Part shown: one piece after another, positions 1 to 64,000 of the stretch
How the letters are laid out: each line of letters starts with the position of its first letter
How positions within the stretch are numbered: the stretch's first letter is position 1
Assembly: GCA_020850995.1 (NCBI GenBank)
Contig: JADZDP010000177.1
Span: 4,712 to 68,711, forward strand
Source: Deltaproteobacteria bacterium
GTDB taxonomy: Bacteria > Myxococcota > UBA727 > VGSZ01
Reading direction: 5' to 3'
DNA length: 64,000 nucleotides
Notes under the pieces: model-generated
What the model was told of the DNA's origin: nothing
What the model saw: the letters and a program-made list of their open reading frames with translations, nothing else
Databases searched by the model: none
Position numbers and translations under genes: made by a program

Positions 1-561
1 GACCTGATCGTGCTTGGGCGCGCGATCGAGCAGGCGCTCCTCGCGGCACCAAGCGAATGGACGGCGAATCCGTCGGCAAACGAGCGGCTCCTCGCGGTCA
101 TCAACGGCGCTGTGGAGCGAGGCCGATCGGCGAAGGTCGCCGCCATCAGCAGCGGTGATCTGCTGCTGGCGATCGCGGAGCACGACCCGCAAGCGCAAGC
201 GCTGTTGCAGACCACGGGGTACTCGCATTCGATCTTGCTCTCGCTGCTCGCACACGGCAGCGAGGCCCCGCCGGCGCCCGACGCCAAGCTCCCCGCTGGG
301 GACACGCTCGAGGTCGTGGTCCACAACGACGACTACACGCCGCAGGACCTGGTGGTCGCGATCTTCGTCGACGAGCTCAACCTCGACCCGGCGCGCGCGC
401 ACGCGCTCATGCTCGAGGTCCACACCACGGGGCAGGCCACGGTCCTCAGCCTCCCGCGGGAGCAGGCGATCGAGCGCGCGCGGCGGGCCAGCCAGCGCGC
501 GCGCGCGGCGGGGGCCCCTTTGCGGATCACGCTGCGTGCAGCGGCGGAGGCACGGTCCTGA
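1..561 (+). CDS. clpS: ClpS adaptor-domain protein with N-terminal Clp-N-like repeat (5' end outside window)
   Basis: Frame 1 is open from nt 1 (the table ORF 10..561 starts at an internal GTG). The C-terminal half has the ClpS core (VVVHNDDYTPQDLVVAIFVDEL....AHALMLEVHTTGQATV). The preceding ~90 aa resemble repeat 2 of the ClpA/ClpB N-domain (ISSGDLLLAIAEHDPQAQALLQTTGYSHSILLSLLAHG). Confidence 0.6.
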   Translation, partial: DLIVLGRAIEQALLAAPSEWTANPSANERLLAVINGAVERGRSAKVAAISSGDLLLAIAEHDPQAQALLQTTGYSHSILLSLLAHGSEAPPAPDAKLPAGDTLEVVVHNDDYTPQDLVVAIFVDELNLDPARAHALMLEVHTTGQATVLSLPREQAIERARRASQRARAAGAPLRITLRAAAEARS

Positions 562-602
562 CGCGGGAGCCCTCGACGGCGAGCTCCCGGCGATAGAACG
601 AG

Positions 603-840
603 CTACGCCCGCGCGGCGCGCTGCCAGGTGCGTCCGCCGGCAGCACCAGATCGTGCTGGAGCGCCGCCTCGAGCACAGCCCGCGTGCCCGGACACGTCAG
701 GATCTCAAGCGCCTCACGCACCTCCGCCGGCACCTCGTCGAGGCCGCGGGCGCTCTTCTCGGGCAAGAGCCCGCGCGTGATCCCGGCGCGGTGCGCGCCT
801 CCACTCACACTCGCGCCGTGACAGCAATCACTCGCGGCCT
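603..840 (-). pseudogene. Diverged duplicate of the lon 3' end (fragment, no Lon body upstream)
   Basis: Minus-strand ORF 527..850 reads AHRAGITRGLLPEKSARGLDEVPAEVREALEILTCPGTRAVLEAALQHDLVLPADAPGSAPRG. The last 63 aa of intact Lon read AHRAGVTRVLLPEKNARDLDEVPAEVREALEIVLCSDMRQVLEAALEHDVVPPTDAQGGAPRG. Nucleotide similarity to nt 3934-4150 is visible over about 200 bp (for example, ...cgcctcacgcacctccgccggcacctcgtcgagg... is shared). Confidence 0.55.
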
Positions 841-868
841 CGCTGCTCAAGGCGCCACGCTGTCACAA

Positions 869-2830
869 ATGACGAGCGCCAGGCACCTGGGGGCGGCGCG
901 TCGATCGCGCTCACCATTCCCACGAGGCTTGGGAGCTTGTCTCCTTGCGGCGCTGGCGCTGTCGTGCGAGCCCCCGGTTCCCGAGGAGCCACCCGAGGGC
1001 GACGGCGACTCGCCATCAGAGGGCGAGGGCGAAGGCGAAGCCGAAGGTGAAGGTGAAGGTGAAGGTGAAGGTGAAGGTGAAGGTGAAGGTGAAGGTGAAG
1101 GTGAAGGTGAAGGCGAAGCCGAAGGTGAAGGCGAAGCCGAAGGCGAAGGCGAAGGTGAAGGCGAGGGAGAGCCCGTCTGCGGTGATGCGCAGCTTGGCGC
1201 CTTGGAGAGCTGCGACGACGGCAACATCATCGGCGGCGACGGCTGCGATCCTCTCTGCAGCGTTGAACCCGACTTCGAGTGCGACACGCCAGATGGCCCA
1301 TCCATCTGTGGGCTTCGGAACCAGACCCTCGGCTGGTTGGCGCGAGGCGCGACCATGGATGTCGTTGACGACGTGCCCGTGCCCCTGCGACGTGCCTACC
1401 GGGTGCTGCTACACGAGCCTGCCCTGGTACATGTCGAGGCCAGCGCCGTCGGCGCCGTGTCGGTGGCGCTCTTCGACAGCGGCGGCACCATGGTGGCCGG
1501 CGCTGGCAACGACCTCGCGGTCGATGTGGTCCTCGGTGCGCCATCCTTTGACCTGGTGGTGCGCGCGCCCACGGACGATGACGCGCAGGCGACCGGCGTC
1601 GTGCTGCATCTCGAGGCGTCGCGGCCGCCGGTCTGTGGCGACGGTTTCATCGACGCGGACGAGGAGTGCGACGACGGCAGCCTCGCGGGCTACGACGGGT
1701 GCGCAGCCTGCCGCGTCGAAGCGCTGTTCACCTGCAGCGGCGAGCCCTCGGTGTGTGTGCCACCGGTCGTCGACCTTGGCACCTTGGTCGCCGAGAGCAG
1801 TGTGCAGTACAACGACGTCCAAGGGCTCACCGCCGGGGAGCAGCGCATCTACCGCCTGCAGGCCCCCTGGGATTGCTTCGCGGTGAGCGTGGCGTCCATC
1901 GGCGGTGACGCCACCGTGCAGCTCCTCGACGTCTCGCCCGTGCCGGACGCGTCGATCACCACCTCGAGCAGCGGCGCGTTCTTCGTGTGCTACCACCGTG
2001 TCGGCACGCTCTTCGTCATCGTCACCGCCACCAGCACTGTCACCTCCCTCGCTGTTGAGGTGGAGAGCGAGCTGTGCGGCAACGGCTGGCTCGAGCGGAT
2101 CGAGGAGTGCGACGACGGCAACGAGGTGGCCGGGGATGGTTGCTCTGGCTGTCGCGTCGACTGGCTCTGGCGATGCGATACTGCGGAACCGTCGGCGTGC
2201 AGGCAACCGGAGGATCTCGGCGGCCTCGGCATCGGCGAGACCCTGGTCATCGATGAGCCCTTGGTGGTCGACGGGCCGCTGTACATCTGGCGTTTTGAAG
2301 AGATGTGGCGCTTCTCGCTTGCTGCGCCTGCGCGCGTCACGGTGACGGGAACGGCCAGCGGTGGCCCCTGGCTCCCCGGCTTCCTGACCCAGTACCGCGA
2401 CGGGACGTCCTCAGCACCGCTCACCTTTGCCGCCTTCGATGGCGTCGACAGCTACGCGGGCATCGCGGTGTACGGCGACACCACCGACGTTCATCTCGAG
2501 GTGAGCGCCGACGCGCTCGATGCCGATCTGGGCTCGCTAGCAGTGGGCCAGAGCACGGCACCGCTCGTGGAGCCAAGCGCGCTCGCGCCGGGCGAGGCGC
2601 GCTACTACCTGCTGCACGTCGTGGAAGCGGCCACGGTCACGGTGAGCGCAGCGACACCCGTGGGCACGCCGCTCATGGCCGCTTACGGTGACTCGGGGGA
2701 TTGGAGCGAGTGGCTGGGCGACACCGAGAGCTTCACCTTTGGTCCCGGGAGGCTGATTGTGCGTGTGGCGGCATTTGACAGCGCCTTGAGCGCGGGCTTC
2801 GAGCTCGTCGTCAGCGCGGGGCCACCGTAG
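869..2830 (+). CDS. Secreted lipoprotein with (EG)n acidic linker and three Myxococcus cysteine-rich repeats, each followed by a beta-rich module
   Basis: ATG at 869 in frame with table ORF 14..2830. Signal peptide and lipobox (LAALALSC). Then EGEGEGE... low complexity. Three copies of C-G-D-x(8-10)-E-C-D-D-G-N/S-x(3-4)-G-D-G-C (CGDAQLGALESCDDGNIIGGDGC, CGDGFIDADEECDDGSLAGYDGC, CGNGWLERIEECDDGNEVAGDGC). The 5' 850 nt of the table ORF is an R-rich frame shadow. Confidence 0.7.
   Translation: MTSARHLGAARRSRSPFPRGLGACLLAALALSCEPPVPEEPPEGDGDSPSEGEGEGEAEGEGEGEGEGEGEGEGEGEGEGEGEAEGEGEAEGEGEGEGEGEPVCGDAQLGALESCDDGNIIGGDGCDPLCSVEPDFECDTPDGPSICGLRNQTLGWLARGATMDVVDDVPVPLRRAYRVLLHEPALVHVEASAVGAVSVALFDSGGTMVAGAGNDLAVDVVLGAPSFDLVVRAPTDDDAQATGVVLHLEASRPPVCGDGFIDADEECDDGSLAGYDGCAACRVEALFTCSGEPSVCVPPVVDLGTLVAESSVQYNDVQGLTAGEQRIYRLQAPWDCFAVSVASIGGDATVQLLDVSPVPDASITTSSSGAFFVCYHRVGTLFVIVTATSTVTSLAVEVESELCGNGWLERIEECDDGNEVAGDGCSGCRVDWLWRCDTAEPSACRQPEDLGGLGIGETLVIDEPLVVDGPLYIWRFEEMWRFSLAAPARVTVTGTASGGPWLPGFLTQYRDGTSSAPLTFAAFDGVDSYAGIAVYGDTTDVHLEVSADALDADLGSLAVGQSTAPLVEPSALAPGEARYYLLHVVEAATVTVSAATPVGTPLMAAYGDSGDWSEWLGDTESFTFGPGRLIVRVAAFDSALSAGFELVVSAGPP
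1018..1170 (+). repeat. GAAGGN hexanucleotide tandem array encoding the (EG)n linker of the lipoprotein
   Basis: Direct reading: ggtgaaggtgaaggtgaaggtgaa... about 25 units. It is coding low complexity, not an intergenic VNTR. Confidence 0.8.
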
Positions 2831-2865
2831 CTGTCTCGTCCTGTTCGACTCGCTCGCCTGTCATC

Positions 2866-3816
2866 GTGGCAACCAAAACACTCTTTCACATGGACGTTGG
2901 CTCGGCTGAGTACCAGTCGTGTCGAGGCCAAGCGCACGTTCGCGCAGCCATCGAGGAGGCGTTCGCGGCCTATGCACCAATCGCCGACGTGGACTACGTC
3001 GACGCGTTTCGGACGCGGACAACGCAGCGGCTCTGGGAGCTCTTCACCTTTCACGTCCTGCGACGAGACGGGAAAGATCCAGCGTCACCGCGGCGGCACA
3101 CCGTTGACGACCGCGTCGTCGAGGGCGGCCCGGACTTCCTGCTCCAGGGCTCGCCCCGCGTGTGGGTGGAGTGCGTCGCTTCGGGTCCGGGTGAGGGCGA
3201 GAACCGCGTCGCGCCGATGCCCGATGGTTTCGGCACCTACGCGGTCGTGGACCCGAAGGCGGACCTGCGATTGGTGACCTCGGTGGATGAGAAGCGAAAG
3301 AAGTTCGACGGGTACCGCTCGCGGGGCATCGTGCAGGACGGCGACGTCAACGTCGTCGCCCTGCATGCGCGCGACGTGCACCCGTTCGTCGACGCGTCGG
3401 CAGAGCTCGGTGTCCCGGTGTACGTACGCATGCTCTACGGGCTCGGCGCCTACTACGAGAGGGTCGTCCCGGTTGGCGACGGCAGCGTCATCTTCCCGGG
3501 CGCCGAGTGGGAACGCCGCATTGTGGTCGAGAAGCGGCGTGACGAGCACGGTGTCATCGAGGTGGGCACTGCGCTGTTCTTCGAAGAGCGCTACGCGCAG
3601 GTCTCGGCGCTGATCGGTGGAATGCCGGGCGCGCGAGCGTTCCTCGACGACGACGAGCTTCGCGGCAGGGGTCTCGTCATCGTGCATAACCCGCGTGCCA
3701 AGGCGCCGCTGCCGCGCGGCTTCTTCGGCTTCGGCGCGGAGTACTGGGTCGAAGGCTGGGACGGCACGCGCGGTACACTCGCTGTCCGTGAGGCAACGAG
3801 GGACGCGCCGCGCTGA
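2866..3816 (+). CDS. Hypothetical protein (no recognisable domain)
   Basis: 316-aa ORF with normal amino acid composition and GC3-rich codon usage. The exact start is uncertain (M at 2866 or the internal M at 2888). Confidence 0.5.
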   Translation: MATKTLFHMDVGSAEYQSCRGQAHVRAAIEEAFAAYAPIADVDYVDAFRTRTTQRLWELFTFHVLRRDGKDPASPRRHTVDDRVVEGGPDFLLQGSPRVWVECVASGPGEGENRVAPMPDGFGTYAVVDPKADLRLVTSVDEKRKKFDGYRSRGIVQDGDVNVVALHARDVHPFVDASAELGVPVYVRMLYGLGAYYERVVPVGDGSVIFPGAEWERRIVVEKRRDEHGVIEVGTALFFEERYAQVSALIGGMPGARAFLDDDELRGRGLVIVHNPRAKAPLPRGFFGFGAEYWVEGWDGTRGTLAVREATRDAPR

Positions 3817-3933
3817 GGGATCACTAGGAATCGAACGTCGTGATCGCGAGCCGCGCCGCTGCCACGACAGCCACAGGGTTCGAGCCGTCCGACCGAAAAG
3901 CAGCGCCGGCACCGTGACGCCGCCAGCGCCCCC

Positions 3934-6294
<2,361 letters not shown>

Positions 6295-6668
6295 GGTCGG
6301 CTCCAGCTCGCGTCGCTCGTCGCTGACGCGGGGTTTCTCCCACGGCGGGAGAGTGCGGCACAGCGCGCGCACCAAGGGAGCGTAGGAACCGGCCCGCGCC
6401 GGACAAGGGCAGGCCCGCCGCGCGGACCGCCGCGGGGGCGCGCGCTCAGCGCTCGGCGGCCTCGAGCGCGACGCTCTCCGACTGCAACCACAAGCTGCCC
6501 AGCGCCCACGTCGAGAACGCCACGGTGGCCAGGGCGAGCACGAGGGGCTTCCAGAACGAGGGCACGGGGGCGGCGGGGGATGTGGGGGCGGTCTGCACCG
6601 GCGGTCTCCTGATGGCGTCGGGCAACGCTACGTGGAGACGGGGTCCGACCGCAAAATTTCCTTCCCGC

Positions 6669-8990
6669 ATGCCAAGCTCCGGCCGCGTGGGCCACAACGG
6701 CGCAGATCGAACCGAGGTCTTGGGCGGCGGCGACCCCAAGCGGCAGCCCCGGCTCGGCCGCTATCGCCTGGAGCGGCGCATCGGCCAGGGGGGCATGGCC
6801 GAGGTGTTCCTGGCGCGCGCCGAGGGCCCCGGCGGCTTCGAGAAGCAGGTCGTCATCAAGCGCATCCGACCGCAGCTCGTGAAGAACGAGCGCTTCGTCG
6901 AGATGTTCCTGCGCGAGGGTCGCCTGTTGGCGGGCCTCGATCACCCGAACATCGTGCGCGTCTTCGAGCTCGACGAGGCCGAGGGCGAGTACTTCCTGGC
7001 GCTCGAGTACTTGGACGGCCTGTCGCTGCGCGAGCTGATGGAGCGCTACTGGTTCGCCGGCAGGACCGTGCCGCTCGAGCCGGTGCTGCGCGTCTTCTCC
7101 GAGGCCGCGCTCGGCTTGGCGCACGCCCACGGCCTCAAGGAGCCGGGCGGCGCCTCGGCCAACCTGGTGCACAGAGACGTCAGCCCCGACAACCTCTTCG
7201 TCACCTCCACCTCGATCACCAAGGTGCTCGACTTCGGCATCGCCAAGCGCGAGGGCCTCGACGTGCTCACCCAGACCGGGGAGCTCAAGGGCAAGATCCA
7301 GTTCATGTCGCCCGAGGCGCTGCGCGGCGACACCTTGGATGCGCGCACCGACCTGTGGTCCTTCGGCATCACCATGTACTGGGCGTGCGCGGGGCGGCGG
7401 CCCTTCGACGGCGTCACCGATGTGCACACCATCAAGGGCATCCTCGAGGATCCGCCGCCGCCCTTGCGGCAGTTCAACAGCAAGCTGCCGGTGGCGGTGG
7501 AGGACATCGTCGCCTCGTGCCTCGAGAAGGACCGCAGCAAGCGCGTCAAGAGCGCGGCGCAGCTGCACGACACGCTGAGCGCGCTGCTCCTGGACCTGCC
7601 GCGCGGCGCGCCCACGCCCGCCGAGCTGGTCGCGGCGGCTCGTGCGCTGCCCTCGGTAGAGCACGAGATCACGCCGCGCACGGCCGCCGTGGCGCCCACG
7701 GTGCAGTGGCCCGATCGCACCATGCCGGTGGCGGTGGGCTCGTCGGGCGGTTCCTCGTCGATGATCGGGGCGCGCGGCAAGAACGCCCTGCCGCTGCCCG
7801 AGGGGACGGCGCTCGAGAGCGCCAAGGGCACCGAGGCCGCCACCAAGATCGGCCGCAAGTTCCAATCGAGCGTGCCGCCCACCGACAAGGTGCGGCCCAA
7901 GGTCGAGGCCGCCGAGGCGAGCGATGGGAGCGGCGAATTCGAGGGCGCCACCGACCTGGTGCCGGCCTCGTCCCTCCACACCACCGACGAGCACCGGCGC
8001 GTGATGGTGAGCACCGAGCACTCCGACGAGGCGCTCGGCACCACCGGCCCGCTGCGCTTGGAGGGCGACGGCGCCGTGCAGCAGGGCTTCCAGCCGCCCT
8101 CGGACCCCGTCATCGACGTCGAGCGCGAGCCGCGCTCCGGACCCAGGGCCGCGGCGCCCGCGGTGTCGCCGAGCGCGCCCACCATGCCGCACGTGGACCT
8201 CGCCGGCGTGGCGGCCGGCGCGCACGACATCCACGATCAGCACACCCAGGCGATGGTGGCGCTGCCGCAGTGGCCCGAGGCGGCCGAGGTCGAGATCCCC
8301 GCGGCGCGCCCGGCGCGCGTCGCGCCGGTGCTGGCCGGCATCGTCACGGCGCTGGCGATCGTGGTGGGCGCCTTGCACCTGAGCGGCATGCTCAATCGCG
8401 TCATCGATGGCCTGCTCGGGCGCGCGTACGCCGGCCTCGACGCCGGCACCGACCTGCCTGTCGACGCTGCGCACGAGGTCATCGCCGCGCCGGTCGACGC
8501 GGGCGCCGTCGTGGTGGACGGCGGCGGCGCGGCCCTCATCGACGCGGGCGCCGCGCCGGTCGTCGTCGACGCGGGCAGCGCCGCGCCCGCGGGGCGCACG
8601 CTCACCTTGATCGGCCCCGAGCACATCGAGTGGCTTGGGCCCACCGCCGAGCCCTTGGGCCTCGCGCGCGTGACGGTGCAGCTCGCGAGCGACGCCAAGG
8701 TCGTGTTTGCAAAAGACGCGCGCCGCGGCTGCACCACCCGCATCACCTTGGCGCCCGCGCAGCACACGGTCGACTACGCCCGCCTGCCCAAGGGGAAGAT
8801 CACGGTGCGCACGCGCCCGCCGGCCGAGGTGTTCCTCGGCGGCGAGCGGCTCGGGCGCACGCCGCTGCCGCCGCGAGAGCTGGTGGCCGGGCACTGCGAG
8901 CTACGCCTGGTGGCGCGCAAGAAGAGCAAGAAGGTGCCGGTCGAGGTGCGCGCCGGCAAGACCACCACGCTGACGCAAGACCTGCGCTGA
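6669..8990 (+). CDS. Ser/Thr protein kinase with C-terminal PEGA domain
   Basis: Kinase subdomains GQGGMAEVF, HRDVSPDNLFV, DFGIAK, SPE. The C-terminus has a PEGA-like module (RPPAEVFLGGERLGRTPL). The start was set to the ATG at 6669 (MPSSGR) to avoid overlapping the lon promoter; the table ORF begins at 6525. Confidence 0.75.
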   Translation: MPSSGRVGHNGADRTEVLGGGDPKRQPRLGRYRLERRIGQGGMAEVFLARAEGPGGFEKQVVIKRIRPQLVKNERFVEMFLREGRLLAGLDHPNIVRVFELDEAEGEYFLALEYLDGLSLRELMERYWFAGRTVPLEPVLRVFSEAALGLAHAHGLKEPGGASANLVHRDVSPDNLFVTSTSITKVLDFGIAKREGLDVLTQTGELKGKIQFMSPEALRGDTLDARTDLWSFGITMYWACAGRRPFDGVTDVHTIKGILEDPPPPLRQFNSKLPVAVEDIVASCLEKDRSKRVKSAAQLHDTLSALLLDLPRGAPTPAELVAAARALPSVEHEITPRTAAVAPTVQWPDRTMPVAVGSSGGSSSMIGARGKNALPLPEGTALESAKGTEAATKIGRKFQSSVPPTDKVRPKVEAAEASDGSGEFEGATDLVPASSLHTTDEHRRVMVSTEHSDEALGTTGPLRLEGDGAVQQGFQPPSDPVIDVEREPRSGPRAAAPAVSPSAPTMPHVDLAGVAAGAHDIHDQHTQAMVALPQWPEAAEVEIPAARPARVAPVLAGIVTALAIVVGALHLSGMLNRVIDGLLGRAYAGLDAGTDLPVDAAHEVIAAPVDAGAVVVDGGGAALIDAGAAPVVVDAGSAAPAGRTLTLIGPEHIEWLGPTAEPLGLARVTVQLASDAKVVFAKDARRGCTTRITLAPAQHTVDYARLPKGKITVRTRPPAEVFLGGERLGRTPLPPRELVAGHCELRLVARKKSKKVPVEVRAGKTTTLTQDLR

Positions 8991-9062
8991 CGCTGCCCGG
9001 AGCGCCGAGCGCCGTTGACCGGCGCGCGAAAACGCCCGATCTGCGGTCCAAGCGAGGTCCCC

Positions 9063-11129
9063 ATGACGCGCACCGTGGCTCCCTTCACCCTCCGGTTCTT
9101 GCTCCTCGTGGCCGCGCTCGTCGCGGTGGCCGCCGCCTGCGGCGAGCCCTCGAAGGGTGACGCCAAGAAGGCGCCGAGCACGCCGGCCGTGGCGGCGCCG
9201 GGCCTCGACAAGGTCGCGCGCGTCGACTTCAACCGCCGCGCCGCCGAGCTGTTCTTGCCCTTGTTCTGGATCGAGGACAAGAACGGCAACAATGCCCTCG
9301 ACGTCGACGAGCTAGCGGTGTTGTGGGGCATCGGCCCGGCGCAGGCGGCGGACGCCTGGCTGAAGGATGGCGCCTTCACGAAGGCCTTCCTGGACGCCTA
9401 CGCGGCGATGCAGCAGCCGGCTGACACCGGGGCCGACGCCGCCGACCAGGCACGCCGCCAGGCCGTGCTCGACGAGCTCGGCCAGGGCCGCCCCACGCTC
9501 GTGCTCACCGACACCACGGGCTTCAGCGACAACGACAAGGCCATCGTCAAGTCCATCATCGAGGCGGCGCAGCTCATCGAGCAGATCTACGCCAAGCAGG
9601 TGGGCGTGGCAGAGCTGCGCACGACGGTGCCGAACGACGACAAGGCCTCGCAGATGTTGCTCCACCGCAACCAGACCACCGCCTGCGCGGCGCCGAAGAC
9701 CGAGAAGAACCCCGAGTGCTCGGCGGTGAAGTCCAAGCAGAAGCCGAGCTCGGGCCTGTACCCGGCCAAGCTGCAGGGGGCCGACGGCAAGTTCTGCGAG
9801 GTGCTCGAGAAGCGCAAAGACGCCGACAAGCTCTTGCACCAATTCGTCACGGTGACGGCGCGGGCGGGCGGCAAGAGCGAGGGCAACGCCGCCACCGACG
9901 AGCTCGAGCCCGTGCCCTACCACGTGGCCTACCAGGCCGAGATGGCGGCGGTGAGCGCCAAGCTCAAGGCCGCCGCCACCCACACGGGCGCCAGCGAAGC
10001 GCCCTTCGCCGCCTACCTGTTCGCCGCCGCCCAGGCCTTCCTCGACGACAAGTGGGGCCCGGCCGACGAGGCCTGGGCCAAGATGAACGCCGAGAACAGC
10101 AAGTGGTACCTGCGCATCGGCCCCGACGAGACCTACTTCGAGCCCTGCTCGCGCAAGGCGGGCTTCCACGTCTCGTTCGCGCGCATCAACCAAGACTCGC
10201 TCGCCTGGCAGAAGAAGCTCGAGCCCTTCAAGGCCGAGATGGAGGGCGCGCTCGCCGCGCTCGCCGGCCCGCCCTACAAGGCGCGCGAGGTCAGCTTCCA
10301 CCTGCCCGACTTCATCGACGTGGTGTTGAACGCCGGCGACTCGCGCGACGCGCTCGGCGGCACCATCGGCCAGTCGCTCCCCAACTGGGGCGCCGTGGCC
10401 AACGAGGGCCGCGGCCGCACGGTGGCCATGGTCAACCTCTACACCGACAAGGACAGCGAGGCGGCGTGGACCAGCCAGGCCTCTTCGCTGTTCTGCAAAG
10501 ACACCATGGCGGCCGCCAGCTTCGACCCGAAGCTCGCCGTCATGTCGACGGTGCTGCACGAGGCGGCGCACAACCTGGGCCCCGCCCACGAGTACAAGGT
10601 GGGCGGCAAGACCGACGATCAGATCTTCGGCGGGCCGATGGCCTCCATGCTCGAGGAGCTGAAGGCGCAGACCGCGGCGCTCTATTTCTCCGAGTGGCTC
10701 GTGAGAAAGGGCGCGGTGGACGCGCAGGCGGCGGCGGGCTCGCACCTGCGCGACGTCACCTGGGCCTTCGGCCACATCGCCGCCGGCATGTACAACGCCG
10801 AGGGCAAGATCAAGGCGTACAGCCAGCTCGCGGCCATCCAGATGGGCACGCTCTACAAGCAGGGCGCGCTCACCTGGAACCCCGAAGAGCTTGCCGCCAA
10901 CGGCAAGGACAAGGGCTGCGTGCGGGTCGACCTCGCCAAGTGGAAGCCCGCGGTGGACGAGCTCGCCAAGGTGGTGCTCGGCATCAAGGGGCGCGGCGAC
11001 AAGGCGCTGGCGGAGCAGACGCGCAAGGGCATCGTCGACGACGACCAGGAGTTCGCCAAGCTGCGCGAGCTCATCACCGAGCGCTGGCTGCGCACGCCCA
11101 AGGCCTCGTTCGTGTACGCCATTCGCTGA
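9063..11129 (+). CDS. Lipoprotein, putative gluzincin-type Zn metallopeptidase (HEXXH...E)
   Basis: Signal peptide plus lipobox (VAAAC). HEAAH motif (VLHEAAHNLG) with EEL 25 aa downstream. The family is not identified. Confidence 0.55.
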   Translation: MTRTVAPFTLRFLLLVAALVAVAAACGEPSKGDAKKAPSTPAVAAPGLDKVARVDFNRRAAELFLPLFWIEDKNGNNALDVDELAVLWGIGPAQAADAWLKDGAFTKAFLDAYAAMQQPADTGADAADQARRQAVLDELGQGRPTLVLTDTTGFSDNDKAIVKSIIEAAQLIEQIYAKQVGVAELRTTVPNDDKASQMLLHRNQTTACAAPKTEKNPECSAVKSKQKPSSGLYPAKLQGADGKFCEVLEKRKDADKLLHQFVTVTARAGGKSEGNAATDELEPVPYHVAYQAEMAAVSAKLKAAATHTGASEAPFAAYLFAAAQAFLDDKWGPADEAWAKMNAENSKWYLRIGPDETYFEPCSRKAGFHVSFARINQDSLAWQKKLEPFKAEMEGALAALAGPPYKAREVSFHLPDFIDVVLNAGDSRDALGGTIGQSLPNWGAVANEGRGRTVAMVNLYTDKDSEAAWTSQASSLFCKDTMAAASFDPKLAVMSTVLHEAAHNLGPAHEYKVGGKTDDQIFGGPMASMLEELKAQTAALYFSEWLVRKGAVDAQAAAGSHLRDVTWAFGHIAAGMYNAEGKIKAYSQLAAIQMGTLYKQGALTWNPEELAANGKDKGCVRVDLAKWKPAVDELAKVVLGIKGRGDKALAEQTRKGIVDDDQEFAKLRELITERWLRTPKASFVYAIR

Positions 11130-11138
11130 GCGCCGCGC

Positions 11139-13415
11139 TCAGGGCAGGGGCACGCGCCACACGCGTGCGTCCTCGTCGCGCACATAGAGCGCGTCGCCGG
11201 CGAACACCGGACGCCAGCGCAAGCCCCCGGTGGGGCGGACGGGCCCATAGGAGACGGCGAAGGGCTCGGCCGTGGCGTCGCTGAAGCAGAGATCATCGTG
11301 CGGGTCGTTGGGCCACCGGCCCAGCCGCCCGCGCTCGGCGCCCACGAGGATGGAGTCGTCGCCGGCCGTGAGCAGCGCGCGGGCGCCGAGCTGTCGGGTG
11401 AGCGGCGCGAGCGGCGTGAGCGTCACGTCTTGCGCGAACCACAGGTGCACGGCTTGCACCGCGCGGCCCGACGAGGCCACGTACAGGCAGTCGAGGGAGC
11501 GCGCGATAGCCGTGACGCCGCCCGCGAAGGGATCGACGTCGTTGACGACGGGCACCAGCACCGAGCCGTCGCGGATCACGCCGTCACGGCTGGCGTTGAG
11601 CTCGAGCGCCACCACCGCGCCGTTGCCGGCGTAGAAGATCCAGTTGCCGTCGATGGTGAGGACGCCCGGGTGGCCGGGATCGAAGCGCGCGGCGAAGGTG
11701 GTCGTGGAGGGAGGGGTGCAGGCGACTTCCGGCACGCCGCCTGGTGCCAAGGCGCTACACCGCTGCAGGTTCAAACGGGCCTGCGCGGGGTTGCCGAAGT
11801 ACTCCGGGCCGCCCAACCACAACGACACCGTGCCGGCCGGCGCGCCCGGATCCACCGCCGCCACCAGCGGCTCTGTGGCGGTACCGACGATAGCGAGGTC
11901 CTCGGGCACCTGGCCGAGCACGTTGCCTTGGGTATCGATGGCGGCGGCCATCACGCGGGCTTGCGTTCGATCCACCGAGGCCACCACGCTCGCGCCCGTT
12001 GCCACGCTCGCCCCGAGCGCGAGCGCGTCGATCGCGAGCGGCACGTCGCTGACCGTGGCGGGCAGCCCATCGGGGAAATGCGCCACCACGCTGCGGGAGT
12101 AGGCGCCAAGCAGGATGCGCCGATCGCCGAGGGGGGCGCCCACCACGCGCTCCCCCGTGCTGGAGCCTGTCACCACGCCCGTGCGCAGCACCGCGGGCTC
12201 CGCCGGCTCGCCGTGCGAGGTAAAGGCGACGAAGTCCTCGCCGAAGATCCACGCGTCATCGCCGATGGACGCGGCCCCAGTGGCATCGCCGAAGCGCTGC
12301 GCCGAGGGGGGCAGGGCCACCGCCCGCGTCGCTTCGTTGGCCAGGTCGGTGACCACCAGCCCCGACGAGCCGGTGCAGGCCACGCGACCTGCGGCGGTGG
12401 TGGCGCAGGGACCGACCACGAAGTCGCCGTAGCCGGCGTTCCCGCCGGGCAGGTACAGGCCCTGTTCGAGGCCACCGCTCAGCAAGCCGCCGCGCCGCAG
12501 CTCGAGCTCCCAGGTGTTGGTCACCCGGGCGCTCACGAGCTGCACCGGCGTGCGCGGCGCCAGGCCCACGGGCGCCGCGACGATGCCCACGGCCTCGCCT
12601 TGCTCGAAGGGCTCGAGCCGCACGACGGTGAGGCCGCCCGCTGCGTCGTGCCGCTCCAGGGTGAAGAGCTCGCCGCTGACCGGAAAGGACGCGGCCACGG
12701 CCCAGGTGCTCGGGTCGGCGCAGGGGCGGGCCAAGCGCGTGAGCGTCGGCAGATCGTTGGTGTGGGGCACCTCGGGTAGCGCGATGTCGCCGACAAGCTC
12801 CGTGGGATCGGCGAGGCTACGCTCCTGCAGCACCGGATCCGGCGCGCCATCATCGTCGCCGAACTGCACGAGCATGACGAAGCGATCAGCGCTCACCACG
12901 CTCACCCCCGCCAGCTCACCGCCAGACTCCTCGACGTGGACGCACTGGCAGGCGTCGTCGCGCACCACGCAGGCGCCGCCCACGGTGCCCACCACCAAGC
13001 TGCCGTCGGCAGCGACGTCCATGGCGCCCAAGGGGCTCGCGCTGCAGTGGACGGGCGAGCTCAGGTCCTCCACGTCGCCGCAGAAGAAGTGCAGATCGGG
13101 GCCGTCGGCGACGACCAGCTGATCGACGCGCGCGCCGATGATCGGGTCGTTGTCGCCCGTGCTCAGGAAGGGATGGAGCTGCCAGTCTTCGCCCGCAAGG
13201 GGAGCAAGCCCTCCGCAGTGCGCCGCGGGCATCGTCGGTGCGTCTGGTGGCGCGCCGTCGCAGGCGGGCGCGCCAGCGTCGGGCAGCGGGGCGCTCAGTC
13301 TCTCCCAGTCGACACACGCGAGGAAGCACAGCGGCAGGGCCGCGCCCGCGAGCAGGAACGCGGGGAGCGCGGCGATGAGCGCACGCGCAGCGCGCCTCAC
13401 TCGAGCCCCACCCAC
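11139..13415 (-). CDS. Secreted hypothetical protein (758 aa)
   Basis: N-terminal signal peptide (ALPAFLLAGAALPLCFLAC). No recognisable catalytic motif. 19-nt overlap with the upstream gene suggests an operon. Confidence 0.5.
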   Translation of the reverse strand: MGGARVRRAARALIAALPAFLLAGAALPLCFLACVDWERLSAPLPDAGAPACDGAPPDAPTMPAAHCGGLAPLAGEDWQLHPFLSTGDNDPIIGARVDQLVVADGPDLHFFCGDVEDLSSPVHCSASPLGAMDVAADGSLVVGTVGGACVVRDDACQCVHVEESGGELAGVSVVSADRFVMLVQFGDDDGAPDPVLQERSLADPTELVGDIALPEVPHTNDLPTLTRLARPCADPSTWAVAASFPVSGELFTLERHDAAGGLTVVRLEPFEQGEAVGIVAAPVGLAPRTPVQLVSARVTNTWELELRRGGLLSGGLEQGLYLPGGNAGYGDFVVGPCATTAAGRVACTGSSGLVVTDLANEATRAVALPPSAQRFGDATGAASIGDDAWIFGEDFVAFTSHGEPAEPAVLRTGVVTGSSTGERVVGAPLGDRRILLGAYSRSVVAHFPDGLPATVSDVPLAIDALALGASVATGASVVASVDRTQARVMAAAIDTQGNVLGQVPEDLAIVGTATEPLVAAVDPGAPAGTVSLWLGGPEYFGNPAQARLNLQRCSALAPGGVPEVACTPPSTTTFAARFDPGHPGVLTIDGNWIFYAGNGAVVALELNASRDGVIRDGSVLVPVVNDVDPFAGGVTAIARSLDCLYVASSGRAVQAVHLWFAQDVTLTPLAPLTRQLGARALLTAGDDSILVGAERGRLGRWPNDPHDDLCFSDATAEPFAVSYGPVRPTGGLRWRPVFAGDALYVRDEDARVWRVPLP

Positions 13416-14122
13416 AGGAGCGCGCCGCCGAACGCGGCCGCGGCGGCGCCCGCGCCGAGGAGCGCGTAGCCCGTGTAGTAGAGGGGCTCGCCGAGCGCGC
13501 GCTTGTCGGCGGCGCCCTCGAGGTTGCCGGCGTCGTGCAGTCGTAGCCCCTCGTCGTGCAACCAGAGCGAGGCGCCGAGCAGCGCGCCGCCGGCAGCGAG
13601 GCCGAGGACGCCCGCGGACAGCGCGCCGATGCCGGCGACGCCGAGCGCAGAGAGCTCGTGGGGCGGGGCCAACAGCGCGTCCACCGCGCGCGGCAGCTCA
13701 CGGAGCACGGCGTCGGCCCCGGCGCCCTCGCGCTGGATCTGCTCGCGCGCCAGCACCACCATGCTGCGGCGCTCGAGCCGCGTCAGCGTCACCACCCACG
13801 TGGTGCCGACGCGGCCGATCTGCGTGGTCACGAGCTGCTCGGCGTCGAGGGCGTCGGCTACCTCGCTGGCGCAGGTGGTCGTGTCGCAGCCGAGCGCGGC
13901 GCGCGCCGCTTCGGTGTTGAGGATGCCCTGGAGGTCGTCGGTGCCGAGGGCGCTGTACTGCTTCGCGTGGTTGCGCGCCGCCGTCAGGATGGCGCTCTCG
14001 ATCAGGCGTGCCTCGTCGGCGCTCACCGAGCTCGCCTGGGCGCGCGCGAAGAACACCCGGGAGGGTGCCAGGTCGGCGCCGGCGGGCGCGGCGAGCAGGA
14101 CCATCACGAGCGCCGTCAACAC
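13397..14122 (-). CDS. Hypothetical secreted protein with C-terminal hydrophobic/Gly-Ala-rich anchor
   Basis: Signal peptide (MLTALVMVLLAAPAGA). The C-terminus has GIGALSAGVLGLAAGGALLGASLWL ... GAGAAAAAFGGALLWVGL, which is TM-like. Confidence 0.45.
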   Translation of the reverse strand: MLTALVMVLLAAPAGADLAPSRVFFARAQASSVSADEARLIESAILTAARNHAKQYSALGTDDLQGILNTEAARAALGCDTTTCASEVADALDAEQLVTTQIGRVGTTWVVTLTRLERRSMVVLAREQIQREGAGADAVLRELPRAVDALLAPPHELSALGVAGIGALSAGVLGLAAGGALLGASLWLHDEGLRLHDAGNLEGAADKRALGEPLYYTGYALLGAGAAAAAFGGALLWVGLE

Positions 14123-14221
14123 GCTGGCAGGCTACCCCGTCCGCATCGTCGCTGCGCGCCTGGTCCTGCGCGCTGTCTCGCGCTGGTTTCCTGGCGGGCG
14201 CGGCGGTGCTAGGCCCACGGC

Positions 14222-14761
14222 ATGGCGAAGCAGGCGACGGCGAAGCGGACGACGACAAAACGAGCAGCTGCCAAGCGGCCCGGCCGCGCAGCGCCGCGCT
14301 CGCCCAAGAAGGCGGCCCCGCGCGCGCGGACCACCGCGATCAAGCAGGGCCGCATCGAGGCGCTCACCCAGGTGTTCGCCGCGCTGGGCGCGCAGGACCC
14401 CGCGGCCTGGGCCCGCTCGCACGTCGACCAGGGCCACGACGAGCTCGGCCGTTTTGTCTTGCTGCGCGCGCTCTGGCTCAAGGCGGTGGAGCCCGGGCGC
14501 CTGCTCGGCATCGCGCGCAACGAGCCCGAGGTGGCGGCGGCCGCCGAGCGGCTCATCACGGTGGCGGGCTTGGCCGACCTCGACGCCGTGCTGCGCTTCG
14601 CGCAGAAGCAGGCGCTGCTCGACGTGTGCACGGTGCTCGACGATCCCTCGGCGTCCGACGAGGGCATCGGCTGGGCCGTCTATCGCACCGACGGGCGCGG
14701 CCTGCCGCTGTGGCCGCTCGATCGCCTGAGCGCGGGCCTCACCGACTCCGAGCCGCGCTGA
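14222..14761 (+). CDS. Hypothetical protein with Lys/Arg/Ala-rich (histone-H1-like) N-terminal tail
   Basis: MAKQATAKRTTTKRAAAKRPGRAAPRSPKKAAPRARTT..., followed by an ordinary globular region. Confidence 0.4.
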   Translation: MAKQATAKRTTTKRAAAKRPGRAAPRSPKKAAPRARTTAIKQGRIEALTQVFAALGAQDPAAWARSHVDQGHDELGRFVLLRALWLKAVEPGRLLGIARNEPEVAAAAERLITVAGLADLDAVLRFAQKQALLDVCTVLDDPSASDEGIGWAVYRTDGRGLPLWPLDRLSAGLTDSEPR

Positions 14762-14780
14762 GTCGGCGGAGGACGTCGTC

Positions 14781-15698
14781 ATGGTGGTGCTGCCGCTCGC
14801 TCTGCTGCTCGCGCTCGCTCCGCCGGCGCCGGCGGGCACCGCGCTGGCCGACGAGCTGCGCCGCGCCCGCGCCGACGACGTGGAGCTCGATGATCGCCTG
14901 TCGGCGGCGCGCCGCGCCTATGGCCTGGTGGCCAACGCCGAGACCACGGCGCTGTTCAAGGCCACCTTCCTCGACGTCGAGCGCGATCTGCTGGCGCACA
15001 CCCGCGCCTTCGAGCGCCTGCGCGCCTCGTGCGTCTCGCCCGACGCGGCGCCGCTCGGCGTGGAGGGCTGCGTGCGCGAGCTGGCGGCGCGCTCGTCGGC
15101 GCGCGCCATGCTCGTCGACGTCCAGGGCGACGAGGTGGTGAGCGTGGTGCTCGGCACCGACGACGCCGCGCTGCACGTGGTGCACGGCGTGGTGCGCCGC
15201 GCGCTGCAGCAGCGGGGTCGGCTCACCCTCGATCTCGAGGTGGCGCGCGCGCGCATACCGCGCGACGGGGCCCTCGAGCGCGCCCTCTTGAGCGCGCTGC
15301 CGAACGCGCCGCGCGCCGACGCCTTCGCGGGCCCGGTCTTGTCGCGCACCTCTCGTGAGGTGCTGGCGGCGCTGCCCGAGCGCGCCGTGGAGCTCACCGG
15401 CGTCGCCGGTCACCGTGTCATCCCCGAGCGCTGCGCCGGCGCTCCCACCACGCGCATGCTCGAGCAGAGCTGGCTCGGCCAAGCGCACGTCGCCTCGACG
15501 GCCGCGGGCGTCACCAGCCGCCAGGTGGTGTTCGACGCGTGGCGCGTCGAGCGTGGCGCCGAGCTCGCCCTCGACGGCCGCCACCCCCTGCGCGTCACCT
15601 GGCCGACGGCGGAGGGTGACGTCATCGAGCTCGACGGCGTGGCGTGGGGCGCCACCGAGGCCTTCCCGCGCGCGCCGGCGCTCAACTGTCCTCGCTGA
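14781..15698 (+). CDS. Hypothetical secreted protein
   Basis: Signal peptide (MVVLPLALLLALAPPAPAGTA). No domain recognised. Confidence 0.4.
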   Translation: MVVLPLALLLALAPPAPAGTALADELRRARADDVELDDRLSAARRAYGLVANAETTALFKATFLDVERDLLAHTRAFERLRASCVSPDAAPLGVEGCVRELAARSSARAMLVDVQGDEVVSVVLGTDDAALHVVHGVVRRALQQRGRLTLDLEVARARIPRDGALERALLSALPNAPRADAFAGPVLSRTSREVLAALPERAVELTGVAGHRVIPERCAGAPTTRMLEQSWLGQAHVASTAAGVTSRQVVFDAWRVERGAELALDGRHPLRVTWPTAEGDVIELDGVAWGATEAFPRAPALNCPR

Positions 15699-16302
15699 GC
15701 TGCTGGTCCACGGCCGCGCCGCTCGCGGTCGAGGCACGCAGCAAGGCGTGCACCGCGCGAAAGAGCGCGCGGCTCGCGTGCGGCGCCTTGCCCTTGCTGT
15801 GCTCCAGCGCAGCCTGGCGCGCGAGCTGGCGCAGCGCGGTGCGGTCGGCCGTGGGCTGCTCGACGACGAGCGCGGCCAGCGCCGCGTCACCCTCGGTGAC
15901 GAGACGGTCGCGCCAGCGCTCGGCGGCCTTGAAGGCGGCCGACGAGGGCGCGTCTTCCTGCAGCAGGGCCTGCAGCTGCGCATCGATGGGGCGCGCGTCG
16001 ATGGTGCGCATGATGCGGCCGATGAACTGGATCTGGCGCCGGTAGCCGCCGTGCGCGGTGATGCGCCGCGCCTCCATGACCGCGGCCTTGAGGTCGTCGG
16101 GCAGCTCGAGGCGCGCGAGCTTGCCCCCGGGCAGCTTCACTAGCGCCTCGCCGAGCTTCTCGAGGCGCCACGCGCGCTCCTTCTTGGCGGCCCTGGTCTC
16201 GCGCTCCTCACCCTGGTCCACCAGCTCGCGGTTGGCGGTGGCGTTGGCCTCGGCGAAGGGATCGACGCCGGGCTCGCCTTGCTCACGTCGTCGTCGGCTC
16301 AT
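15682..16302 (-). CDS. yjgA: YjgA/DarP (DUF615) 50S ribosomal subunit assembly factor
   Basis: Aligns with E. coli YjgA along its length: [32 protein letters not shown] vs [66 protein letters not shown] vs [35 protein letters not shown]. Confidence 0.8.
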   Translation of the reverse strand: [206 protein letters not shown]

Positions 16303-16699
16303 GCTTCACGCTCCTCGACCCTTGGCGAGCGATGCGCTCCACCAAGCTCGCTAGCTGCGCGGCCAGCGCGGCGGCGTCGGCGCTGGCGGCCTCGGGTTTG
16401 ACGATCACGATCAGGTCGCGCGCGTCCAGCCACTCTTTGTGGCGCCGCACGATCTCGCGCAGGCGCCGCCGCACCCGGTTGCGCACCACGGCGTTGCCCA
16501 CCTTCTTCGAGACCGTGAAGCCCACGCGCCCGGGCCTACCGTCGCGGCGCATGCGGGCCAGCAGCACCAGGAGCGCGCCGGCCGTCCGTGTGCCCTGGCG
16601 CTCGATGCGCGTGAAGTCGCCGGAGCGCAGCACCCGACGCTGCGGCGGCAGGCCCTGCGGCAGCTCGTGCACGGTGCGCGCGACGCGCGTCGCGCTCAC
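16283..16699 (-). CDS. rnpA: RNase P protein component
   Basis: [25 protein letters not shown] motif. The start was placed at a GTG overlapping the rpmH stop (GTGA), 16699 by residue counting in table ORF 16283..17134. An alternative start is the GTG at 16633. Confidence 0.75.
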
Positions 16700-16854
16700 T
16701 TCTGGTAGATGGTCGGGGTCAGGCGCTTGCGCCCGTGGGCGCGGCGGCGCTTGATGACGTTCTGGCCGCCGGGGGTGGCCATGCGGGCGCGGAAGCCGTG
16801 AGTACGGGCGCGCTTCACACGGGACGGCTGATAGGTACGAAGGGGCTTGGCCAT
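16696..16854 (-). CDS. rpmH: 50S ribosomal protein L34
   Basis: Reverse-strand translation gives [52 protein letters not shown]. It is below the 60-aa threshold of the ORF track. Coordinates are anchored by residue counting within table ORF 16283..17134 and may be off by 1 nt. Confidence 0.85.
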
Positions 16855-17318
16855 ACGGGCTCCACGTCTCGCGACGGAAGAGAGTGATCGGGGCGAAGGT
16901 GCTGGTTGGTGCCGCGCTTGTCAACGGGTGGCCGTGGGGCCTCGATCGGACCTGATGTATCGCCCTGCGAGCACGCCGGGGGCCTCTGCAGATCTCGGTC
17001 CGGTCGTTCGTTGCGCTCGCGTGACGGCGCGCCCGTCGCCGTCGATCCATCATCGACGATCGCGGTGCGCAGCGAGACGCGCGCGCGCAATCCGCGAGAT
17101 CCGAGCGCGAACGCCGATGAGGATCGGCGCGCATGTCCGCGGAAGATCGTGCTCGCGCAGATTCTTCGCCGAATCGCTTGCGGGGGCGACGAAGCGTCTG
17201 GTACAGGAACGCTCCCCGTCGACGAAAGGGTCGACATCACAACCACGCTGCCGTCAGGAGGGGTCACGCCACGCGCGACTCCGAGGGACGGCCGTCACCG
17301 TGGAGAGGCACCGCAGGC

Positions 17319-18800
17319 ATGACGCCGCGAAAGAGCGCGCCACCGTCCGACCAGCAGCGCCCGGGTGCACCCGTGGCCGCGCCCGGCGCCGATGGGGCCC
17401 CGGCGGCGCGCGTGCTGGCCGCGGTGCTCGAGCGCCTCGCACAGCGGGTGAGCCTGTTTACCTTCCGCGGCTTCCTGGAGCCGCTGCGCCCCGTGGCGCT
17501 CGCGCCTGATGACCAGGGCGCCCCCGAGCTCTTGCTGTCGGCGCCCACCGACTTCCTGCGCGACTGGGCCCGCGACCACTACCTCGAAGAGCTGACGCGC
17601 GAGGCGACCGCCGTGCTGGGCGCGGCCGTGGGGGTGCGCATCGTTGTGGCCCAGGGCGCGCCGGCCCCCGAGCCCGCGGCGCCGACGCTGGCCGCGCCGC
17701 GCGCCACGCCCTCCACGCTGCCACCGGCGGCGGTGGCGGCCGAGCTCGTGCCCTTCCGCGGCGCGCGCGAGCGGCCCGCTCGGCTCTCACCGCGCTACTC
17801 CTTCGAGTCCTTCATCACCGGCCCCTCGAACCGCATGGCCTACGCCGCCTGCACGGCGGTGGCCGAGCAGCCGGGGGCGCGCTTCTCGCCGCTCTTCTTG
17901 TTTGGCGGCACGGGCCTCGGCAAGACGCACCTCTTGCAGGCCATCGGCAACGAGGCGCTGGCGCTGCACCCCACCTTGCGCGTGGTGTACCTGAGCGCCG
18001 AGCAGTGGGTGAACGAGTACATCACCGAGATCCAGCACAAGCGCTTCGATGACTTCCGTCGTCGCTACCGCGACGGCTGCGACCTGTTGCTCATCGACGA
18101 CATCCAGTTCCTGGCGGGCAAGAACGCCTCGCAAGACGAGTTCTTCCACACCTTCAACGCGCTCTACGAGGCGCACAAGCAGATCGTGGTCACCTCCGAC
18201 CGCTATCCGCACGAGATCGCCGGGCTCGAGGATCGGCTCAAGACGCGCCTGCAGTGGGGCCTGGTGGCCGACGTGCAGCCGCCCGAGATCGAGACGCGCC
18301 TGGCCATCCTCGGGCAGAAGGCGCACGGCATCGGCTGCGCCTTGCCCGTCGACGTGGCCGAGTTCTTGGCCACCACGGTGACCTCGAGCGTGCGCGAGCT
18401 CGAGGGCGCCTTGGTGCGCCTGATGGCCTTCGCGCAGATCACGCGCGAGCCCATCACGCTCGCGGGCGCGCGCGAGCAGCTGCGCCCGGTGCTGGCGCTC
18501 AAGGCCACCGAGGTGCCCATGGGCCGCGTCATCGAGGTGGTGGCCACCTACTACGGGCTGCGCGCCAAGGACCTCACGGGGCCCTCGCGCCAGCGCCAGG
18601 TGACGCGCGCGCGTCAGGTGGCGATGTTCCTCGTGCGCCAGCACCTGGCGCGCAGCCTGCCCGAGATCGGGCGCGCCTTCGGCGACCGCGACCACACCAC
18701 GGTGCTGGCCAGCGTGAACAAGATCGCCGGCCTGCGCGAGGGCGACGCGGGCATCCAGGCAGTGCTCTCGCGCCTGGCGGCGAGCCTGTTCGGCGGCTGA
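17319..18800 (+). CDS. dnaA: Chromosomal replication initiator DnaA
   Basis: AAA+ Walker A GGTGLGKTHLL; DnaA signature regions (LLIDDIQFLAGK, C-terminal HTH VAMFLVRQHLARSLPEIGRAFG.RDHTTV). Start set to ATG 17319 (MTPRKS...). The 5' part of table ORF 17133.. is a frame shadow. Confidence 0.9.
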   Translation: MTPRKSAPPSDQQRPGAPVAAPGADGAPAARVLAAVLERLAQRVSLFTFRGFLEPLRPVALAPDDQGAPELLLSAPTDFLRDWARDHYLEELTREATAVLGAAVGVRIVVAQGAPAPEPAAPTLAAPRATPSTLPPAAVAAELVPFRGARERPARLSPRYSFESFITGPSNRMAYAACTAVAEQPGARFSPLFLFGGTGLGKTHLLQAIGNEALALHPTLRVVYLSAEQWVNEYITEIQHKRFDDFRRRYRDGCDLLLIDDIQFLAGKNASQDEFFHTFNALYEAHKQIVVTSDRYPHEIAGLEDRLKTRLQWGLVADVQPPEIETRLAILGQKAHGIGCALPVDVAEFLATTVTSSVRELEGALVRLMAFAQITREPITLAGAREQLRPVLALKATEVPMGRVIEVVATYYGLRAKDLTGPSRQRQVTRARQVAMFLVRQHLARSLPEIGRAFGDRDHTTVLASVNKIAGLREGDAGIQAVLSRLAASLFGG

Positions 18801-18872
18801 GGTTCGCGCCCGGCGCTGCAAGCGCTGGAATTCGCTCGTACAATCAAAATTTCAGCGGGCCGGGGATTGATC

Positions 18873-18888
18873 TGGCCTGATTTACGCT
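18873..18888 (+). promoter_or_regulatory. Candidate sigma-54 (-24/-12) promoter upstream of glnA-family gene
   Basis: TGGCCTGATTTACGCT matches GG-N10-GC (consensus TGGCACG-N4-TTGCW). It lies in a locally AT-rich intergenic region about 65 nt upstream of ATG 18954. Confidence 0.25.
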
Positions 18889-18953
18889 AAAACTCCCGCC
18901 ATCAAGGCTTCACTGGCCTGTTTCTTGACGAGCCTCTTGCCCAGGAGCACCCC

Positions 18954-20390
18954 ATGACAACGCCCGCGCTGCGCGACTTCTTGGAGATCCCCTACGACAA
19001 GCTCGAGGACATGAACCTCGAGCTCAAGGCTGCGCGCCTGTCGCGCACCAGCGCGGACAAGCTGCGCGAGGCCCGGCTCAAGTACCTGACCGACGAGAAG
19101 CGCATCAAGGCCGTCACCGTCTGCTTCACCGACCTCGAGGGTCGGCTGCAGATGCTCGACTACGACAAGAAGTTCCTGCTCAAGAGCGCCGACAACCTCA
19201 CCTTCGACGGCAGCTCGGTGCGCGGCTTCTCGGCGCAGCACGAGAGCGACCTGCGCCTCAACGTCGACTGGTCGTCGTTCTACTGGCTGCCCGCCGACGT
19301 GTTTGGTCCGGGCAAGGTGCTGGTGTTCTCCGAGGTGCTCGACCGCGACGGCAACCTGTACGCCTCCGACATGCGCGGCCGCCTCAAGCGCTTCACCGAC
19401 GAGATGTTCGCCAAGGATCAGGTGCTGTGCCACGTCGCCCCCGAGATCGAGGGCTTCCTCTTCGAGGGCAGGGACGCCGAGCGCCGCTACCACGAGACCG
19501 GCAAGTTCGACTACGTGTCGACGGGCGGCTATTACCACTCGCTGCCGGGCGACAAGCTGCGCGCCTTCATCGACGCCGCCGCCGAGGTGCAGCGCGCCAT
19601 GGGCTTCGGCAACGAGAAGGACCACCCCGAGGTGGCGCCCTCGCAGTTCGAGATGAACTTCGCCTACAGCGACGTCATCATCACCGCCGACCAGGTGCAG
19701 CTCTACAAGCTCTTGTGCCGTCAGGTGGCGTCGAACCTCGGCATGACGGCGAGCTTCTTGCCGAAGCCGGTCACCGGCATCAACGGCAGCGGCATGCACA
19801 CCAACATGTCCTTCAACAAGGCGGGCAAGAACCTGTTCTGGGAGAAGGGCGGCAAAGACAACTTGAGCCAGGCCGGCTGGGACGCGATCGATCGCATCCT
19901 CACCTCCGCCGACGACATCTGCTTGATCCTGAACTCGTCGGTCAACGCGTATCGCCGGCTCGACCCGCACTTCGAGGCGCCCAACCAGATCAAATCGAGC
20001 GCCAACGACCGCGGCTCCATGGTGCGCATCCCCACGGGCAACGAGAAGAGCGCGCGCATCGAGGTGCGCAGCGTGGGCCCCGACGCGAACCCCTACCTGA
20101 CCTTCTACACCATCGCCAAGACGGCGCTCGAGGGCCCGCGCTCCGTGGCCGACGAGGCCAAGCGCGCGCGTACGCGCTACCTGCCGGACAACATCAACGA
20201 CGCCATTCGCCTCTTCAAGGGCAGCAAGTGGGCGGCCGATCTGCTCGGCGAGGCCGTGCAGACCAAGTTCGCCGACCTGAAGCAGATGCAGGCGGACCGC
20301 TGCAGCAAGGCGCTCGGCGCCCTCATCAAGGTGCCCGAGATCCAGTTCCACCACGAGGTCACGAACCAGTACCTCTGGTCGAAGTTCTGA
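18954..20390 (+). CDS. glnA: Glutamine synthetase family protein
   Basis: GS signatures HPEVAPSQFEMNF, KPVTGINGSGMHTNMS, NAYRRL; 478 aa. Confidence 0.85.
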   Translation: MTTPALRDFLEIPYDKLEDMNLELKAARLSRTSADKLREARLKYLTDEKRIKAVTVCFTDLEGRLQMLDYDKKFLLKSADNLTFDGSSVRGFSAQHESDLRLNVDWSSFYWLPADVFGPGKVLVFSEVLDRDGNLYASDMRGRLKRFTDEMFAKDQVLCHVAPEIEGFLFEGRDAERRYHETGKFDYVSTGGYYHSLPGDKLRAFIDAAAEVQRAMGFGNEKDHPEVAPSQFEMNFAYSDVIITADQVQLYKLLCRQVASNLGMTASFLPKPVTGINGSGMHTNMSFNKAGKNLFWEKGGKDNLSQAGWDAIDRILTSADDICLILNSSVNAYRRLDPHFEAPNQIKSSANDRGSMVRIPTGNEKSARIEVRSVGPDANPYLTFYTIAKTALEGPRSVADEAKRARTRYLPDNINDAIRLFKGSKWAADLLGEAVQTKFADLKQMQADRCSKALGALIKVPEIQFHHEVTNQYLWSKF

Positions 20391-20530
20391 GCTTGGGCCC
20401 TTCCCGCGCGATCCTTCGTGAGCGCTCTCGCCCTCCCCCGAAACCGGCGTCTCGATTGATCACGTCTCGAGACGCAAGAACCAGCAGAAGAGGAAGAAGG
20501 TGGGGCTTGTTGTTTCGCCGTCACGGCAGG

Positions 20531-20814
20531 ATCGCTGCTCTCGCGAGAGCAGGCGGCGGTGCGTTCCTGCAACGTCGGCGTGCAAGGTGACGACGTCACT
20601 GCAGGAGTGAACGGCCCCCTTCTCGATCTTCCCCCTTGAAATGGGAAGCCGTGCCGGGTTCGCCACAACGGAGCGGCGAAGGCGGCACGGCCCTCCCCAG
20701 TACTCTGGGGAGGGAGATAGGGAGGGGTCCGTCCTGCTCTTCTGGATGCTCGGCCGACCCGGCAAGCCGAGCCTGCAAAAGGACACCGCCGCTTGCTCTC
20801 GCGAGAGCAGCGAT
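20531..20814. repeat. Pair of ~32-bp inverted repeats (each containing the 18-bp perfect palindrome CTGCTCTCGCGAGAGCAG) flanking a ~220-bp segment with further hairpins
   Basis: 20531-20562 gatcgctgctctcgcgagagcaggcggcggtg versus the reverse complement of 20783-20814 (gatcgctgctctcgcgagagcaagcggcggtg). Internal palindromes include ccctccccag-tact-ctggggaggg and cgtgccg...cggcacg. Lies between convergent glnA and the GGDEF-EAL gene. Confidence 0.45.
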
Positions 20815-20960
20815 CGTCGGTGGGTGAGCTACGACAAGCCCCAGATCCCGAAGATCCTGAGCTCCCGTGCCCTCGCCGACGGCCACTGCGAGATGTGGAG
20901 GATCGAGACCGATCTCGGGGGAGCGGCTCGCCGACCCCTGGCGGCCTCGCGGGTCGCTCG

Positions 20961-22697
20961 TCAGGCGTTCTTGGCGCGCTTGCCGCCCGGGGTCTTGCTG
21001 AGCCACGCCGTCAGGCCCTGCACCTCGGGGAAGGGCGGGCCGGGCTTGGCGAAGTAGTAGCCCTGCAAGAGCGGCACACCGAGATCGGTGACCACGCGGC
21101 GCTCGTCGGCGGTCTCGATGCCCTCGGCCACCACCTGCAGGCCCTCGCCGCGCGCGTACTCGAGCAGGTGCTTGATGAGGCGCGCGGCGCTGCCGTCGCG
21201 CTGAATGCCGCGCACCAGCGCCATGTCGAGCTTGACGATGTCGGGCTTGAGCAGCGCCACCGAGTTCAAGCCCGCGTAGCCAGCGCCCAGGTCGTCGATG
21301 GCCACGCGGAACTTGGCGCTCTGCAGCGACGAGATCAGATCCCGCATGCGAACGTAGTCGTGGATCTGGCTCGACTCGGTGACCTCGAAGACGATGCGCT
21401 CGGCGTGCGCGCCGTAGTGTTCGAGCGCCTCCTCCACGAGCTCATCGGCCAGCTCGAGTGGATGCAGGTTCAAAAAAAGCACGCTGTCGCCGGGCAGGCG
21501 GAGCAGGGGCTCGAGCGCCACCGGTCGCAGCGCGCGGCCGAGGTCGACCACGCGGCCGGCATGCTCGGCGGTCTGAAAGAGCGTGCCCGGGTGCGGGAAC
21601 GACGCGTGCTTCGGTCGGCACAGCGCCTCGAAGGCGAAGATGGCGCCGGTCTCGGCCGACAGGATGGGCTGATAGACGAAGCCCGCCAGGCGCCGGTTGA
21701 CCACCTCGTTGATGGCGAGCAGGCGCTCGATCTCGGCGCCGCTCTCGGTGGCGGGTAGCTCGTTGGGGGCGCCGAGATCGCTCGAGTAGGCCACCACGCG
21801 GTTCCTGCCGATGCGCTTGGCGGCGTAGAGCGCGCGATCGGCGGCGGCCAGGAGCTGGGTGCGGTCGCTGCCGTCCTCGGGGTAGCTGGCCACGCCCACG
21901 GAGAGCGTGACGTCGGGCAGGCGCCGCTCGGAGCCGCGGTGCTGCATGGCCGCGCGCAGGGCCTCGCCGCGCGCGGCCGCGCCGGCGCGGGTGGTGTCGG
22001 GCAAGAGGATGGCGAACTCGTCGCCGCCGTAGCGCGCCACCGCGTCGGAGCGGCGACCGCTCGAGGCGAACAGCTCGGCCGCGGTGCGCAGGCAGTAGTC
22101 GCCCACCTGATGGCCGTGCTTGTCGTTCACCTGCTTGAAGTGGTCGAGGTCGAGGAGCAGGAGCGAGCAGGGGCTGCCGGTGCGGGCGGCGCGCCCGATC
22201 TCGCGCTCGAGCACCTCGTGCAGGTAGGCGTGGTTGAACAGCCCGGTCATGGGGTCGCGCTGCACCAGGTCGCGCAGGTAGTGGTTCTTCTCGCGCAGCT
22301 CCATCACCACCTGGAACACGTTGAGCTGCGCGTGCACGTGCGCGAGCAACAGCTCACCCGACGGCAGCGCCGGCAACACCTGCGCCACGCCGGCCTCGAG
22401 GGCGCGCACCACGAAGCGGTCGTCGGGCACGCGCGAGCACACCAGGATGATCGAGACGTGGCTGGTCTCGGGGTCGCCCTTGATGAGGCGACAGGCCTCG
22501 AGCCCGTCGGTCTCTGGCAGCTGGTGGCGCGCCACCACCACCCAGGGCTTGAAGGTCTGCGCCAGCCAGGCTGCCGCGCCGCCGCTGGCCGCCGACACCT
22601 CGACGCGGAAGCCCTCGCTGACCAGCTGCTGCTGCGCCGCCGCCGCCGTGTCGGCGTCGTTGTCGATGATGAGGATGCGCGGCGCGTGCTCGTCCAC
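20961..22697 (-). CDS. Response-regulator receiver-GGDEF-EAL protein (c-di-GMP turnover)
   Basis: Receiver-like N-terminus (ILIIDNDAD...), intact GGDEF (RYGGDEFAILL) and EAL (FEALCRP). Start taken as GTG 22697 (VDEHAPRILIID); the upstream R-rich stretch of the table ORF would overlap the divergent gene. Confidence 0.75.
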   Translation of the reverse strand: MDEHAPRILIIDNDADTAAAAQQQLVSEGFRVEVSAASGGAAAWLAQTFKPWVVVARHQLPETDGLEACRLIKGDPETSHVSIILVCSRVPDDRFVVRALEAGVAQVLPALPSGELLLAHVHAQLNVFQVVMELREKNHYLRDLVQRDPMTGLFNHAYLHEVLEREIGRAARTGSPCSLLLLDLDHFKQVNDKHGHQVGDYCLRTAAELFASSGRRSDAVARYGGDEFAILLPDTTRAGAAARGEALRAAMQHRGSERRLPDVTLSVGVASYPEDGSDRTQLLAAADRALYAAKRIGRNRVVAYSSDLGAPNELPATESGAEIERLLAINEVVNRRLAGFVYQPILSAETGAIFAFEALCRPKHASFPHPGTLFQTAEHAGRVVDLGRALRPVALEPLLRLPGDSVLFLNLHPLELADELVEEALEHYGAHAERIVFEVTESSQIHDYVRMRDLISSLQSAKFRVAIDDLGAGYAGLNSVALLKPDIVKLDMALVRGIQRDGSAARLIKHLLEYARGEGLQVVAEGIETADERRVVTDLGVPLLQGYYFAKPGPPFPEVQGLTAWLSKTPGGKRAKNA

Positions 22698-22798
22698 GGC
22701 GCGAGCGTGAAAGAAGTTGGGCCCAACCGCAACCCCGCCCGTGCGCGGTGACGCGCGCGGTGCGCACGAGGAGTACGGAGGAGTTATCCTCGAGCGCC

Positions 22799-23419
22799 AT
22801 GCTCGCCGACGACGACTTCCGCGCCATCTACGACCTGCTCGACGTGGGCCAGACCGTCGACGACGCCGGCCGTGCGGTCGACTGCGGCATCCGCTGCGAC
22901 AAGTTCTGCTGCCGCCCCGACAACACCACCAAGTATCTCTTGCCCGGCGAGCGGCGCTTCCTCGACGCGGCCCTGGCCGCACGCGGCCGCGCGCCGCTCG
23001 CGTGCAAAGACCTCTACTACTTCGAGAGCCTCGACGAGCCGCCCGATCGGGCGTGCGCATGCGAGCCGCTGCGCGAGCTGCGGCCCTTCAACTGCCGCGT
23101 GTTCCCGTACTCGCCTGCGCTCGAGGGGACACGGGTGGTGGGGCTGCGGAAGAGCAAGCTCCAGTACCTGGCGCCCTGCTGGATCGACGAGCCCGCGCCG
23201 CGCTGGCGCGACGGGGCCATCAGCGCCTGGCAACGGGTCCTCGACGACGTCGATTGCCGCCTGCTCTTCTGTCGCCTCGGCGCCTTGTGGGAGTGGCATC
23301 AGGCCAGCGAGCGCGGCGAGGCAGCGGGGCATGCGGTGCAGGCCGTGGCCAGTATCGACGGGACCGACGAGGCAGACACCTGGGCGCGGGCGGCGCGCTT
23401 CTTCTCGCGCACCGATTGA
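22799..23419 (+). CDS. UPF0153/YkgJ-family putative Fe-S/zinc-chelating protein (CxxCxxCC motif)
   Basis: CGIRCDKFCCRP motif; start at ATG 22799 (MLADDDF). Confidence 0.5.
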   Translation: MLADDDFRAIYDLLDVGQTVDDAGRAVDCGIRCDKFCCRPDNTTKYLLPGERRFLDAALAARGRAPLACKDLYYFESLDEPPDRACACEPLRELRPFNCRVFPYSPALEGTRVVGLRKSKLQYLAPCWIDEPAPRWRDGAISAWQRVLDDVDCRLLFCRLGALWEWHQASERGEAAGHAVQAVASIDGTDEADTWARAARFFSRTD

Positions 23420-23450
23420 CGCTCGCACCGTCGCTGGGCACGGTGGCGCC

Positions 23451-24086
23451 ATGACCGAGGCGACCAAGCCGAGCCCGCTCGTGGCCGCGCTCTGCGGCGT
23501 GCTCGCGCCCGGCGCCGGCCTCTGCTACGCCGGGCGTTGGCGCTTGGCGCTCGGCGTGGCGCTCGCGTACGTGGCCATCGCCGTGGTGGTGCCGCTGGTG
23601 GTGGTGCGCCAGGGCATCGACCTCTCGCGCCTGCCCGAGCTGATCAAGGCCGCCGCGCTCGCCCTCTGGGTGCCGGCGCTGGTGTTCGGCGTGCTCGCCG
23701 CCGTGCTGGCGGCGCCCGCGGCCGGAGCACGGCCGCCCTGGCGCCACCCCTGGTGGCTGTTGGGCTTCGTGGTGCTGACGCATGCGGGCGCGTCCATCGC
23801 CCGCGGCCAGGTGGCCGAGCACGTCGTCACCGTGGTGGTGGTGCAGGGGCAGTTGCCGCGCCTGCAGCTCGAGCCTGGCGACGCCTTCGTGGTGGTGCGT
23901 GGCGCGCTCGAGGCGAGCGCCCTCGATCCTGGGGAGCTGGTGGGCGTCCGGCACGCCGAGCTGGACCAGATCGCCCAGGTGGTGTCGGTGGAGGAGCGCT
24001 CGCTCACCCTCGACCTCGGCGTCGGCCCCGAGGTGGCGGTGGCCCCGGCCGAGCTGCTCGGGCGTGCCGTTCGCGTGCGCCGCTGA
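23451..24086 (+). CDS. Hypothetical integral membrane protein
   Basis: ATG at 23451 in frame of table ORF 22872..24086. Three or four hydrophobic helices, then a soluble C-terminal ~90 aa. Confidence 0.5.
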   Translation: MTEATKPSPLVAALCGVLAPGAGLCYAGRWRLALGVALAYVAIAVVVPLVVVRQGIDLSRLPELIKAAALALWVPALVFGVLAAVLAAPAAGARPPWRHPWWLLGFVVLTHAGASIARGQVAEHVVTVVVVQGQLPRLQLEPGDAFVVVRGALEASALDPGELVGVRHAELDQIAQVVSVEERSLTLDLGVGPEVAVAPAELLGRAVRVRR

Positions 24087-24143
24087 GGTAGAGTGCTCCG
24101 ACGGTCGTTACGCCGACCGAGCAGCACGAGGAGCCAGCAGTCG

Positions 24144-24527
24144 ATGAGGACCAGGGAACGCACGGCACCGCAGCGCAGAGCTTCGTTCGGTCGACGAGCG
24201 CTCGGTGCGAGCGCGGTGCTCCTGATCGCAGCCGCGTGCGCCACGCCGCTCGAGGCCATCAAGGACCAGGTGCGCCATCAAGCGACCGGCGATCTCGTGT
24301 GCGACCACGCCAGCCTGCACGTGGTGCAGCTGCGTCCGCTCAAGAAAGTGCAGGGCGGCAAGCAGACCATCGAGCGCGGCTCCTTTTCGGCCAAGGGCTG
24401 CGGCGGCTACGCCACCTACGCCGTCGAGTGCATCCGCGGCGCGTGCATGGTGCAGCGCGAGGTCGACGAGACGCTCGACAACGGCAAGCCCAAGACCCCG
24501 CCGCAAGGCGATACGAGCGCTCCATGA
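24144..24527 (+). CDS. Small lipoprotein (paralog 1 of tandem pair)
   Basis: MRTRERTAPQRRASFGRRALGASAVLLIAAAC lipobox; conserved DLVCD...L..L and GCGGYATYAVEC. Confidence 0.5.
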   Translation: MRTRERTAPQRRASFGRRALGASAVLLIAAACATPLEAIKDQVRHQATGDLVCDHASLHVVQLRPLKKVQGGKQTIERGSFSAKGCGGYATYAVECIRGACMVQREVDETLDNGKPKTPPQGDTSAP

Positions 24528-24850
24528 GGAGCGCGGTGATGGCGTTGGCGCTGGCGTGCTCGTGCGCGACCATGGGCGGCGGCGGCGGCGCGCATCAGGC
24601 CATCATGGCGAAGGCCGTGTTCGACCTCGCCTGCTCGAGGGACGAGATCCGCCTGACCCGCTTGCCGCAGCAGCGCGTGCTCGTCGACGTCGCCACCGGC
24701 ATGCCCGTAGCCCGCGCCGCCTACGAGGCGAGCGGCTGCGGCGAGCGCGCCGACTACATCGTGGATTGCGTCGATCGCGACGGCGAGCAGCAGTGCACGG
24801 CGGCGCTCACGCGCGATCTCTCGGCGTCCTTCCCGCCAGCCGCGCGCTGA
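24524..24850 (+). CDS. Small lipoprotein (paralog 2 of tandem pair)
   Basis: MRSAVMALALACSC lipobox; DLACSRDEIRLTRL and GCGERADYIVDC parallel paralog 1. ATGA start/stop overlap with the upstream gene. Confidence 0.5.
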   Translation: MRSAVMALALACSCATMGGGGGAHQAIMAKAVFDLACSRDEIRLTRLPQQRVLVDVATGMPVARAAYEASGCGERADYIVDCVDRDGEQQCTAALTRDLSASFPPAAR

Positions 24851-24857
24851 GGCCCCC

Positions 24858-25409
24858 GTGCAACCGCAACGCAAGCGCTTGTTGGCGACCGGGATGGTGA
24901 TCGTGCTGGCGACGCCGGCGATCTTGATCGCGCTCGACGTCTTGCGCCGCACCGGCGCGAATGACGCGGTCGCGCCGCCCTCGTTCGAGTCGGTGGCGTT
25001 CGTCGACGCGCCCGGCTGGACCCGGCACGCCGGCCCCTGCACCGAGGTGCGCCCCGAGGACGGCTGCGTGGGTGAGTGGCGGCACGAGGGCGGCCAGGCC
25101 GCGCGCGTGTTCGCCATCGCCGCGCCCGATCGGCCGGCCCTCGATGGCTTCGTGCAGCGCCTGGAAGAGACCGTGACCAAGAACGGCGGCGTGGTCGAGC
25201 GCCTGGCCCAGCCGTCGTCGACGGGGGAGCTCACGCTGGTGCGCTTCCTCCAGCCGGCACCGGGTGGGCTCGCCACCATCAATTACGCGCTGCCCGGGCG
25301 CGATGGCCGCGCGCTGCACCTCGTCACCTCGGTGGTGCCCTTCGACGAGCAGCAGCCGGCAGACGCGCGCCTGCGCGTGCTGCTCGAGCGCGCCACGTGG
25401 GCGCGCTGA
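24858..25409 (+). CDS. Hypothetical membrane-anchored protein
   Basis: N-terminal TM (LLATGMVIVLATPAILIALDVL) followed by a soluble domain. Confidence 0.4.
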   Translation: MQPQRKRLLATGMVIVLATPAILIALDVLRRTGANDAVAPPSFESVAFVDAPGWTRHAGPCTEVRPEDGCVGEWRHEGGQAARVFAIAAPDRPALDGFVQRLEETVTKNGGVVERLAQPSSTGELTLVRFLQPAPGGLATINYALPGRDGRALHLVTSVVPFDEQQPADARLRVLLERATWAR

Positions 25410-25428
25410 CGGCCTCGCCCGCGCTTGC

Positions 25429-26859
25429 CTACAGCGTGGCGATGAGCGTCTCGTAGGTGCCCGCGATCTGCTGCGCGAGGATCAACACCTCGCCCACGTC
25501 GGGCGAGACATGGCGATCGTGGCCCTCGTCGACCACCAGCAGGTTGACCGGGCGACCGCGCACCAAGATGGGGAACACGGCCACGCTCTTGGGGATCTTG
25601 CGGCCCGTCGCCTTCACCCAGCCGCCGTGCGCGGGCAGCTTGGTGAGCGGTCCCAGGTAGTACGAGCGCGAATCGGCCACTAAGGTGAACACGCTGCGCT
25701 GGCTGCGATCGAGCACCACGCCCTGCAGGCGATCGGTCTCGAAGCCCTCGCCGATGCCCATCCAGCCGACGAGGCGGTCGGGATAGACCGACAAGAGGCA
25801 GGCGCGGGCGAAGCGGCTGCGCGCCGCGCGCAGCACCACGCGCGCGATGGCCGTGCGATCGGCGGCCGTCGACAACAGGCGGCTCGCGTTGGCAAAGGTC
25901 AGCGGGCTGTCGTCGACGACGTCGCCGACGTCGATGTGGAAGTCGAGCGTCGGCTGCCGGCGCACCACGGGTTGCGTGACGTCGGCCTCCACCAGGTCGA
26001 CCAGCGGATAGGCGTCGTCGGCGTCGGCGGCGGGCATGCGCGGCAGCGCCATCATCGGGTTGGTGTTCTCGATGACGTCGCGCCAATCGCCCTCCTCGGC
26101 GCCGGTCTTGGGCGGCGCCAGGAAGTCGTCGTCGCTACCCCTGCTGAGCGCCGCGGGTCGCGCCGGCACCGTGGGATTGCCGCCCTTGCCTGCCTCGGGC
26201 ACGGGCGAGGCAGTCGGGGGAGGCGGTGCCCGTGCCGGCGCCTCCTTGCGCACCTCGGGCAAGGTGATGACCGGCACCGAGCCGTCGTGCAGCCCGGCGT
26301 AGAGCGCCTGGAAGTCCTCTTCGCTGGTGAGCTCGGGGCTGTCCTTGGCCGGCGCCGTGTGCTCGTCGGCGCTCGGGCGCGGCCGCACGACGACACCGTC
26401 GAGGGGGATGGGGCGCAGGCTCGGCCGCAGCCCGTAGTGCTGTTCGAGGAGCTGCCACATGCGCGCCTCGCACACCAAGATGGGGATGACCCCAAGGCCG
26501 CTGGCGAAGCGCACGTCGTCGATGGCGAAGGCGTCGTGCGGATCGCGCATCAGCAGGTAGAGCTTCTTGTCTTGCACGTGGTGCGGCACCACGAAGCGGC
26601 GCTCGGCGATGGTCTTTGGCACCAGCTTGAGGGCGGCGGCATCGACCTTCAGCACCTTGCCGTGGCCGGAGTGCACGCCGAGCTGGTGGCCGAGCGCTTG
26701 CGCCAAGGTGCGCTCGTCGATGGCGCCGACGGCGAGCAGGTTGGTGCCCAGGCGATCGCCGAAGAGCACGCGCTGCTCCCACGCCTCGAGCAGCCGCGTG
26801 CGCGAGCAGATGCCGCGCGACAAGAGCAGCTCCCCCAGGCGCAGACGACGCTCGGCCAC
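25429..26859 (-). CDS. T2SSE/MshE N-terminal (MshEN) domain protein
   Basis: N-terminus RLGELLLSRGICSRTRLLEAWEQ...LGTNLLAVGAIDERTLAQALGHQLG and a second copy of the subdomain (IDDVRFASGLGVIPILVCEARMWQLLEQHYG) resemble GspE/MshE N-domains. No ATPase core. The C-terminal region is GAF-like, unconfirmed. Confidence 0.55.
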   Translation of the reverse strand: MAERRLRLGELLLSRGICSRTRLLEAWEQRVLFGDRLGTNLLAVGAIDERTLAQALGHQLGVHSGHGKVLKVDAAALKLVPKTIAERRFVVPHHVQDKKLYLLMRDPHDAFAIDDVRFASGLGVIPILVCEARMWQLLEQHYGLRPSLRPIPLDGVVVRPRPSADEHTAPAKDSPELTSEEDFQALYAGLHDGSVPVITLPEVRKEAPARAPPPPTASPVPEAGKGGNPTVPARPAALSRGSDDDFLAPPKTGAEEGDWRDVIENTNPMMALPRMPAADADDAYPLVDLVEADVTQPVVRRQPTLDFHIDVGDVVDDSPLTFANASRLLSTAADRTAIARVVLRAARSRFARACLLSVYPDRLVGWMGIGEGFETDRLQGVVLDRSQRSVFTLVADSRSYYLGPLTKLPAHGGWVKATGRKIPKSVAVFPILVRGRPVNLLVVDEGHDRHVSPDVGEVLILAQQIAGTYETLIATL

Positions 26860-26984
26860 GGGGGCACCCTAGCAGGCCGCGATGCGACCACCTACCTGCA
26901 AGGACCCGCGCGCGGTGCGCCGCGCAAGAAAAGAGAGAGCCACGGCGGCTGCCGTGGCTCTCTCGATCCCGCAAGCGTCGACGA

Positions 26985-27698
26985 TCAGCGACCGTTGTAG
27001 TCGCCGAACACGTAGTCGGCGGCGTACCAATCGGGCTGGCGCTCGACGTGCTCGGCGATGCGCGTGGCGCGCGTGGTGCCGGTCTTCACGTCGATGGCCT
27101 CGAGGTGCATCACCAAGCGAACGCCGTCGGACATGTTGGGCTGCGCGTCGGCGACCAGGCCGATGAGCGCGCCGACGATGAAGCGCAGGCCCAAGATGAT
27201 GAGACCGGGCTGGCGCGTGTTCAAGCGCATCAGGCGATAGGTGACGATGACGTCGGCGGGCTGGATCTTGCCGTCGCGGGCCAGGCTATCGGCGCGCGCC
27301 GCCAGCTTGGCGCTCTCGGTGTACTCGACGTAGAGCGAGCGCATCATGTCGTCGTCGCGGGCCACCACCTCGGAGACACCCTTGCTGCGCAGGATGTCGA
27401 TGATGGCGTCGTAGGTGAGCGCGTCCACCGACGAGTCGTTGTTGCTGCCGCCGTTCTTGTTGACCACCCACACGCGCTCGGTGGGCGCGATCTTCAGGTC
27501 TTTGATGGGGTCGGGCATCATCGAGCGCACGCCCTTGGCGTAGAGGAGCTGGATCTCCTCGCCCGCGGGCGTGGGCTCACCGCCGGTGATGCCGGGGATG
27601 GGGATGGGGATCATGTTGAGCAGCGCGGCGGGCGAGCAGCCGGCCGAGGCGGCGACGATCAGGGACATGATGGCGGCGGCGGAGAAGCGGCGAAGCAT
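26985..27698 (-). CDS. Lipoprotein, function unknown (weak CsgG/LpoB-like impression)
   Basis: Signal peptide plus lipobox (LIVAASAGCSP). Confidence 0.45.
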   Translation of the reverse strand: MLRRFSAAAIMSLIVAASAGCSPAALLNMIPIPIPGITGGEPTPAGEEIQLLYAKGVRSMMPDPIKDLKIAPTERVWVVNKNGGSNNDSSVDALTYDAIIDILRSKGVSEVVARDDDMMRSLYVEYTESAKLAARADSLARDGKIQPADVIVTYRLMRLNTRQPGLIILGLRFIVGALIGLVADAQPNMSDGVRLVMHLEAIDVKTGTTRATRIAEHVERQPDWYAADYVFGDYNGR

Positions 27699-27754
27699 TG
27701 CTGTTCCTCGGGGACGCGTGGGGCGGTGGAGCGCGGTGAGCGGCGTGGTGTGGG

Positions 27755-28576
27755 TCAGGGGAGGGTGGGGATGCGCGGCAGTTGCGGGATGTCGAAGGGC
27801 AGCACGTCGTTGAGCGTGTTCTGCGCGATGGCGATGAAGTTGTTGGCGGCGGCGATGGGGTCGAGCGGCTGCCCGGTGGCGGCCTGGGCCTGCGCCCGCG
27901 CCAGCGGTGCAATCTCGAAGAGCACGCGCGTGGGCAGAAGCCAGATGCCGCCCTGGCGTACCAGGTCGACGGCGTCGAACTTGGTGGTCTCGACGGCGCC
28001 GTTGCTCTTGCTGGTGACGTCGAAGTCGACGCGGAACACCTCGCCGCCCAGGGGCTGCACGCGGCGCAGCGTGACCACCAGGTCCTCGAAGCGCGGCAGC
28101 GAGGTCAACAAGGGCTCGAGCTCTTCGGGACGGAACACCACGGAGCGCTGGCGCAGGTGGTTGACCTCGGCGTCGGGCAGGGCGGCGTGGGCGCGGCGCT
28201 GGCGATCGACGATGTCTTGGCGGCGCTTGAGCTCGTTCCGCACGTCGGGGCGGTGCCAGTTCCAGTCACCCACCTGGTTCGGGATCGAGTCGTCGTGCAC
28301 GCCGCGGTAGTCGGTGGGGCGCGCGAGCAGCGGCAGGTAGCAGTTGAAGATCACCTGCCGCACCGTGCTCTGCAGCTCCATCTCTTCTTGCCAGGTGAGC
28401 ATGGGCAGCTCTTGGAAGGGCTCTTCGGGGCGCAAACCACCCTCGGGCGCGGCGGCCGCGGCGTCTTGCGCGGTGGCGGGCGCGGCGGCGAGCGTGCCGC
28501 CCACGAGGGTGGCGGCGGCGGTGAGCACAACGACTCGACTTCGAACCAGGTGAGCGACCCCTGCGCGTCTTCGCAT
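27755..28576 (-). CDS. Secreted hypothetical protein
   Basis: Signal peptide (VVVLTAAATLVGGTLAAAPATAQ). Same strand, closely spaced with the two downstream genes. Confidence 0.45.
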   Translation of the reverse strand: MRRRAGVAHLVRSRVVVLTAAATLVGGTLAAAPATAQDAAAAAPEGGLRPEEPFQELPMLTWQEEMELQSTVRQVIFNCYLPLLARPTDYRGVHDDSIPNQVGDWNWHRPDVRNELKRRQDIVDRQRRAHAALPDAEVNHLRQRSVVFRPEELEPLLTSLPRFEDLVVTLRRVQPLGGEVFRVDFDVTSKSNGAVETTKFDAVDLVRQGGIWLLPTRVLFEIAPLARAQAQAATGQPLDPIAAANNFIAIAQNTLNDVLPFDIPQLPRIPTLP

Positions 28577-28760
28577 GCGGACTCCTGGCGCGATCGCTCT
28601 GCGGCGTTCGCGGACGGCCGCCTATGCCACACTTCCGAGCGCAGCAGAAGCGAGAAGTGCAGGGCAACGCGCGCGCTGCGCAGGAGCTTTGTCGACGTGG
28701 ACGAGGCGCATGCGGGCGGCGGTGTGATCGTGATCGCACGCGCCCGCCGTGCGCGTGGCT

Positions 28761-30872
28761 TCAGCGGGTGGCGGGCTCGACGGCGCGCCGCTCGCGCAAG
28801 ATCTGCAGCCATTGGCGCGCCGAGGCCAGCAGGATCACGACCACGCACGCGATCAGCACCGCGGTGACGCTGCTCTGCACGATGCCGTTGCGCGCTTGCG
28901 CAGGGTCGGCGGCGCGCGCCAGGGGGAGGTAGATCTGCTGGAGCGCGAGCACGCCCGCGGTCAGGGTGGTGCCGCCCACGAAGAGCAGCGGCAGCAAGGT
29001 CACCAGCGCGTAGCGTCGTCGACGAGCCTGGCGCAGGATGATGGTGGTGCCCACCACCAAGGCCACCGCGGCCAAGAGCTGGTTGGCGATACCGAACATG
29101 GGCCAGATGGTGGCGATGGAGCCGGTCAGGATGAAGTAGGAGAAGCCGATCACGATGAGGGCGCTGGTGATGAGGGCGCCGGGCAGCCACGCGGTGTCGC
29201 CCATGCGCGGCCACACGCGGCTGAGCGCCTCCTGCAAGAGGAAGCGCCCCACGCGGGTGCCGGTGTCGATGGTGGTGAGGATGAACAGCGCCTCGAACAT
29301 GATCGCGAAGTGGTACCAGTAGGCGAGCAGGCCCTTCATGCCGGGCAGCCCGGCGAACACGCGGGCCATGCCCACGGCCAGCGACACGGCGCCGCCGGTG
29401 CGCGCGGCCACCACCTCGTCAGAGGCGGCCGAGAGCGTGGGCAGGTCGTCCACCTTGATGCCCAAGCGCGCGAAGTCGGCGGCGGGCAGCTCGTCGGCGT
29501 GCGGCGCGCGCGGGTCCACGTGGTAGCCGGCGGCGGCCAGCGCCGCGTTCGAGAGGCGCAGCACCTGCGAGAGCTTGAGCTCACGCCCGGCCAGCGCGTC
29601 GAGGCGCGCGCCCTCGCCGAGGCCGAGGGCCGCGCGGTCGCGCGGGGTGAGCGCAAGGTCGACGGCGGCCAGCGCGCCAGCGTCGTTCACGAAGCCCACG
29701 GGACCGGCGTCAGGCACACGCTCGACGGCGACGACGGCGACCTTCGGGTCGGTGTTGATGGCGAAGTAGTCGGCGGGCGGCAGCGCCACGGCGGCCACCA
29801 GCGCGGTGATGCCCACCAGGCCCTCCATCAGCATGGCGCCGTAGCCGATCATGCGGCAGTCGGGCTCGCGATCGATCATCTTCGGCGTGGTGCCGCTCGC
29901 CACCAGCGCGTGAAAGCCCGAGATGGCGCCGCACGCGATGGTGATGAACACGAAGGGGAAGAGCGCGCCCTTGACCACGGGCAAGAACAGATCGGCGCCC
30001 ACGCGCACGCCGCTGGCGCTGACCTCGTTCAAGAGCGGCATCTCGATGGCGGGGTTGACCACGATGAGCCCCACCACCAGGAGCGCGATGGTGCCGATCT
30101 TGAGGTAGCTCGACAGGTAGTCGCGCGGACACAAGAGCAGCCACACCGGCAGCACGCTGGCGACGAAGCCGTACCCGGCGATGGCGACGGTGATCTGCGT
30201 GTCGCTCAGGCGCAGGTACGCGCCGAAGCCGCTCTCGGCCACGTCGCGGCCGAACACCACCGCCAGCAGCAACACCACCACGCCGACCGCGCTGGCCTCG
30301 CGGATGCCGCGCGGCGAGCCGCCGCGCACGCGATAGATGTGCAGGCCCATCAGGAGGGCCAGCGGGATCGAGACGCCGATGGTGAATACACCCCAGCCGC
30401 TCTCGGCCAGCGCGCCCACCACCACCTTGCCCAAGCCCGCCAGCGCGATGACGATGATGAACAGGATGGCGACGCTGGTGATGAGCCCCACCACGGGGCC
30501 GAGCTCGGCGCGCGCGATCTCGGCCAGCGACTTGCCGTCTCGCCGCACGCTGGCCGCCATGATGACGAAGTCGTGCACGGCGCCGCCGAGCACCACGCCC
30601 ACCAGGATCCACAGGTAGCCGGGCAAGAAGCCGAACTGCGCGGCCAACACCGGGCCGATCAAGGGCCCCGCGCCGGTGATGGCGGCGAAGTGGTGGCCGA
30701 ACAGCACCCACTTGTTGGTGGGGTGGTAGTTGCTGCCGTCGGCGAGCGCGTGCGCGGGCGTGCGGCGCTCGGCGTCGAGCACCAGCACCTTCGTCGCCAG
30801 GAAGGCCGAGTAGTAGCGGTAGCCGATGGCCAGCACGCAGAGCGCGGCCACCATGAACGTGACGGCGTGCAT
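28761..30872 (-). CDS. cstA: Carbon starvation protein A (CstA family peptide/pyruvate transporter)
   Basis: 703 aa, polytopic; CstA signature region FGHHFAAITGAGPLIGPVLAAQFGFLPG. Confidence 0.85.
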   Translation of the reverse strand: MHAVTFMVAALCVLAIGYRYYSAFLATKVLVLDAERRTPAHALADGSNYHPTNKWVLFGHHFAAITGAGPLIGPVLAAQFGFLPGYLWILVGVVLGGAVHDFVIMAASVRRDGKSLAEIARAELGPVVGLITSVAILFIIVIALAGLGKVVVGALAESGWGVFTIGVSIPLALLMGLHIYRVRGGSPRGIREASAVGVVVLLLAVVFGRDVAESGFGAYLRLSDTQITVAIAGYGFVASVLPVWLLLCPRDYLSSYLKIGTIALLVVGLIVVNPAIEMPLLNEVSASGVRVGADLFLPVVKGALFPFVFITIACGAISGFHALVASGTTPKMIDREPDCRMIGYGAMLMEGLVGITALVAAVALPPADYFAINTDPKVAVVAVERVPDAGPVGFVNDAGALAAVDLALTPRDRAALGLGEGARLDALAGRELKLSQVLRLSNAALAAAGYHVDPRAPHADELPAADFARLGIKVDDLPTLSAASDEVVAARTGGAVSLAVGMARVFAGLPGMKGLLAYWYHFAIMFEALFILTTIDTGTRVGRFLLQEALSRVWPRMGDTAWLPGALITSALIVIGFSYFILTGSIATIWPMFGIANQLLAAVALVVGTTIILRQARRRRYALVTLLPLLFVGGTTLTAGVLALQQIYLPLARAADPAQARNGIVQSSVTAVLIACVVVILLASARQWLQILRERRAVEPATR

Positions 30873-30951
30873 GGGGAGGGTGCTACACCAGCGCGCGCCG
30901 AAGGGTCACGGGGGACGATGACAGCGGCGCGGCATCTGCTACACCCAGCAC

Positions 30952-31623
30952 ATGGACTTGCTTCGCCAAGCGCTCGACGTGTTCTTCCACGTCGACAAGC
31001 ACCTGGTGGGCCTGGTGGCCGACTACGGCACCTGGGTCTACGCCATCCTGTTCCTGGTCATCTTCTGCGAGACCGGCCTGGTGGTGACGCCCTTCCTCCC
31101 CGGCGACTCGCTCTTGTTCGCGGCGGGCGCCCTGTGCACCCTGGGTGGCGTCGAGCAGGGCGGCCTGGACATCACGGTGCTGGTGCCGCTCTTGATCACC
31201 GCCGCGGTGGTGGGCGACCAGACCAACTACTGGATCGGCCACGTGGTGGGCCCGGGCTTCCTCGAGAAGGAGCGCATCCGCTTCATCAAGAGGGCGCACC
31301 TCGAGAAGACCCAGCGCTTCTACGAGCGCTACGGCGGCAAGACCGTCATCCTCGCGCGCTTCGTGCCCATCGTGCGCACCTTCGCGCCCTTCGTGGCCGG
31401 CGTGGGCAGCATGCGCTACCGGCGCTTCGTGTCGTTCAGCGTCGTCGGCGGCATCGCCTGGGTGGGGATCTGCTCGTTGGCCGGCTACCTGTTCGGCGAG
31501 CTGCCCTTCGTGAAGCAGAACTTCGAGATCGTGGTGCTCGGCATCATCTTCGTCTCGGTGCTGCCCATCGCCTTCGAGATGGGGCGCGGCTGGCTCGAGA
31601 GCAGGAAGGCGCCGGTGGTGTGA
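30952..31623 (+). CDS. DedA-family membrane protein
   Basis: ETGLVVTPFLPGDSLLFAAGAL and ...KTVILARFVPIVRTFAPFVAGV are typical of the DedA/SNARE-associated family. Confidence 0.8.
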   Translation: MDLLRQALDVFFHVDKHLVGLVADYGTWVYAILFLVIFCETGLVVTPFLPGDSLLFAAGALCTLGGVEQGGLDITVLVPLLITAAVVGDQTNYWIGHVVGPGFLEKERIRFIKRAHLEKTQRFYERYGGKTVILARFVPIVRTFAPFVAGVGSMRYRRFVSFSVVGGIAWVGICSLAGYLFGELPFVKQNFEIVVLGIIFVSVLPIAFEMGRGWLESRKAPVV

Positions 31624-31641
31624 GCGCCTGACGAGCTCAGA

Positions 31642-31956
31642 TCAGGCGAGCTCGCCCCGGCGCGCCTTGTCGATCCACTTGGTGATCTGCTCCTCGATCA
31701 CCTCGAGGGCCTTGTTCTTGAAGGGCCGCAGCAGGAGCGGCACCTCCATGTCCATGTCGACGGCGCTGTCGCGGATCTCGAAGCTGCCCTTCATGGAGAG
31801 ACCCTTGACCCGGAAGGTGACCTCGGCGAGCTGCTCGTTGATCCACGCGATCTGCGGGTCGTACTCGGCGAAGCGCTCGGAGTAGGACTTGAGCGCCGCG
31901 TCGGCGGCCTTCTTGGCGAGTGGGATCGGGAGGTCGTGCGGGACCGAGTGCTTCAT
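31642..31956 (-). CDS. Putative polyhydroxyalkanoic-acid system protein (PHA_gran_rgn family, ~104 aa)
   Basis: MKHSVPHDLPIPLAKKAADAALKSYSERFAEYDPQIAWINEQLAEVTFRVKGLSMKGSFEIRDSAVDMDMEVPLLLRPFKNKALEVIEEQITKWI; start trimmed to M84 of the table ORF. Confidence 0.55.
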   Translation of the reverse strand: MKHSVPHDLPIPLAKKAADAALKSYSERFAEYDPQIAWINEQLAEVTFRVKGLSMKGSFEIRDSAVDMDMEVPLLLRPFKNKALEVIEEQITKWIDKARRGELA

Positions 31957-32000
31957 GGCAGTGCAGCGTAGCACTGCCGCCGGGGCAGACGTCGAGCGCG

Positions 32001-32867
32001 TCAGCTCGAGCAGTTGTTGGCCGCTGGGCTGCAAATGCCGACGTCGACCGGGAGCTGGAAGCTGCCGCCGGCGAAGCCACAACAGAGCTCGTCGCTGCCG
32101 CAGTCGTCGGTGCTCACGCACACCACCGCGTCGGTCTGACCGGCCTGCACGCAGCTGCCGGCGCTGACGCAGCTCGTCGCGTTGGTGGCGCCGTCGAGGC
32201 AGCACTCTTCGCTGAGCTCGCAGTCCTCGGCGCCGTCACAGACCACCGGCACGGCGAGGAGCGCGCCCGTGCAGCTGCCGCTGGACGCGATGCAGTTGCC
32301 GACGATGGCGAAGCTGACGTCGACGGTGACGCAGCAGACCGCGTTGGGGTCGCTGCAGGTGGTGGCGTCGCAGACCACGCCCGCCTCAGCGGAGCCCTCG
32401 TACTCTTGCCCCTGCACGAGCTCGCACGCGAGGCCGCTGCACACCTCGTTGCTCTCGCAGGGCACGATCACGGGGTCGCCGGCGGCGTTGCAGGTGCGCT
32501 CCGCCGACACGCTCTCGCAACCCGGCACGCACTCGCCCTCGCCCTCGCCCTCGCCGGGGTCGCCCTCGCCCTCGCCCTCGCCGGGGTCGCCCTCGCCCTC
32601 ACCCTCACCCTCACCTTCGCCCGCGGGCTCGCAGTCGCCGTCGTCGCACTCCTCGTCGTCGTCGCAGTCGCGGTCGCGCTCGCACTCCACGCACTCGCCG
32701 TCGACGCACAGGTTGTCGCCGAAGCAGTCGCTGGCTTGCGTGCAGTCGCCGGGCGCCAGGAAGAGGCCGCACGAGAGCGCCAAGGGTGCGAGCGCGAGCA
32801 GGAGCGTGAGCACGCCCACGCGGGCAGGCACGGGTGAGCGGACGGGGACGGGGTGCATCTTGGTCAT
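32001..32867 (-). CDS. Secreted Cys-rich lipoprotein with (GE)n linker (paralog of 54220..54915)
   Basis: Lipobox LALSC; GEGEGEGEGDPGEGEGEGDPGEGEGEGE; about 40 Cys in conserved spacing (ECVPGCE...ERTC...CDGAEDCE..EECC.DG...CGFAGG.F.LPVD.G.C.PAANNCS). Confidence 0.65.
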   Translation of the reverse strand: MTKMHPVPVRSPVPARVGVLTLLLALAPLALSCGLFLAPGDCTQASDCFGDNLCVDGECVECERDRDCDDDEECDDGDCEPAGEGEGEGEGEGDPGEGEGEGDPGEGEGEGECVPGCESVSAERTCNAAGDPVIVPCESNEVCSGLACELVQGQEYEGSAEAGVVCDATTCSDPNAVCCVTVDVSFAIVGNCIASSGSCTGALLAVPVVCDGAEDCELSEECCLDGATNATSCVSAGSCVQAGQTDAVVCVSTDDCGSDELCCGFAGGSFQLPVDVGICSPAANNCSS

Positions 32868-32897
32868 GGGACACCCTCGGAGGGACGGGGCGGAGTG

Positions 32898-32987
32898 GCG
32901 GAGAGAGAGGGATTCGAACCCTCGAGACGGTTTCCCGCCTACGCGATTTCCAGTCGCGTGCCTTCAGCCACTCGGCCATCTCTCCAC
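32898..32987 (-). tRNA. tRNA-Ser (anticodon GGA)
   Basis: Reverse complement reads GGAGAGATGGCCGAGTGGCTGAAGGCACGCGACTGGAAATCGCG...long variable arm...GGGTTCGAATCCCTCTCTCTCCGCCA, a class II cloverleaf. Coordinates approximate to 1 nt. Confidence 0.85.
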
Positions 32988-33102
32988 AGGCACCGCCGGG
33001 ACGCCGCTCATCTAGCGGATCTTTTTCCGCGCGTCGACGCCCACGGTTGAGGGCCCTGCGCCAGCGTTGACGACACCCGTGGTGCTGGCTACCTTGGTCA
33101 GC

Positions 33103-33192
33103 GGACAGCTGGCCGAGTGGCTGAAGGCACCTGACTCGAAATCAGGAGTACCCGCAAGGGTATCGGGGGTTCGAATCCCTCGCTGTCCGCCA
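33103..33192 (+). tRNA. tRNA-Ser (anticodon CGA)
   Basis: GGACAGCTGGCCGAGTGGCTGAAGGCACCTGACTCGAAATCAGG...GGGGGTTCGAATCCCTCGCTGTCCGCCA, divergent from the other tRNA-Ser. Coordinates approximate to 1 nt. Confidence 0.85.
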
Positions 33193-33263
33193 TCTTTCTC
33201 GACGACAAACCGCTTCGCAGCACACAAGGGCACACCCCTTGCTGCGCAGTGGTTTTCGCGCCC

Positions 33264-33338
33264 TCTGACTGGGTATCTGACAGGGAGCGGCTCGTGACGA
33301 TGACGTCTTGCCGCCGAGACAGGGTGTTTGACAGGGAA
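33264..33338. repeat. Direct-repeat motif copies (TCTGACTGGG, TCTGACAGGGAG, TTTGACAGGGAA) upstream of the NTase operon
   Basis: 33271-33286 gggtatctgacaggga; 33322-33338 gggtgtttgacagggaa. The same two motifs recur fused at 37712-37737. Confidence 0.5.
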
Positions 33339-33393
33339 AGGCCGCGAGATCGAGACTCTAGTTTTCTCGCTTCGGGAATGTTATGATCTAGAT

Positions 33394-33855
33394 ATGACGC
33401 TCGACAACGCAACCCTTCGCGACGCGTTGACCGCCCTCGGTGAGCTCCTCGTCGACCGCGGTGAGACCTACGACATCGTCGTCATCGGAGGCGGTGCATT
33501 GTTGCTCGGCGGCCACATCGAGCGGCCGACGAAGGATCTCGACGTCCTCGCGCGCATCGAGGGTGATCGCTGGCTCAGCGCGCAGCCGCTGCCCGATGCG
33601 CTGCGCGCCGCCGTCGCCGATGTCGGCGACGCGTTCGGGCTCGCGCGTGACTGGCTCAACTGCGGGCCGACGTCCCTGCTCGCGGGCGGGCTCCCCGACG
33701 GCTTCCCGGAACGGTTGAGCATCGAGCGTTTCGACGCGCTGACGCTCCTCACATCGGCGCGGTGGTGCCGCACGCACGATGCCTCCGAGGGCTTTCGCGG
33801 GCGGCAGCTTCTGCCGGTGCTGCAAGAGCTCGGTGTCGAGGTCGCCGATGTCTAG
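33394..33855 (+). CDS. Nucleotidyltransferase-fold (pol-beta superfamily) small protein
   Basis: hG[GS]-x13-DhD pattern (VVIGGGALLLGGHIERPTKDLDVLARI). Start taken as ATG 33394; the TTG start of the table ORF (33328) lies inside the repeat motif. Translationally coupled to the next gene. Confidence 0.5.
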   Translation: MTLDNATLRDALTALGELLVDRGETYDIVVIGGGALLLGGHIERPTKDLDVLARIEGDRWLSAQPLPDALRAAVADVGDAFGLARDWLNCGPTSLLAGGLPDGFPERLSIERFDALTLLTSARWCRTHDASEGFRGRQLLPVLQELGVEVADV

Positions 33856-34786
33856 CGCCGTCCAGAAGCAGGCCGCGGATCTCGCTTGGAGCCTCTGGAC
33901 GGAGCTCGGCATCGCCGGCGTCGTGCGGGAGCATGCCCACGTGGCAATCGATCCCGAGCCGCTCTTCGTCGCCACGCCGCTCCTTGCAGCGCACGACGCG
34001 CGCCTGCTCGAACAGGTGTCACGTTGGAGCGTGCTCTTCGGCGACTGGCTCGCGATGAGCCGAGTGCAGGCGCTGTGCAAGGCGGCGGAACCCACCGTGC
34101 ATGACGCGTTCGTGTCCTTCGCCGCGTCGATCCCCGGTGGGGGGCGGTGGACGTGTGAGGCCACGAAGATGTCGAAGCAGAAGAACCCGCCGCAGCTGAC
34201 GTCGATGGAGCTGCCGCTCTTGCGACCGGCGCTGGTCCGGCTGCGCCTGCGCGCGATATGCGGCGTCGGTGCACGCGCCGACGTCGTCGCAGAGCTCATC
34301 GGGCACGCGCGCGTATGGTTGCGTGCGTCCGACTTCGAGCATCTCGGCTACACGAAGAGAAACGTCGCTCGCTTGCTGTCCGAGCTCTGCGACGCCGGGT
34401 TTCTGCGGTCGCTGAAGGAGAAGAACGCGATCGCCTATCGCCTCGCCGACGGCGGGCGGTGGTCTGACCTCGTCGGCGCCACGGCCGTCACGTGGCCGGC
34501 ATGGCCCGCAATCTTCGACTTCGCCCGGTTGGCGCTGCGGCTCGATGGGGAACGTGCGAAGAGCGAAGGCGTGCGCCGGGTCGCGGCGGCCCAGACAGCG
34601 CACGCGCTCGAGCCGCTTTGCGATCGCTTGGACCTCGCGCAACCGCCGACCGCGACGGCGAATCCCCAGGCGTGGGCCGCAACGACCGCGTTCGTGGAGC
34701 GCGAGGTGGCAGCCTTCGCGGGCGCGACGTCGCCGTCGATGTCGCGTGCCGGCGGAGCTCGCGGCCGCGTCAGTGCCGCGCGTTGA
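33848..34786 (+). CDS. Hypothetical protein with predicted winged-helix segment, partner of the NTase-fold gene
   Basis: ATG 33848 overlaps the NTase stop. TKRNVARLLSELCDAGFLRSLKEKNAIAYRLAD resembles a wHTH. One Rx5H (RASDFEH) occurrence is noted but not diagnostic. Confidence 0.45.
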   Translation: MSSAVQKQAADLAWSLWTELGIAGVVREHAHVAIDPEPLFVATPLLAAHDARLLEQVSRWSVLFGDWLAMSRVQALCKAAEPTVHDAFVSFAASIPGGGRWTCEATKMSKQKNPPQLTSMELPLLRPALVRLRLRAICGVGARADVVAELIGHARVWLRASDFEHLGYTKRNVARLLSELCDAGFLRSLKEKNAIAYRLADGGRWSDLVGATAVTWPAWPAIFDFARLALRLDGERAKSEGVRRVAAAQTAHALEPLCDRLDLAQPPTATANPQAWAATTAFVEREVAAFAGATSPSMSRAGGARGRVSAAR

Positions 34787-34831
34787 TCGCGTCGCGCCGC
34801 GTCGCCGTGTCGACGAAACGGCGCTCACTCG

Positions 34832-35935
34832 TCAGCGTCCACATACCGGGCACGCAAGCCGCCCTTGCGCCGATGGCGCGCATCGTTCGCAAAGCAGGTG
34901 GATCTTGTCGTCGCATACCGCGGGGCGAGCGGCAGGGAGCAGGCAGCCGTCGCACGCAGGCACGTCGAGCGTGCGCGCGGCCGAGGGGAGGTGCAGGCTC
35001 AGCACGCGCTCCTCCTTCCGTCGACGCACGCGCACGTCGACGACGATCGTGGGCACTTCGACGACGGCGGCGAAGACGATCGTCGCGCGCGCACGCAACG
35101 TGTAGCGGGCGCGCAACTCCGCCAACTTCGCCGCGCGCTCATTCTCGAGATGTTCGACGCGGGCTTTGACCGCCGCCGGATCACGTTGCTTGCGACCGGT
35201 ACGCGTTTCGTAGATGAGCTCGTGAAAGTACGCATCGACGCGCTCGTGGTCGCGCCGGTGCCGGCGGGCGACGTTGTCCTGATGTGCGCCGGCGAGCGCG
35301 GCCAGCCGGGCGCGCAGCCGGGGCGGGAGGACCTCCGCGCGCACCGCAGGGAGGGCGCGGTGCGCTCCACGAAGCGCGCTCGTGGTGTCGAGCGCGAGCG
35401 CCGCGACCAGGGCCGAGTCCGGCGCGGCGCCGTCCGATGCGCACAACGCCAGCACCTCGAACGCCTCGTCGCGGTCGTCCGCCTCGACGACGAGGCGCGT
35501 GCCGACGAACGCGTACGCCTCGTTGCGAGCGCGTACCGCGCCGACGTCGACAACCGCGTTGCGCAGCGCGAAGCGGGCCGCGAGCGCCTCGGCCTGGCTC
35601 GCGCGCGGTGCCGCCAGCTCTGCGTCGGCGACGACGTACCCACGCAGCGACGAGCGCTCATCGACCAACCGATCGAGGAGCCCGGTCCCGAGCCCGCACG
35701 CAACGGCCCCTGTCCGTGCGGCTGACGCGACCTGCACCTCCTCCTGGAGCGCGAGCCGGGTGGCCAACGCCGACGGGAGGATCGCGAGGGCCTCCTCCTC
35801 GCCGTCGGCTGCGTTGGCGACCTCGACGAGCGCGCCGTCGCGCGCGAGGGCGTCCGCGCAGAAGCGCACGGGGCTCGGCAGTGTCGCCGGCAGTGTCGCC
35901 GGCAGTGTCGTCGGCAGCGCGGGCAGCGAGGTCAT
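34832..35935 (-). CDS. Hypothetical protein with C-terminal Cys-rich Zn-ribbon-like tail, co-operonic with SNF2 helicase
   Basis: C-terminus VPACDGCLLPAARPAVCDDKIHLLCERCAPSAQGRLACPVCGR (8 Cys + 1 His). The 4-nt overlap (35932-35935) with the upstream helicase gene implies coupling. Confidence 0.5.
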   Translation of the reverse strand: MTSLPALPTTLPATLPATLPSPVRFCADALARDGALVEVANAADGEEEALAILPSALATRLALQEEVQVASAARTGAVACGLGTGLLDRLVDERSSLRGYVVADAELAAPRASQAEALAARFALRNAVVDVGAVRARNEAYAFVGTRLVVEADDRDEAFEVLALCASDGAAPDSALVAALALDTTSALRGAHRALPAVRAEVLPPRLRARLAALAGAHQDNVARRHRRDHERVDAYFHELIYETRTGRKQRDPAAVKARVEHLENERAAKLAELRARYTLRARATIVFAAVVEVPTIVVDVRVRRRKEERVLSLHLPSAARTLDVPACDGCLLPAARPAVCDDKIHLLCERCAPSAQGRLACPVCGR

Positions 35936-37626
35936 GCGGCGAAGTCCTCGCCGAACACCGCGTCGTCGAGCTTCTTGGAGTTCTCGTACGTTCCGCGCGC
36001 CGCGCCGATCTCCGCCGCGAGCGCGTCGAAGCCACGGTCGATCTCCGCCTCGTCCTTGCTGGCGGCGTAGAGCGCGAGCACGCGCTCCTCGAGGTCGCGG
36101 TCATCGGCGAGGTTGCCGAGCACCATGTCCATCTCGCCGACGACGAGCTCGAACAGATGGAGCCGCCGATCGAGCACGTCGAGCAGCTTCTCCTCCGCCG
36201 ACCCCTTCATCGCGAGGTTGTAGACGTGCACGTCGCGCGTCTGGCCCATGCGGTGGACGCGGCCGATGCGCTGCTCGAGCAGCATCGGGTTCCACGGCAC
36301 GTCGAAGCTGACGACGACGTTGCAGTGCTGCAGGTTGGTCCCCTCGGCGCCGACGTCGGTGGACACGAGGGCGCAGCGCTCCTCGCGGAACCGCTCGACG
36401 GCGAGCGCCTTCTCGTCGGCCGACTGCGCGCCAGAGACCACGACGTGCCGCACGCCAGCGTCGTTGAACGCGCGCTCGATCGCCGCCAGCGTCGCGCGGA
36501 AGCGCGTGAACACCAGCGCGTGCCCGCCGTGCGCCCGCACCAATGCGACCAGCTGCTCGAGCTTCTTCGTCTGCGTCGCGGCCCGTGCCGCCTCGCGGGC
36601 AGCGGCGAAGGCGGGACCGTCGAGCGCGGTCGCGCGGTCAAGCGTGGCGCGCACGGCGTCAGGGCTCGAGCCCGCCTCGAGGAGCAGCGTGGTGCCGAGG
36701 AGCGTTCGCCGCGCGGCCTGCGCGTCGGCGCGCACGAGATCGACGACCCGATCGTAGAGCGCGCGCTCCGCGGCCAGCGGCTCGACGACGGCGGTGGTCA
36801 CGAAGCGCGGCGGCAGCTTCAAGCCGCACGCCGCGCGCGTGTTGCGCACCATGACGTCCCCAAGCAACTGTCGCAGCCGCTCGCGGTTCTTCGGCGAAGT
36901 CGGATCGGACTTGTCGACGAACTGCGCCTTGAACGCCGACGCCGTCGTGAGCTGGCCCGGCCGCAGCAACGTGACGAGCGCGTACAGCTCCTCGAGGCTC
37001 GTCTCGATCGGCGTGGCGGTGAGCAGCAGCAGGAAGCGGCTCTTCAGGCCGTCGACGAGCTTGTAGCCGAGGGTAGACTGCTTCTTGATGTGGTGGGCCT
37101 CGTCGACGACGACGAGATCCCACGAAGCGCTCTGGAGCAGTGGCGCGACTTTGGCGCCGCGCGCCTTGGCGAGCGACGCGAGCACGACACCGTCCCTCGC
37201 GAGGAACGCCGCCGGGTCTTGTTCGAAGGCGTGGTCATCGAGCGTCGCGGCCTGCACTCCGGCCTTCGCGAGGAGCTCGCCCCGCCACTGCGGAACGAGC
37301 GCCGGCGGTGCGATCACGAGGGTGCGGCGCGCCATGCCGCGCAGTTGGTACTCGCGCAGCACGAGGATCGCCTCGACGGTCTTGCCGAGCCCGACCTCGT
37401 CGGCGAGGAGCGCACGGCCGCGGAGCACGCGGAGCACGCGCCGGACGGTGTCGTGCTGGTAGGTGTGCGCGTCGACGCCGGCGAGCGACTGTGGCGAGAG
37501 CAGGTCGGTGAACGTCGCGGCCGACGCGAGGGTGTGCGCGCGCACCGCGAGCGAGAGGTCGACGAGCGTCATGGGCGCGCGCAGCAGCGCTGTGACGTCG
37601 CCCGTCGTCACGTCGGCGATCTCCAT
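35932..37626 (-). CDS. Compact SNF2-family (HepA/RapA-like) helicase/ATPase
   Basis: Motif I DEVGLGKT; motif II DLVVVDEAHHIK; motif III LLLTATP; C-terminal helicase motifs ...TDVGAEGTNLQ... and RIGRVHRMGQ; 564 aa. Confidence 0.8.
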   Translation of the reverse strand: MEIADVTTGDVTALLRAPMTLVDLSLAVRAHTLASAATFTDLLSPQSLAGVDAHTYQHDTVRRVLRVLRGRALLADEVGLGKTVEAILVLREYQLRGMARRTLVIAPPALVPQWRGELLAKAGVQAATLDDHAFEQDPAAFLARDGVVLASLAKARGAKVAPLLQSASWDLVVVDEAHHIKKQSTLGYKLVDGLKSRFLLLLTATPIETSLEELYALVTLLRPGQLTTASAFKAQFVDKSDPTSPKNRERLRQLLGDVMVRNTRAACGLKLPPRFVTTAVVEPLAAERALYDRVVDLVRADAQAARRTLLGTTLLLEAGSSPDAVRATLDRATALDGPAFAAAREAARAATQTKKLEQLVALVRAHGGHALVFTRFRATLAAIERAFNDAGVRHVVVSGAQSADEKALAVERFREERCALVSTDVGAEGTNLQHCNVVVSFDVPWNPMLLEQRIGRVHRMGQTRDVHVYNLAMKGSAEEKLLDVLDRRLHLFELVVGEMDMVLGNLADDRDLEERVLALYAASKDEAEIDRGFDALAAEIGAARGTYENSKKLDDAVFGEDFAA

Positions 37627-37711
37627 GGGCGGCGGCTCGACGCCAGCACCTCATCGCGAACGCGCGTCGCCATCGCCGCCGAGTAGCTGAAACGGCGGGC
37701 CGTTGCGATCC

Positions 37712-37737
37712 GGTTTGACAGGGAATCTGACAGGGTA
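37712..37737. repeat. Second copy of the TTTGACAGGGAA + TCTGACAGGG motif pair (same orientation), ~85 nt upstream of the helicase start
   Basis: ggtttgacagggaatctgacagggta; compare 33264-33338. Confidence 0.5.
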
Positions 37738-38009
37738 CGCCGTGCGAACGGTGCCCCTCGGTGCGCACACCGCCGCTCGCGCCGGCGGAGCCGGACGCGG
37801 CCGGCGCCGGGGCGTCGTACGTCTCGAACGTGCGCGTCCTGCAACGCGACGATGGACCAGCCCAGTAGCTCGGCTTCTCAGCTCGATTCACCCACCTATG
37901 GCCCTGGTGGCCGTGGCCGGTCTACGTTCACGACGCGGCGAGCCCCGCGGGGCGCCGATTCGCGCGCCGCTCGTCCAGAGAGCACACGCCCCGCGCAGAG
38001 GACCGGCTC

Positions 38010-39191
38010 ATGAAGAAGGCCACAGCCAGACTACGAGCGACCCGGTCGATCACGCTCTCTATCGCCAACTTCGCCCAGATCCGCAGTGTCGACCTCGCGC
38101 TTGGCGACCTGACCGTCCTTGTGGGTCCGCAAGGCGCAGGCAAGAGCCTCGCTCTACAGTGGCTCAAGGCGGGGATGGACGGGAAGCAGGTCATCGATGC
38201 GCTGCGCGCCGCCGGTCACCCCACCGAAAGATCCGACGTCGTCGTTGACCTCATCTTCGGCACCGGCATGGCACCGGCATGGCGGGCCGACTCGACCGTC
38301 ACTCTCGACGGAAAGACCATCACTCCGAAGGTACTGAGTCGTGTTGGAAACGGAGAGGAGCGCCTCTTCTTCATTCCTGCGCACCGCTCGATGCTGATTA
38401 GCGACGGCTGGGCGGCGCCCTTCCAAAAGCTCGGCTCCGACACCCCGGCAGTGGCGCGCCTCTTTAGCCAGAACCTCTTTGATCGCTTCAGCGGCAAGGA
38501 CGCGGGCACGCTCTTCCCCGTGGAGAAGCGCCTCAAGGCGGAGATCCGAAAACAGATCGACGACGCTGTCTTTCACGGTGGCAAGGTCGGAATCGCAGAG
38601 GATGCTCAGCATGCCCGTCGCCTCCGCCTCGCGCACGGGGACATGCACCTGCCGTTCATGACGTGGACTGCGGGCCAGCGCGAATTCACCCCACTCCTCC
38701 TCGCCCTCTATCACCTCCTCCCTTCGACCAAGCTGCGCAAGCGCAAAGGGACGGACTGGGTCGTTCTCGAGGAGCCGGAGATGGGACTTCACCCGCAAGC
38801 GATCACAGCTGTGATGCTGCTCGTCCTCGATCTCCTCTGGCGCGGCTACCGGGTCGTGATGTCGACTCACTCCCCGCACGTGCTGACCATGCTGTGGATG
38901 ATGCAGCGCCTCAAGGAGAACGCCGCTCGGTGGCAGCTCGTCTGCGAGGCCTTTGACGTGAAGGTACCGGCGCAGATGCGCAAGGTCGCGGAGGCCGCGC
39001 TCCAAAAAGACTACCGCGCCCACTTTCTGACATTCGGCAACGATGGGCATGTGACGTCGACGGAGATCACCGGTCTCGACCCATCTTCGGAGAACGAGGG
39101 CGAGGCCGAATGGGGCGGTCTCACGGGCTACTCGTCGCGTTTCGGTGACGTCGTGCGCAAGGCAGTGAACGAGGCCGAGAGTGGGCGCTAG
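38010..39191 (+). CDS. ABC-type (AAA_21/OLD-like) ATPase
   Basis: Walker A GPQGAGKS; Walker B/D-loop WVVLEEPEMGLHPQ; H-loop STHSPHVL; 393 aa. Codon usage and GC look visibly lower than the surrounding DNA. Confidence 0.7.
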   Translation: MKKATARLRATRSITLSIANFAQIRSVDLALGDLTVLVGPQGAGKSLALQWLKAGMDGKQVIDALRAAGHPTERSDVVVDLIFGTGMAPAWRADSTVTLDGKTITPKVLSRVGNGEERLFFIPAHRSMLISDGWAAPFQKLGSDTPAVARLFSQNLFDRFSGKDAGTLFPVEKRLKAEIRKQIDDAVFHGGKVGIAEDAQHARRLRLAHGDMHLPFMTWTAGQREFTPLLLALYHLLPSTKLRKRKGTDWVVLEEPEMGLHPQAITAVMLLVLDLLWRGYRVVMSTHSPHVLTMLWMMQRLKENAARWQLVCEAFDVKVPAQMRKVAEAALQKDYRAHFLTFGNDGHVTSTEITGLDPSSENEGEAEWGGLTGYSSRFGDVVRKAVNEAESGR

Positions 39192-39660
39192 CAAGGGCAG
39201 GAAGGCGACGCCCGTAAGGGCCGCGCTGGTCGACAACAGCCACCTGCTCAACCTCATTCAGGAAGGCCTCGGCGCGCTCAAGAGCTCGGACAAGGCCCTC
39301 ATCGCTGCCGAGCTCAAGTCCGCCTTCCTCGACAGCATCGACATCGACACAGGGCTCAGGGCGGGACACGATCAGGAGAATCGCTGGGACTACTTGCTAG
39401 GTCACGGGGCGAGAGAGGTTGTCGTTGCGCTCGAGACGCACGCAGCTCGCCAAGGAGAGATTCGCACGATCATCAGGAAGCGCCGCGCGGCGCTTGAACA
39501 GCTCAGGCCCCACCTGCGCGCCGGCTCCAAGATCACCGCGTGGTTCTGGGTTGCAACCGGCTCCGTCCGCTTTGCCGACACAGAGAAGGCCCCCCGCATA
39601 CTCGATCAGAATGGGATCACGTTCGTCGATAGGTGCCTCAAGGGGGCGCACCTCCGATGA
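39181..39660 (+). CDS. Small hypothetical protein (159 aa) coupled to the ABC ATPase; possible effector
   Basis: Overlaps the ATPase 3' end by 11 nt. No motif recognised with confidence (acidic-residue cluster ...VVVALETH...). Confidence 0.4.
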   Translation: MGASKGRKATPVRAALVDNSHLLNLIQEGLGALKSSDKALIAAELKSAFLDSIDIDTGLRAGHDQENRWDYLLGHGAREVVVALETHAARQGEIRTIIRKRRAALEQLRPHLRAGSKITAWFWVATGSVRFADTEKAPRILDQNGITFVDRCLKGAHLR

Positions 39661-39836
39661 GCGCCTCACCGCGGAGATCCGTTGCAGCCGTGGTCGACAC
39701 CTGTGGTCCTCGCCACAATCCTTGCGTCGCGTCCTTGCCACGCACCACGGACCACGCAGCCGCGGTGCTCCATGGGCTCCTGGCATGTCCCTGTGCCGGG
39801 CTCGATCACTGCGGTCGACCTTCGCAGTAGCGCCCG

Positions 39837-40706
39837 CTACCGAATGGTAAACGCCAGCAAGCCCGGCAAGCTGGTGGTGAACACGCCGGTCGCGTCGTCG
39901 AGCTGATGGAACCACACCTGCAGCCGCAGGGAGCAGGACGCGGCGCCGTCCTCGTCGTGAAACACGCCGGCGGGTTGGCAGTAGCTCACGAAGGGCATCT
40001 GGCGCGTCAGCTCGGTGCACACCTCGTTGGCGGCCTCGATGGCGTCGTCGCAGCGGGCGCTGTCCATGGCCTCGAGCGCGCGCGCGTCGTGGTGCACCAT
40101 CAGGTGGCTGCGCGGTCCCTCCCAGGCGTCGGCGTCGATGTCGGCGATGTTGGCGCGCGCGAACACCTCTTCCACAACGTGCTCGCAGCCCTGGAACTCC
40201 TCTTGGTTGCAGTTGGCGTCGCAGCCGTCCCACGACTCGTGGTTGCCGTCGTCGCACACCTCGCCGTCGTCGAGCGCGCCGTTGCCGCAGCTTGGCGCCG
40301 GGCCCACCAGCGGCGCGCCCGCGAAGTCGAGCACGTGCACGTCGTGGAGGGGGCCGGTGTCGCCGGGGCGCCAGACCTCGAAGCGCACGGCGCAGCGCGG
40401 CGTCACGTGCGCGTAGAAGAACGCGGTGGTGTAGCCGCACGAGCTCACCGTGCCGTCTTGGTAGAGCTCGCCGCACACCGCTGCGAGCTCTTGGTCCACG
40501 GCGTCGCAGCTGGCGGCGCTGACCTCGCCCTCGAGCGTGGCGTCGACCAGCTGGTGCACGCGGTACTCGAGCTCGCCGCTGCCGGGGCGCTCCGGCTCGG
40601 TGATGGCGCGCTTGACGACGCTGGCGAGCTCCCTGGTCTGTTCGGCCGGCGATTGGCCGCAGGCGGCGAGGGCACACACGAGGAGGGTGGGGGTGAGCTT
40701 GCGCAT
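39837..40706 (-). CDS. Lipoprotein with one Myxococcus cysteine-rich repeat
   Basis: Lipobox LVCALAAC; CGNGALDDGEVCDDGNHESWDGCDANC. Confidence 0.6.
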   Translation of the reverse strand: MRKLTPTLLVCALAACGQSPAEQTRELASVVKRAITEPERPGSGELEYRVHQLVDATLEGEVSAASCDAVDQELAAVCGELYQDGTVSSCGYTTAFFYAHVTPRCAVRFEVWRPGDTGPLHDVHVLDFAGAPLVGPAPSCGNGALDDGEVCDDGNHESWDGCDANCNQEEFQGCEHVVEEVFARANIADIDADAWEGPRSHLMVHHDARALEAMDSARCDDAIEAANEVCTELTRQMPFVSYCQPAGVFHDEDGAASCSLRLQVWFHQLDDATGVFTTSLPGLLAFTIR

Positions 40707-40838
40707 AGCGTGAGCCCCGGCAAGTCGCGTGCCGCGGGCCCGCGCCCGGCGCAGCGCAGCGTGGCGCAGTGCGACCCGAGTGGCGCCGCGCTCGCACCCG
40801 CGGAAATCCGCGATCCGGGCAGTCTGTCAGCAGCAGCG

Positions 40839-41876
40839 TCAGGGCGAGCGCCGCAAGAGCACGCCGCCGGTGAGCGGCAGCGTGTCGATGGAGCCGCCCA
40901 CCGCCCAGTAGGAGCCGTCCTCGCCGATGAAGCAGCCGTGCAGCGTGACGAACATGGGGAAGCCGAGCTCCTCGCCCACGAAGGCGCCTTGCTGGCGCGT
41001 GAGCACCATGCCGCTTTGGCCCACCACCAAGCCCTCGTCGCCGCGCAGGTGGACGCCGAAGAGCGAAGGCAAGGACGCACCGGCCGGCGTCACCTCTTGC
41101 CAGGGCGCGGCGTCGTCGCGGCCGCGGGCGAGGATGCGCCCTTGGTACGGACCGCCCACGGCCACGGCGCCCTCGTCGTCCAAGGCCACGGTGAACAGCG
41201 AGCTCTCCAAGTCGAAGGCCACCTCGGTGAGCGCGGCGCCGTCCCAGTGAAAGGTGCGGCCCTTGGTGCCGACGAGCCACACGTCGTCGGGGCCGCGGGC
41301 CGCCGCCTTCCACATCACGTAGTCGACGGTGGCCGTGGGCAGCGCCACCGCCTCCATGGGCCCGCCGCCTTGCGAGCGCCACACGAAGCCACCCGTGAGG
41401 CCGCCGATGCGCCCGCCGGCGGCCCACACGTCGTCACCCGTGGCGAGCACGCCAAAGACGATGAGCGCCTCGTTGTCTTGCCCCGTCACCGGCGTGGTCA
41501 GCTCTTCCACCACGGCCGCGCCGCTCGAGATGTCGATGCGCGCCACGCGTCCGAAGCTGCCCGACACGTACGCCACGTCGGCGCTCACGGGATCGACCCA
41601 CCACAGGTCGCCCTGCAGGTTCGCGTCGTAGGCCACGAACCCCCCGTCGTCGCTCGGGTCGTGATCGACGAGCAAGGTGGCGAAGGCCGGGCCCTCCACG
41701 CCGTCGGGGTCGCCGCCCACGGTCCACACCGCGCCGTCGCGCTCGCGGATGGAGAGCAGCGCGCCCGGCTCGGTCTCGCGCGCCATGCTCCACGTCGGCG
41801 CCGGCACGGGCACGCACTGCTCGCACGCGAGGCAGCACATCGGCAACGCCAGGAAGGCGAGCCCGCGTCCTCTCAC
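40839..41876 (-). CDS. Lipoprotein, beta-propeller-like repeats
   Basis: Lipobox-like PMCCLAC; repeated G..DDVW..G motifs. Confidence 0.45.
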   Translation of the reverse strand: MRGRGLAFLALPMCCLACEQCVPVPAPTWSMARETEPGALLSIRERDGAVWTVGGDPDGVEGPAFATLLVDHDPSDDGGFVAYDANLQGDLWWVDPVSADVAYVSGSFGRVARIDISSGAAVVEELTTPVTGQDNEALIVFGVLATGDDVWAAGGRIGGLTGGFVWRSQGGGPMEAVALPTATVDYVMWKAAARGPDDVWLVGTKGRTFHWDGAALTEVAFDLESSLFTVALDDEGAVAVGGPYQGRILARGRDDAAPWQEVTPAGASLPSLFGVHLRGDEGLVVGQSGMVLTRQQGAFVGEELGFPMFVTLHGCFIGEDGSYWAVGGSIDTLPLTGGVLLRRSP

Positions 41877-42391
41877 TGCAGGCTCGCGAACACGACATCG
41901 ATGGACGCGCTGGCCGCGGCGCCGTTCTCATCACTCACGTCGACGGCGAGGGTCACGGGGCGGCCCGCCAAGCTCTCGGGCGTGTCTTCACGGGCGGGGT
42001 CGAGCCCGAACACCACGTTGGTCACCAGGCCGTAGCTGTTCTCGATGCAGTAGATGCTGGCGCCGAGCGGGAAGTCTCCCAGGAGCTCGGCGGCGCCGGC
42101 CTCGTCGGTGCCGGTGATGCGCACCTCGGTCGAGACGCTGCGCGGGAAGATGATCATGGTCTCGTGCGCCGACATGCCGAGCGTGCGCAAGGTCGCCATC
42201 ACGCCGTTGCCGCCTTGCGGGGCGAAGCCGAGCACCACCTCGTCACCGCTCTCGAAGGGCTCGAATTCGCTGCTGCCCACCAAGCGCCCGATCTCCACCG
42301 AGGGGCTCTGCTGCGACATGCAGGGGTCGTCGCAGCCCGCGAGCGAGATCACAGCGAGCACGGCGATGGCGACGAGGATGGTGCGCGGCAT
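41873..42391 (-). CDS. Small lipoprotein
   Basis: Lipobox VISLAGC; 4-nt overlap with the downstream gene. Confidence 0.45.
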   Translation of the reverse strand: MPRTILVAIAVLAVISLAGCDDPCMSQQSPSVEIGRLVGSSEFEPFESGDEVVLGFAPQGGNGVMATLRTLGMSAHETMIIFPRSVSTEVRITGTDEAGAAELLGDFPLGASIYCIENSYGLVTNVVFGLDPAREDTPESLAGRPVTLAVDVSDENGAAASASIDVVFASLQ

Positions 42392-42426
42392 GCAGGCTCA
42401 CCGTACCAGAAGCGTGCCAACCAACA

Positions 42427-43332
42427 TCACTTGCTCTCTGGCGAGAGCGGCGAGGCGATCTTGACGCTGCGGCGGATCTTGCGGACGTTGGCATGTGCGT
42501 CGACGGCGATGACCTCGGTGTAGCTGGTGTCGGGGTCCACCGCGACCTCCTTCTCGAAGTTGCCGAACATGTCCACCGGCACCTCGCGGCCGTCCACCGT
42601 CAGTTTTGCCGCGTCCTTGACCTTGCCGCGCACGACGGCCTTGTCATAGCTCGGCACCTGCACCTCGACCTCGAGCTCGGGCGGCGTGGTGTCGAGCGTC
42701 ACCTTGATCTCCACGGTGGCGGCGTTGCCGGCGTGATCGATGGCCTTGACGCTGATGCTGCTCTCGCCCTCGGGCAGGTCGCGCACCGCCGCCCGGTAGT
42801 AGTCGCCGTCTTTGCCGGCGCTCTCCTCGCCCACGTCGACCTCGGCGGTGTCGACGTCGGGCACGCGCACCGTCACGTTGACCACGGGTTCGGTCACCAC
42901 CAGGTTCGGCGCGGGCTCGAGCACCTCGATGCTCGGGGCCTTGTTGTCGAAGCCGCGGTAACTCAGCCGCACCTCGGCGCGCTGGGCCTCGAGCCCGGGG
43001 TGCGGCAGCTGCTGGATGTGCCAGCGCAGCACCCCGAGCGAGCCGCGGTAGCCGAAGACGTAGCGCGCCTCGGGCGAAGGCGGCGGTGGCGGCGCGGGTG
43101 CGTCGTCTTTGCCCTTGCGCTTCTTCTTGGCGCTGGCCGTTGGCGGGGCTGCGTCGTCCACCATGCGGCAGTCGCTCACGCCCTCGATGGCGCACAGCCG
43201 CTCGCGTAGCTCGGCGCGCTCGTCGGGGCGCAGGCCCACCACCACCAGCTCGAGCAAGAGCGGCGGATCGTCGACGCGCGGGGTGGCGCACGCGCAGAGC
43301 AGCAGGACCGCGAGCACGGCGCGCATCAGCAC
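42427..43332 (-). CDS. Lipoprotein with Ig-like beta-sandwich repeats
   Basis: Lipobox LLCAC; Lys-rich linker; tandem V..V.V.V. beta-strand patterning. Confidence 0.45.
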   Translation of the reverse strand: MLMRAVLAVLLLCACATPRVDDPPLLLELVVVGLRPDERAELRERLCAIEGVSDCRMVDDAAPPTASAKKKRKGKDDAPAPPPPPSPEARYVFGYRGSLGVLRWHIQQLPHPGLEAQRAEVRLSYRGFDNKAPSIEVLEPAPNLVVTEPVVNVTVRVPDVDTAEVDVGEESAGKDGDYYRAAVRDLPEGESSISVKAIDHAGNAATVEIKVTLDTTPPELEVEVQVPSYDKAVVRGKVKDAAKLTVDGREVPVDMFGNFEKEVAVDPDTSYTEVIAVDAHANVRKIRRSVKIASPLSPESK

Positions 43333-43344
43333 CCTCAGCTCCCC

Positions 43345-44925
43345 TCAGTGGCCCGTCAGCTTGATGTTGGCCTTGTCGAGCATCATCTTGAAGCTGGTGC
43401 GATCGACGGACTTCGCGAACGCGTCGTCGGGCGCGACCACGCCCTCCCTGACGTGCGCGAACAAGGCGTCGTTGAGGGTCTGCATGCCGATCTGCTTTTG
43501 CGTTTGCATCATGCTCGGGATCTGGAAGGTCTTGCCCTCGCGGATCAGGTTGGCCACCGCGGTGTTGCACACCAGGATCTCGAGCGCGGCCACGCGCCCG
43601 CCCCCTACCTTCTTGCACAGCGTCTGCGCGATCACGCCCTTGAGCGACTCCGACAGCATCATGCGCACCTGCTCCTGCCGGTCGGTGGGGAACTGATCGA
43701 TGATGCGGTCGATGGTCGACACCGCCGTGGTCGTGTGCAGCGTGCCAAACACCAGGTGGCCGGTCTCGGCGGTCTCGATGGCGATGCCCACGGTCTCGAG
43801 GTCGCGCATCTCGCCCACCAGCACGATGTCGGGGTCTTCGCGCAGGGCCGCGCGCAGCGCCGCCGAGAAGCTCATGGTGTCGACGTGCACCTCGCGCTGG
43901 TTCACCAGGCAGCTCTTGGTCTCGTGCACGAATTCGACAGGGTCTTCGATGGTGATGATGTGGTCGGTGCGCGAGCGGTTGATCCAGTCGACCATGGCCG
44001 CGAGCGTCGTCGACTTGCCCGAGCCCGTGGGCCCGGTGACGACGACGAGCCCCTTGTGCAGCGAGCAGAAGTCCTTGACCACGTTCGGCAGCTTGAGGTC
44101 CTCGAAGGTCAGGATCTTCGAGGGGATGACGCGCAACACGCCAGACACACCGCGCCGATCCTTGAAGGCGTTGACGCGGAAGCGCGCGATGCCGGGCAGC
44201 TCGTAGGCGTAGTCGGCGTCGTTGCTCTTCTCGAACTTCTCGCGCGCGGCCAGCGGTGCCACCTCCATCAACATGGCGCGGATGGCGTCGGACGACAGCG
44301 TTGCCTCGAAGCCAGGGACGAGGCTGATGTCGCCGTCTTTGCGCATGCGCGGCTGCATGTTGGCGGTGATGTGCAGGTCCGAGGCCTTGTTCTGCACCAG
44401 CGCATGCAGCAGCGGATCGATCTGCTTGCGTGCGCCAGCGGCCATCGCCGGCGCGGGCGTGGGCGGCGCCGCCGCGACCAGCGGCTGAGGCGGGGCCTCG
44501 GGCGGCGCGGGCGGCGCGGGCGGCGCGGGCGTGGGCGGCGCTGGGCGCGCGGCAGCCGGCGGCGGCGGCGCGGGCGGCGGCGGCGTCGACGGCGTGGGTG
44601 GGGAGGGCGTCACAGTCGCGCCGGCCTGCGCCGGCCGGATGAGCGCATCGAGGCGCCCCTGGTAGCGGCGCAGGTGCGCGGTCACCGGGCCGCCGGCGTC
44701 GAAGGTGAAGGTGGCGTCGCCGTCGCTGGTGAAGCCGTAGTCGACCTCGGGCGGCACCACGTCTTTGAGGATGGCCTGGATCTGATCTGCGCGCACCGGC
44801 TGGGCCAAGAGCACCTTCATCTGCTGGCCGCTGCGCAGCCGGATGGGCTGCCCGGTGACGAACAGGATCTCCTCCCCCTCTCCTCGACGAACCGCGGCGA
44901 TGAAGCGATCGATGGGACGCAGCAT
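43345..44925 (-). CDS. pilT: PilT-family (type IV pilus retraction-like) ATPase with ~120-aa N-terminal extension and Pro/Ala-rich linker
   Basis: Walker A GPTGSGKSTT; PilT motifs DIVLVGEMRD and GHLVFGTLHT. Start trimmed to M92 of the table ORF (MLRPIDRF...). Confidence 0.8.
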   Translation of the reverse strand: MLRPIDRFIAAVRRGEGEEILFVTGQPIRLRSGQQMKVLLAQPVRADQIQAILKDVVPPEVDYGFTSDGDATFTFDAGGPVTAHLRRYQGRLDALIRPAQAGATVTPSPPTPSTPPPPAPPPPAAARPAPPTPAPPAPPAPPEAPPQPLVAAAPPTPAPAMAAGARKQIDPLLHALVQNKASDLHITANMQPRMRKDGDISLVPGFEATLSSDAIRAMLMEVAPLAAREKFEKSNDADYAYELPGIARFRVNAFKDRRGVSGVLRVIPSKILTFEDLKLPNVVKDFCSLHKGLVVVTGPTGSGKSTTLAAMVDWINRSRTDHIITIEDPVEFVHETKSCLVNQREVHVDTMSFSAALRAALREDPDIVLVGEMRDLETVGIAIETAETGHLVFGTLHTTTAVSTIDRIIDQFPTDRQEQVRMMLSESLKGVIAQTLCKKVGGGRVAALEILVCNTAVANLIREGKTFQIPSMMQTQKQIGMQTLNDALFAHVREGVVAPDDAFAKSVDRTSFKMMLDKANIKLTGH

Positions 44926-45416
44926 CAGCGCTTCTCCTCGAGCGGCACGACCGTGAGGATCGAGGTCGAGCTCAACAGGTAGACGTGATCGTCGGTGCGC
45001 AAGGGGAAGAAGGACTCGAGCTTCTCGAGATAGTCGCCGAGCCGATTGGTGGGGGAGGGCATCGCGTAGCGGACGCTGCCTTCCACGCGCGTGCCGTCTG
45101 CCATGGTGACCAACACCCGCGCCACCGACGAGGCCTCGCTGTCCTCCGCCTCGGCGTCGAGCTCGTCGATGGCGGCGAGCAGGTCGAGGCGCGCCCACGC
45201 CAGGTGGCGCGTGGCCACGAACACCACGCGCTCGGCGGTCTTGAGCGGCACGAACCAGCGCTGCGCGAGCACGTCGAGCAGGCGCTCGCCGCGGTCCTCG
45301 TCGCCCCTGGGACGCAGGAACACCTCGCCGCGCAACAGCTCGCCGCGCGTGGTGGCCATCTCGACCGCGACGGTCTCTTTCCTGATGATCAGCCCGGCAT
45401 CATTGGTGTCGCTCAC
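44925..45416 (-). CDS. Hypothetical protein immediately upstream of and overlapping the PilT-like gene start
   Basis: 163-aa ORF; its stop overlaps the pilT-like start; no domain recognised. Confidence 0.4.
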   Translation of the reverse strand: MSDTNDAGLIIRKETVAVEMATTRGELLRGEVFLRPRGDEDRGERLLDVLAQRWFVPLKTAERVVFVATRHLAWARLDLLAAIDELDAEAEDSEASSVARVLVTMADGTRVEGSVRYAMPSPTNRLGDYLEKLESFFPLRTDDHVYLLSSTSILTVVPLEEKR

Positions 45417-45493
45417 CGTGGCCTCCGACGTAGGCTTCCTACCTCGGATCGACCGAGCGGCGGAAGCTCGGCGCGACGGGCTATACTGCAGCG

Positions 45494-46591
45494 GTGCGCC
45501 TCCTCCCGCTCGCTGCGCTCTCGTGCTGCGCCCTCGTGCTCTCCTGCGAGAGCGTGGTGGGGGTCGGCGACGCCTGCGACGACGATGGCGACTGCCGCAC
45601 CATCTGCGTCGACGGCTACTGCACCATCATCGAGGGCGAGGGGGAAGGCGAGGGCGAGGGGGAAGGAGAAGGCGACGGGGAAGGAGAAGGCGACGGGGAA
45701 GGTGAGGGCGAGGGGGAAGGCGAAGGTGAAGGTGAAGGTGAGGGCGAGGGGGAAGGAGAAGGCGAGGGGGAAGGCGAGGGCGAGCCCTTCGTGGCACGCA
45801 GTTGCCAAGAGCTGCTCGCGTACGACGCAGGCACGGTGAACGGCAGCTACCCCTTCGACTTCGACGGCGACGGCGCCTACGACGACCTCGACGGCGACGG
45901 CCTCGACGTGAACGACGTGGTCCCCTGCGAGATGGCGCGCGCCGGCGGCGGCTGGACCAACGTGGTGCGCCTGAGCGACATCGCCGCCTGCCCTGGCGAC
46001 TGGCAGCTCATCGTCGCCACCAACTTCTCGGGGTGCCAGCGCAACCAGGGCGGCGCGGGGACGCGCTCGGCGACCTTCAGCCCGCGCGTGCCCTGGACCG
46101 ACGTGCGCGGCGGCGCCACCGCCATCGTCTACGGCGACGGCGACGCCTTCAACGACGAGCAGGGGCGCTCCATCGACTCGTACTACGTCGATGGCGTCAG
46201 CGTGACCACCGCAGCGCCACGGCAACACCTGTTCACCTTGGTGGCCGGTCACCCCGAAGACGCGCCGTCTTCCGACTGCCCGTGCAACGGCGGTCAGCCG
46301 CCGCCCGCCTTCGTCGAGGACAACTTCGCGTGCGACGAGCCTGGGCCCGACTGTCGACCCGGCGGCGGGCGCGCGTGGGGACCAGCAGATCCGCTCTGGG
46401 ACGCCACCTGGGACGGCGTCGACACCATGTGCCTGCCCGCCGACGCGGCCAAGATCGACGGGGGCCTCTTCGTGCGCACCGGCGTCAACGCGACGCCCGC
46501 GGCCACCGCCATCGAGGTGCGCATCAGCCACGACCAGGGCTCGAGCGACGAGGACCTGGCCATCACGGCGCTGGAGCTGTGGGTGCGCTGA
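45494..46591 (+). CDS. Secreted lipoprotein with (GE)n linker; C-terminal domain with GGGWT motif
   Basis: GTG start; lipobox ALVLSC; 60-residue (E/D)G array; GGGWTNVVRL is reminiscent of fibrinogen-related domains (weak). Confidence 0.55.
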   Translation: MRLLPLAALSCCALVLSCESVVGVGDACDDDGDCRTICVDGYCTIIEGEGEGEGEGEGEGDGEGEGDGEGEGEGEGEGEGEGEGEGEGEGEGEGEGEPFVARSCQELLAYDAGTVNGSYPFDFDGDGAYDDLDGDGLDVNDVVPCEMARAGGGWTNVVRLSDIAACPGDWQLIVATNFSGCQRNQGGAGTRSATFSPRVPWTDVRGGATAIVYGDGDAFNDEQGRSIDSYYVDGVSVTTAAPRQHLFTLVAGHPEDAPSSDCPCNGGQPPPAFVEDNFACDEPGPDCRPGGGRAWGPADPLWDATWDGVDTMCLPADAAKIDGGLFVRTGVNATPAATAIEVRISHDQGSSDEDLAITALELWVR

Positions 46592-46603
46592 GACGCGCGC
46601 GCG

Positions 46604-46897
46604 TCAGTAGCGCCCGCCGCCGCCGCCGCCGCCGCGCGGACGATCCTCGCGCGGCCGCGCGATGCTCACCTGCAGGTTGCGCCCCTCGAAGGGCTTGCCG
46701 TCGAGGCCACCGATGGCGGCCTGGGCCTGCTCGGGAGTGCCCATCTCCACGAAGGCGAAGCCGCGGGAGCGGCCGGTGTCGCGGTCGGTGACGACGTTCG
46801 CCTGGCTCACCGTGCCGAACGGCGAGAACAGGTTCGTGAGATCGGCGTCGGTGACCTTGAAGGGCAGGTTGCCCACGTAGAGGCGGTTGTTGGACAT
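46604..46897 (-). CDS. RRM-type RNA-binding protein with Gly-rich tail
   Basis: RNP-2 LYVGNLPF and RNP-1 RGFAFVEM; C-terminal RPRGGGGGGGRY. Confidence 0.8.
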   Translation of the reverse strand: MSNNRLYVGNLPFKVTDADLTNLFSPFGTVSQANVVTDRDTGRSRGFAFVEMGTPEQAQAAIGGLDGKPFEGRNLQVSIARPREDRPRGGGGGGGRY

Positions 46898-47043
46898 GGC
46901 GTGACTCCCCGCGTGGGAGCTTCCCTGCATTGGGCGCTCATTTCAACTCGCGGCGGCCCGCCGGCGCGCGGCCGCGCCAAAGGGGGCCGCTCCCCGCTAG
47001 AGAGCGGCAACGGGCCGGGGCATCCCTGGCCGTGCTTGAGGTG

Positions 47044-47952
47044 CCGATGCACGCCGATCGCCGGGTCTCGCTCGATGCCGCATTCCTCGCCGCGCTCAAG
47101 GCCGAGCGCAGCGCGCGTCGCGGCGCCGACAAGCCGGCCGCTCCCAGCATCACCAAGGGGGCGGTGGAGCGCGCGCTCGGCGGGCTCGCGGGCGACCAGG
47201 GCGAGCGTGTCGACGTGGTGGCGCGCTTCCTCGACGGCACCGACGCCACCGCGCTGACACCGGCGGCGCGCGCGGCCTTGCTCGCCTTCGTGCAGGCACA
47301 GCAGGGATCGGCGGGCGGCACGTCGGTGACCGACGCCCCCGTGGCCACGTCGCAGGTGGGTCGCTCAGGCAGCGCGCGCGCGCGCGTGCTGCACCTCCTC
47401 GCGCAGCACAGCAGCGTCGACCAGACCAAGCAGCGCAGCGCGCGCGTCACCGGCTGGCTCGACGTCGCCGAGGCCGACCTGCTGCGGGCCGGCGCGCGCT
47501 TGGCCGGCCTCGCCCACGAGGCGACCAGCGCGTTCAGCGGGGGCGTGGCGACCACCGGCGCAGACGAGCTCGCGACGCTCATCGACGGGGCCACCAAGCA
47601 CAGAGTTCAGCGCGGCGACGTCGAGGAGGTGCGCCGCTGGCTGGCCACGCCGCCGCTGCCGCCCGCCCGCGTCGACGAGCTGCGCCGCTGCTTCGAGCGC
47701 CTCGATCGCGCCGGCACCTTGTCGTGGACGCCGGGGAGCGTGGCCGAGCTGCAGCCGGGCACGCGCTTCGCTCGCGTGGAGCTGGCGCGCGAGCGCCATG
47801 GCGATGGGTTCAGCTTCACGGCGTGGATCCCGCTCGGAGCGCGCGGTCGATCGGGCGGCGCCGCGCGCGACATCGGCGAGTTCTACGTCGAGCGCACCGG
47901 CGGCTTCGCGGGCCTGACGCTCTCGGTGGGCCCGCTGCAGCTCGGTAGCTGA
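47044..47952 (+). CDS. Hypothetical protein
   Basis: Start at MHADRR (internal M of table ORF 46930..); no domains. Confidence 0.35.
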   Translation, partial: PMHADRRVSLDAAFLAALKAERSARRGADKPAAPSITKGAVERALGGLAGDQGERVDVVARFLDGTDATALTPAARAALLAFVQAQQGSAGGTSVTDAPVATSQVGRSGSARARVLHLLAQHSSVDQTKQRSARVTGWLDVAEADLLRAGARLAGLAHEATSAFSGGVATTGADELATLIDGATKHRVQRGDVEEVRRWLATPPLPPARVDELRRCFERLDRAGTLSWTPGSVAELQPGTRFARVELARERHGDGFSFTAWIPLGARGRSGGAARDIGEFYVERTGGFAGLTLSVGPLQLGS

Positions 47953-48119
47953 CGCGCGCGACGAGCACATGGCCCTTAGGGCCCGCGAACCGACAACTCA
48001 ATCGTCCTCGCGAGCGATCCATCGTCGCTGGCGGCGTCGCGTCCTCGGTCCGTGGCGACGGCCACGGCCCTGCGGGCCTCCTTGCCATCGACGCGCCTCG
48101 CTCGCGATCACCGATCGAC

Positions 48120-48734
48120 TTGTCCGTTCGCGGGCCCTTACCGCGGATGGGCAGGTCGCGTACCGTGCGGGTCATGGCGGGGAAGAGGTCTCTTGCAGTG
48201 CGCGCGGCCGAGCGGCTCGCCGGGCCGAGCGTCGCCGCCCGCGTCGACGACGCGCAGCACTGGACGCGCCCCATGGTGGAGCGCGCCATCCTGGTGTTCG
48301 ACGAGCTCGATCGCCTGCCGCCATTCGACGAGGACGCCATCCGTGGGCGCGTGCTCGACTTCCTCGCCTTCGCCGATCGGGTGGCGCTCGGCGGCGTGGC
48401 CGACGAGGCGGCGCCGCTGGCGCGGGCCTTCGTCGAGCGCGGCTATCGCTGGTTGGCCGACCACCCCCAGCTGGCGCCCTTCACCACGCCGGCATGGTCG
48501 GCGCTGATGGTCGAAGAGGTGATCCAGTGGTTCTCGGCCGCCACCAGCGGCGCGCCCGACGCTGGCGCCAGCGCCGAGATCGGGCGCCGCCTGCGCACCT
48601 TCGCCGCCGTGGTGAGCACCGGTGCTGTGGAGAGCGGCGACGCCGCGAGCTTGGCCGAGGCCTTCTTGGCGCACGCGACCCATTGGGTCGAACGCCACCC
48701 GCACGCCAAGGCCGCCTTCGAACAGCAGCACTGA
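48120..48734 (+). CDS. Hypothetical protein
   Basis: ORF only. Confidence 0.3.
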   Translation: MSVRGPLPRMGRSRTVRVMAGKRSLAVRAAERLAGPSVAARVDDAQHWTRPMVERAILVFDELDRLPPFDEDAIRGRVLDFLAFADRVALGGVADEAAPLARAFVERGYRWLADHPQLAPFTTPAWSALMVEEVIQWFSAATSGAPDAGASAEIGRRLRTFAAVVSTGAVESGDAASLAEAFLAHATHWVERHPHAKAAFEQQH

Positions 48735-48827
48735 AGCGGGGCGCCGCGGCGCTCCCTGCTTGGCGCGCACCTCGCGCGGTGCGCGCTCGCCCTCAGCAGA
48801 TCGTCGTCACGCGCGCTGCGCGCTCGC

Positions 48828-49871
48828 TCACGCGTCGATGAGCGTGAACGAGAAGCCGCGCCCGCCGACGCGGTCGATGAAGCGCTGCATGGCGTCGGGC
48901 GGCAAGGTCTGGCAACCGATGGACTTCGGGCTGTTCTGAAAGCCCGCGTGGAACAGGATGCCCGACAGCGTGTCGCCACGCCGGCGCGAGCGCTCGACCT
49001 CCGCCGCCGAGTAGCGGCCGTCGTCGTTGCCATCGCGCACGCCGGGGATGTTGCCGCTGCCCGCGCGCGTGCGCACGTGAAAGCTCGGCATACCGTTGTG
49101 GTTGCCGTTGCTGACGGCGCGGTAGTTGCCGGCGCTGATGCGCCCCACGTGGTCCACCAGCGAGGTGGTGTGCTGCCCCGCGTGGGTGGCGCCGCGCAGC
49201 TCGAGCACGCGCTGATCGGGCGTGAGCACCACGAAGGTGTCGTCGTACTGGCGGTTGTTGGTGGAGGCGTGGCGGTTGCCGTGCGCGTCCAGGCCGCGGA
49301 TGCCGAGCACCGTGGGCTTGCCGTCGGCGCACACCTCGCCACCATTGGCGCGGACCAGGGCCGCGTAGTGGTCCCACTTCTGCCGTTCGCTCATGGAGCG
49401 TGGCGCCAGCTCCACGGCGCCGCTGCCGCCGGGCGTGGGCTCGGTGCGCTCGGCGGCGCGGCGCTGCGACTCGACGCGGGCGCGCTGCTGGAAGTCGGCG
49501 CCGCTTTGGCCCGGCACGCGGTCGCCAGGCGCGGGCTGCAGCCCGCGATCGCTGCCGCGGCGCCGATCGACGCCGGCGGTAGGCGTGCCGAGCTCGCGCA
49601 GGGTCTCTTTACCGATGACCCCGTCGGGCACCAGGCCGCGGCTCCTCTGGAAGGCCACCAAGGCTTCGCGCGTGTCGGGGCCGAGCTTGCCGTCGATGCC
49701 CTTCGGCCCCACCGAGAAGCCGTGGGCCTCGAGCAAGCGCTGGGCCTCGGCCACCTCGGGCCCGTCGGCGCCCCGGCGCAGCGTCTGACCCGCTTCGATC
49801 TTCTGGGTCAGCTGGTCGGCCCGCGGCAGCTCGCGGGGGCGGCGGACATCGGCGGCACAAACAGCGCTCAT
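48828..49871 (-). CDS. Peptidoglycan-binding-domain protein (PG_binding_1-like) with C-terminal putative hydrolase-like domain
   Basis: GADGPEVAEAQRLLEAHGFSVGPKGIDGKLGPDTREALVAFQRSRGLVPDGVIGKETLRELG matches the PGBD fold pattern. Confidence 0.5.
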   Translation of the reverse strand: MSAVCAADVRRPRELPRADQLTQKIEAGQTLRRGADGPEVAEAQRLLEAHGFSVGPKGIDGKLGPDTREALVAFQRSRGLVPDGVIGKETLRELGTPTAGVDRRRGSDRGLQPAPGDRVPGQSGADFQQRARVESQRRAAERTEPTPGGSGAVELAPRSMSERQKWDHYAALVRANGGEVCADGKPTVLGIRGLDAHGNRHASTNNRQYDDTFVVLTPDQRVLELRGATHAGQHTTSLVDHVGRISAGNYRAVSNGNHNGMPSFHVRTRAGSGNIPGVRDGNDDGRYSAAEVERSRRRGDTLSGILFHAGFQNSPKSIGCQTLPPDAMQRFIDRVGGRGFSFTLIDA

Positions 49872-50032
49872 GGCAGCCTCGAGGGGTTGACCAGGAGGTT
49901 TTCGCTGACCGCAAGGTCGCCGTTCTCCCTTCAGCGCGATCTGGCCTCGGTCAGCCGCCTGATCTGCCGCGGATCACATCTCGTACATCATCCCACAGGC
50001 GATACTCTCCAGGTCCCCTCCCGGGAGGCCCC

Positions 50033-50929
50033 GTGCTCGCAGAAGACCGCAAGGCGCTGATCACCATCACGCTCACCGCCGCTGACGCCGCCTACGCCGA
50101 CCGCGGCCTGAGCTTGGCCGCGCAGGCCTACGAGGACGCCGCGCGCCTGGCGCAAGATCAGGGCGACCACCTGGCGCGCGCCCGCGCGCTCTTTGGCGCC
50201 GGGCAGGTGTGCCGCGAGCGCGACCAGCAGGCGAGCGCCGCCGTGCACTTCGCCGACGCGCTGGCGGCGTTCCTCGCCGCCGGCGACGAACAAGCCGCGG
50301 CGCGCGCCTTGGCCGGCGTCACCGCGCTGGCCGCCGACCCGCGCGCCCTGGTGGTGCACCGCGCCCTCGCCTTTGCGCGCGCGCTGGCCCCTGGCGACGA
50401 CGCCGACGCCTTCGCCCGCGCCGGCGACGAGGTGCTGCGCCTGCTCAAGGGCGCCGCCGCCGAGCCCGTCATCGACGCCGCGCTCAGCCTGTGCACGCAA
50501 GCGCTCACCGTAGAGCGCGCCGACCTGAGCGCGCGCTGGCTGTTCTCGGCCGCGGGCTCGTTGCGCGCCTTGGCCGCGCGTGGGCCCGACCCACGCGTGG
50601 CGCGCGCCTCCGATCTCCTCTCGCGCACGCTCGGCTTGGCCCGCGTGTCGGCGGGCGAGGGCGACGCAGACGACGCGTGGGCCTTCGCGCTGGCCGAGCT
50701 TGGCGCCGAGCTCGGCGACCGCGCCCTCGACGAGCTGCGCCGCCTGCGCGCGCACCTGCAGCGCGCGCGCCTCTTGGTGGAGGGCGGTCGGCCTGCCCAG
50801 GCGCTGCAAAGCGCCAAGCAGGCCTTCGTGCTGGCGCGGAGCGCCCTGGGCGACGAGGACCCGGTGACCCAAGAGGCCCTGGCGCTGCGCACCCAGGCGG
50901 CCCAGGCGGCCCCGGCAGCCCGCGCCTGA
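50033..50929 (+). CDS. Ala-rich helical repeat (TPR-like) hypothetical protein
   Basis: Repetitive A..A..L.A..G pattern. Confidence 0.35.
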   Translation: MLAEDRKALITITLTAADAAYADRGLSLAAQAYEDAARLAQDQGDHLARARALFGAGQVCRERDQQASAAVHFADALAAFLAAGDEQAAARALAGVTALAADPRALVVHRALAFARALAPGDDADAFARAGDEVLRLLKGAAAEPVIDAALSLCTQALTVERADLSARWLFSAAGSLRALAARGPDPRVARASDLLSRTLGLARVSAGEGDADDAWAFALAELGAELGDRALDELRRLRAHLQRARLLVEGGRPAQALQSAKQAFVLARSALGDEDPVTQEALALRTQAAQAAPAARA

Positions 50930-51035
50930 GCCCACCGATCGCGAGCTCCGGGGCTGGCGGGGGCGCACCAGGGCAAATTGACGCACCGTGACGTGACGCA
51001 TTGACAAATTTGTCAAAAGGCGTCCACGCTGTGAC

Positions 51036-53003
51036 ATGACGCGCCCCACCTCGACCAACTTCTTCCTCGACAACGACGACCTGCGCTTCCAGCTCTCCCG
51101 CGTCGACTGGGCGACGCTGGTGTCGTTGCAGGAGGCGGCCTTCGCCGACGAGGACGGCTTCAAGGATCCCGCGGAGGCGCGCGCCTTCTACGAGGACGTG
51201 TTGTCGAACCTGGGCGAGTTCGTGGCGCGCGAGATCGCCGCCCACGAGCACGAGCTCGATACCCAGCACCCCGAGCTCAAGGACGGCGAGGTGGTGCCGC
51301 CGCCGCGCATGAAGAAGATCCTCGACCAGATGCAGGCCCTGGGCGCGCTCTCGCTCACGTTGCCGCGTCGCCTGGGCGGCTCCAACGTGCCGATCCTGGT
51401 GCAGAACGTGTTGGTCGAGCTGGTCACGCGCGCCGACGCCAGCGTGGCCGCCGAGTTCGGCTTCTACTCGGGCATCGGCCAGGCGCTGCTCTTCTACTCG
51501 ATGGAAGAGGGCAGCGTGGAGATCAAGGACGGCGTGCCGGTGAAGACCCGCTTCGACGACGTGGTGCGCCGCATCGCCGAGCACCAGGAGTGGGGCGCCA
51601 TGGTGCTTACCGAGCCCGGCGCCGGCAGCGATCTTGGGCAGATCAAGGCCAAGGCTGTGCTCTCGCCCGACGGCAGCTGGCGCGTCACCGGGCAGAAGAT
51701 CTTCATCACCGCCGGTCACGGCGATCACCACATCGTCATCGCGCGCTCGGAGGAAGAGGGCACGCACCCGGGTCTCAAGGGCCTGTCGCTCTTCTACGTG
51801 CCCCGCTTCGTCGACGCGCAGGGCCAGCGCTGCAAGAAGAGCGACCCCGGGGCCAAGCGCAACTTCGACATCGGCGGCGTCGAGCACAAGATGGGTCAGC
51901 ACTCGGCGGTGGCCGCCACCATCAACTACGAAGACTCGAGGGCCGAGCTGCTCGGCCAGCGTGGCCACGGCTTCCTCGGCATGTTGATGCTGATGAACAA
52001 CGCGCGCATCAGCGTGGGCTTCGAGGGCATCGGCACCTGCGAGACCGCCTATCGCATGGCGCGCGCCTACGCCGAGGAGCGCGTCACCATGGGCAAGCCC
52101 ATCGCGCGCCACGAGATGATCGCCGACGAGCTCGACGAGATGGAGGTGGTGATCCGCGGCCTGCGTGCCATCACCTTCGAGGCCGCCTTCCACGAGGAGG
52201 TGAGCGCGCGCCTCAAGCTCATGAGCAAGGTGAAGCCCGAGGCCACCGAGGAGGCGAAGAAGGAGACCGAGAAGAAGGTGCGCCGCCACAAGCGCAAGGC
52301 GCGCGCGCTCACGCCGCTCATCAAGTACTGGGCGGGCGAGGAGTGCGTGCGCATGGCGCGCATGTGCATGCAGATCATGGGAGGCGTCGGCTACATCACC
52401 GAGACCGGCGCCGAGAAGATCTTGCGCGACGCGCTGGTCATCCCCGTCTACGAGGGCACCAGCCAAATCCAGGCGCTGATGGCGCTGAAAGACAACCTGC
52501 AGGCGGCCATCAGGAACCCCACGCGCTTCCTCTCCGAGCTCGCCACCGCGCGCTTGGAGACCCTGTCGGCGCGCGCCGAGCTCGAGAAGGGCGAGGCGCG
52601 CCTGCGCCACCACGCCATGAGCGCCATGCAGACCATCATCACGCGCATCGCGGCCGACAAGCTCGGCGACGTGCGCGGGCGCCCCTTGGCCGAGTGGAAG
52701 AGCGCCTTCATGAAGGACTGGGATCCGCAGAAGGACTTCTCGTTCGGTCTGTTGCACGCCGAGCGTTTGACCAAGCTGCTCACCTGGTCGGCGGTGGCCG
52801 AGACCCTGGTGCGCCAGGCCAACGAGGTGAAGGGCACGGCCGACTACGAGGAGCGCGCGGCGCTGGCCTTGCGCTTCATCGAGCGCTTCGAGCCCCGCGC
52901 GCGCGGCGTGGTGGCCGAGATCGAGGCCACCGGCGGCTCGCTCATCGGGCGCGTGTTGGCGCGGCCCAGGCGCGAACGCGCCGCGGCCAAGGCGGCGGAG
53001 TAG
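51036..53003 (+). CDS. Acyl-CoA dehydrogenase (long, ~650 aa FadE-like form)
   Basis: ACAD motifs: TEPGAGSDLG; ...GMLMLMNNARISVG..; YEGTSQIQ. Confidence 0.85.
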   Translation: MTRPTSTNFFLDNDDLRFQLSRVDWATLVSLQEAAFADEDGFKDPAEARAFYEDVLSNLGEFVAREIAAHEHELDTQHPELKDGEVVPPPRMKKILDQMQALGALSLTLPRRLGGSNVPILVQNVLVELVTRADASVAAEFGFYSGIGQALLFYSMEEGSVEIKDGVPVKTRFDDVVRRIAEHQEWGAMVLTEPGAGSDLGQIKAKAVLSPDGSWRVTGQKIFITAGHGDHHIVIARSEEEGTHPGLKGLSLFYVPRFVDAQGQRCKKSDPGAKRNFDIGGVEHKMGQHSAVAATINYEDSRAELLGQRGHGFLGMLMLMNNARISVGFEGIGTCETAYRMARAYAEERVTMGKPIARHEMIADELDEMEVVIRGLRAITFEAAFHEEVSARLKLMSKVKPEATEEAKKETEKKVRRHKRKARALTPLIKYWAGEECVRMARMCMQIMGGVGYITETGAEKILRDALVIPVYEGTSQIQALMALKDNLQAAIRNPTRFLSELATARLETLSARAELEKGEARLRHHAMSAMQTIITRIAADKLGDVRGRPLAEWKSAFMKDWDPQKDFSFGLLHAERLTKLLTWSAVAETLVRQANEVKGTADYEERAALALRFIERFEPRARGVVAEIEATGGSLIGRVLARPRRERAAAKAAE

Positions 53004-53009
53004 CGCCCG

Positions 53010-53483
53010 CTACTTATGGTACGGGCCGCCGCGCGCGATCTCGGCGGCCCGGTAGAGCTGCTCGCACAGCACGCACACGGCGAGGCGGTGCGCCAGCGTC
53101 AGCGACGACAGCGACCACACCTCGTCGGCCGCGTCGGTGACGCGCGCGTGCAGGCCGGTGGCGCCGCCGATCAAGAACGCCAGCGGCTTGCCGCGCGCCA
53201 GCAGCTTCTCGAGGCGCGCCGCCAGCGCCTCCGACGAGGGAAACGCGCTGCCACCGGCGTCGAGCGCCACGCGCGTGCACCCCTCGGACGCGGCCAAGAG
53301 GCGCTCGGCCTCGTCGCCCTTCACGCGCGCGTCGTCGGCGCCTTTGCCGCGCTTGGCAGGAGCGAGCGCCACCAGGCCGGCGTCGAGGCGCCGGCCGGCG
53401 CGCTCGAGGTAGGCCGCCGCCGCTTGCTGCAGCGGGTCGCGCGCGTCCTCACCGAGGAAGATCACGCGGCAGCGCTGCCTCAT
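53010..53483 (-). CDS. rlmH: 23S rRNA (pseudouridine1915-N3)-methyltransferase
   Basis: SPOUT C-terminus LAFLIGGATGL...WSLSSLTLAHRLAVCVLCEQLYRAAEIARGGPYHK; start MRQRCRVIFLGE (M64 of table ORF); ATGA overlap with rsfS. Confidence 0.8.
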   Translation of the reverse strand: MRQRCRVIFLGEDARDPLQQAAAAYLERAGRRLDAGLVALAPAKRGKGADDARVKGDEAERLLAASEGCTRVALDAGGSAFPSSEALAARLEKLLARGKPLAFLIGGATGLHARVTDAADEVWSLSSLTLAHRLAVCVLCEQLYRAAEIARGGPYHK

Positions 53484-54190
53484 TCGTTGGCGGCGAAGGC
53501 CGGGCTCTCGTCGGCATCGGCGCGGGCGGCGGCCTCGAGCGCTGCGTAGCGCTTCAGGCCGACGGCTTCGTCGACTGGCACGTGCGCTGCGTCTTGCCAG
53601 AAGCCCTCGAGGTCGTAGTACTGCCGCGCGCTGCCCAAGAACACGTGCAGCACCACGGCGCCGTAGTCGCACAGCACCCAGTGGCCCTGCTCGAGCCCCT
53701 CGGTGCCGAAGCTGCCCTTGCCGGCGCGCTTCATCTCTTCAGCCACGTGGCGCGCGATGGCCTGCACCTGCCGCTCGCTCGGCGCCGACGCGAGCACGAA
53801 GTAGTCGGCATAGCTGGTCAGCTCGGTGACGTGCAGGATGACGACGTCCTCGGCCTTCTTGGCCAGGGCAAGCGCGGCCAGCACCTGCGCGAGCAGCTCG
53901 GTGGGGTCGGGCGGCGCCCGTGGCGCCGGTGGGGCGGGCGCGAGCACGACGGCGGGCTTCAAGGCTGCGGGCTTGTTGGCCGCGCCTTTGGCGCGCGCGG
54001 GCGCCTTCGTGCTCTTGGGGCGCGCCTTGCTGGCCTTCACCCTCGTGCCGCCCTTCGCGGGCTTGGCGGCGGGTGCGCTCTTCTTGCTCTTGCCGGCGGC
54101 CTTGGTGGTGGCCTTCGTCGCGGCCTTCTTGGCGGGCTTCTTGGTGGAACGCGAGGGCGCAGTCGCTGCGCGCTTCTTCTTGGCCGGCAC
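53480..54190 (-). CDS. rsfS: Ribosomal silencing factor RsfS (Iojap) with Lys/Ala-rich N-terminal extension
   Basis: C-terminal core DVVILHVTELTSYADYFVLASAPSERQVQAIARHVAEEMKRAG...GHWVLCDYGAVVLHVF. Start uncertain (non-ATG; set to about 54190 to avoid overlap with the upstream gene). Confidence 0.7.
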   Translation of the reverse strand: MPAKKKRAATAPSRSTKKPAKKAATKATTKAAGKSKKSAPAAKPAKGGTRVKASKARPKSTKAPARAKGAANKPAALKPAVVLAPAPPAPRAPPDPTELLAQVLAALALAKKAEDVVILHVTELTSYADYFVLASAPSERQVQAIARHVAEEMKRAGKGSFGTEGLEQGHWVLCDYGAVVLHVFLGSARQYYDLEGFWQDAAHVPVDEAVGLKRYAALEAAARADADESPAFAANE

Positions 54191-54219
54191 TGGTGCTCCT
54201 GACGTTGAACGCGCGGCCC

Positions 54220-54915
54220 TTAGAGGCTGCAGTTGTTGGCGGCGGGCGCGCAGGTGCCCAGGTCGACGGGCAGCTCGAACATGCCGCCGGCGAAGCCACA
54301 GCACAGCTCATCGGCGTTGCAGTCGTCGGTGGTGATGCACACCACCGAGTCGGTCTGGCCCGCCTGGGTGCAGGTGCCGGCAGCCACGCAGCTCGTCGAG
54401 AAGGTGTCGCCGTCGATGCAGCACTCTTCGCCAACCTCGCAGTCTTCGGCGCCGTCGCAGGCGAGGGGGATCGCAGCCAGCCCCCCCACACAGGCGTCAC
54501 CAGGCTCGATGCAGGTGCCGACGATGCCAGCGTTGACGGTCACGCAGCAGGTCGTGGCCGGGTCTGCGCAGGTGGCGGCGTCGCACACGACGCCGTCCTC
54601 GGCGGTGCCGCTGTACTCCTCGCCTTGGATGACCTCGCACGCGGTGCCCGTGCAGGCCTCGTTTTGCGCGCAGGGCGCGATCACGGGGTCGCCGTCGGCG
54701 TCGCAGGTGCGCTCGCTCTGCGGCGTCTCGCAGCCGGGCACGCACTCGCCCTCGCCCTCGCCCTCGCCTTCGCCCTCACCCTCGGTGCCCGCGTCCAGCA
54801 CGTCGACGCCGGCGTCGTCGTCGTCGTCGTCGTCGCTGCCGGGGGGCGGGCAGGCGGCCAGGCCGATCAGCAGGGTGGGCAGGGCGAGCACGAGCAAGCG
54901 CAGGTCGAAGGTCAT
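54220..54915 (-). CDS. Secreted Cys-rich lipoprotein with poly-Asp/(GE)n linker (paralog of 32001..32867)
   Basis: MTFDLRLLVLALPTLLIGLAAC; DDDDDDD and GEGEGEGEGEGE; roughly 65% identity with the other paralog over ~170 aa. Confidence 0.65.
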   Translation of the reverse strand: MTFDLRLLVLALPTLLIGLAACPPPGSDDDDDDDAGVDVLDAGTEGEGEGEGEGEGECVPGCETPQSERTCDADGDPVIAPCAQNEACTGTACEVIQGEEYSGTAEDGVVCDAATCADPATTCCVTVNAGIVGTCIEPGDACVGGLAAIPLACDGAEDCEVGEECCIDGDTFSTSCVAAGTCTQAGQTDSVVCITTDDCNADELCCGFAGGMFELPVDLGTCAPAANNCSL

Positions 54916-55022
54916 GGGAGCGATCCTCGGCCCCAAGCATGACACCCCCGCGCCGCGGCGCAACCGGGCGCGACTTGCCCGCGCGCTCTTGCAGGAGCGC
55001 GCGCAGGTCGGCAGATGGGGGC

Positions 55023-56270
55023 ATGAGCGAGGCCGCGTCGGTGAGCGCCCCCATCGTCGAGGAGTCGCAGCGAAAGCGTGCGCTCGCCGTCGCCTTCGTC
55101 ACGCTCTTCCTCGACCTGCTCGGCTTCGGCGTCATCATCCCCATCCAGCCCTTCTACGCCGAGAGCTTCGGCGCCTCGCCCACGGTGGTGACGCTGATCG
55201 GCGCCAGCTACTCGCTGATGCAGTTCGTGTTCGCGCCCGTCTGGGGGCGGCTCTCCGATCGCATCGGCCGTCGCCCGGTGGTGCTCATCTCGGTGGCCTT
55301 CGGCGGCGTGGGCTTCTTGGTGTTCGGCCTGGCGCAGAGCCTGGTCATGTTGTTCGTGGCGCGCATGATCGCCGGCTTCGGCAACGCCAACCTCGGCACC
55401 GTGCAGGCGCTGGTCGCCGACGTGACGCCGGGGCACGCGCGCACCAAGGCCATGGGCCTCTTGGGCGCGGCCTTCGGCCTCGGCTTCGTCTTTGGCCCGG
55501 TCATCGGCGGCCTGGTGGGCTCGGCCTTTGGCCCCGCGGCGCCGGCCTTCGTGTCGGCGGCGCTGGCCGGCCTCAACTGGCTCCTCGCCTTCGCGCTCTT
55601 GCCCGAGACGCGTCTCCCGGGCGCCGCCACCGTGCGCGCCGCGCGGGGCCTGCGCGCCCTCGGCGAGGTGCGCGCGCTCGTCAACGTGCCGCGGCTCTTG
55701 GTCATCATCCTCGTGTTCACCACCGGATTCTCGCTCATGGAGACGGCGCTGGCGCTCTTCGTCGAGCACCAGTTCGTGGCGAAGGACATCCTCGGCACCG
55801 ACGCCGGGCACCGCACGGCGACGCGCCTCACCACGTGGGTGTTGTTGGCGGTGGGCGTCACCGCGGTCATCGTGCAGGGCGGCCTCATCGGGCCCGCCCG
55901 TCGTCGGCTCGGCGAGAAGGCGCTCATCGTTGGTGGTGCTGCGCTGTGCGCGCTCTCCTTCGTAGGCATCGCGTTGGTGCCGAGCTACGCGCTCTTGTTC
56001 GCGCCCATCGTGGTGCTCTCGGTGGGCTCGGGCGTGTTCTCGCCCTCGCAGTCGAGCCTCTTGTCCCGCTCCGTCGACGCCGACCGGCAAGGGGCGACGC
56101 TTGGGCTCTCGCAGTCGGCGTCGGCGCTGGGCCGCATCCTCGGGCCCGCCGTGTCGGGCCTGCTCTTCGAGCGCGCGCACGGCATGCCCTTCGTGGTGGG
56201 CGCGGCGCTGATCGGCGTGGGCGCGGCAGTGGCGCTGGGCCTGCGACCGCCGGACCAGCCCGAGGCGTGA
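55023..56270 (+). CDS. MFS transporter (DHA1-like)
   Basis: 12 predicted TM; MFS motif GRLSDRIGRRPV; ATG 55023 (MSEAASVS). Confidence 0.8.
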   Translation: MSEAASVSAPIVEESQRKRALAVAFVTLFLDLLGFGVIIPIQPFYAESFGASPTVVTLIGASYSLMQFVFAPVWGRLSDRIGRRPVVLISVAFGGVGFLVFGLAQSLVMLFVARMIAGFGNANLGTVQALVADVTPGHARTKAMGLLGAAFGLGFVFGPVIGGLVGSAFGPAAPAFVSAALAGLNWLLAFALLPETRLPGAATVRAARGLRALGEVRALVNVPRLLVIILVFTTGFSLMETALALFVEHQFVAKDILGTDAGHRTATRLTTWVLLAVGVTAVIVQGGLIGPARRRLGEKALIVGGAALCALSFVGIALVPSYALLFAPIVVLSVGSGVFSPSQSSLLSRSVDADRQGATLGLSQSASALGRILGPAVSGLLFERAHGMPFVVGAALIGVGAAVALGLRPPDQPEA

Positions 56271-58256
56271 TCAGAGCCCGAAGCGATAGCCGGTCACCAC
56301 GGCGACGCCGACGGGCAGGCCCACGAGCTGCTCGCCGGCTACACCGCTGAGGGCGCGCGCGGTGCCGGCGCGCGCGTCGACTTCGAAGAAGCCGGGGCCG
56401 AGGCGGTGGGCCCACCCGATCACCAGCTGCCCGCCGAGGGAGGGCTCGACCGTGTGCCGCACGGTGCCGCGAAAGGGGTAGCGCAGCTCGCCGAGCACCA
56501 CGCCCACGGCGCCACCGAGGTGGAACGCGACGTCGGGCGAGATGGGCGGGCGCCAGCCGAGCTCGACCCACAGCGGGTAGCTGCGCTGATCGAGCACCGG
56601 CGCCGGTCGCAGCAGCGACTGCAAGAGCGAGGCGGACACGCCGGCGTGCAGGCTGCCGTCGAAGCCGGGCAGGCGCGCCAAGAGCGAGAGGTCGGGGCCC
56701 ACCGACACCATGGCGCCGTAGTTCGAGCTGATGGCGAGCCCTGCGCCCACCAGGAACAGGGCCTGCGGGGGCGGCGCCGTGCGCACCAAGGTCTCGGCCT
56801 GCACCTCGCCCACCGAGCCAGTGACGCGCACGAAGTCGGGGTGATCGTTCTTCACCGGCACCAGGCGCGCCACGAAGCGCTTGCCGTCGACGGCGCCGCC
56901 CTCGATGCGCCCCACGCGCTCTTCCACCTCGATGCGCGCGCCCGTCGGCACCAGCTCGTTGCCGGCCCGGTCGGTGACGCGCAGCGACAGCTCCACCGCG
57001 CTCTCCCCGTCGGCGACGACCACGTCGGCCTTGTCGAAGGAGGCGCGCGCCGGCTTGCCGGCGCTGAGCGACACCTTGGCCAGGCCGAGCACGGTCCCCG
57101 CGGGGACGCGCGCGCTGATGGTCACCTCGGTGCGCTCGGTGTGTGGCGGGATCAGCCAGTTGATGCGGCGGCGGCCGTCTGGCAGCGTGCTGATGGCATC
57201 GATGCGGCCATAATCGACGTCGACGGTGGCGGCGCTGGCGGCCACGGTGCTGCCGGCGCCGTCGAAGAGCTGCACCACGGTCTCCACCACGCGCTCGTCG
57301 TCGGCGCTGAGGGCGTTGCGCGAGAGCGTGAACACGGCCTTGGCCGGCGCGCCGCTGATGAGCTGCACGCTGGCCTCGGCCTCGGATCCCGCGGCGCCCT
57401 CGAGGGCCACCGCCACCGTGGCCCGGCCCGGCGCGGTGGTGCCCGGCTGCCAGGTGACGAGGAAGACGCCCGGCGCTACGCCCACGGGCGCGCCGGAGAA
57501 CGCGCCCACGCTGGCCGTGGTCTTGAGCTTGGCGGTGTGCAAGGGCGCGCCCTTCTTGTCGACGACGAAGGCCAAGAGGCGGCCCTTGGCGCCACCGTCG
57601 GCCGCCACGGGGTTGTCGAGCGCCATCAGCGCCACGCGGTTGAAGGAGGGCACGCCGAGGTCGATGGCCTTCTGCGACTCGTTGCCCACCTCGTCGACGG
57701 AGCGGGCCACGGCGCGCTCTGGGCCGGGGGGGACCAAGAGCGGCACCTTGGCCAGGCCCGTCGGGTCGGCCTGCACCGGCCCGTGGCTGTCGTTGCCGAT
57801 GAACACCGTCACCGTGCTGTTGGCCTTGGTGCGCACGGCGGTCTCGCCCTTGCCCCAGAGCTGCACCGGCACGAAGCCCACGGCGGACGCGGTGGCGGTC
57901 TCGATGGTGGCGGCCACGATGGCCACGTGGGGGAACGCCTCTTTGGGCGGCGTGAAGGTGCAGCTCCAGACGCCGGGGCCCGTGCGCGTTGGGCTCGAGA
58001 GCGCGCCCGTGGACACCGTGAGCGCGGGCGGCGCCACGTCGAGGGGCGTGCCGTCGGGCAGCTTGGCCGTGAGCGTCACGGTGGCGCTGGTGGTCTCGCC
58101 GAGCACGACGCGCGCGGGCTCGAGCGCGAAGGTGATGGCGGTGGCGTCGATGGCGCGGGCGCGCGGCTCGGCGGCGTGCGCCTGCGCGGCGAGGGCGAAG
58201 GCGAGCGCGGGCGCTGCGCGCAGCAGGGGGAGGAGGGCGGCGCCAGGGTGCGGCAC
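56271..58256 (-). CDS. Large secreted protein with repeated Ig-like domains and C-terminal beta-rich region
   Basis: Candidate GTG start 58256 followed by a signal peptide (PHPGAALLPLLRAAPALAFALAAQAHA). Repetitive Ala/Val/Gly beta-strand pattern. The upstream 200 aa of the table ORF is antisense shadow of the GNAT gene. Confidence 0.5.
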   Translation of the reverse strand: MPHPGAALLPLLRAAPALAFALAAQAHAAEPRARAIDATAITFALEPARVVLGETTSATVTLTAKLPDGTPLDVAPPALTVSTGALSSPTRTGPGVWSCTFTPPKEAFPHVAIVAATIETATASAVGFVPVQLWGKGETAVRTKANSTVTVFIGNDSHGPVQADPTGLAKVPLLVPPGPERAVARSVDEVGNESQKAIDLGVPSFNRVALMALDNPVAADGGAKGRLLAFVVDKKGAPLHTAKLKTTASVGAFSGAPVGVAPGVFLVTWQPGTTAPGRATVAVALEGAAGSEAEASVQLISGAPAKAVFTLSRNALSADDERVVETVVQLFDGAGSTVAASAATVDVDYGRIDAISTLPDGRRRINWLIPPHTERTEVTISARVPAGTVLGLAKVSLSAGKPARASFDKADVVVADGESAVELSLRVTDRAGNELVPTGARIEVEERVGRIEGGAVDGKRFVARLVPVKNDHPDFVRVTGSVGEVQAETLVRTAPPPQALFLVGAGLAISSNYGAMVSVGPDLSLLARLPGFDGSLHAGVSASLLQSLLRPAPVLDQRSYPLWVELGWRPPISPDVAFHLGGAVGVVLGELRYPFRGTVRHTVEPSLGGQLVIGWAHRLGPGFFEVDARAGTARALSGVAGEQLVGLPVGVAVVTGYRFGL

Positions 58257-58304
58257 GGACCCATCTTGCGCCGACCAGGCCTGCCGCGGGAAGACTCCCG
58301 TGTC

Positions 58305-58748
58305 GTGCACGTTCACCGCGCCACCACCGCCGATGAGCTGGCCGCCTGCCTGCGCCTGCGCCGCACCGTGTTCATCGAGGAGCAGGGCGTGCCCGAGGCC
58401 GACGAGCTCGATGAGCTCGACGGCGTGTGCCGCCACTTCCTGGCCACGCCGAGCGTCACCAGTCGGCCGGATGAGGCCATCGGCACCGCTCGCCTGCTCT
58501 TCCTCGCCGCCGACACCGCCAAGGCGCAGCGCGTCGCGGTGCTGGCCGCGCATCGCGGACAGGGGGTGGGCGCCGCGCTCATGTTCGCCCTCGAGGGCGA
58601 AGCGGCGCGGGCCGGCGCCACCACCTTGATGCTCGCGAGCCAACTCTCGGCGGCCCGCTTCTATGAGCGCCTCGGCTACCGCGCCGAGGGCGAGGTGTTC
58701 GTCGACGCCGGCATCGATCACGTGGTGATGAAGAAGAGCATCGGCTGA
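58305..58748 (+). CDS. GNAT-family N-acetyltransferase
   Basis: RQGQGVGAALM (Q/R-x-x-G-x-G/A motif A) and C-terminal FYERLGYRAEGE; start at GTG (VHVHRATTAD), uncertain. Confidence 0.65.
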   Translation: MHVHRATTADELAACLRLRRTVFIEEQGVPEADELDELDGVCRHFLATPSVTSRPDEAIGTARLLFLAADTAKAQRVAVLAAHRGQGVGAALMFALEGEAARAGATTLMLASQLSAARFYERLGYRAEGEVFVDAGIDHVVMKKSIG

Positions 58749-58789
58749 GCGCGCAGGCAGGATCCGGGTCGGGGCGCTAGAATCGTCTC

Positions 58790-59275
58790 GTGGACCGCAC
58801 GCCCATCCTGCCCGTGGCGCCGCTCTCGTCTGCCACGACCGTGGCAAGGCAGGTGCAGCGCGAGCTCGAGGCGCACGAGGTGGACCCCGCGGTGGTGGCG
58901 GGCCTGGTGCGCGCGCGCTTGGCGCTCGAGCGGGCGCGCGGCTGGGTGAGCTTCCTCGGCATCATCACCACGGTGGCGGGCGTGGTGGGCCTGGCGCTCA
59001 CCGTCGACAGCAAGGGGCTCTTGGCGGTGCTGGCGCCGCTGGTGGCGTCGGTGCCCTTCGCGGCCGTGCTCTTCGCCGAGCGCCTCGCGTGGTTCTCGTT
59101 CTCCCGCCACGCGCGCGCCGTGGGTCTGTCGGCGACGGCGTGCCGGCGCGTCTTCGAGGGCGCCGCTGGGGTCGATCACTGGATGGACGTGCTCGCGTCG
59201 TGCGGGCGCCCGCCCACCGACGTGGAGATCGCGCGCTTCGTCATCGGGCGTGACGAGGGCGTGGTGCCGGCCTGA
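58790..59275 (+). CDS. Hypothetical membrane protein (2 TM)
   Basis: ORF with two hydrophobic helices. Confidence 0.35.
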   Translation: MDRTPILPVAPLSSATTVARQVQRELEAHEVDPAVVAGLVRARLALERARGWVSFLGIITTVAGVVGLALTVDSKGLLAVLAPLVASVPFAAVLFAERLAWFSFSRHARAVGLSATACRRVFEGAAGVDHWMDVLASCGRPPTDVEIARFVIGRDEGVVPA

Positions 59276-59506
59276 GGGCCGAGGGTGCCGGCGGGACGGC
59301 GCTCGGACCTGCTCGCCCGCTTGTGATCCGCACCACGACACGACACCGCACGCTCGGCCGGGTGGGTCCGCGTCCACAGCTGTGAGCGCGATGGAACGCG
59401 GCGCGTACCGCGCTGCACAGCGAGCAGCTCGCGCCGAACCTACCGAACGGCTTGCGCCGCGATCGGGCGCCTGCTAGGCGGCCCGGCGCGAATCGGGGTG
59501 AACGAG

Positions 59507-62500
59507 ATGCATACGAGCAGGATTGCGGCGCCGCGCGCGCGCGCGGGACGAGACACGTCGAATGGTCGCCAGTGGCGCGCGACCGCGCAGCGGAGCAGCA
59601 AGCAGGCGCTCGCGCTCTTGCTGGCGCAGCTCTTGTTGCTGCCCCTACCGCTGCGCGCGCAAGAGGAGAGCGCCGAGGTGACGGGCGCCTTCACCGTCAA
59701 CGACTTCGTGCCCTCCCTCGCCAGCAACGCCGTGAGCACCACCGCCGCGACAGGTGAGCGCCACTTCTCGGTGCCGGTCTCGGCGCGCGGCAGCTTCGGC
59801 CACTCGCTGCCGATCGAGGTCCCCGCGGGGCGCAACGGCATGAGCCCCGCGCTGGCGCTCGGCTATGAGAGCGGGCAGCTCAGCGACTCGGTGGTGGGCG
59901 CGGGATGGCAGCTCACGACGGCGCAAGTGACGCGCTCGACCCGCGAGGGCACGCCGCAGCTCGTGCGCGAGGGCACCGCGCTGCGCTACGCCGACGACGA
60001 CGGGGCGGGCGCGCGTTTTTCTGTGGGAGACGCTGAGCTGGTGCCGCTGGCCGCCGCCGCCACGCGCCCGTCGACGCTGCTGCGGCAGAGCACCATGTAC
60101 CTCGCCGAGCGCAGCGGCGCCGCGCCCACGGTGTGGGAGTACTCGCCGCTCGACGACGCCTGGGCCGAGCACCGCCCGAGCGGCGTCAAGGCCTACTACG
60201 GCGCCGACCCCTTCGACACGAACGGCACCACGCGCGTGCGAAACGAGCTCGGCACCTTCGCGTGGCTCTTGGTGCGCGAGATCGACGTCGACGGCAGCAG
60301 CGTGATCTATCGCTACCACTTCGCGAGCGATCAGACGCGCGCCAACCTGCGCGACGCGCAACGCGCCCCCGTGCTCGCCAAGGTGAGCTGGGGCGGCAAC
60401 CGCGTCATGGGGATCAACGATCCCTTCTCCGTCGAGGTGAGCATCAGCGCCGGCGTGAACCAGGGCGGCGTCGACTACCGCCGCGGCAACGTGCGCACCG
60501 CGGGCCGCGTCTCGGCCATCAGCGTGTGTGGCCCGCAGCAGACCATGACGACGGCGAGCGGCAGCATCACCGTGGGCAGCCTGGCCGCCAGCGGCACGCC
60601 TTGCGCTGGGCGCGTGCAGTATCGGAAGTACGGGCTCGCCTATGCCCGGAGCGCCGACACCGCGCGCTGGCTCTTGTCGTCGGTGACGGAGACCGTCTCC
60701 GACGTGGCCGAGGCGCGGACCACCAGCTTCAGCTACAGCTCCAACAAGGGACATCTCGCCTTCGCTGCGCCCCAGGTGCTGCCCGGCGCCACCAGCGGGG
60801 CCCTGCGCTTCCTCGACACCAGGCTCCTCATGACGCAGCGGTCGACGGCACGGACGCCGGACGAGGCCATGGCGAAGACCGACGTCACCGAGGCCGCGCG
60901 CTTCATCGATGTCACGGGTGACGGCCGCGCCGATCTCGTGCACCACGCGGCGGGCATGGGCGCGGTTGACGCGCCCGTCGTCAGCTACGCCGACCCGGTG
61001 GTGTACGCCAGCGAGGACCCGATCGCGTTCGAGCCCTTTGGCGTCGACGTGGTGCGCAGCGCGTACAAGAACGCGGCCGGCTCGTTCCGGGCCCTGACGG
61101 GCGGCACGTCCGCGTCGGTGCGCGAGCACCTCTTGGCCGGGAGCGCGCCCACGGGCCTGGTGTCGTCGCCCACGCGCTACACCGATCTCGCCGACGTCGA
61201 CGGCGATGGCCGCGTGGACGGCGTGTTCTTCTCCTCCATCCGCACCGACCGTCCCCCGCCCTCGCGTGGCGCCTGCTTCAGCGAGGATTTCTGGCGCGCC
61301 TGCGGGCCCATCGATCCACCCATGCCGGGCTTCGACGTGTGCGCGGTGAGCTCGGTGTGCGAGATCGTGAGCGAGCTCGACCTGGTGGCCTGCGTCGATG
61401 ACTCCTGCTGGATCACGGAAGATCTCTTCGTCCGCCTCTTCGACGAGCTCGCCGATTGGCAGGCCACGCCGCCCACCTCGGTGGAGGGCCAGCAGATCCT
61501 CGCGGGCTTCGGCATCTCGGTAGAAGCGCTGCGCCGCTTGGTGTTGGTGAACGCGCTCGAGCTGCGCGCGCGCATCGGCCTGCGCGTCGACTACTCCGAG
61601 AGCGAGGCCAAGGACCTCGAGCTGCAGGCGGCCAACGCGCAGGGCTCCAGCGCGGAGAAGTGCGCGGGCCTCCTCGAGTGGTGCCACGGCTCGGGTGGGC
61701 TTGACGGGCTGCCGGCGCCCCACGTCGACATCGACTACGAGGGCCTGCTCTCCGAGCTGTGCTTCGAGTTTCACGACGACGAGATCTGCGCGACGCCGCC
61801 GCACGATCACCCCACCGTGCACGCGCCGGTGATGAACCTCGGCGTGCACGTCGGTGGCGGCACGCCCCTGAGCGGCGCCGCCTTGGTGCCGCTGCGCGGC
61901 TGGCCCGCGGGCTTTGGCAAGGCCACTATGCTGACGGGGCCCAACGGCGCGGGCCTGCCGCCCTACGTCGCCGAGATCGTGGCCGACATCACGGCTCCCA
62001 TCGTGGACGCCAACGGCGATGGGCGCGCGGACGTGCTGCTCCTGCGCGGCATCGAGATGACGATTGCCAACGGCATGCGCCCGTCCTTCACCTTCGTGCC
62101 GCGCGCCTTCATCGCCCACGACGCGCCGAGCGAGCGCACCGTGAGCCCCGTGGGCTTCACGCTCGACTGGGACAGCTTCCATCAGAAGTACCCGCTGCCA
62201 GGCGAAGTGCAGCTCCCCGTCAGCGACTTCACGCAGTCCATGAGCGACATCTTGGTGACGCCCGGGCTCGACTACCGCTTCGGCCCCGAACCCTCGGTGT
62301 TCGAGGAGGGCGTGGCCTTCAACTCCTTCGTGCTCGACGTCAACGCAGACGGCTTGCCGGACCTGATTGCCGCCGAGCCCGCGCCGACCAACCTGCACTC
62401 GGGGCATCAGGTCTTCCTCAACCGCGGCTATCGCTTCGGCGTGCCCGCGGCCGGGCGGCCCGGGGCCACCACGAGCTTCGTGCCCATGAGCGCCGGCGCG

Positions 62501-64000
62501 GCGCAGGGCCCCTTCGGGCGCCTGCTCAAGCGCGAGCTGGACGAGCACTTCGCCGCGGGCCGCGATGGGCACGTGCCCATGGCGGGCATGTCCTTCGTCG
62601 ACGTCAACGCCGATGGTCGTGTGGACGTGGTGGTGTGGGCGGGTCCGAGCGACCAGGATGGCAGGCTCGAGATCTGGCTCAACCTCGGCGATCGCTTCGA
62701 GCGCGCCCACGACAACGGTCCCCAGGGCACGCTGGCGCCGCTGCAGGTCGACCTGCCCGCAGGTGTCGGCACTGGCGGGCTGCGCTTCGCCAATCTGGAG
62801 CCAAGCTCCTTGTCGAACACCCGGCGCGGCTTCACCATCGGTGACCTGCTCAGGATGGAGGACGTCGACGACGACGGTCTGGTCGACCTGGTGGTGCCGG
62901 GGCTCGTGTGTCCGACCTTGGCAGCCGCGGGCAACGTCGACTGCGACGCGGAGGCGAACCGCTACGACCGCGCCGGCGTGACGCGCGAGACGAACGGTTG
63001 GATCACGCTGTCGAACCCCTCGCGCAAGCTGCGGCGCGCGCGCTTCCTGCGCAACCTCGGCGAGCGCCCCGATCTCCTCACGGGCATCAGCAGCACGGGC
63101 GGTGCCGGCATGGCCATCGCCTACGGCAACGCCCGCACCAGCGCCGTGGTGGCCAGCGACTTCGTGCCGCCCGGCCTGCCCGTGGTCGAGGAGGTGGAGT
63201 CGTGGTCGGCGCCGGGCGCCGACGCGTCGCTGGTGCTCCTCTCCTACGCCGACTTCGTGCGCGGCCGACCGGGCGTCGAGAGCACGGGCTTTGGCGAGGT
63301 CGCGGCCACCTTCATCGAGAGCTTCGAGGGGCTCGCCACCACCCGGGCGACCTTGACGCGGCGCTACCACAGCGAGAGCGAGGCGCTCGGCGTCGCCATG
63401 CCCTTCCGCGGACTGGTGCAGGAGGAGATCGTGGACGCCGACGGCGAGCGCACGCGCACGATCACGACGCGCAGCGCGCACGCCGTGAGCACCTCACGGC
63501 CCGCCCTACGCGTCGACCAAGACGCCGTCATCGAGGAGGCGTGCACGCTGGCTGGCGCGAGCTGCGCCAGCACGCCGGTGGCGCGGGCCCACCTCGTCGA
63601 CGCGCGCGACCAGCTCGGCCTGCCGCTCAGGGAGCGCGACGGCGACTATCGCAGCGGCAGCCTGAGCGACGTCGTCAGCACCGAGACCGCCTACGGCCAC
63701 CGCACGGGGCCCTGGGTGCTCGGCCTGGCGGAAGAGCAGGTAGTGACGGGCACGCGCTACGACGTGGAGGGCAACGCGAGCACCGGCGTGCTCAGCCGGC
63801 AGCTCGCCACCTATGACAGCGTCGGCCGCGTGCTGCGGCAAGAGCGCCCCGGGGTGAGCGACGCCGCCTGCGGCCTTGGCGAGCTCGATGAGCTCACCGA
63901 GGTAGTGGCGCGCAACGGCGCCGGCAACCCCACGACGGTGGAGCACAACGGGCAGCGCGTGAGCTTCACCTATGACCCGTGGCAATTGGAGCGGCGCCGC
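59507..64000 (+). CDS. SpvB/TcB-like N-terminal domain protein with FG-GAP/integrin-like beta-propeller repeats (giant polymorphic-toxin-type protein; 3' end beyond window)
   Basis: Manual translation from ATG 59507 gives MHTSRIAAP...LLLAQLLLLPLPLRAQEE (signal), then SFGHSLPIEVPAGRNGMSPALALGYESGQLSDSVVGAGWQLTTAQVTRSTREGTPQL (SpvB/TcB N-domain signature). Later repeats include FIDVTGDGRADLV, VNADGLPDLI, FVDVNADGRVDVVVW and MEDVDDDGLVDLVVPG. The frame is open to nt 64000 at spot checks. It is absent from the ORF track because there is no in-window stop. Confidence 0.7.
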   Translation, partial: MHTSRIAAPRARAGRDTSNGRQWRATAQRSSKQALALLLAQLLLLPLPLRAQEESAEVTGAFTVNDFVPSLASNAVSTTAATGERHFSVPVSARGSFGHSLPIEVPAGRNGMSPALALGYESGQLSDSVVGAGWQLTTAQVTRSTREGTPQLVREGTALRYADDDGAGARFSVGDAELVPLAAAATRPSTLLRQSTMYLAERSGAAPTVWEYSPLDDAWAEHRPSGVKAYYGADPFDTNGTTRVRNELGTFAWLLVREIDVDGSSVIYRYHFASDQTRANLRDAQRAPVLAKVSWGGNRVMGINDPFSVEVSISAGVNQGGVDYRRGNVRTAGRVSAISVCGPQQTMTTASGSITVGSLAASGTPCAGRVQYRKYGLAYARSADTARWLLSSVTETVSDVAEARTTSFSYSSNKGHLAFAAPQVLPGATSGALRFLDTRLLMTQRSTARTPDEAMAKTDVTEAARFIDVTGDGRADLVHHAAGMGAVDAPVVSYADPVVYASEDPIAFEPFGVDVVRSAYKNAAGSFRALTGGTSASVREHLLAGSAPTGLVSSPTRYTDLADVDGDGRVDGVFFSSIRTDRPPPSRGACFSEDFWRACGPIDPPMPGFDVCAVSSVCEIVSELDLVACVDDSCWITEDLFVRLFDELADWQATPPTSVEGQQILAGFGISVEALRRLVLVNALELRARIGLRVDYSESEAKDLELQAANAQGSSAEKCAGLLEWCHGSGGLDGLPAPHVDIDYEGLLSELCFEFHDDEICATPPHDHPTVHAPVMNLGVHVGGGTPLSGAALVPLRGWPAGFGKATMLTGPNGAGLPPYVAEIVADITAPIVDANGDGRADVLLLRGIEMTIANGMRPSFTFVPRAFIAHDAPSERTVSPVGFTLDWDSFHQKYPLPGEVQLPVSDFTQSMSDILVTPGLDYRFGPEPSVFEEGVAFNSFVLDVNADGLPDLIAAEPAPTNLHSGHQVFLNRGYRFGVPAAGRPGATTSFVPMSAGAAQGPFGRLLKRELDEHFAAGRDGHVPMAGMSFVDVNADGRVDVVVWAGPSDQDGRLEIWLNLGDRFERAHDNGPQGTLAPLQVDLPAGVGTGGLRFANLEPSSLSNTRRGFTIGDLLRMEDVDDDGLVDLVVPGLVCPTLAAAGNVDCDAEANRYDRAGVTRETNGWITLSNPSRKLRRARFLRNLGERPDLLTGISSTGGAGMAIAYGNARTSAVVASDFVPPGLPVVEEVESWSAPGADASLVLLSYADFVRGRPGVESTGFGEVAATFIESFEGLATTRATLTRRYHSESEALGVAMPFRGLVQEEIVDADGERTRTITTRSAHAVSTSRPALRVDQDAVIEEACTLAGASCASTPVARAHLVDARDQLGLPLRERDGDYRSGSLSDVVSTETAYGHRTGPWVLGLAEEQVVTGTRYDVEGNASTGVLSRQLATYDSVGRVLRQERPGVSDAACGLGELDELTEVVARNGAGNPTTVEHNGQRVSFTYDPWQLERRR

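Follow-up and report, generated by a model that had tools for sequence, protein, structure and literature searches.

Short direct repeats upstream of two neighbouring operons can be read in quite different ways, as sites where a shared regulator acts or as traces of a mobile element. This question is raised by a 64,000-nt stretch of DNA (hereafter, the window) from an uncultured myxobacterial lineage, in which a preliminary description had pointed out copies of a motif before a nucleotidyltransferase (NTase) operon and before an SNF2 helicase operon. It had proposed either operators for a common regulator, or att-like direct repeats around an inserted four-gene cassette, and had remarked that the TTGACA within the motif resembles a -35 hexamer. 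What are these repeats, and what do they reveal about the history of the genes that they surround?

The motif is real and is not explained by chance. The 8-mer TGACAGGG occurs four times in the 64 kb, always at the two places first described, and the 12-mer TYTGACAGGGWA, allowing at most one mismatch, has five matches in the window against 0.30 expected, all at these sites, a count reached by 0 of 100 shuffles. A motif scan resolves the repeats into three tandem 12-bp dimers with the core GAC[A/T]GGG, every unit lying on the + strand, as the preliminary description had correctly stated for its copies. Site A comprises TCTGACTGGGTA (33264-33275) and TCTGACAGGGAG (33276-33287); site B, the other pair of the left arm, comprises CGAGACAGGGTG (33315-33326) and TTTGACAGGGAA (33327-33338); and site C, the P-arm-like pair that closes the cassette on its right side, comprises a further TTTGACAGGGAA (37714-37725) and TCTGACAGGGTA (37726-37737). 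The copies originally placed at 33271-33286 and 33322-33338, and the fused copy at 37712-37737, are all present, but two degenerate units had been overlooked. The units in the window follow the consensus YTGACAGGGWA with a strict 12-bp period; two of them contain an exact TTGACA, 13 nt (GTTTGACAGGGAA) are identical between sites B and C, and the dimer pattern GACWGGG-N5-GACAGGG has three matches in the window where 0.00 are expected.

The repeats occupy two intergenic regions, each upstream of operons, in the island. To the left stands a tRNA-Ser(CGA) gene found by ARAGORN (33103..33192, + strand), the proposed integration target on the attL core side. Between it and the first repeat pair lies a long hairpin (33200..33260, + strand; folding energy -31.1 kcal/mol, z -6.1), and sites A and B are found 72-146 nt beyond the tRNA 3' end. 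They are followed on the + strand by a DUF6036/AbiEii-like NTase of 153 aa, assigned by Pfam (33394..33855), which has lost about 40 aa internally compared with relatives of about 193 aa (proteins from L075 and L076), and by a 312-aa partner with a wHTH-like segment (33848..34786). The family of the latter is uncharacterised, with proteins of about 300 aa that come after a DUF6036/AbiEii-like NTase in all contexts examined but one. Convergent with this operon, on the - strand, are an SNF2-family helicase of 564 aa, DrmD/BrxH/ZorD-like by homology (35932..37626), and its 367-aa partner (34832..35935), which has a Cys-rich end and weak similarity to the DrmD C-terminus. Helicase and partner are kept together in two contexts of SNF2 homologues (L010 and L011); an unrelated MNT/HepT pair lies close by in L010. 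Site C does lie upstream of the helicase pair, 88 bp before the SNF2 ATG, but is antisense to that operon. It is in the sense orientation relative to the candidate defence pair PDC-M56 A (an AAA ATPase) and B on the + strand (38010..39660; PADLOC 1.8e-117 and 3.4e-21; GC 0.64), 273 bp upstream of the operon start at 38010.

Comparison with related genomes demonstrates that this island was inserted. Three syntenic myxobacterial relatives (L263, L265, and L266, with flanking protein identities of 86%, 71%, and 69%) have the same gene order, and in all three the site 3' of tRNA-Ser(CGA) is empty; the P0250 context is not syntenic with the window. BLAST homology to L263 and L265 ends at 33195-33197 and native homology returns at 39841, so that 33198-39840 of the window constitutes an insertion. 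Within it, BLAST and a four-way alignment (A4) recover a patch of native intergenic DNA at about 37752-37825. Positions 37770-37812 match L263 and L265 independently (84-85% identity, E of about 1e-6 each), and the patch is also aligned with L266 in A4; its counterpart in the relatives lies about 210 nt 3' of tRNA-Ser(CGA). Because this native DNA is to the right of site C, the four-gene cassette sits between the tRNA and native sequence, and because the patch begins only 15-33 nt from site C, the edges of the cassette coincide with the repeats. PDC-M56 represents an insertion of its own, located between this patch and the Cys-rich gene. If the repeats had arisen as a crossover duplication, a single copy might have marked the empty site, but no convincing copy was found there in the relatives. 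Near the equivalent position L265 has TTGGCAGGG, which we treat as a chance occurrence since it is missing from L263 and L266 and does not align in register. Gene order is constant across 20 same-species contigs (99% identical), obtained from many samples, and none is without the cassette; the repeats have no SNPs among them, at a divergence too low to be informative. One same-species contig (L183) has different sequence downstream of tRNA-Ser(GGA).

This second serine tRNA gene, the neighbour of tRNA-Ser(CGA), provides the most direct comparison. In two of the three relatives it carries an integrase element, which is complete on its contig in L263 (GCA_964580865.1) and represented by the attL end only in L266 (GCA_023248695.1). 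The L263 element spans 5.5 kb, encodes a tyrosine integrase, and is bounded by a 64-nt attL/attR core direct repeat with 98% identity. The pattern YTGACA-N6-YTGACA has only two matches in it, one per arm, against 0.00 expected, both on the strand of the tRNA, and L266 has the same attL pair; in the window, an exact match is found at site C only. The window and both elements share one order of features, consisting of the tRNA 3' end, a hairpin, 5-7 nt, and a tandem YTGAC pair. The outer stem of the hairpin (CGACGAC.AA/GTTTTCG) is that of the L263/L266 attL arm, and alignment A2 puts site A in a position equivalent to the P'-arm pair of these elements, although similarity between the window and L263 attL arms is below BLAST detection. 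These elements occupy the same neighbourhood as the island, with the same arrangement next to a sister tRNA, and L263 also has a second pair in its far arm on the same strand. They differ from the window in that they encode an integrase together with an HTH_3 gene, carry other cargo, and have (C/G)CAA rather than GGG(A/T)A as the tail of the repeat unit; L263 additionally has Xis-like and resolvase genes and the intact 64-nt core repeat. Its integrase shows about 32% identity, over 92-98% of the length, to temperate-phage tyrosine integrases, mostly of mycobacteriophage, and relatives in a search of viral contigs reached about 30% identity only. Such integrases work with arm-type sites; the putative arm-binding domain at the N-terminus of the L263 protein gave a sub-threshold AP2-like match only (E 0.077).

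By analogy with these elements, we consider it probable that the TGACAGGG repeats are arm-type (accessory) att sites left by an element, now decayed, that had integrated at tRNA-Ser(CGA). A small integrative element would once have inserted at the 3' end of this gene by means of a two-headed tyrosine integrase, with its N-terminal domain on the arm sites and its other domains on the core (crossover) site in the tRNA, a dual contact that would fold the DNA and so build the recombination complex; a summary of what arm-type sites do within integrase complexes is available (PMC2951348). In this scheme, the arm nearest the tRNA (attL, P' side) would consist of sites A and B, and the far arm (attR, P side) of site C. 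Later decay would have removed the integrase gene as well as the core repeat of attR, together with some 170-200 nt of neighbouring native DNA, so that what is left between orphan arm sites is a pair of defence-like modules, NTase-wHTH on one side and SNF2 with its partner on the other. We infer both the binding of the repeats by an integrase and the order in which the element decayed.

Among the observations that favour this interpretation, the repeats are short copies of a non-core consensus that cluster within about 200 bp of both ends of the element, and the same site architecture recurs in demonstrably integrated elements, in both arms of L263 and at attL of L266. The core itself is another matter, as the 3' part of the tRNA has no second copy in the window, whereas it does in L263. 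A search to the right of site C for a decayed copy of the tRNA 3' end found none (score 13, against 14.9 +/- 2.5 for random sequence). A 14-nt D-arm-like match at 37678-37691 was set aside as chance level (E of about 7). For this reason the att-site reading rests on analogy, and the part of the preliminary description that saw att-like repeats around an inserted cassette is upheld in a modified form: the cassette is inserted and its sister element has the same type of pair at both ends, but the repeats would be arm-type sites and not the place of crossover. Neither the L263 nor the L266 integrase had a tblastn match in the window, and tblastn with all proteins of the L263 island detected no gene remnant there. 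With neither integrase nor attR core, the island is a fossil rather than something that can excise as a unit. An intact element with TGACAGGG arms was not found among 185,579 representative genomes, in which YTGACWGGGNNTYTGACAGGG matched 94 stretches spread across all phyla; of the 80 that were listed, none is from the source genome. The two matches from myxobacteria or delta-proteobacteria, in Sorangium (L143) and an uncultured delta proteobacterium (L132), lie in what appear to be coding repeats, and a scan of viral contigs for the dimer gave 63 matches, about the number expected by chance.

We think it unlikely that the repeats are operators through which one regulator, be it the 312-aa wHTH protein of the island or a host factor such as a direct-repeat-binding response regulator, controls the NTase and SNF2 (or PDC-M56) operons together. 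Some winged-helix regulators typically have tandem direct repeats as their sites, and a regulatory role would suit both the intergenic position of the repeats upstream of operons and the wHTH-like segment of the island protein. Arm sites can, moreover, overlap promoters, as they do in KplE1 (PMC2951348). Against this stands a different promoter element, a pair of CGAGA-N9-TCTCG palindromes, that about 50 orthologous NTase-wHTH loci share and that the window also has, on the + strand, as IR1 (CGAGACTCTAGTTTTCTCG, 33351-33369) and IR2 (CGGGAATGTTATGATCTAG, 33373-33391). In a comparison of the upstream regions of 54 orthologous loci, with palindrome statistics based on 48, such palindromes were present at 24 of the 48 against 7.6 expected, centred at -32 and -12. 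A -10-like TATGAT (33382-33387) lies 6 nt before the NTase ATG, which predicts a leaderless NTase mRNA. Judged from sequence, the twin palindromes at 33351-33391 are the likely true operator/promoter of NTase-wHTH operons. The TGACAGGG dimers, by contrast, are absent from the roughly 50 orthologous loci, and among the 54 upstream regions the only ones with a tandem GACWGGG dimer are those of the window and of contig L183, which is from the same organism. The loci of the SNF2 pair in Sorangium and other Myxococcales do not have the motif, and L010 and L011 contain neither a TGACAGGG-type motif nor an NTase-wHTH pair of the window's family. Furthermore, the motif has opposite orientations relative to the NTase and SNF2 operons, and the genome and viral-contig scans yielded matches at chance level only. 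The proposal of a shared operator for the island wHTH protein is thus not borne out. A PhoB-box-like reading of the minus strand (CTGTCA) was also dropped, the period being 12 bp and not 11 and conservation being absent.

Alternatively, the repeats might have bound the recombination directionality factor (Xis-like) of the lost element and not its integrase, which we regard as quite improbable. In att arms, tandem direct repeats serve as binding sites of Xis-type proteins, and the L263 element encodes a 67-aa protein with a weak HTH_17 match; however, Xis sites are usually limited to one arm, and both L263 and the window have pairs in both. The data at hand are compatible with either protein. 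It is highly improbable that the 12-bp repeats are crossover sites of the four-gene cassette (attL/attR or cassette recombination) or -35 elements: direct repeats stand at both cassette edges, with 13 nt identical in B and C, and TTGACA is exact in two units, but the L263 core is a 64-nt tRNA repeat from which the YTGACA pairs are separate, neither a cassette-free contig or strain (among 20 contigs) nor a convincing single copy at the relatives' empty sites was found, the site C copy points away from the SNF2 operon, promoter scans of 33000-33500 and 37550-38100 revealed no promoter-like site, and the -35 idea is unsupported because neither TTGACA has, 16-18 nt away, a -10 partner carrying A in position 2 and T in position 6.

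Arm-type sites of a decayed element thus remain the preferred explanation, a well-known kind of feature that would most likely be an ordinary genomic scar and not a shared gene switch. A conspicuous repeat is thereby explained with no need for a new regulator, and boundaries and a history are fixed for a 6.6-kb defence island comprising NTase-wHTH, a split SNF2 helicase, and PDC-M56. In this uncultured myxobacterial lineage, the divergent tRNA-Ser(CGA)/tRNA-Ser(GGA) pair emerges as a hotspot at which integration recurs. The analysis also yields, in the twin palindromes at a leaderless promoter, a likely operator for the widespread, uncharacterised NTase-wHTH module. It is very doubtful that the orphan arm pairs are still in use, bound by an integrase encoded elsewhere or co-opted as regulatory sites of the defence operons. 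A source of such an integrase may be an element at the sister tRNA-Ser(GGA), the place where related genomes have an integrase element and where the sequence in contig L183 differs. Were this true, an outside integrase could mobilise or rearrange an integrase-less defence cassette, and the twin-tRNA locus would be a modular, integrase-serviced exchange site for defence genes.

Known systems place these features in context. In AbiE-type toxin-antitoxin systems, the wHTH antitoxin AbiEi binds repeats in its own promoter, and the window similarly has an NTase and wHTH pair with a repeat-bearing promoter. The twin palindromes at 33351-33391 resemble such an operator, and an AbiE-type role fits them and not the TGACAGGG repeats; unlike AbiEi/AbiEii, the NTase comes first in the gene order and its partner is of a different family. 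Cis-mobilizable elements (CIMEs) are decayed integrated elements that have lost the integrase but kept attL and attR (PMC5704250). The island resembles them as an integrase-less remnant at a tRNA gene with att-derived flanks, in a hotspot that accumulates other elements. The missing integrase fits this class and the missing attR core does not: a CIME has both att cores, whereas the window has no detectable attR core, which makes mobilisation in trans unlikely. Arm-type sites are familiar from phage lambda (P1/P2 and P'1-P'3) and from mycobacteriophage L5, in which they form the pairs P1-P2, P4-P5, and P6-P7. In comparison with lambda-type systems, the window is missing both the integrase and the attR core, YTGACAGGGWA and its 12-bp period are lineage-specific, and the arm role is putative. 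The likenesses are those of architecture: short repeats, about 10-12 bp long and distinct from the core, adjacent tandem copies, sites in both arms, and a distance of about 50-150 bp from a tRNA-borne core, as well as, in the related L263 element, an integrase resembling those of temperate phages, mostly mycobacteriophages.

We identified the DNA inserted beside tRNA-Ser(CGA) (33103-33192, plus strand) by comparison with syntenic loci, which were reached through orthologues of a right-flank gene (40839-41876). Three relatives were compared: L263 (GCA_964580865.1), L265 (GCA_016177705.1) and L266 (GCA_023248695.1), with 86%, 71% and 69% identity in the flanking protein. In all three, a divergent tRNA-Ser pair lies beside a Cys-rich gene (a myxobacterial gene at 39837-40706 in the window, minus strand), and PHA/VTT/CstA genes stand on the other side in L263 and L265; the L266 contig stops inside an integrase element before them. 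Little or nothing occupies the site 3' of tRNA-Ser(CGA) in any of the three: it spans 291 nt in L263 and holds one 146-aa gene in L265. Since BLAST homology of the window to these relatives ends at 33197 and restarts at 39841, 33198-39840 is inserted DNA. Within it, a native patch (37770-37812) matches L263 and L265 at 84-85% identity (E ~1e-6 each), widens to ~37752-37825 in a four-way alignment, and lies ~210 nt 3' of the tRNA in the relatives. The patch and the homology breaks place a four-gene cassette between the tRNA and the patch.

The gene map, based on GC at third codon positions (GC3), Pfam, PADLOC, NCBIfam and gene calls on same-species contigs, resolves this cassette into two convergent operons: a DUF6036/AbiEii-like NTase (33394-33855) with a 312-aa wHTH-like protein (33848-34786) on the plus strand, and a SNF2 helicase (35932-37626) with its 367-aa partner (34832-35935) on the minus strand. 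Gene order is identical in 20 same-species contigs from many samples, which are 99% identical and vary too little to reveal constraint on the repeats. The PDC-M56 A and B genes (38010-39660, plus strand) have a lower GC (0.64) and form a candidate defence pair, an AAA_21/AAA_15 ATPase and a 159-aa protein, between the patch and the Cys-rich gene; they appear to have entered separately, as a second insertion on the right of the patch, and no repeats can be recognised at the edges of this insertion. Cys-rich genes at 32510-32750 and 45614-45811, on either side of the tRNA locus, are paralogues encoding myxobacterial cysteine-rich acidic-repeat proteins; the long coding arrays of (G/E) repeats in them lie ~13 kb apart as imperfect inverted repeats.

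The edges of the cassette coincide with the repeats, as one of two explanations in the preliminary description had it for an inserted cassette of these four genes, and the motif itself is real. Where two single copies and one fused copy had been described, direct reading of both regions shows three tandem dimers of 12-bp units, all on the plus strand: site A (33264-33287, TCTGACTGGGTA|TCTGACAGGGAG) and site B (33315-33338, CGAGACAGGGTG|TTTGACAGGGAA) at the left edge, and site C (37714-37737, TTTGACAGGGAA|TCTGACAGGGTA) at the right. Site C does stand upstream of the SNF2 operon, but antisense to it. All four occurrences of TGACAGGG in the 64-kb window fall within these sites; the 12-mer with at most one mismatch has five matches against 0.30 expected, and GACWGGG-N5-GACAGGG three against 0.00. 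Elsewhere the dimer occurs at chance level only, both in viral contigs and in a scan of 185,579 species (one genome each), and two myxobacterial/delta-proteobacterial matches among the loci listed, none of which comes from the source genome, sit in apparent coding repeats. A 14-nt match to the tRNA-Ser D-arm (GCCGAGTAGCTGAA, one mismatch) at 37678-37691, 23 nt left of site C, is probably due to chance, given a BLAST E of ~7.

A tyrosine-integrase element is present in L263 and L266 at the sister gene, tRNA-Ser(GGA) (32896-32985 in the window, minus strand). Two direct copies of the tRNA 3' part, 64 nt each (5290-5353 and 10825-10888, 98% identical), bound the L263 element. The element codes for a 431-aa integrase, an HTH_3 protein, a resolvase and a small protein that matches HTH_17 weakly. 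Its left end runs from the tRNA through a hairpin and CTGACACAACGT|TTGACAGCAACC to the integrase stop codon, and at its right end TTGACACACAAA|CTGACAGCAATC is followed after ~100 nt by the core repeat. YTGACA-N6-YTGACA has exactly two matches in L263, one per element end and on one strand (0.00 expected), one in L266, in the attL arm, and one in the window, at site C. In alignment, site A coincides with the L263/L266 pair, 5-7 nt past the hairpin, and the window and L263/L266 hairpins (-31.1 and -23.8 kcal/mol) have in common the outer stem CGACGAC.AA/GTTTTCG. The L263 integrase is ~32% identical over nearly its full length to temperate-phage tyrosine integrases, mostly of mycobacteriophages, and its putative arm-binding domain is supported by a sub-threshold AP2-like match only. 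Integrases of this class work with arm-type sites that often stand side by side in pairs. The principle of such sites in integrase complexes has been summarised (PMC2951348).

The sister tRNA-Ser(GGA) is a second hotspot of integration, with elements at 5262-10888 in L263 and 7871-9980 in L266; several same-species contigs break exactly at its 3' end (32896), and L183 (1-114) differs in sequence beyond it. The 356-aa gene of the L263 element contains, at 7684-7820, a 22-nt unit (TGGCAACCGGCTGCCGTGTTTC) in triplicate, with a 45-nt tandem repeat holding two of the copies; these may represent iterons or some other array bound by protein.

Because the pairs and the hairpin follow a like order in L263 and L266, and the integrase there belongs to the arm-site class, we consider it probable that the TGACAGGG pairs served as arm-type sites for a related element whose target was tRNA-Ser(CGA). 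Against this, the arm consensus of the window is unlike that of L263, the similarity of the window to the L263 attL arm is below BLAST detection, and the genomes of the 185,579 species yielded no intact element carrying GGG-type arms. That the repeats were bound by an Xis-like protein rather than by the integrase seems improbable.

A common operator for both operons, bound by the wHTH protein, is not supported. Proteins of ~300 aa make up the uncharacterised family of the 312-aa protein, and their genes lie directly 3' of a DUF6036/AbiEii-like NTase in most contexts examined (L075, L076 and 67 of 83 loci screened by tblastn). When the 110 nt preceding the NTase start codon were aligned for 54 loci, a common design emerged: a tandem pair of palindromes, mostly CGAGA-N9-TCTCG, one around a TTGAC-like -35 and the next around a TAnnnT -10, with the start codon 6-8 nt past the -10, which predicts a leaderless mRNA. 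Of 48 distinct loci, 24 have perfect palindromes with 5-nt arms (7.6 expected), and the centres cluster at -32 and -12; in the window the twin design follows site B, at 33351-33391. These palindromes are conserved, whereas tandem GACWGGG units occur, among the upstream regions compared, only in the window and in L183 from the same organism; the family's operator is therefore something other than the repeats, and the twin palindromes are probably the autoregulatory operator of the NTase-wHTH module. The SNF2 pair is likewise kept in Sorangium and another Myxococcales genome (L010, L011), where the motif is absent, as is an NTase-wHTH pair of the window's family; the MNT/HepT pair near it in L010 is unrelated. 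Neither operon thus includes the TGACAGGG repeats among its conserved parts. A secondary regulatory use of the sites is a remote possibility. A role of their TTGACA as a -35 hexamer is not supported, since scans of both repeat regions found no sigma-70-like promoter using it.

The NTase-wHTH pair is a widespread uncharacterised two-gene module (L075, L076, L184-L262) whose wHTH-like partner has no Pfam family; members of ~473 aa could be fusions with the NTase. The window NTase has 153 aa against ~193 aa in relatives; an in-frame internal deletion has removed ~40 residues between ...LT(L/V) and SARWC..., which may have left the putative toxin inactive. The SNF2 helicase has 564 aa and its partner, weakly similar to the DrmD C-terminus, a Cys-rich end; many SNF2 homologues are 720-830 aa long and might be fused forms. 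Strains vary at 36 positions of the SNF2 gene (1,695 nt), yet a reported identity of 100% between the window protein and that of the other strains (P0001) means that these changes must be mostly synonymous, and purifying selection is likely.

If the pairs are arm-type sites, the element is now a fossil: the window holds no integrase, no remnant of any L263-island gene and neither an intact nor a decayed duplicate of the tRNA 3' part, and ~170-200 nt of the native DNA that separates tRNA and patch in relatives is missing. As the simplest history we infer that an element would have integrated at tRNA-Ser(CGA), that the integrase next to its left arm would have been lost or replaced, and that a deletion would then have taken the remainder of the right arm along with the attR core and adjacent native DNA. 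The proposal of attL/attR-like repeats was thus correct in outline, since the repeats flank an inserted cassette and are read as att-associated, but wrong in detail, because they are taken as arm rather than crossover sites and the element as fossilised. The window element resembles a cis-mobilizable element (CIME; PMC5704250), but a CIME keeps attR; having not retained it, the window element lacks the defining feature. Arm-type att sites of integrated elements are already known as a kind, of which the window's pairs would be a further example.

What the first reader, a model, noticed from the sequence alone, without database searches (positions are those of the whole stretch)
33394..34786. 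Translationally coupled NTase-fold (154 aa) plus wHTH-containing (312 aa) pair: possible toxin-antitoxin or abortive-infection-like module with non-canonical order and sizes
The first protein carries the minimal nucleotidyltransferase signature hG[GS]x13DhD. The second overlaps it (ATGtcTAG) and contains a winged-helix-like stretch. This resembles MNT-HEPN or AbiEi/AbiEii logic, but the partner is twice the usual HEPN size, and the order (NTase first, HTH second) is the reverse of AbiE. It may be an unclassified variant.
Basis: partly seen in the sequence, partly recalled or inferred. Interest (0 to 1): 0.5.

Follow-up and report, generated by a model that had tools for sequence, protein, structure and literature searches.

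The report
Decayed MenT-like toxin with new antitoxin
The two overlapping genes belong to a widespread, undescribed toxin-antitoxin-like pair (a MenT/AbiEii-type nucleotidyltransferase followed by a new 300-residue DNA-binding partner), and in this genome the enzyme has lost its catalytic core through a 123-bp in-frame deletion while the partner is intact.

Summary
ORF1 (33394-33855, 153 aa) matches Pfam DUF6036. ORF2 (33848-34786, 312 aa) overlaps it by ATGTCTAG and has a central winged helix.

The small size of ORF1 is secondary. Near-identical environmental contigs carry a 194-aa allele. The window allele has a clean 41-codon in-frame deletion that removes the KLYA and H..D motifs, which are invariant in 132 relatives.

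The pair is a conserved module. The enzyme gene sits directly upstream of the partner in 78 of 80 species genomes, usually overlapping it by 8-20 nt. There is no third conserved gene. The partner family has about 2,100 clusters at 50% identity.

The enzyme folds like the MenT1 and MenT4 toxins and keeps an invariant R-x-T-[KR]-D-x-D active site. Outside its ArsR-like winged helix, the partner has no sequence or structural relative.

Decay is one-sided. The enzyme is damaged beside an intact partner in 16 of 77 loci, and the reverse occurs in 0 of 49.

A palindromic operator (CGAGA-N9-TCTCG-N3-CGAGA-N9-TCTCG) overlaps the promoter across phyla and is present in the window.

Best reading: this is an AbiE/MenAT-like toxin-antitoxin module with a new antitoxin family and reversed gene order. 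Here it survives as a toxin-dead remnant. The HEPN reading is rejected.

The parts
33351..33391 (+). Operator-like extended palindrome overlapping the promoter: CGAGA (33351-55) N9 TCTCG (33365-69) CTT CGGGA (33373-77) N9 TCTAG (33387-91). The central palindrome is centred 23 nt before the ATG.
   Evidence: The family-wide consensus is CGAGA-N9(TTGACT)-TCTCG-AWT-CGAGA-N9(-10)-TCTCG-NN-ATG. 85 of 126 unique upstream regions have a site with 2 or fewer mismatches, against about 1.75 expected in shuffles. The exact motif is 150-190 times denser upstream than in the rest of the loci. The window's central site has 1 mismatch and sits at the modal position (-23).
33382..33387 (+). -10-like hexamer TATGAT, 6 nt before the ATG. 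This implies a leaderless or near-leaderless transcript. The -35 position (33359-33364, TAGTTT) is weak.
   Evidence: Position-specific consensus of 46 loci. The generic sigma-70 scan found no canonical promoter, so this is inferred from family conservation only.
33394..33855 (+). Remnant DUF6036 / AbiEii-MenT-like nucleotidyltransferase gene, 153 aa. Motifs I and II are intact (G32 G33 ... R44 T46 D48 D50). Residues 118-158 of the 194-aa ancestor are missing.
   Evidence: Pfam DUF6036 at 28.6 bits, above the cut-off of 23.6, over residues 17-53 only. Alignment to 194-aa relatives. The same DNA carries the full-length gene in L001 and L002.
33744..33745 (+). Junction of the 123-bp in-frame deletion (position ambiguous by 1 nt). 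It removes a beta-strand, helix 123-136 (D125, K130, D136) and helix 144-152 (H145, D148).
   Evidence: DNA alignment with L001 and L002. AF2 model of the full-length allele. Residue conservation in 132 intact homologues.
33848..33855 (+). ATGTCTAG overlap: the partner's start codon lies inside the 3' end of the NTase gene, indicating translational coupling.
   Evidence: In 126 loci, 116 show an overlap of 8-20 nt, and -8 as here occurs in 35.
33848..34786 (+). Intact partner gene, 312 aa. Domain order: N-terminal six-helix domain, linker, ArsR-like winged helix (about 127-208), C-terminal three-helix domain. Predicted antitoxin and autorepressor.

Best explanation
The locus is a member of a widespread, so far unnamed two-gene module that works like the AbiE/MenAT toxin-antitoxin systems. 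Gene 1 normally encodes a protein of about 192 aa: a MenT/AbiEii-type nucleotidyltransferase of Pfam DUF6036. By analogy with MenT1 and MenT3, it would add nucleotides to tRNA 3' ends and block translation (inferred). Gene 2 is translationally coupled to gene 1 and encodes a protein of about 300 aa. Its central ArsR-like winged helix is predicted to bind a palindromic operator overlapping the operon's own promoter, giving autorepression. Its N- and/or C-terminal helical domains are predicted to neutralise the enzyme, possibly by triggering autophosphorylation of the invariant Thr46 as MenA and AbiEi antitoxins do (inferred). In this window the enzyme has lost motifs III and IV through a 41-codon in-frame deletion, so it is almost certainly inactive. 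The deletion keeps the promoter, the start codon, the reading frame and the overlap, so the intact partner is still expressed. The locus is therefore a toxin-dead remnant with an orphan antitoxin/regulator. It sits between a tRNA-Ser gene and other defence-type genes.
For: (1) Family assignment. The window ORF1 passes DUF6036. The full-length allele passes both DUF6036 (31.5 bits) and AbiEii (31.3 bits, cut-off 22.5), and 21 of 21 and 20 of 21 relatives match these families.

(3) Active site. R44, T46, D48, D125, K130 and D148 are present in 132 of 132 intact homologues, and D50 and H145 in 131 of 132. R-x-T-[KR]-D has the same spacing as MenT3 R76-x-S78-K79-D80, where S78 is the phospho-acceptor (PMC11375011). 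Substitutions in motifs III and IV abolish toxicity in AbiEii (K173A, R180A, D192A) and MenT3 (K189A, D211A) (PMC3985639, PMC7450476).

(4) The deletion is real and specific.

(5) Synteny. 78 of 80 species genomes have the NTase directly upstream on the same strand. 116 of 126 loci overlap by 8-20 nt. No third gene is conserved.

(6) One-sided decay. In loci found through the partner, 16 of 77 have a frameshifted, truncated or absent NTase beside an intact partner. In loci found through the NTase, 0 of 49 judgeable loci have a damaged partner. Fisher p = 2e-4, even though the partner gene is the longer target. Three independent in-frame internal deletions (window, L057, L074) keep the coupling.

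(7) The conserved operator overlaps the -35/-10 region in several bacterial phyla, including Chlamydiota and Myxococcota, and is present in the window. The winged helix has invariant R132, R134, R142, K169 and R170.
Against: No experiment exists for any member. Toxicity, antitoxicity, DNA binding, tRNA targeting and phosphorylation are all inferred.

The AbiEii Pfam match covers only the N-terminal third of that profile.

The two locus sets used for the decay comparison come from different collections and were each selected for one intact gene. Five of the 16 NTase lesions are frameshifts that could be MAG assembly errors; with these excluded the comparison is 11 of 72 against 0 of 49, p = 0.003.

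The partner shows no similarity to any known antitoxin outside its wHTH, so neutralisation by it is a deduction from genetics alone.

No copies were found on plasmids or viral contigs, which is unusual for classical addiction modules.
Confidence: 0.65

Rival explanations
1. The pair is a dedicated repressor plus a non-toxic modifying enzyme. The NTase would be a small-molecule (antibiotic or metabolite) nucleotidyltransferase like ANT(2'')-Ia or Lnu. The partner would be only its transcriptional regulator, and there would be no toxin-antitoxin relationship.
Against: MenT1 and MenT4 score as high or higher, and the R-x-T-[KR]-D spacing matches the MenT phospho-acceptor loop (PMC11375011). If the enzyme were harmless, its regulator should decay at least as often as the enzyme, yet the counts are 16 of 77 against 0 of 49. 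A 300-aa repressor with two extra, strongly conserved domains and near-universal coding overlap with its target gene is atypical for a simple regulator. The genomic neighbourhood is not conserved, so the pair is not embedded in any pathway.
Confidence: 0.15
2. MNT-HEPN-type polarity: the NTase is the antitoxin (MntA-like, modifying its partner) and the 312-aa protein is the toxin.
For: The NTase is of the minimal NTase size class and comes first in the operon, as in many MNT-HEPN pairs. The partner is mostly helical.
Confidence: 0.03
3. The module is a phage-defence (abortive infection) system. The partner would be primarily a sensor or repressor released on infection, and the orphan partner in this window would persist as an anti-addiction or cross-regulatory factor. 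This is a functional elaboration of the best explanation rather than a strict alternative.
For: AbiE, the closest known system, is an Abi defence (PMC3985639). In the window the pair lies beside a DrmD-like SNF2 helicase and a PDC-M56 A/B candidate defence pair, next to tRNA-Ser genes. The genomic context varies across genomes.
Against: No defence-model hit: PADLOC gives only a weak AbiEii match at E = 1e-3. The neighbourhood was characterised only for the window, so defence-island association across the family is untested. No phage data exist.
Confidence: 0.3

Closest known systems
AbiE (AbiEi/AbiEii) abortive-infection toxin-antitoxin system, Streptococcus agalactiae / Lactococcus (PMC3985639; bioRxiv 10.64898/2026.01.19.700257)
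   Same: Bicistronic operon with overlapping genes. DNA-pol-beta-type NTase toxin with motifs I-IV. Partner carries a winged helix. Inverted-repeat operator in the promoter (bound by AbiEi in AbiE; inferred here).
   Different: Gene order is reversed (NTase first). The NTase is about 192 aa rather than about 250-300 aa, and only its N-terminal third matches the AbiEii profile. The partner has no AbiEi Pfam match above threshold, its wHTH is central rather than N-terminal, and its two flanking domains have no known relatives.
MenAT1 and MenAT3 of Mycobacterium tuberculosis (PMC7450476, PMC10435456, PMC11375011)
   Different: Sequence identity is only about 16-17%. The antitoxin here is a fourth, unrelated family and is encoded downstream. 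tRNA modification and antitoxin-induced autophosphorylation are untested.
MntA/HepT (MNT-HEPN) type VII toxin-antitoxin systems (PMC7641770)
   Same: A small NTase is paired with a helical partner in a two-gene operon, with the NTase gene first.
   Different: In that system the NTase is the antitoxin and the HEPN RNase is the toxin. Here the partner lacks the Rx4-6H motif and any HEPN match among the fold hits listed, and the decay pattern marks the NTase as the harmful component.
ANT(2'')-Ia (AadB) and Lnu antibiotic nucleotidyltransferases
   Different: No conserved wHTH partner with coding overlap is known to me for those enzymes. The MenT-type phospho-acceptor loop and the one-sided decay pattern point away from a harmless resistance enzyme.
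ArsR/SmtB and MarR winged-helix repressors
   Different: Those proteins are 100-150 aa single-domain dimers. The partner is 300 aa, with conserved extra N- and C-terminal domains and no metal-site motifs examined or evident.

Membership tests
Pfam DUF6036 (PF19502) nucleotidyltransferase | Whole-protein score at or above the curated gathering cut-off (23.6 bits) | tested here: met
   Window ORF1 scores 28.6 bits. Full-length allele P0122 scores 31.5 bits. 21 of 21 relatives match.
Pfam DUF6036 (PF19502) nucleotidyltransferase | Match along the whole domain (164-position profile) | tested here: not met
   The window ORF1 matches only profile positions 11-47. The full-length allele reaches 11-106. 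The window copy lacks 41 residues.
AbiEii / DUF1814 (PF08843) toxin family | Score at or above the gathering cut-off (22.5 bits) | tested here: not met
   Window ORF1 scores 21.2 bits. The ancestral full-length allele does pass at 31.3 bits, but over profile positions 3-67 of 238 only. The family is therefore a distant, shorter relative.
AbiEii / DUF1814 (PF08843) toxin family | Motifs I and II: hG[GS]...DhD metal and nucleotide site | tested here: met
   I-G32-G33-G34 ... D48-L-D50 is present in the window. G32, G33 and D48 are in 132 of 132 homologues and D50 in 131 of 132.
AbiEii / DUF1814 (PF08843) toxin family | Motif III (K-L-x-A...) and motif IV (+DxxD-like acidic motif), both required for toxicity (PMC3985639, PMC7450476) | tested here: not met
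   The family has F-K130-L-Y-A and [KR]-H145-x-x-D148 (132/132, 131/132 and 132/132). The window allele has both deleted.
AbiE system (AbiEi + AbiEii) | AbiEi-type antitoxin (COG5340; N-terminal wHTH plus CTD) encoded upstream of the toxin | tested here: not met
AbiE system (AbiEi + AbiEii) | Bicistronic, overlapping operon | tested here: met
   There is an 8-nt overlap in the window. 116 of 126 loci overlap by 8-20 nt.
AbiE system (AbiEi + AbiEii) | Negative autoregulation by the antitoxin at inverted repeats in the promoter | tested here: inconclusive
   A conserved palindromic operator overlaps the -35/-10 region in 85 of 126 loci and in the window. Binding by the partner was not tested.
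AbiE system (AbiEi + AbiEii) | Toxin arrests growth and the antitoxin rescues it | not testable with these tools
   Only indirect evidence is available: the NTase is damaged beside an intact partner in 16 of 77 loci, against the reverse in 0 of 49.
MenAT (type VII, autophosphorylating NTase toxins) | Ser/Thr phospho-acceptor in the active-site loop two residues before the first catalytic Asp | tested here: met
   R44-x-T46-[KR]47-D48 is present, with T46 in 132 of 132 homologues. It has the same spacing as MenT3 R76-S78-K79-D80 (PMC11375011). Phosphorylation itself is not testable here.
MenAT (type VII, autophosphorylating NTase toxins) | MenT-like fold | tested here: met
MNT-HEPN (MntA/HepT) | Partner is a HEPN protein with the Rx4-6H motif | tested here: not met
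ArsR/SmtB wHTH regulators | Winged helix-turn-helix fold and a family-profile match | tested here: inconclusive

The most novel reading that the evidence does not exclude
The 300-aa partner defines a fourth antitoxin family for MenT/AbiEii-type toxins, structurally unlike the known ones. Its N- and C-terminal domains have no known fold relatives. It would neutralise the NTase by a mechanism of its own or by inducing Thr46 autophosphorylation, while repressing a leaderless operon through a 41-bp four-half-site operator. Orphaned copies such as the one in this window would be kept by selection, for example as anti-addiction factors against incoming full-length modules, which would explain the coexisting deleted and full-length alleles in environmental populations.
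Probability: 0.3. Interest if true: 0.65.

Novelty: new variant of a known kind. Interest (0 to 1): 0.5.

Why it matters
MenT/AbiEii nucleotidyltransferase toxins are among the most abundant defence and toxin-antitoxin effectors, and how unrelated antitoxins control them is an active question. This locus points to a large, unstudied branch with about 2,100 clusters at 50% identity, found mainly in Myxococcota, Chlamydiota and Actinomycetota MAGs. The branch has reversed gene order, a new three-domain partner, and a sharply defined operator, all of which are directly testable. The natural deleted and full-length allele pair provides a ready-made toxin-dead control. For genome annotation, it shows that the '153-aa minimal NTase' here is a remnant rather than a new size class.

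Tried and rejected
1. HEPN or MNT-HEPN reading. There is no Rx4-6H motif, no HEPN hit in Pfam and no HEPN structure among the fold matches listed. Rejected.

2. AbiEi membership of the partner. Only 3 of 41 members touch AbiEi_4 weakly. Rejected as membership.

4. N-terminal domain profile (A5) against PDB sequences. Nothing was found below E = 0.06.

5. Foldseek of the partner against PDB. No hit at E <= 1e-3, and query TM-score at most 0.23. The afdb50 library was unavailable.

6. Third conserved gene. All-against-all clustering of neighbours in 80 loci found none.

7. Mobility. There are no relatives on IMG/VR viral contigs (partner) or PLSDB plasmids (both proteins).

8. Literature. There are no full-text hits for DUF6036 or PF19502.

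9. Generic sigma-70 scan. It found no canonical promoter. The promoter is inferred only from family conservation.

10. The 25-nt direct repeat at 33267-33291 and 33318-33342 was considered as an operator. It is not part of the family-wide pattern and is left unexplained.

11. Twelve apparently 'damaged' partners in the reverse set. They proved to be intact ORFs with longer linkers or N-terminal variation.

Full report
**Observation**

The + strand carries ORF1 at 33394-33855 (153 aa) and ORF2 at 33848-34786 (312 aa). They overlap in ATGTCTAG at 33848-33855. My queries for ORF2 started at 33851, so the partner residue numbers below are one lower than in the full protein.

ORF1 matches Pfam DUF6036 above the curated cut-off (28.6 bits against 23.6). 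It falls just below the cut-off for AbiEii (21.2 against 22.5). Both matches cover only its N-terminal part. ORF2 has no family match above threshold in Pfam, NCBIfam or PADLOC. Only weak ArsR/Crp-type HTH hits appear at residues about 163-200.

**The NTase in the window is a deletion allele**

Homologues of ORF1 are 189-194 aa. The closest, P0122, is identical to ORF1 except for 41 extra residues, VRFASRVDQIAFKLYAAADHWPGPRNRHLQDLKALRPREEE.

Two metagenomic contigs, L001 and L002, are about 99% identical to the window outside the deletion. The shared stretch runs from the 3' part of the tRNA-Ser(CGA) gene (all of it in L001) through the partner and into the downstream gene. Both contigs carry the 194-aa gene. 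The window differs by a clean 123-bp in-frame deletion with its junction near 33744.

The deleted allele (P0121) is on nine contigs. The six shown come from six separate samples and have the same flanking genes, so the deletion is a natural polymorphism and not an assembly error.

An AF2 model of the full-length protein (pLDDT 95) shows what the deletion removes: the strand at 116-120 and the helices at 123-136 and 144-152. Across 132 distinct intact homologues, D125, K130 and D148 in this segment are invariant, and D136 and H145 are each conserved in 131 of 132. The K-L-Y-A and [KR]-H-x-x-D elements resemble motifs III and IV of DUF1814 toxins. Substitutions in those motifs abolish toxicity in AbiEii (K173A, R180A, D192A; PMC3985639) and MenT3 (K189A, D211A; PMC7450476). 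The window's enzyme is therefore very probably inactive. This step is inferred.

**What the NTase family is**

The full-length allele passes both the DUF6036 and AbiEii thresholds, and 21 of 21 and 20 of 21 relatives match these two families.

The invariant loop R44-x-T46-[KR]47-D48-x-D50 has the same spacing as MenT3 R76-x-S78-K79-D80. In MenT3, S78 is the autophosphorylation site through which the antitoxin switches the toxin off (PMC11375011).

**What the partner is**

The partner family is large: 230 hits in the 90% database, and 2,103, 1,572 and 457 representatives of 50% clusters at E <= 1e-3, 1e-10 and 1e-30. Most members are about 300 aa.

The AF2 model is confident (pLDDT 93, pTM 0.90). 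It shows a six-helix N-terminal domain (3-100), a linker, a winged helix (126-207) and three C-terminal helices (218-290).

The invariant residues fall into two groups. W13, S14, E18, G20, H28, R51, L52, W59 and R71 are in the N-domain. R132, R134, G138, R142, A143, K169 and R170 are in the winged helix. The window protein keeps all of them. There is no Rx4-6H motif.

**The two genes form a module**

I scanned one genome per species using the partner as query. In 78 of 80 loci the NTase lies directly upstream on the same strand. The hosts are mostly uncultured Myxococcota, Chlamydiota and Actinomycetota, with a few Planctomycetota, Verrucomicrobiota and Chloroflexota.

The partner's start codon overlaps the NTase 3' end by 8-20 nt in 116 of 126 loci. 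No other neighbour is conserved. No copies were found on viral contigs or plasmids.

**One-sided decay**

Among the 80 loci found through the partner, the split was as follows:
- 61 have both genes intact;
- 16 have a broken or missing NTase beside an intact partner (5 frameshifts, 9 partial genes, 2 absent);
- 1 has both genes damaged;
- none has an intact NTase with a damaged partner.

To control for ascertainment, I searched metagenome contigs with the NTase motif III as query. All 49 judgeable loci with an intact NTase have an intact, single-ORF partner.

The contrast of 16 of 77 against 0 of 49 gives Fisher p = 2e-4. Without the frameshift cases it is p = 0.003. The partner is also the longer mutational target.

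Three independent internal deletions (window, L057, L074) are in frame and preserve the start and the overlap with the partner.

This is the pattern expected if the NTase is harmful without the partner and the partner is harmless alone. It is the opposite of MNT-HEPN polarity.

**A conserved operator**

Upstream regions of the NTase gene share a palindrome, TCTCG-AWT-CGAGA, across phyla. 85 of 126 unique regions have a site with 2 or fewer mismatches, against about 1.75 expected in shuffles. Exact matches are 150-190 times denser upstream than elsewhere in the loci.

The centre of the palindrome is most often 22-23 nt before the start codon. The position-specific consensus of 46 loci is CGAGA-N9(TTGACT)-TCTCG-AWT-CGAGA-N9(TWAnnT)-TCTCG-NN-ATG. 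This is a 41-bp, four-half-site palindrome that encloses the -35 and -10 elements of what looks like a leaderless promoter. Chlamydiota loci instead have a GGAGG spacer before the ATG.

The window has the same layout at 33351-33391: CGAGA, N9, TCTCG CTT CGGGA, N9, TCTAG, AT, ATG. Each of its last two half-sites carries one mismatch.

Several loci with a damaged NTase keep the operator at a correspondingly shorter distance from the partner.

The only DNA-binding protein that travels with this operator is the partner, and the basic residues of its winged helix (R132, R134, R142, K169, R170) are invariant. Autorepression by the partner is therefore the natural inference, as shown for AbiEi (PMC3985639, PMC7319586). 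Binding has not been tested.

**Conclusion and comparison**

The module works like AbiE/MenAT: an NTase toxin plus a wHTH-containing antitoxin and autorepressor in an overlapping bicistronic operon. It is not a member of AbiE as defined. The gene order is reversed, the partner is not an AbiEi/COG5340 protein, and the NTase is a short DUF6036-type relative.

MenA antitoxins already comprise three unrelated families (PMC11375011). This partner would be a further one. No paper in the searchable library mentions DUF6036 or PF19502.

In this window the toxin is dead and the partner is orphaned.

The main rival reading is a harmless modifying enzyme with its own repressor. It stays possible because ANT(2'') is structurally as close as the MenT proteins, but it does not explain the one-sided decay.

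**Context**

The pair lies immediately downstream of tRNA-Ser(CGA). On the other side are a DrmD-like SNF2 helicase with a separate zinc-ribbon tail protein, and a PDC-M56 A/B candidate defence pair. Together these look like a small defence-gene cluster. Association of the wider family with defence islands was not tested.

Noticed in passing
window 32896-32985 (-) and 33103-33192 (+): Two divergently oriented tRNA-Ser genes (anticodons GGA and CGA). The module starts about 200 nt after the second. The L001 copy of tRNA-Ser(CGA) differs in the variable arm by apparently compensatory changes (CCCGCAAGGG against GGGCAACCG).
   Followed up: partly
window 33207-33255: A 16-nt inverted repeat (88% complementary, 17-nt loop) followed by TTTT lies just after tRNA-Ser(CGA). 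It is probably the tRNA terminator.
   Followed up: no
window 33267-33291 and 33318-33342: A 25-nt direct repeat (80% identical, 51-nt spacing; GACWGGGTRTYTGACAGGGA..GGC) lies upstream of the operator. The second copy contains a TTGACA. It is not part of the family-wide operator pattern and its function is unknown.
   Followed up: partly
window 34832-35935 (-) and 35932-37626 (-): A 564-aa SNF2 helicase (DrmD/BrxH-like, E = 1e-64) overlaps by 4 nt a 367-aa protein with a C-terminal zinc-ribbon/RING-like motif. The latter weakly matches the C-terminal tail of DrmD (E = 1e-3). Together they look like a split DrmD-like protein with no other DISARM genes nearby.
   Followed up: partly
window 38010-39191 (+) and 39181-39660 (+): A complete PDC-M56 candidate defence pair: the A subunit is an AAA_21/AAA_15 ATPase (E = 1.8e-117) and the B subunit scores E = 3.4e-21. 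The two genes overlap by 11 nt.
   Followed up: partly
window 32001-32867 (-): A 288-aa predicted secreted protein with many Cys residues and a (GEGE)n/(GDPGEGE) acidic repeat. It has no Pfam match.
   Followed up: no
window 28761-30872 (-), 30952-31623 (+), 31642-32205 (-): Ordinary housekeeping neighbours: CstA carbon-starvation transporter (E = 7e-198), a DedA/VTT-domain membrane protein, and a PHA_gran_rgn protein. The island-like segment therefore begins around the tRNA-Ser genes.
   Followed up: yes
L012, L034, L036, L039, L050, L055, L057, L063, L066, L069-L072, L074, L076, L080: Sixteen independent species genomes carry an intact partner beside a frameshifted, truncated, internally deleted or absent NTase. 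L057 and L074 have in-frame internal deletions like the window.
   Followed up: yes
P0247, P0253, P0265, P0276 (746 aa), P0286 (1591 aa) and others: Some partner-family representatives are much longer than 300 aa, with the family region at their N-terminus. They may be C-terminal extensions or fusions. A subclade (L120, L124, L149, L152, L153) has an enlarged linker between the N-domain and the wHTH.
   Followed up: no
L014 about 9389-9851: A second, partial NTase copy lies about 7 kb downstream of the intact module in the same contig.
   Followed up: no
locus list: About a third of the best 80 genome hits are Chlamydiota MAGs (Parachlamydiales, Rhabdochlamydiaceae), and every one of the 80 is a MAG rather than a cultured isolate. 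In Chlamydiota loci the operator units are preceded by a repeated GAAGTTTAW element, and a Shine-Dalgarno sequence replaces the leaderless layout.
   Followed up: partly

Follow-up and report, generated by a model that had tools for sequence, protein, structure and literature searches.

Two overlapping genes in a 64,000-nucleotide stretch of myxococcotal DNA (the window, meaning the whole stretch that was analysed) probably encode a split double-stranded DNA translocase of the RapA clade of Swi2/Snf2 proteins, of the YqhH/YqhG type, in which one subunit is the motor and the other serves targeting. The 564-aa protein would be a bare ATP-driven motor. Its 367-aa partner, which is likely to be made in step with the motor via an ATGA overlap, would provide in trans what RapA, BrxHII, and DrmD hold in cis, namely an inactive restriction-endonuclease-like (REase-like) domain and a β-sheet into which a coiled-coil hairpin is inserted. 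In the lineage of the window, the partner would add a C3HC4 zinc module with two predicted zinc ions. As a targeting or regulatory subunit, it may dock the motor on its substrate through basic surfaces and the zinc module; the substrate might be a particular DNA or a protein–DNA complex, for example RNA polymerase that has stalled. By translocating along duplex DNA, the motor would go on to remodel or displace this substrate. Neither protein has a nuclease or effector site; therefore, the pair alone is expected to act as a remodeller or sensor and not as a restriction enzyme. From the genetics only, we infer that motor and partner form a physical complex.

YqhG (PF11079) is listed as a domain of unknown function, and no mechanism has been assigned to YqhH and other compact SNF2 ATPases of bacteria. 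What is new here is a large unannotated family (~1400 clusters at 50% identity) that is tied to YqhG, a motor–partner pairing that is ancient and is found across Bacteria and haloarchaea, and a structural reading in which the partner is the post-motor module of RapA and BrxHII in the form of a separate, fast-evolving subunit. The split-subunit reading predicts that the two proteins form a 1:1 complex, that ATPase activity or targeting depends on the partner, and that there are two zinc ions per chain. Bacillus species are tractable hosts in which the basic function of the pair could be worked out.

A conserved pair of motor and partner genes

The motor gene (positions 35932–37626, reverse strand) encodes a compact, YqhH-like SNF2-family ATPase of 564 aa that matches Pfam SNF2-rel_dom (1.4e-37) and Helicase_C (1.6e-22). 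Motifs I, II, III, and VI (DEVGLGKT, DEAHH, LLLTATP, and QRIGRVHRMGQ) can all be read in the translation, hence the Swi2/Snf2 core is intact. The protein consists of the RecA lobes and Snf2-specific inserts only; it has neither an N-terminal Tudor or TPR domain nor C-terminal accessory domains, and a Pfam search with residues 1–60 found no match. The reading frame starts ~75 residues ahead of motif I and cannot be extended upstream. The first-pass annotation had described a helicase with all SNF2 motifs that is compact and lacks the RapA N-domains, and both statements are confirmed by the translation, the Pfam matches, and the limits of the reading frame. Full-length orthologues are 38–62% identical to the motor, and the YqhH proteins of Bacillus and Brevibacillus are 33–34% identical across 93–94% of its length. 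In long-form relatives, weak TPR repeats are present in place of Tudor domains.

The partner gene (34832–35935, reverse strand) overlaps the motor gene by 4 nt (35932–35935, reverse strand), where stop and start codons are merged in an ATGA and the junction reads gccgcATGAcc. Of 71 related loci, 45 show a 4-nt NTGA overlap; in most others, the gap is between −11 and +16 nt. The ATGA overlap was seen earlier as a sign of operonic coupling; the junction can be read directly, indicating translational coupling of the two genes.

How general is this arrangement? In 73 of 80 related loci, which come from at least eight phyla (Myxococcota, Desulfobacterota, Acidobacteriota, Binatia, Elusimicrobiota, Fermentibacterota, Lentisphaerota, and Gemmatimonadota), the SNF2 gene is the immediate upstream neighbour of the partner gene and has the same orientation. 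The same order is found on cyanobacterial, alphaproteobacterial, and haloarchaeal plasmids (loci L093–L097) and in the Bacillales. Given its recurrence in 73 of 80 loci, the arrangement is far above chance, and the two genes are a genuine conserved module. This module is strictly limited to two genes, and ORF clustering of the related loci revealed no third one that is conserved throughout the family. ORF clusters 2–5 were considered as additional conserved genes and rejected as shadow ORFs of the motor and partner genes.

A profile search with the partner found 1413 clusters at 50% identity (E≤1e-3), and every source name returned by the cluster look-up was 'hypothetical protein'. No natural fusion of the two proteins is present among the best 150 representatives of the partner family; one 1091-aa candidate (P0160) was rejected, as the SNF2 domain is missing from it. 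A tblastn search of plasmids and phages with the partner gave no match, since plasmid-borne partners are too divergent; these were recovered by searching with the motor instead of the partner.

Domains of the partner and its zinc module

The partner has no family match in Pfam, NCBIfam, or PADLOC. Its AlphaFold2 model (pLDDT 91.4, pTM 0.83) and conserved columns suggest four parts. Residues 1–20 (35876–35935, reverse strand) form a disordered extension that is missing from homologues and includes three tandem 12-nt repeats (LPAT/LPTT; repeat family D5) in its coding sequence. Residues ~21–120 (35576–35875, reverse strand) are predicted to form a degenerate REase-like domain of the PD-(D/E)XK fold, in which conserved catalytic residues are absent. 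Residues ~121–318 (34982–35575, reverse strand) would form a long-stranded antiparallel β-sheet, interrupted in the model by a long two-helix hairpin (residues 200–277); this region carries two invariant basic motifs, RRxxRDxxRxxxYF (224–237) and RRRK (304–307), and is the part that aligns with PF11079. The remaining residues, ~319–367 (34835–34981, reverse strand), make up the C3HC4 zinc module with its RING-like order of ligands.

The ligands of this module are C328, C331, C341, H346, C349, C352, C362, and C365, spaced as C-x2-C-x9-C-x4-H-x2-C-x2-C-x9-C-x2-C. It is predicted from these residues that the module binds two zinc ions. All eight ligands are retained in 261 of 283 family members, and the commonest spacing in the family is 9-4-2-9. 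Four members have lost ligands 3, 4, 7, and 8 jointly while keeping ligands 1, 2, 5, and 6; this pattern of loss fits what a cross-brace arrangement predicts. Haloarchaeal members have just one site, CxxC…CxxC; the module has been lost in cyanobacteria and is absent from YqhG of the Bacillales.

These data revise some of what had been said about the partner. The C-terminal module was described as a Zn-ribbon with eight cysteines; it has seven cysteines and one histidine, in C3HC4 order. The view that the partner is not of the SWIM type was correct, as its C-terminal ligands follow CxxC…C…H…CxxC…CxxC and no SWIM Pfam match was found. Equally, the statement that it has no recognisable catalytic domain holds, given that there is neither a Pfam match nor a catalytic signature. 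Fold prediction had been proposed as a means to find a nuclease, SWIM, or sensor fold: an REase-like fold is indeed seen in the model, but the conserved catalytic residues of a nuclease are missing. Pairs of a SNF2 gene and a SWIM zinc-finger gene, such as Bacillus subtilis ywqA–ywqB, resemble the window pair in that a SNF2 ATPase is paired with a zinc-binding partner and the function is unknown. However, SWIM partners have the CxCxnCxH signature, while the window partner has a C3HC4 module and is YqhG-like in the remainder.

Relationship to YqhG and to single-chain translocases

Is the partner an orphan? Judged by reciprocal profile matches and gene position, it belongs to the YqhG superfamily (PF11079) and is hence no orphan, so that the pair corresponds to yqhH–yqhG of Bacillus. 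The window partner itself has no match to PF11079 at the gathering score of 25 bits. PF11079 does match low-GC members of the family collinearly (E 6e-4 to 0.05); the best single relative (P0200) reaches 19.3 bits and the consensus of the low-GC relatives 23.5 bits (E 3.2e-5), against the same gathering score. In the reverse direction, the family profile matches a Brevibacillus 'YqhG family protein' at 35.4 bits (profile positions 6–281) and Bacillus YqhG at 22 bits, both of which are confirmed members of PF11079 (1e-73 and 7e-126). The reciprocal profile matches that link the partners extend over the sheet with its helical hairpin as well as the N-terminal domain. This bridge was obtained from Bacillales records in the plasmid collection; a word-index search from the low-GC members gave no bridge to YqhG.

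By these profile matches, the partner is a distant relative of YqhG, and the yqhH–yqhG pair is uncharacterised. In Bacillus thuringiensis, knocking out yqhH causes sensitivity to UV, and ATPase activity has been measured for the purified protein (PMC10054049). The Bacillus and Brevibacillus loci (L092 and L098) resemble the window in having a compact SNF2 gene (~560 aa) followed by a partner gene on the same strand that overlaps it or nearly does so. There are also differences. YqhG has 271 aa in Bacillus and the window partner 367 aa; unlike YqhG, the latter has an extra β-hairpin with the RRRK motif as well as the C3HC4 zinc module. Moreover, the Bacillales pair is in fixed synteny beside gcvT/gcvP, whereas the window pair lies in a variable region by tRNA genes and defence-like neighbours; it lacks the synteny with the gcv operon and is instead flanked by tRNA-Ser genes, a DUF6036 pair, and PDC-M56.

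The best solved relatives of the motor in the PDB are RapA (2e-38) and Sulfolobus Rad54 (1z63), with RapA/HepA, the Swi2/Snf2 ATPase that recycles RNA polymerase in E. coli (6BOG, 4S20), as the closest. The Spacer of RapA (degenerate and REase-like) and its C-terminal domain (a sheet with a coiled-coil insert) appear to resemble the two main domains of the partner in both fold and order, and may be their equivalents. The C-terminal α+β domain of RapA and BrxHII, as described in PMC12839542, has a topology that matches the sheet and hairpin in the model of the partner, and the post-motor domains of BrxHII are the same as those of RapA (PMC12839542). RapA is a single chain of 968 aa, close to the 564 and 367 aa of the window proteins combined, whereas in the window the post-motor domains are on a separate gene and a zinc module has been added. 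The tandem N-terminal Tudor domains with which RapA binds RNA polymerase and autoinhibits its ATPase are absent from the window motor; since these are absent and long-form relatives have weak TPR repeats, a link to RNA polymerase is not implied.

An hhalign comparison of the family profiles with E. coli RapA and an alignment of five RapA-clade C-termini gave probabilities of 0.1–8%, which are not significant, and partner residues ~121–318 match RapA_C weakly (E 0.28). The motor scores 175.7 bits against the NCBIfam RapA equivalog (cut-off 576), and its scores against the DpdE model are likewise far under the cut-off. The top-scoring PADLOC/NCBIfam models for the motor are DrmD (DISARM) and BrxHII (BREX type 3 and BREX-related), although it reaches only 205 and 218 bits against the DrmD equivalogs, where the cut-offs are 610 or 950. 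DrmD and BrxHII helicases are single chains of ~870–1040 aa (model length), while the window pair is split; BrxHII of BREX type 3 is a single Tudor–SNF2–iREase–α+β chain encoded beside BrxC, PglXI, and PglZ, and a Tudor domain is missing from the window pair. In the window, the pair is accompanied by none of the DrmA/B/C, methyltransferase, PglZ, and BrxC genes, nor by any other BREX gene. The partner also has weak collinear matches to the extreme C-terminus (last ~100 residues) of DrmD. A split DrmD was rejected on sequence, because this match recurs in only 4 of 63 members and is a hint only.

Genomic context, evolutionary rate, and alternative roles

Does the pair act in defence? In the window, it is located between PDC-M56A and PDC-M56B (38010–39660; PADLOC, 1.8e-117 and 3.4e-21) and a DUF6036/AbiEii-like nucleotidyltransferase (33328–33855; weak match) with its pair, by tRNA-Ser genes at 32896–32985 (reverse strand) and 33103–33192 (forward strand); the tRNA-adjacent site with defence-like pairs on which the first-pass annotation had based an anti-phage or anti-plasmid role is thus real. 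A rather unlikely alternative to the split remodeller is that the two genes make up an anti-phage or anti-plasmid system on their own, or supply the sensor and motor of a larger system. Foreign DNA or a phage protein would be recognised by the fast-evolving partner, whereupon the motor would block replication of the invader or pass it to other effectors. Consistent with this, TIR, PemK, MqsA, and IS66 genes lie near the pair in one locus (L085) and a DUF3696 ATPase with an RNA ligase and RHS toxins in another (L086); the surroundings of the pair are not conserved among Myxococcota; it is carried by mobilizable plasmids of cyanobacteria and by plasmids of haloarchaea, in the latter near a DUF1156 methyltransferase and AAA ATPases; and DrmD and BrxHII are the closest PADLOC models for the motor. 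Linkage of the pair to a module made up of two BrxD-like ATPases, an Lhr/BrxHI-like helicase, and a 290-aa protein is seen in ~13 of 90 loci. This BrxD–BrxHI/Shango-like dyad of ATPase and Lhr helicase shares an operon with the pair in Desulfatiglandales, is linked but divergently transcribed in L040, and is also found at L064 and L089; it is absent from the window and is no family-wide component. Against a defence role, both proteins lack an effector domain, the partner has no PADLOC match, and the motor is far under the family cut-offs. Core synteny without defence neighbours, which the annotation had named as evidence against its proposal, is seen in one lineage at least, as the pair of Bacillus and Brevibacillus adjoins gcvT-gcvPA-gcvPB and there are no defence genes. 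Elsewhere the contexts are mixed, ranging from islands of IS, toxin–antitoxin, and TIR genes and plasmids to plainly housekeeping surroundings (L002, L088, and L090), hence the association with defence genes is not general. The G+C content of the pair (0.71–0.745) is host-like, while that of the adjacent PDC-M56 genes (0.63–0.65) is not. No att-type or tRNA-derived direct repeat that would bound an island was found, and relatives of the pair were found in neither phage nor viral collections, including a scan of viral contigs. Adjacency to defence genes in a single genome is insufficient for calling a defence system; given the core synteny in Bacillales, the mixed contexts, and the host-like G+C, an anti-phage or anti-plasmid role is no more than possible.

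The rate of evolution bears on more than one reading. In a comparison with one 98%-identical strain, the only close strain available, dN/dS was 0.78 for the partner and 0.033 for the motor (Fisher p = 7e-4; only 12 changes in the partner), and across genomes the partner is 37–45% identical where the motor is 55–62% identical. The substitutions cluster in the REase-like domain and the sheet and avoid conserved motifs. This would suit a partner that recognises invaders, but the value of 0.78 could also come from relaxed constraint instead of a role in specificity. In the extreme, the partner would be decaying, a non-functional remnant beside a working helicase in the window genome. This is extremely improbable: the partner frame is intact, all 28 invariant columns of alignment A1 are preserved in it, including the eight zinc ligands, at least nine contigs retain this 367-aa protein, and its AlphaFold model is confident. 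Another alternative, which we consider very doubtful, is that the zinc module is a functional RING, E3-like or protein-recruiting, and that the pair is a prokaryotic counterpart of the RING-bearing SNF2 proteins Rad5, HLTF, and Rad16 from eukaryotes, in which DNA translocation is coupled to protein modification or turnover. The module has eight ligands in the RING order C-C-C-H-C-C-C-C with RING-like spacing, the joint loss of four ligands agrees with a cross-brace, and weak RING matches recur: two of 116 members match zf-C3HC4_3 of Pfam at 2.4e-3, Prok-RING_4 is matched at 0.052, and 8i3x, TRIM56, Deltex2, and RING2 in the PDB are matched at E 0.8–9. All of these are sub-threshold, however, and no RING family matches significantly. 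The Cys–His gap is 4 where the canonical RING range is 1–3, E1, E2, ubiquitin-like, and JAB genes occur in no neighbourhood examined, and the module is dispensable in evolution, as seen from its mononuclear form in haloarchaea and its absence from cyanobacteria and Bacillales. A more far-reaching proposal, and an improbable one, is that the pair of the zinc-bearing branch is an autonomous, nuclease-free, invader-sensing two-gene defence system and a prokaryotic antecedent of eukaryotic SNF2 remodellers that are associated with RING domains. Here, foreign DNA, or a protein of a phage or plasmid, would be recognised by the rapidly diversifying inactive-nuclease-like domain and the RING-like zinc domain, and this recognition would allow the SNF2 motor to strip off or stall the replication or transcription machinery of the invader.

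The split remodeller is presumably expressed from the divergent intergenic region upstream of the SNF2 gene (37627–38009), the presumed promoter region. A search at the pair found no sigma-70 promoter or intrinsic terminator consensus. The same intergenic region contains a copy of the motif TGACAGGG-N4-TGACAGGG at 37716–37735.

A two-gene SNF2 unit and its YqhG relatives

The pair consists of an SNF2 motor ORF of 564 aa (window 35932-37626, minus strand) and a partner ORF of 367 aa (34832-35935, minus strand), both taken from a six-frame ORF list. The four-base ATGA overlap proposed in the first-pass annotation can be read at the junction, gccgcATGAcc, where the motor stop and the partner start have four bases in common. 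The SNF2 motifs are likewise present in the motor translation (DEVGLGKT, DEAHH, LLLTATP, and QRIGRVHRMGQ) and are accompanied by Pfam matches to SNF2-rel_dom (1.4e-37) and Helicase_C (1.6e-22). The motor ORF cannot be extended upstream because its start is the first start codon past a stop. The ORFs, the junction, the motifs, and the neighbours having been checked, the earlier observation is confirmed save for one count: the partner ends in seven cysteines and one histidine, and not in eight cysteines.

How widely is the pair conserved? A first search with the partner gave 37 clusters, none with a Pfam domain; their lengths run from 264 to 380 aa, with nearly all at about 350-370 aa. An exhaustive profile search extended the family to 1413 clusters at 50% identity (E≤1e-3; 345 at E≤1e-30), nearly all of them stand-alone proteins of 340-390 aa. 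A locus scan with one genome per species yielded 77 loci, mostly from Myxococcota, the remainder belonging to Desulfobacterota, Acidobacteriota, Binatia, Elusimicrobiota, Fermentibacterota, Lentisphaerota, Gemmatimonadota, and Bradymonadales. A full-length SNF2 orthologue (38-62% identity) lies directly upstream of the partner on the same strand in 73 of 80 loci, and the other seven are truncated contigs. A 4-nt NTGA overlap is found in 45/71 loci, with gaps of −11 to +16 nt in most others; the suggested operonic coupling of helicase and partner is thus upheld. When ORFs were clustered over all loci, no further gene proved common to the family, and the clusters next in size were shadow ORFs of the motor and partner genes. 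Motor length falls into two classes. The window motor is of the compact class (about 575-600 aa), which is also seen in low-GC Elusimicrobia, whose ORF calls leave no ambiguity; the longer class (about 770-820 aa) carries an N-terminal extension with weak matches to TPR and not to Tudor domains.

A Pfam search assigned the window partner to no family. Across diverse members, however, Pfam scans gave collinear sub-threshold matches to PF11079 'YqhG' that span residues ~120-245 (E 6e-4 to 0.05), and a consensus built from low-GC members scored 23.5 bits (E 3.2e-5) against a cut-off of 25. When a plasmid collection was searched with the window motor, 36 full-length compact homologues were found, carried by cyanobacterial MOBP plasmids, a Rhodovastum plasmid, about 20 haloarchaeal plasmids, and two Bacillales records. 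The proteins downstream of these motors match the family profile in Rhodovastum (E 8e-104), Calothrix (1e-67), Oscillatoria (1e-64), Halorientalis (7.5e-18), and Haloarcula (1.6e-8), as do the Brevibacillus 'YqhG family protein' (3.6e-7, 35 bits, positions 6-281) and Bacillus YqhG (3.7e-3, 22 bits). Both Bacillales proteins are genuine members of PF11079 (1e-73 and 7e-126), and in both Bacillus and Brevibacillus the pair adjoins gcvT-gcvPA-gcvPB. In B. subtilis, yqhH and yqhG are adjacent and yqhG lies directly 5' of the sinIR operon (PMC6123443). The profile matches and the gene position in Bacillales place the window pair with the yqhH–yqhG kind of module. We are highly confident that it is a YqhH/YqhG-type two-subunit SNF2 module; it is a zinc-bearing variant of a kind that is known yet uncharacterised.

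Partner architecture and the comparison with RapA

The AlphaFold2 model of the partner, built from a 63-sequence alignment, has a pLDDT of 91.4 and a pTM of 0.83. It comprises a disordered N-terminus (residues 1-20), an α-β-β-α-β-β-α-β domain (21-120), a region of very long antiparallel strands (128-317; strands 128-151, 155-165, 281-305, and 308-317) into which a two-helix hairpin (200-246 and 253-277) is inserted, and a small zinc module (319-367). YqhG ends just past the helical hairpin, whereas the window branch adds an RRRK β-hairpin and the zinc module. The comparison list for the model names Sen15, as well as HindIII and FokI. No conserved PD-(D/E)XK catalytic residues were found in the partner alignments, and the earlier view that the partner lacks a recognisable catalytic domain agrees with this and with its lack of a Pfam family. 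Three tandem 12-nt repeats (window 35876-35917) encode LPAT/LPTT in the disordered N-terminus, and homologues lack them. Some partners of 440-670 aa (P0141, P0131, and about 15 other family representatives) carry a C-terminal extension with a winged helix-turn-helix end (HTH_IclR, 6.4e-7; MarR-like), which points to direct DNA binding by these variants.

RapA, BrxHII, and DrmD are single-chain SNF2 ATPases known from RNA polymerase recycling, BREX, and DISARM, respectively. A 2026 comparison of BREX helicases divided what follows the Swi2/Snf2 core in RapA and BrxHII into two parts, the first being a degenerate, catalytically dead, and fast-evolving REase-like domain with RapA, VRR-NUC, and Hjc as structural neighbours (PMC12839542). 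To judge from the model, the kinds of fold in this post-motor region and their order equal those of the partner. Three weak sequence signals lean in the same direction without being robust: partner residues 173-295 match positions 905-1018 of 1021 in a DrmD model (E 1.6e-3), the partner matches positions 953-1034 of 1040 in the PADLOC DrmD model (E 1e-3), and the family consensus matches RapA_C faintly (E 0.28). On this reading, the partner would be the post-motor module of RapA/BrxHII supplied in trans, a subunit that would target or regulate a dsDNA translocase devoid of a nuclease. Because the DrmD match is seen in only 4/63 family members and hhalign of the partner family against RapA-clade C-termini was not significant, this proposal is held with moderate confidence only. 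The interest of the pair lies mainly in the structural interpretation that YqhG would gain from the partner model, and in the large 'hypothetical' protein family now shown to belong with YqhG.

The zinc ligands C328, C331, C341, H346, C349, C352, C362, and C365 are spaced C-x2-C-x9-C-x4-H-x2-C-x2-C-x9-C-x2-C. They follow a C3HC4 order, which bears out the statement that the partner is not of the SWIM type. All eight are present in 261/283 aligned members, the dominant spacing being 9-4-2-9. Four of the 283 lack ligands 3, 4, 7, and 8 all at once with 1, 2, 5, and 6 intact, the pattern that a cross-brace arrangement predicts. Haloarchaeal partners retain only CxxC…CxxC, and cyanobacterial partners have lost the ligands. 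Given this variation across lineages, the module is an evolutionarily variable accessory and not a catalytic core. Two Elusimicrobia loci (L049, 9983-11086; L078, 9983-11095) and one from an unclassified bacterial MAG (L067, 9953-11083) encode partners with a longer C-terminal module, where extra CxxC/CH pairs (…CPxCGKxxCxxCHxxxCPKC) suggest a third zinc site.

Evolutionary rates were compared between the window and contigs of one strain with a 98%-identical partner. Differences in the motor are 21 synonymous and 2 non-synonymous (dN/dS 0.033), and in the partner 4 synonymous and 8 non-synonymous (dN/dS 0.78; Fisher p = 7e-4 versus the motor). The partner changes, at residues 13, 42, 48, 69, 71, 134, 138, and 221, fall mostly in the predicted REase-like domain and the sheet, and none of the eight is in an invariant motif. 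Between genomes, partner identity is 37-45% against 55-62% for the motor. Fast partner evolution fits a specificity or sensor subunit; alternatively, the partner dN/dS, which derives from only 12 changes, may reflect relaxed constraint.

Candidate roles of the pair

An anti-phage or anti-plasmid role had been proposed from the setting of the pair, and that setting was found as described. Two tRNA-Ser genes are nearby (32896-32985, minus; 33103-33192, plus), and the pair lies between defence-like neighbours, PDC-M56A/B (38010-39191, PADLOC 1.8e-117; 39181-39660, PADLOC 3.4e-21) and a weak DUF6036/AbiEii-type nucleotidyltransferase gene (33328-33855) paired with one for an unassigned 312-335-aa protein. 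Other loci have TIR, PemK, MqsA, Uma2, and IS66 genes nearby (L085), or a DUF3696 ATPase with an RNA ligase, plus RHS toxins (L086). In loci of the Desulfatiglandales type, the pair starts an operon with a 290-aa protein, two BrxD-like ATPases, and an Lhr/BrxHI-like helicase; this downstream module is also linked to the pair in L040 (divergent), L064, and L089. An Oscillatoria plasmid has the order mobC-relaxase-SNF2-partner, and a Haloarcula plasmid has a DUF1156 methyltransferase and AAA ATPases near the pair. As a general role, however, defence fares less well: the Bacillales pair sits in core synteny (gcvT-gcvPA-gcvPB) without defence genes, and L002, L088, and L090 have housekeeping surroundings. 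Moreover, the G+C content of the pair (0.71-0.745) equals that of the flanking chromosome, unlike that of PDC-M56 (0.63-0.65). No att-type repeats were found in the window and no relatives in phage or viral collections, and neither motor nor partner has an effector domain. That the pair is a defence or sensor module is therefore doubtful.

Could the zinc module indicate a modification role? RING fingers share its C3HC4 ligand order, and RING matches recur (PDB 8i3x, TRIM56, Deltex2, and RING2) at a non-significant E of 0.8-9; zf-C3HC4_3 (2.4e-3 in two members) and Prok-RING_4 (0.052) are not significant either. No ubiquitin-type gene was found beside the pair in any examined neighbourhood, and a RING-type role is very improbable. 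In B. thuringiensis, knocking out yqhH causes UV sensitivity, and purified YqhH is an ATPase (PMC10054049), which hints at genome maintenance. Participation of the pair in genome maintenance or in the removal of protein roadblocks is a credible, if tentative, reading that stops a little short of being probable.

Neighbouring elements and other contexts

Compared with the related strain, PDC-M56A has 0 differences in 1182 nt (100% DNA identity). Changes in PDC-M56B number 1 synonymous and 4 non-synonymous, and the adjacent SNF2 gene has 23 differing sites. The surroundings of this candidate defence pair (PDC-M56A/B, 38010-39660) have a G+C content of 0.70-0.745, above its own 0.63-0.65, and PDC-M56A/B looks like a recent horizontal acquisition or sweep. 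On the other side (33328-34786), the DUF6036/AbiEii-like gene overlaps the start of its companion, a familyless protein gene, and the two face the partner gene tail-to-tail across a 45-nt gap. They are kept in related strain contigs (L081-L084), are not conserved in other loci, and may form a toxin-antitoxin-like module. The 20-nt motif TGACAGGG-N4-TGACAGGG occurs three times in 64 kb, always intergenic and within the island: the DUF6036 gene has two copies on its upstream side (33266-33285 and 33317-33336), and the third is in the SNF2/PDC-M56A divergent region (37716-37735). The chance expectation is 0.55, three copies being reached in 3/100 shuffles, and the motif may act as a common operator or promoter element. 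Cys-rich, probably secreted proteins are encoded on both sides of the island (32001-32867 and 39837-40706, both minus), the former with GEGE/acidic repeats.

In the Desulfatiglandales-type locus L044 (8203-16868), the pair leads a six-gene operon in which the four genes after it show stop/start overlaps. SNF2 and partner come first and are followed, in this order, by the 290-aa protein (no Pfam or PADLOC match), the two BrxD-like ATPases (PF10923; PADLOC BrxD/SngB), and the Lhr-like helicase (PADLOC BrxHI 4.9e-65 / SngC). The same operon is present in L039, L043, L048, L050, and L056, with a divergent arrangement in L040, and may be an undescribed composite system. On the MOBP plasmid pOSC7112.03 of Oscillatoria nigro-viridis PCC 7112 (L095, 4196-9662), mobC and the relaxase gene precede the pair, all on one strand, and an AbiEii toxin gene is close by. 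Calothrix plasmid5 (L093), also MOBP-typed, holds the pair too, and the partners on both plasmids have lost the zinc ligands. In Desulforhabdus amnigena (L088, 14971-16892), a reverse transcriptase (RVT_1) gene and, after it, a PNP_UDP_1 gene lie about 5 kb downstream of the pair in a retron-like arrangement.

Follow-up and report, generated by a model that had tools for sequence, protein, structure and literature searches.

A two-gene PDC-M56 candidate defense locus pairing an ABC-type ATPase with a small protein of predicted PD-(D/E)xK-type nuclease fold

ABC ATPase-based defense systems and the PDC-M56 family

The ATPase-plus-nuclease architecture is already known, and immunity that combines an ABC ATPase with an effector is represented by Septu, PARIS, Gabija, Lamassu and HEC-01 to HEC-04. 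In HEC-02, for which phage defense was shown experimentally, an ABC ATPase is combined with a PD-(D/E)xK NERD partner (Payne et al., 2024, bioRxiv 10.1101/2024.01.29.577857). The same study predicted 145 'PDC' systems from gene families with members that lie inside BREX, DISARM or type I RM systems, and by its authors' own description these are candidate systems only (Payne et al., 2024). One of them, PDC-M56, is listed in the supplementary table as cassette CAS_00181 (FAM_00005>>FAM_02395) with 47 RefSeq instances, and its ATPase family FAM_00005 is common to PDC-M56, HEC-01, PDC-M07 and PDC-M55 (Payne et al., 2024). In the literature searched, the name 'PDC-M56' appeared in no main text and only in that supplementary table, and no published description of component B was found.

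The locus described here lies in a 64,000-nucleotide stretch of DNA from a Deltaproteobacteria bacterium, and this whole analyzed stretch is referred to below as the window. Its two genes, A and B, are a member of PDC-M56 by profile, order and adjacency. Protein A matches the PDC-M56A HMM of PADLOC-DB with E = 1.8e-117 and 390.5 bits (residues 16-388 on profile positions 4-380 of 382), while the runner-up PADLOC family, Old, reaches E = 1.1e-16; this and every other ATPase match of A (AriA, HEC-01A, NsnB, GajA and further families) is confined to part of the protein and weaker by about 100 orders of magnitude. Protein B matches PDC-M56B with E = 3.4e-21 (residues 13-150 on profile positions 9-146 of 151), its sole PADLOC match, and the family layout is kept, with A followed by the adjacent B and both on the + strand. 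The window pair thus has the gene order, strand, adjacency and full-length matches of the family, and the one difference detected is an overlap of 11 nt between the genes versus 4 nt in most family members. The initial annotation of this DNA had presented the pair as a defense candidate, which the full-length matches to both profiles bear out at the level of candidate status only. The architecture is not an unrecognized one, because PDC-M56 has been present in PADLOC-DB since 2023.

That annotation had also likened the pair to Gabija, PARIS and Septu, with which it shares only the general ATPase-plus-nuclease logic. It falls outside PARIS, Septu, Gabija/OLD and HEC-02 because the partner domains that define these systems were tested for and are absent. 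As in HEC-02, there are two genes encoding an ABC ATPase and a separate partner of predicted PD-(D/E)xK-superfamily fold, but the match of A to HEC-02A is confined to residues 234-303 (E = 8.2e-09), and B, which has no HEC-02B or Pfam NERD match, is a far smaller protein from an orphan sequence family. The pair differs from Septu in that A scores 18.3 bits on NCBIfam PtuA against a cut-off of 500 and B is not an HNH protein whereas PtuB is, and it differs from retron-associated PtuAB in that there is no reverse transcriptase or ncRNA near the window pair, Rfam finding only two tRNAs in 32.8-40 kb. With PARIS it has in common an AAA_15/AAA_21-type ATPase and a separate small nuclease (predicted here), yet the AriA profiles match A locally (E = 3.8e-16, residues 170-291), in the C-terminal ATPase core only, and B has no AriB, DUF4435 or Toprim match at E <= 0.1 and a PD-(D/E)xK-like predicted fold. 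In contrast to Gabija and OLD (class 1/2 nucleases), A is an ATPase only, with 393 residues, no fused TOPRIM domain and purely local GajA and Old matches, and the A/B operon contains no UvrD-like helicase (GajB) partner. By analogy, the pair plausibly works like PARIS, Septu, Gabija/OLD and HEC-02.

The two genes and their pairing

Both open reading frames were found where they had been claimed to lie (Table 1), and together they span 1.65 kb. They are real genes and not chance ORFs of GC-rich sequence because there are 2812 database homologs of A and 465 of B; both also have a coding-type GC1/GC2/GC3 pattern. The GC content is ~0.71 in the window and 0.64 at 38-40 kb, and GC3 is 0.80 in A and 0.81 in B versus 0.90-0.97 in most neighbor genes, and therefore their earlier description as low in GC is right in a relative sense, the difference from the background being real though modest. 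Direct reading of the sequence places a GAGG six nt 5' of the GTG start of B, and the 11-nt overlap of the two genes suggests translational coupling.

Table 1. Features of the PDC-M56 locus and its surroundings (window coordinates).
Feature	Position	Strand	Details
tRNA-Ser	32896-32985	-	
tRNA-Ser	33103-33192	+	
DUF6036/AbiEii-like nucleotidyltransferase	33394-33855		
312-aa protein	33848-34786		After nucleotidyltransferase gene
367-aa protein	34832-35935	-	Gene overlaps SNF2 helicase gene
SNF2 helicase	35932-37626	-	564 aa; partial DrmD/BrxH-type matches
Divergent intergenic region, SNF2 gene (-)/gene A	37627-38009		383 nt
Direct repeat TGACAGGG-N4-TGACAGGG	37716-37735		Inside intergenic region
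Gene A, PDC-M56A	38010-39191	+	ABC-type ATPase, AAA_21/AAA_15 class; 393 aa; ATG start
Walker A/P-loop codons, G39-P-Q-G-A-G-K45-S46	38124-38147	+	G39, Q41, G44, K45, S46 invariant in alignment of A homologs
ABC signature-like codons, W219-T-A-G-Q-R-E-F226	38664-38687	+	W219, A221, G222, Q223, R224, E225 invariant
OLD-type Walker B/D-loop codons, V251-V-L-E254-E255-P-E-M-G-L-H-P262	38760-38795	+	E254, E255, P256, E257, M258, G259, L260, H261, P262 invariant
H-loop codons, S285-T-H287-S-P289	38862-38876	+	H287, S288 invariant
A/B junction	39171-39191	+	GAGG 39171-39174; B GTG 39181-39183; A TAG 39189-39191; sequence read directly
Gene B, PDC-M56B	39181-39660	+	Predicted PD-(D/E)xK (restriction-endonuclease-like) fold; 159 aa; GTG start
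Proposed active-site codons of B	39388-39480	+	D70 39388-39390; E85 39433-39435; H87 39439-39441; K100 39478-39480

Protein A matches Pfam AAA_21 (5.6e-15) and AAA_15 (6.5e-14), the two families that had been put forward for it, and the canonical motifs of the SMC/RecF/OLD clade with which it had been credited, namely Walker A, Walker B/D-loop and H-loop, are conserved in the 44-57 homologs over which motif conservation was judged; its EEPEMxLHP block aligns to the OLD protein 6p74. In the predicted structure, the fold comparison figures are 15.4 for Rad50, 15.4 for the SMC head, 15.0 for Septu PtuA (8ee4), 13.8-13.9 for the Retron Eco7/Ec83 ATPases, 12.8 for the best transporter NBD, 12.0 for RecF, 11.8 for Retron Eco8 OLD and 11.6 for GajA, which places the modeled fold nearest to the Rad50/SMC heads and PtuA. 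The model consists of the ATPase and a C-terminal helical/beta part of ~100 residues, and it has neither a long coiled-coil arm nor a fused nuclease domain. Residues 120-141 (FIPAHRSMLISDGWAAPFQKL), which are invariant among homologs and of low confidence in the model, may form the Q-loop or a partner-binding element. No permease or substrate-binding gene lies within ~5 kb of A, as had been noted at the outset, nor is a membrane partner present in the other PDC-M56 loci. The assignment of A as an SMC/Rad50/OLD-clade ABC ATPase without a transporter partner is therefore supported.

The pairing of A with B was examined from relatives of B sought in one genome per species, which gave 63 loci from Myxococcota, Acidobacteriota, Alpha-, Beta- and Gammaproteobacteria, Verrucomicrobiota, Planctomycetota, Cyanobium and other groups, representing at least eight phyla. 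In each of the 62 loci whose sequence extends far enough upstream of B, the coding sequence of an A homolog stops within a few bases of the B start; in the four loci that lack A, the contig breaks off. The initial annotation would have been refuted had the small ORF not been conserved beside homologous ATPases, and this result does not refute it. A distantly related pair from Bacteroidales, with 31% and 26% identity, has the same arrangement. In 43 of 56 homologous loci the start of B and the stop of A share a 4-nt NTGA overlap, the usual mark of translational coupling. The divergences of A and B correlate (Mantel r = 0.59, reached by 0 of 2000 permutations) and therefore both genes travel together; A and B are a strictly co-inherited pair. 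All-against-all clustering of neighbor ORFs from the 63 loci gave no third conserved gene, only A, B and shadow ORFs, and recurrence of an HNH_2 gene and a giant methyltransferase is limited to about six of the 63, the HNH_2 gene being absent from the window. Two proteins were considered as A-B fusions and not counted: P0129 (548 aa) has a mere N-terminal extension, and P0313 (543 aa) contains both parts, but its residues 268-388 match neither and it fits a frameshifted read-through.

The pair is widespread in environmental Myxococcota, Acidobacteriota and Proteobacteria. Among the best 120 of the 2812 homologs, A is 74-82% identical, and these include Betaproteobacteria, Burkholderia, Chromobacterium and Corallococcus. 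For B, a deep profile search recovered at least 938 clusters at 50% identity, and in the best 150 of the 938 nearly all are stand-alone proteins of ~70-200 aa. The 72,556 plasmids and 50,697 phages searched gave no match to B, which was counted against a defense role. Over a 55-locus set, the mean pairwise distance is 0.33 for A versus 0.47 for B, and this greater conservation of the presumed sensor was likewise counted against such a role, as it is unusual for a protein that tracks variable phage proteins.

The predicted nuclease-like fold of component B

The small ORF had been called unannotatable, which is true for Pfam, NCBIfam and PHROG, where it has no match, and untrue for PADLOC, where it matches PDC-M56B. 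A set of 65 divergent homologs provided no Pfam-level link either, and profile searches with B against solved structures (PDB chains) returned chance-level matches only. The AF2 model is confident (pLDDT 91.9, pTM 0.87; 44-sequence alignment) and has an alpha-beta-beta-beta-alpha-beta core of the restriction-endonuclease-like type. Its structural neighbors are almost all PD-(D/E)xK nucleases, such as Can2 (7.3, 7.2), Card1 (6.6) and the XisH-like 2okf (6.5), and they also include Upx, LlaBIII, N.BspD6I, AF1548, Cap4, NucS, Cfr10I, NgoMIV, PspGI, a CdiA-CT DNase, Shedu SduA and Bax1. Defense effectors among the neighbors are Can2, Card1, Cap4, NucC, Shedu and HamA, and Foldseek agrees weakly (Cdn1, E = 0.026). 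Can2/Card1 and Cap4 are fused to CARF/SAVED sensors and are activated by cyclic oligonucleotides in type III CRISPR and CBASS, whereas B stands alone as a domain, has an ATPase partner and shares 8-14% sequence identity with them.

Across the same 65 homologs, which are 29-51% identical, E85, H87, K100, W121 and W123 of B are invariant and S52, D56 and R68-W69-D70-Y71 are at least 90% conserved. The model places D70 just before strand 2 (71-75), E85-x-H87 on strand 3 (80-90) and K100 on the next helix (91-111). In PD-(D/E)xK sites the catalytic D is on strand 2 and the (D/E)-x-K on strand 3, and from this placement D70, E85, H87 and K100 appear to occupy the usual D...(D/E)xK site of the fold. 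The motif is not the canonical (D/E)-x-K but E-x-H, with a His where the canonical motif has its Lys and a further, invariant Lys on the next helix, a departure that was also counted against a nuclease-based defense role. We predict that B is a minimal PD-(D/E)xK-type nuclease fold with a putative D / E-x-H / K constellation. Neither B nor its 65 divergent homologs match TOPRIM, DUF4276, DUF4435 or HNH families in Pfam, NCBIfam, PHROG or PADLOC, and of the two suggestions in the initial annotation, a TOPRIM/DUF4276-like partner or some other effector, the modeled resemblance to PD-(D/E)xK nucleases leaves the second.

Genomic context, proposed mechanism and alternative explanations

The pair ends a stretch of ~6.5 kb that begins at two divergent tRNA-Ser genes, and the flanking genes are housekeeping-like (CstA, a VTT/DedA-family protein and a PilB-like ATPase). 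The promoter region presumably lies in the intergenic region between the SNF2 gene and A, where no match to the sigma-70 promoter consensus was found, and a promoter/terminator scan of 37.5-39.95 kb gave nothing beyond the shuffled expectation. The TGACAGGG repeat within this intergenic region was rejected as a general PDC-M56 operator, being absent from all other loci and confined to the window's own lineage. No direct repeat of the tRNA-Ser 3' end was found near 39.7 kb, nor any att-like repeat, and the closest relatives (97-98% identical) share the context of the window and offer no empty site for comparison, and therefore the boundaries of the island are provisional.

Elsewhere the pair occupies varied sites. 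It is found inside a cassette of the order SNF2 / giant N6-MTase-Eco57I / 660-aa / A / B / HNH_2 (L001, L002 and L075), beside an MmeI-type enzyme (L074), as a lone two-gene insert among housekeeping genes (L072, L003/L004) and inside a histidine-biosynthesis cluster (L073). That some copies are embedded in or beside restriction-type genes, and that the island in the window holds other defense-like genes, was counted in favor of a defense role, and that about half of the contexts, in a small sample with Pfam calls, are without neighboring defense genes was counted against it. The patchy, site-variable distribution and the very high identity of A across phyla support horizontal spread. As had been suggested from its GC content, the pair was probably acquired horizontally, here as part of a small island by the tRNA-Ser pair, which fits both its composition and its patchy spread across phyla.

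We propose, with a probability of roughly 0.55, that the locus is a self-contained two-gene member of PDC-M56 that would act as an ATPase-controlled nuclease defense system. The mechanism is modeled on published work on Septu, PARIS, Gabija and Lamassu, with HEC-02 as a direct precedent. A and B would be co-translated from a single coupled transcript, and the ABC ATPase A would form ATP-dependent head-to-head oligomers, with ATP-sandwiched heads, that bind and restrain the small nuclease B. An infection cue, possibly the ends or structures of foreign DNA, nucleotide depletion or a protein of the phage, would shift the nucleotide or conformational state of A, and B would then be released or activated to cut nucleic acid by means of D70 / E85-x-H87 / K100, such that the phage DNA is destroyed or the cell is killed or arrested (abortive infection). 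We infer from these analogies the physical interaction of A with B, the nuclease activity and substrate of B, the trigger and the anti-phage function. Given how strongly A is conserved, DNA ends, DNA structures, nucleotide levels or some similarly generic cue is favored over a variable phage protein. A bolder proposal, which we make tentatively and with the odds well against it, is that PDC-M56 is truly an anti-phage system and works by a distinct mechanism, in which an unusually conserved, arm-less, Rad50/PtuA-like ATPase would sense a conserved cue of infection that is not a protein, for instance DNA ends or nucleotide state, and license a PD-(D/E)xK variant of ~160 residues with a D / E-x-H / K site. 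If so, B would be among the smallest known stand-alone immune effectors and would represent a new sequence family of restriction-fold nucleases.

Other explanations assign different roles to one or both proteins. B could have a degenerate endonuclease-like fold and serve as a non-catalytic adaptor or as a sensor that binds nucleic acid, in which case A itself would act, as a DNA clamp or by ATP depletion, or would signal to an effector encoded elsewhere. We regard this as unlikely, since acidic, His and Lys residues that stay invariant in such divergent homologs, and at canonical catalytic positions, are atypical of a decayed site, and since HNH_2 recurs in so few of the loci and no other effector is conserved. 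We give a similarly low likelihood to a selfish, toxin-antitoxin-like addiction module with B as toxin and A as its restraint, which would stabilize islands or mediate competition between mobile elements and have no dedicated anti-phage role. The cassette is indeed small, tightly coupled and horizontally mobile, is found at many unrelated sites including the his cluster, and has a B that is never found without A where this can be judged, and the Pfam label of AAA_21 is 'putative AbiEii toxin, Type IV TA system'; however, B has no counterpart in the plasmid and phage collections, and embedding in RM/BREX-like cassettes points to defense. The line between toxin-antitoxin and abortive infection systems is blurred, and therefore this alternative is partly semantic.

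A minimal DNA repair or recombination complex of a housekeeping type, in which a Rad50/SbcC/RecF-like ATPase would have its own nuclease, is a distinctly poorer prospect. All scores of A against Rad50/SbcC, RecF and RecN are far under the curated cut-offs (RecN 18.7 versus 407.85 bits), the model lacks the coiled-coil insertion of the repair ATPases Rad50, SbcC and RecN, the genes are patchy across phyla, at variable genomic sites and atypical in GC3, and they match a defense-candidate HMM. The chance that A is instead the ATP-binding subunit of an ABC/ECF transporter is close to nil. This reading draws on the name 'EcfA2' that some JGI records give to A homologs and on weak matches to transporter NBD profiles that are limited to the surroundings of Walker A and Walker B, but A scores 15.1 bits on ABC_tran against a cut-off of 25 and well under the cut-offs of the NCBIfam transporter models, and as there is no permease nearby, the JGI label is a mis-annotation.

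The ATPase-controlled nuclease model leaves current thinking unchanged, because the general architecture is well known and the family is already catalogued in PADLOC. What is new is the fold-level assignment of component B as a predicted minimal PD-(D/E)xK-type nuclease, the quantitative evidence of an obligate, translationally coupled pairing of A with B, and the finding that, of the two partners, the ATPase has diverged less. Should PDC-M56 function in the proposed way, it would be a further branch of ABC ATPase-plus-effector immunity, and an orphan protein family with the many clusters recovered for B would gain an annotation. The pair is easy to test, being compact and widespread and having clear mutational targets (K45 and E255 in A; D70, E85, H87 and K100 in B). 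Why the presumed sensor A is so highly conserved is a small puzzle, and it could hint at what such ATPases detect.

Organization of the island around PDC-M56

The stretch of lower-GC3 genes that includes PDC-M56A and PDC-M56B, the ATPase and partner of this candidate two-gene defence system, begins at a pair of tRNA-Ser genes in divergent orientation, which are separated by 117 nt and show 78% mutual complementarity. A search downstream for an att-like repeat of either tRNA-Ser gene found none. The tRNA-Ser gene is directly followed by two overlapping genes, encoding a nucleotidyltransferase and a 312-aa protein, and these may represent an AbiE-like toxin-antitoxin pair. The island also contains an octamer, TGACAGGG, with just four exact occurrences in the 64-kb window, every one of them within a tandem pair of 12-nt spacing (TGACnGGG-N4-TGACAGGG). 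Such pairs are confined to the window's own lineage (L068-L071), with none in the other PDC-M56 loci, and they may serve as a common operator linking the modules of the island.

Coordinates of the features in the window and, where a locus handle (L) is given, of related loci in other genomes
Feature	Location	Strand	Remarks
tRNA-Ser, one of two	32896-32985	-	anticodons of the two: GGA and CGA
tRNA-Ser, one of two	33103-33192	+	
TGACAGGG tandem pair	33266-33285		between tRNA-Ser(cga) and first island gene
TGACAGGG tandem pair	33317-33336		between tRNA-Ser(cga) and first island gene
DUF6036/AbiEii-like nucleotidyltransferase, 153 aa	33394-33855	+	Pfam 1.5e-06 and 3e-04
312-aa protein	33848-34786	+	sole signal a faint HTH
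SNF2 helicase (564 aa) and overlapping 367-aa protein	34832-37626	-	
CGGCAGTGTCGC copies	35876-35917		
TGACAGGG tandem pair	37716-37735		SNF2/ATPase divergent intergenic region
FIPAHRSMLISDGWAAPFQKL codons	38367-38432		PDC-M56A residues 120-141
AGCGCCTCAnnGCGGAGATCCG, first copy	38527-38548		inside PDC-M56A
AGCGCCTCAnnGCGGAGATCCG, second copy	39660-39681		begins at final base of PDC-M56B stop codon
SNF2/~353-aa module	L076 4731-8062		
SNF2/~353-aa module	L077 5208-8062		
Larger cassette with PDC-M56	L001 343-9288		
Larger cassette with PDC-M56	L002		
Larger cassette with PDC-M56	L075 1-8387		
PDC-M56 with his genes	L073 3702-14534		betaproteobacterial MAG

PDC-M56 genes and their contexts in other genomes

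Within the ATPase, nearly all residues of the stretch FIPAHRSMLISDGWAAPFQKL are invariant among homologs, and despite this near-invariance residues 126-140 have pLDDT values below 50 in the AF2 model. The stretch could correspond to a Q-loop or to an interface ordering only once a partner or nucleic acid is bound. The gene also holds one copy of a 22-nt direct repeat, AGCGCCTCAnnGCGGAGATCCG, which matches its second copy at 20 of 22 positions and may well be a chance match.

A larger PDC-M56-containing cassette recurs in several unrelated MAGs, in the order SNF2 helicase (930 aa), N6_Mtase/Eco57I protein (1486-1496 aa), a 661-669-aa protein without a domain, PDC-M56A, PDC-M56B and an HNH_2 protein (~255 aa). 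Clustering suggests that parts of this cassette are present in loci L005, L013, L029 and L038 too; a BREX-like or type IIG-like system is the presumed host. At L073, PDC-M56 is accompanied by an acyltransferase and a GDSL lipase and is flanked by hisG/hisD on one side and hisC/hisB/hisH on the other, and it is therefore an insertion within the histidine-biosynthesis cluster.

The adjacent SNF2 module

The SNF2 helicase and the 367-aa protein form a separate conserved two-gene module. Other genomes encode a ~353-aa homolog of the 367-aa protein immediately downstream of an SNF2 protein (594-757 aa); PDC-M56 is not found near the module in these genomes, and in L077 the module is surrounded by TA, IS66 and TIR genes. 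The 367-aa protein, which lacks any Pfam domain, weakly resembles the C-terminal end of DrmD and, in its own C-terminal part, gives a weak match to a RING-type zinc finger. The 5' end of its gene, which is on the opposite strand, carries an 18-nt unit in three overlapping copies with a spacing of 12 nt (period 12, CGGCAGTGTCGC); these code for a repeated LPAT motif near the N-terminus. The module resembles a DrmD-like protein that has been split, and it may represent a so far unrecognised defence candidate.
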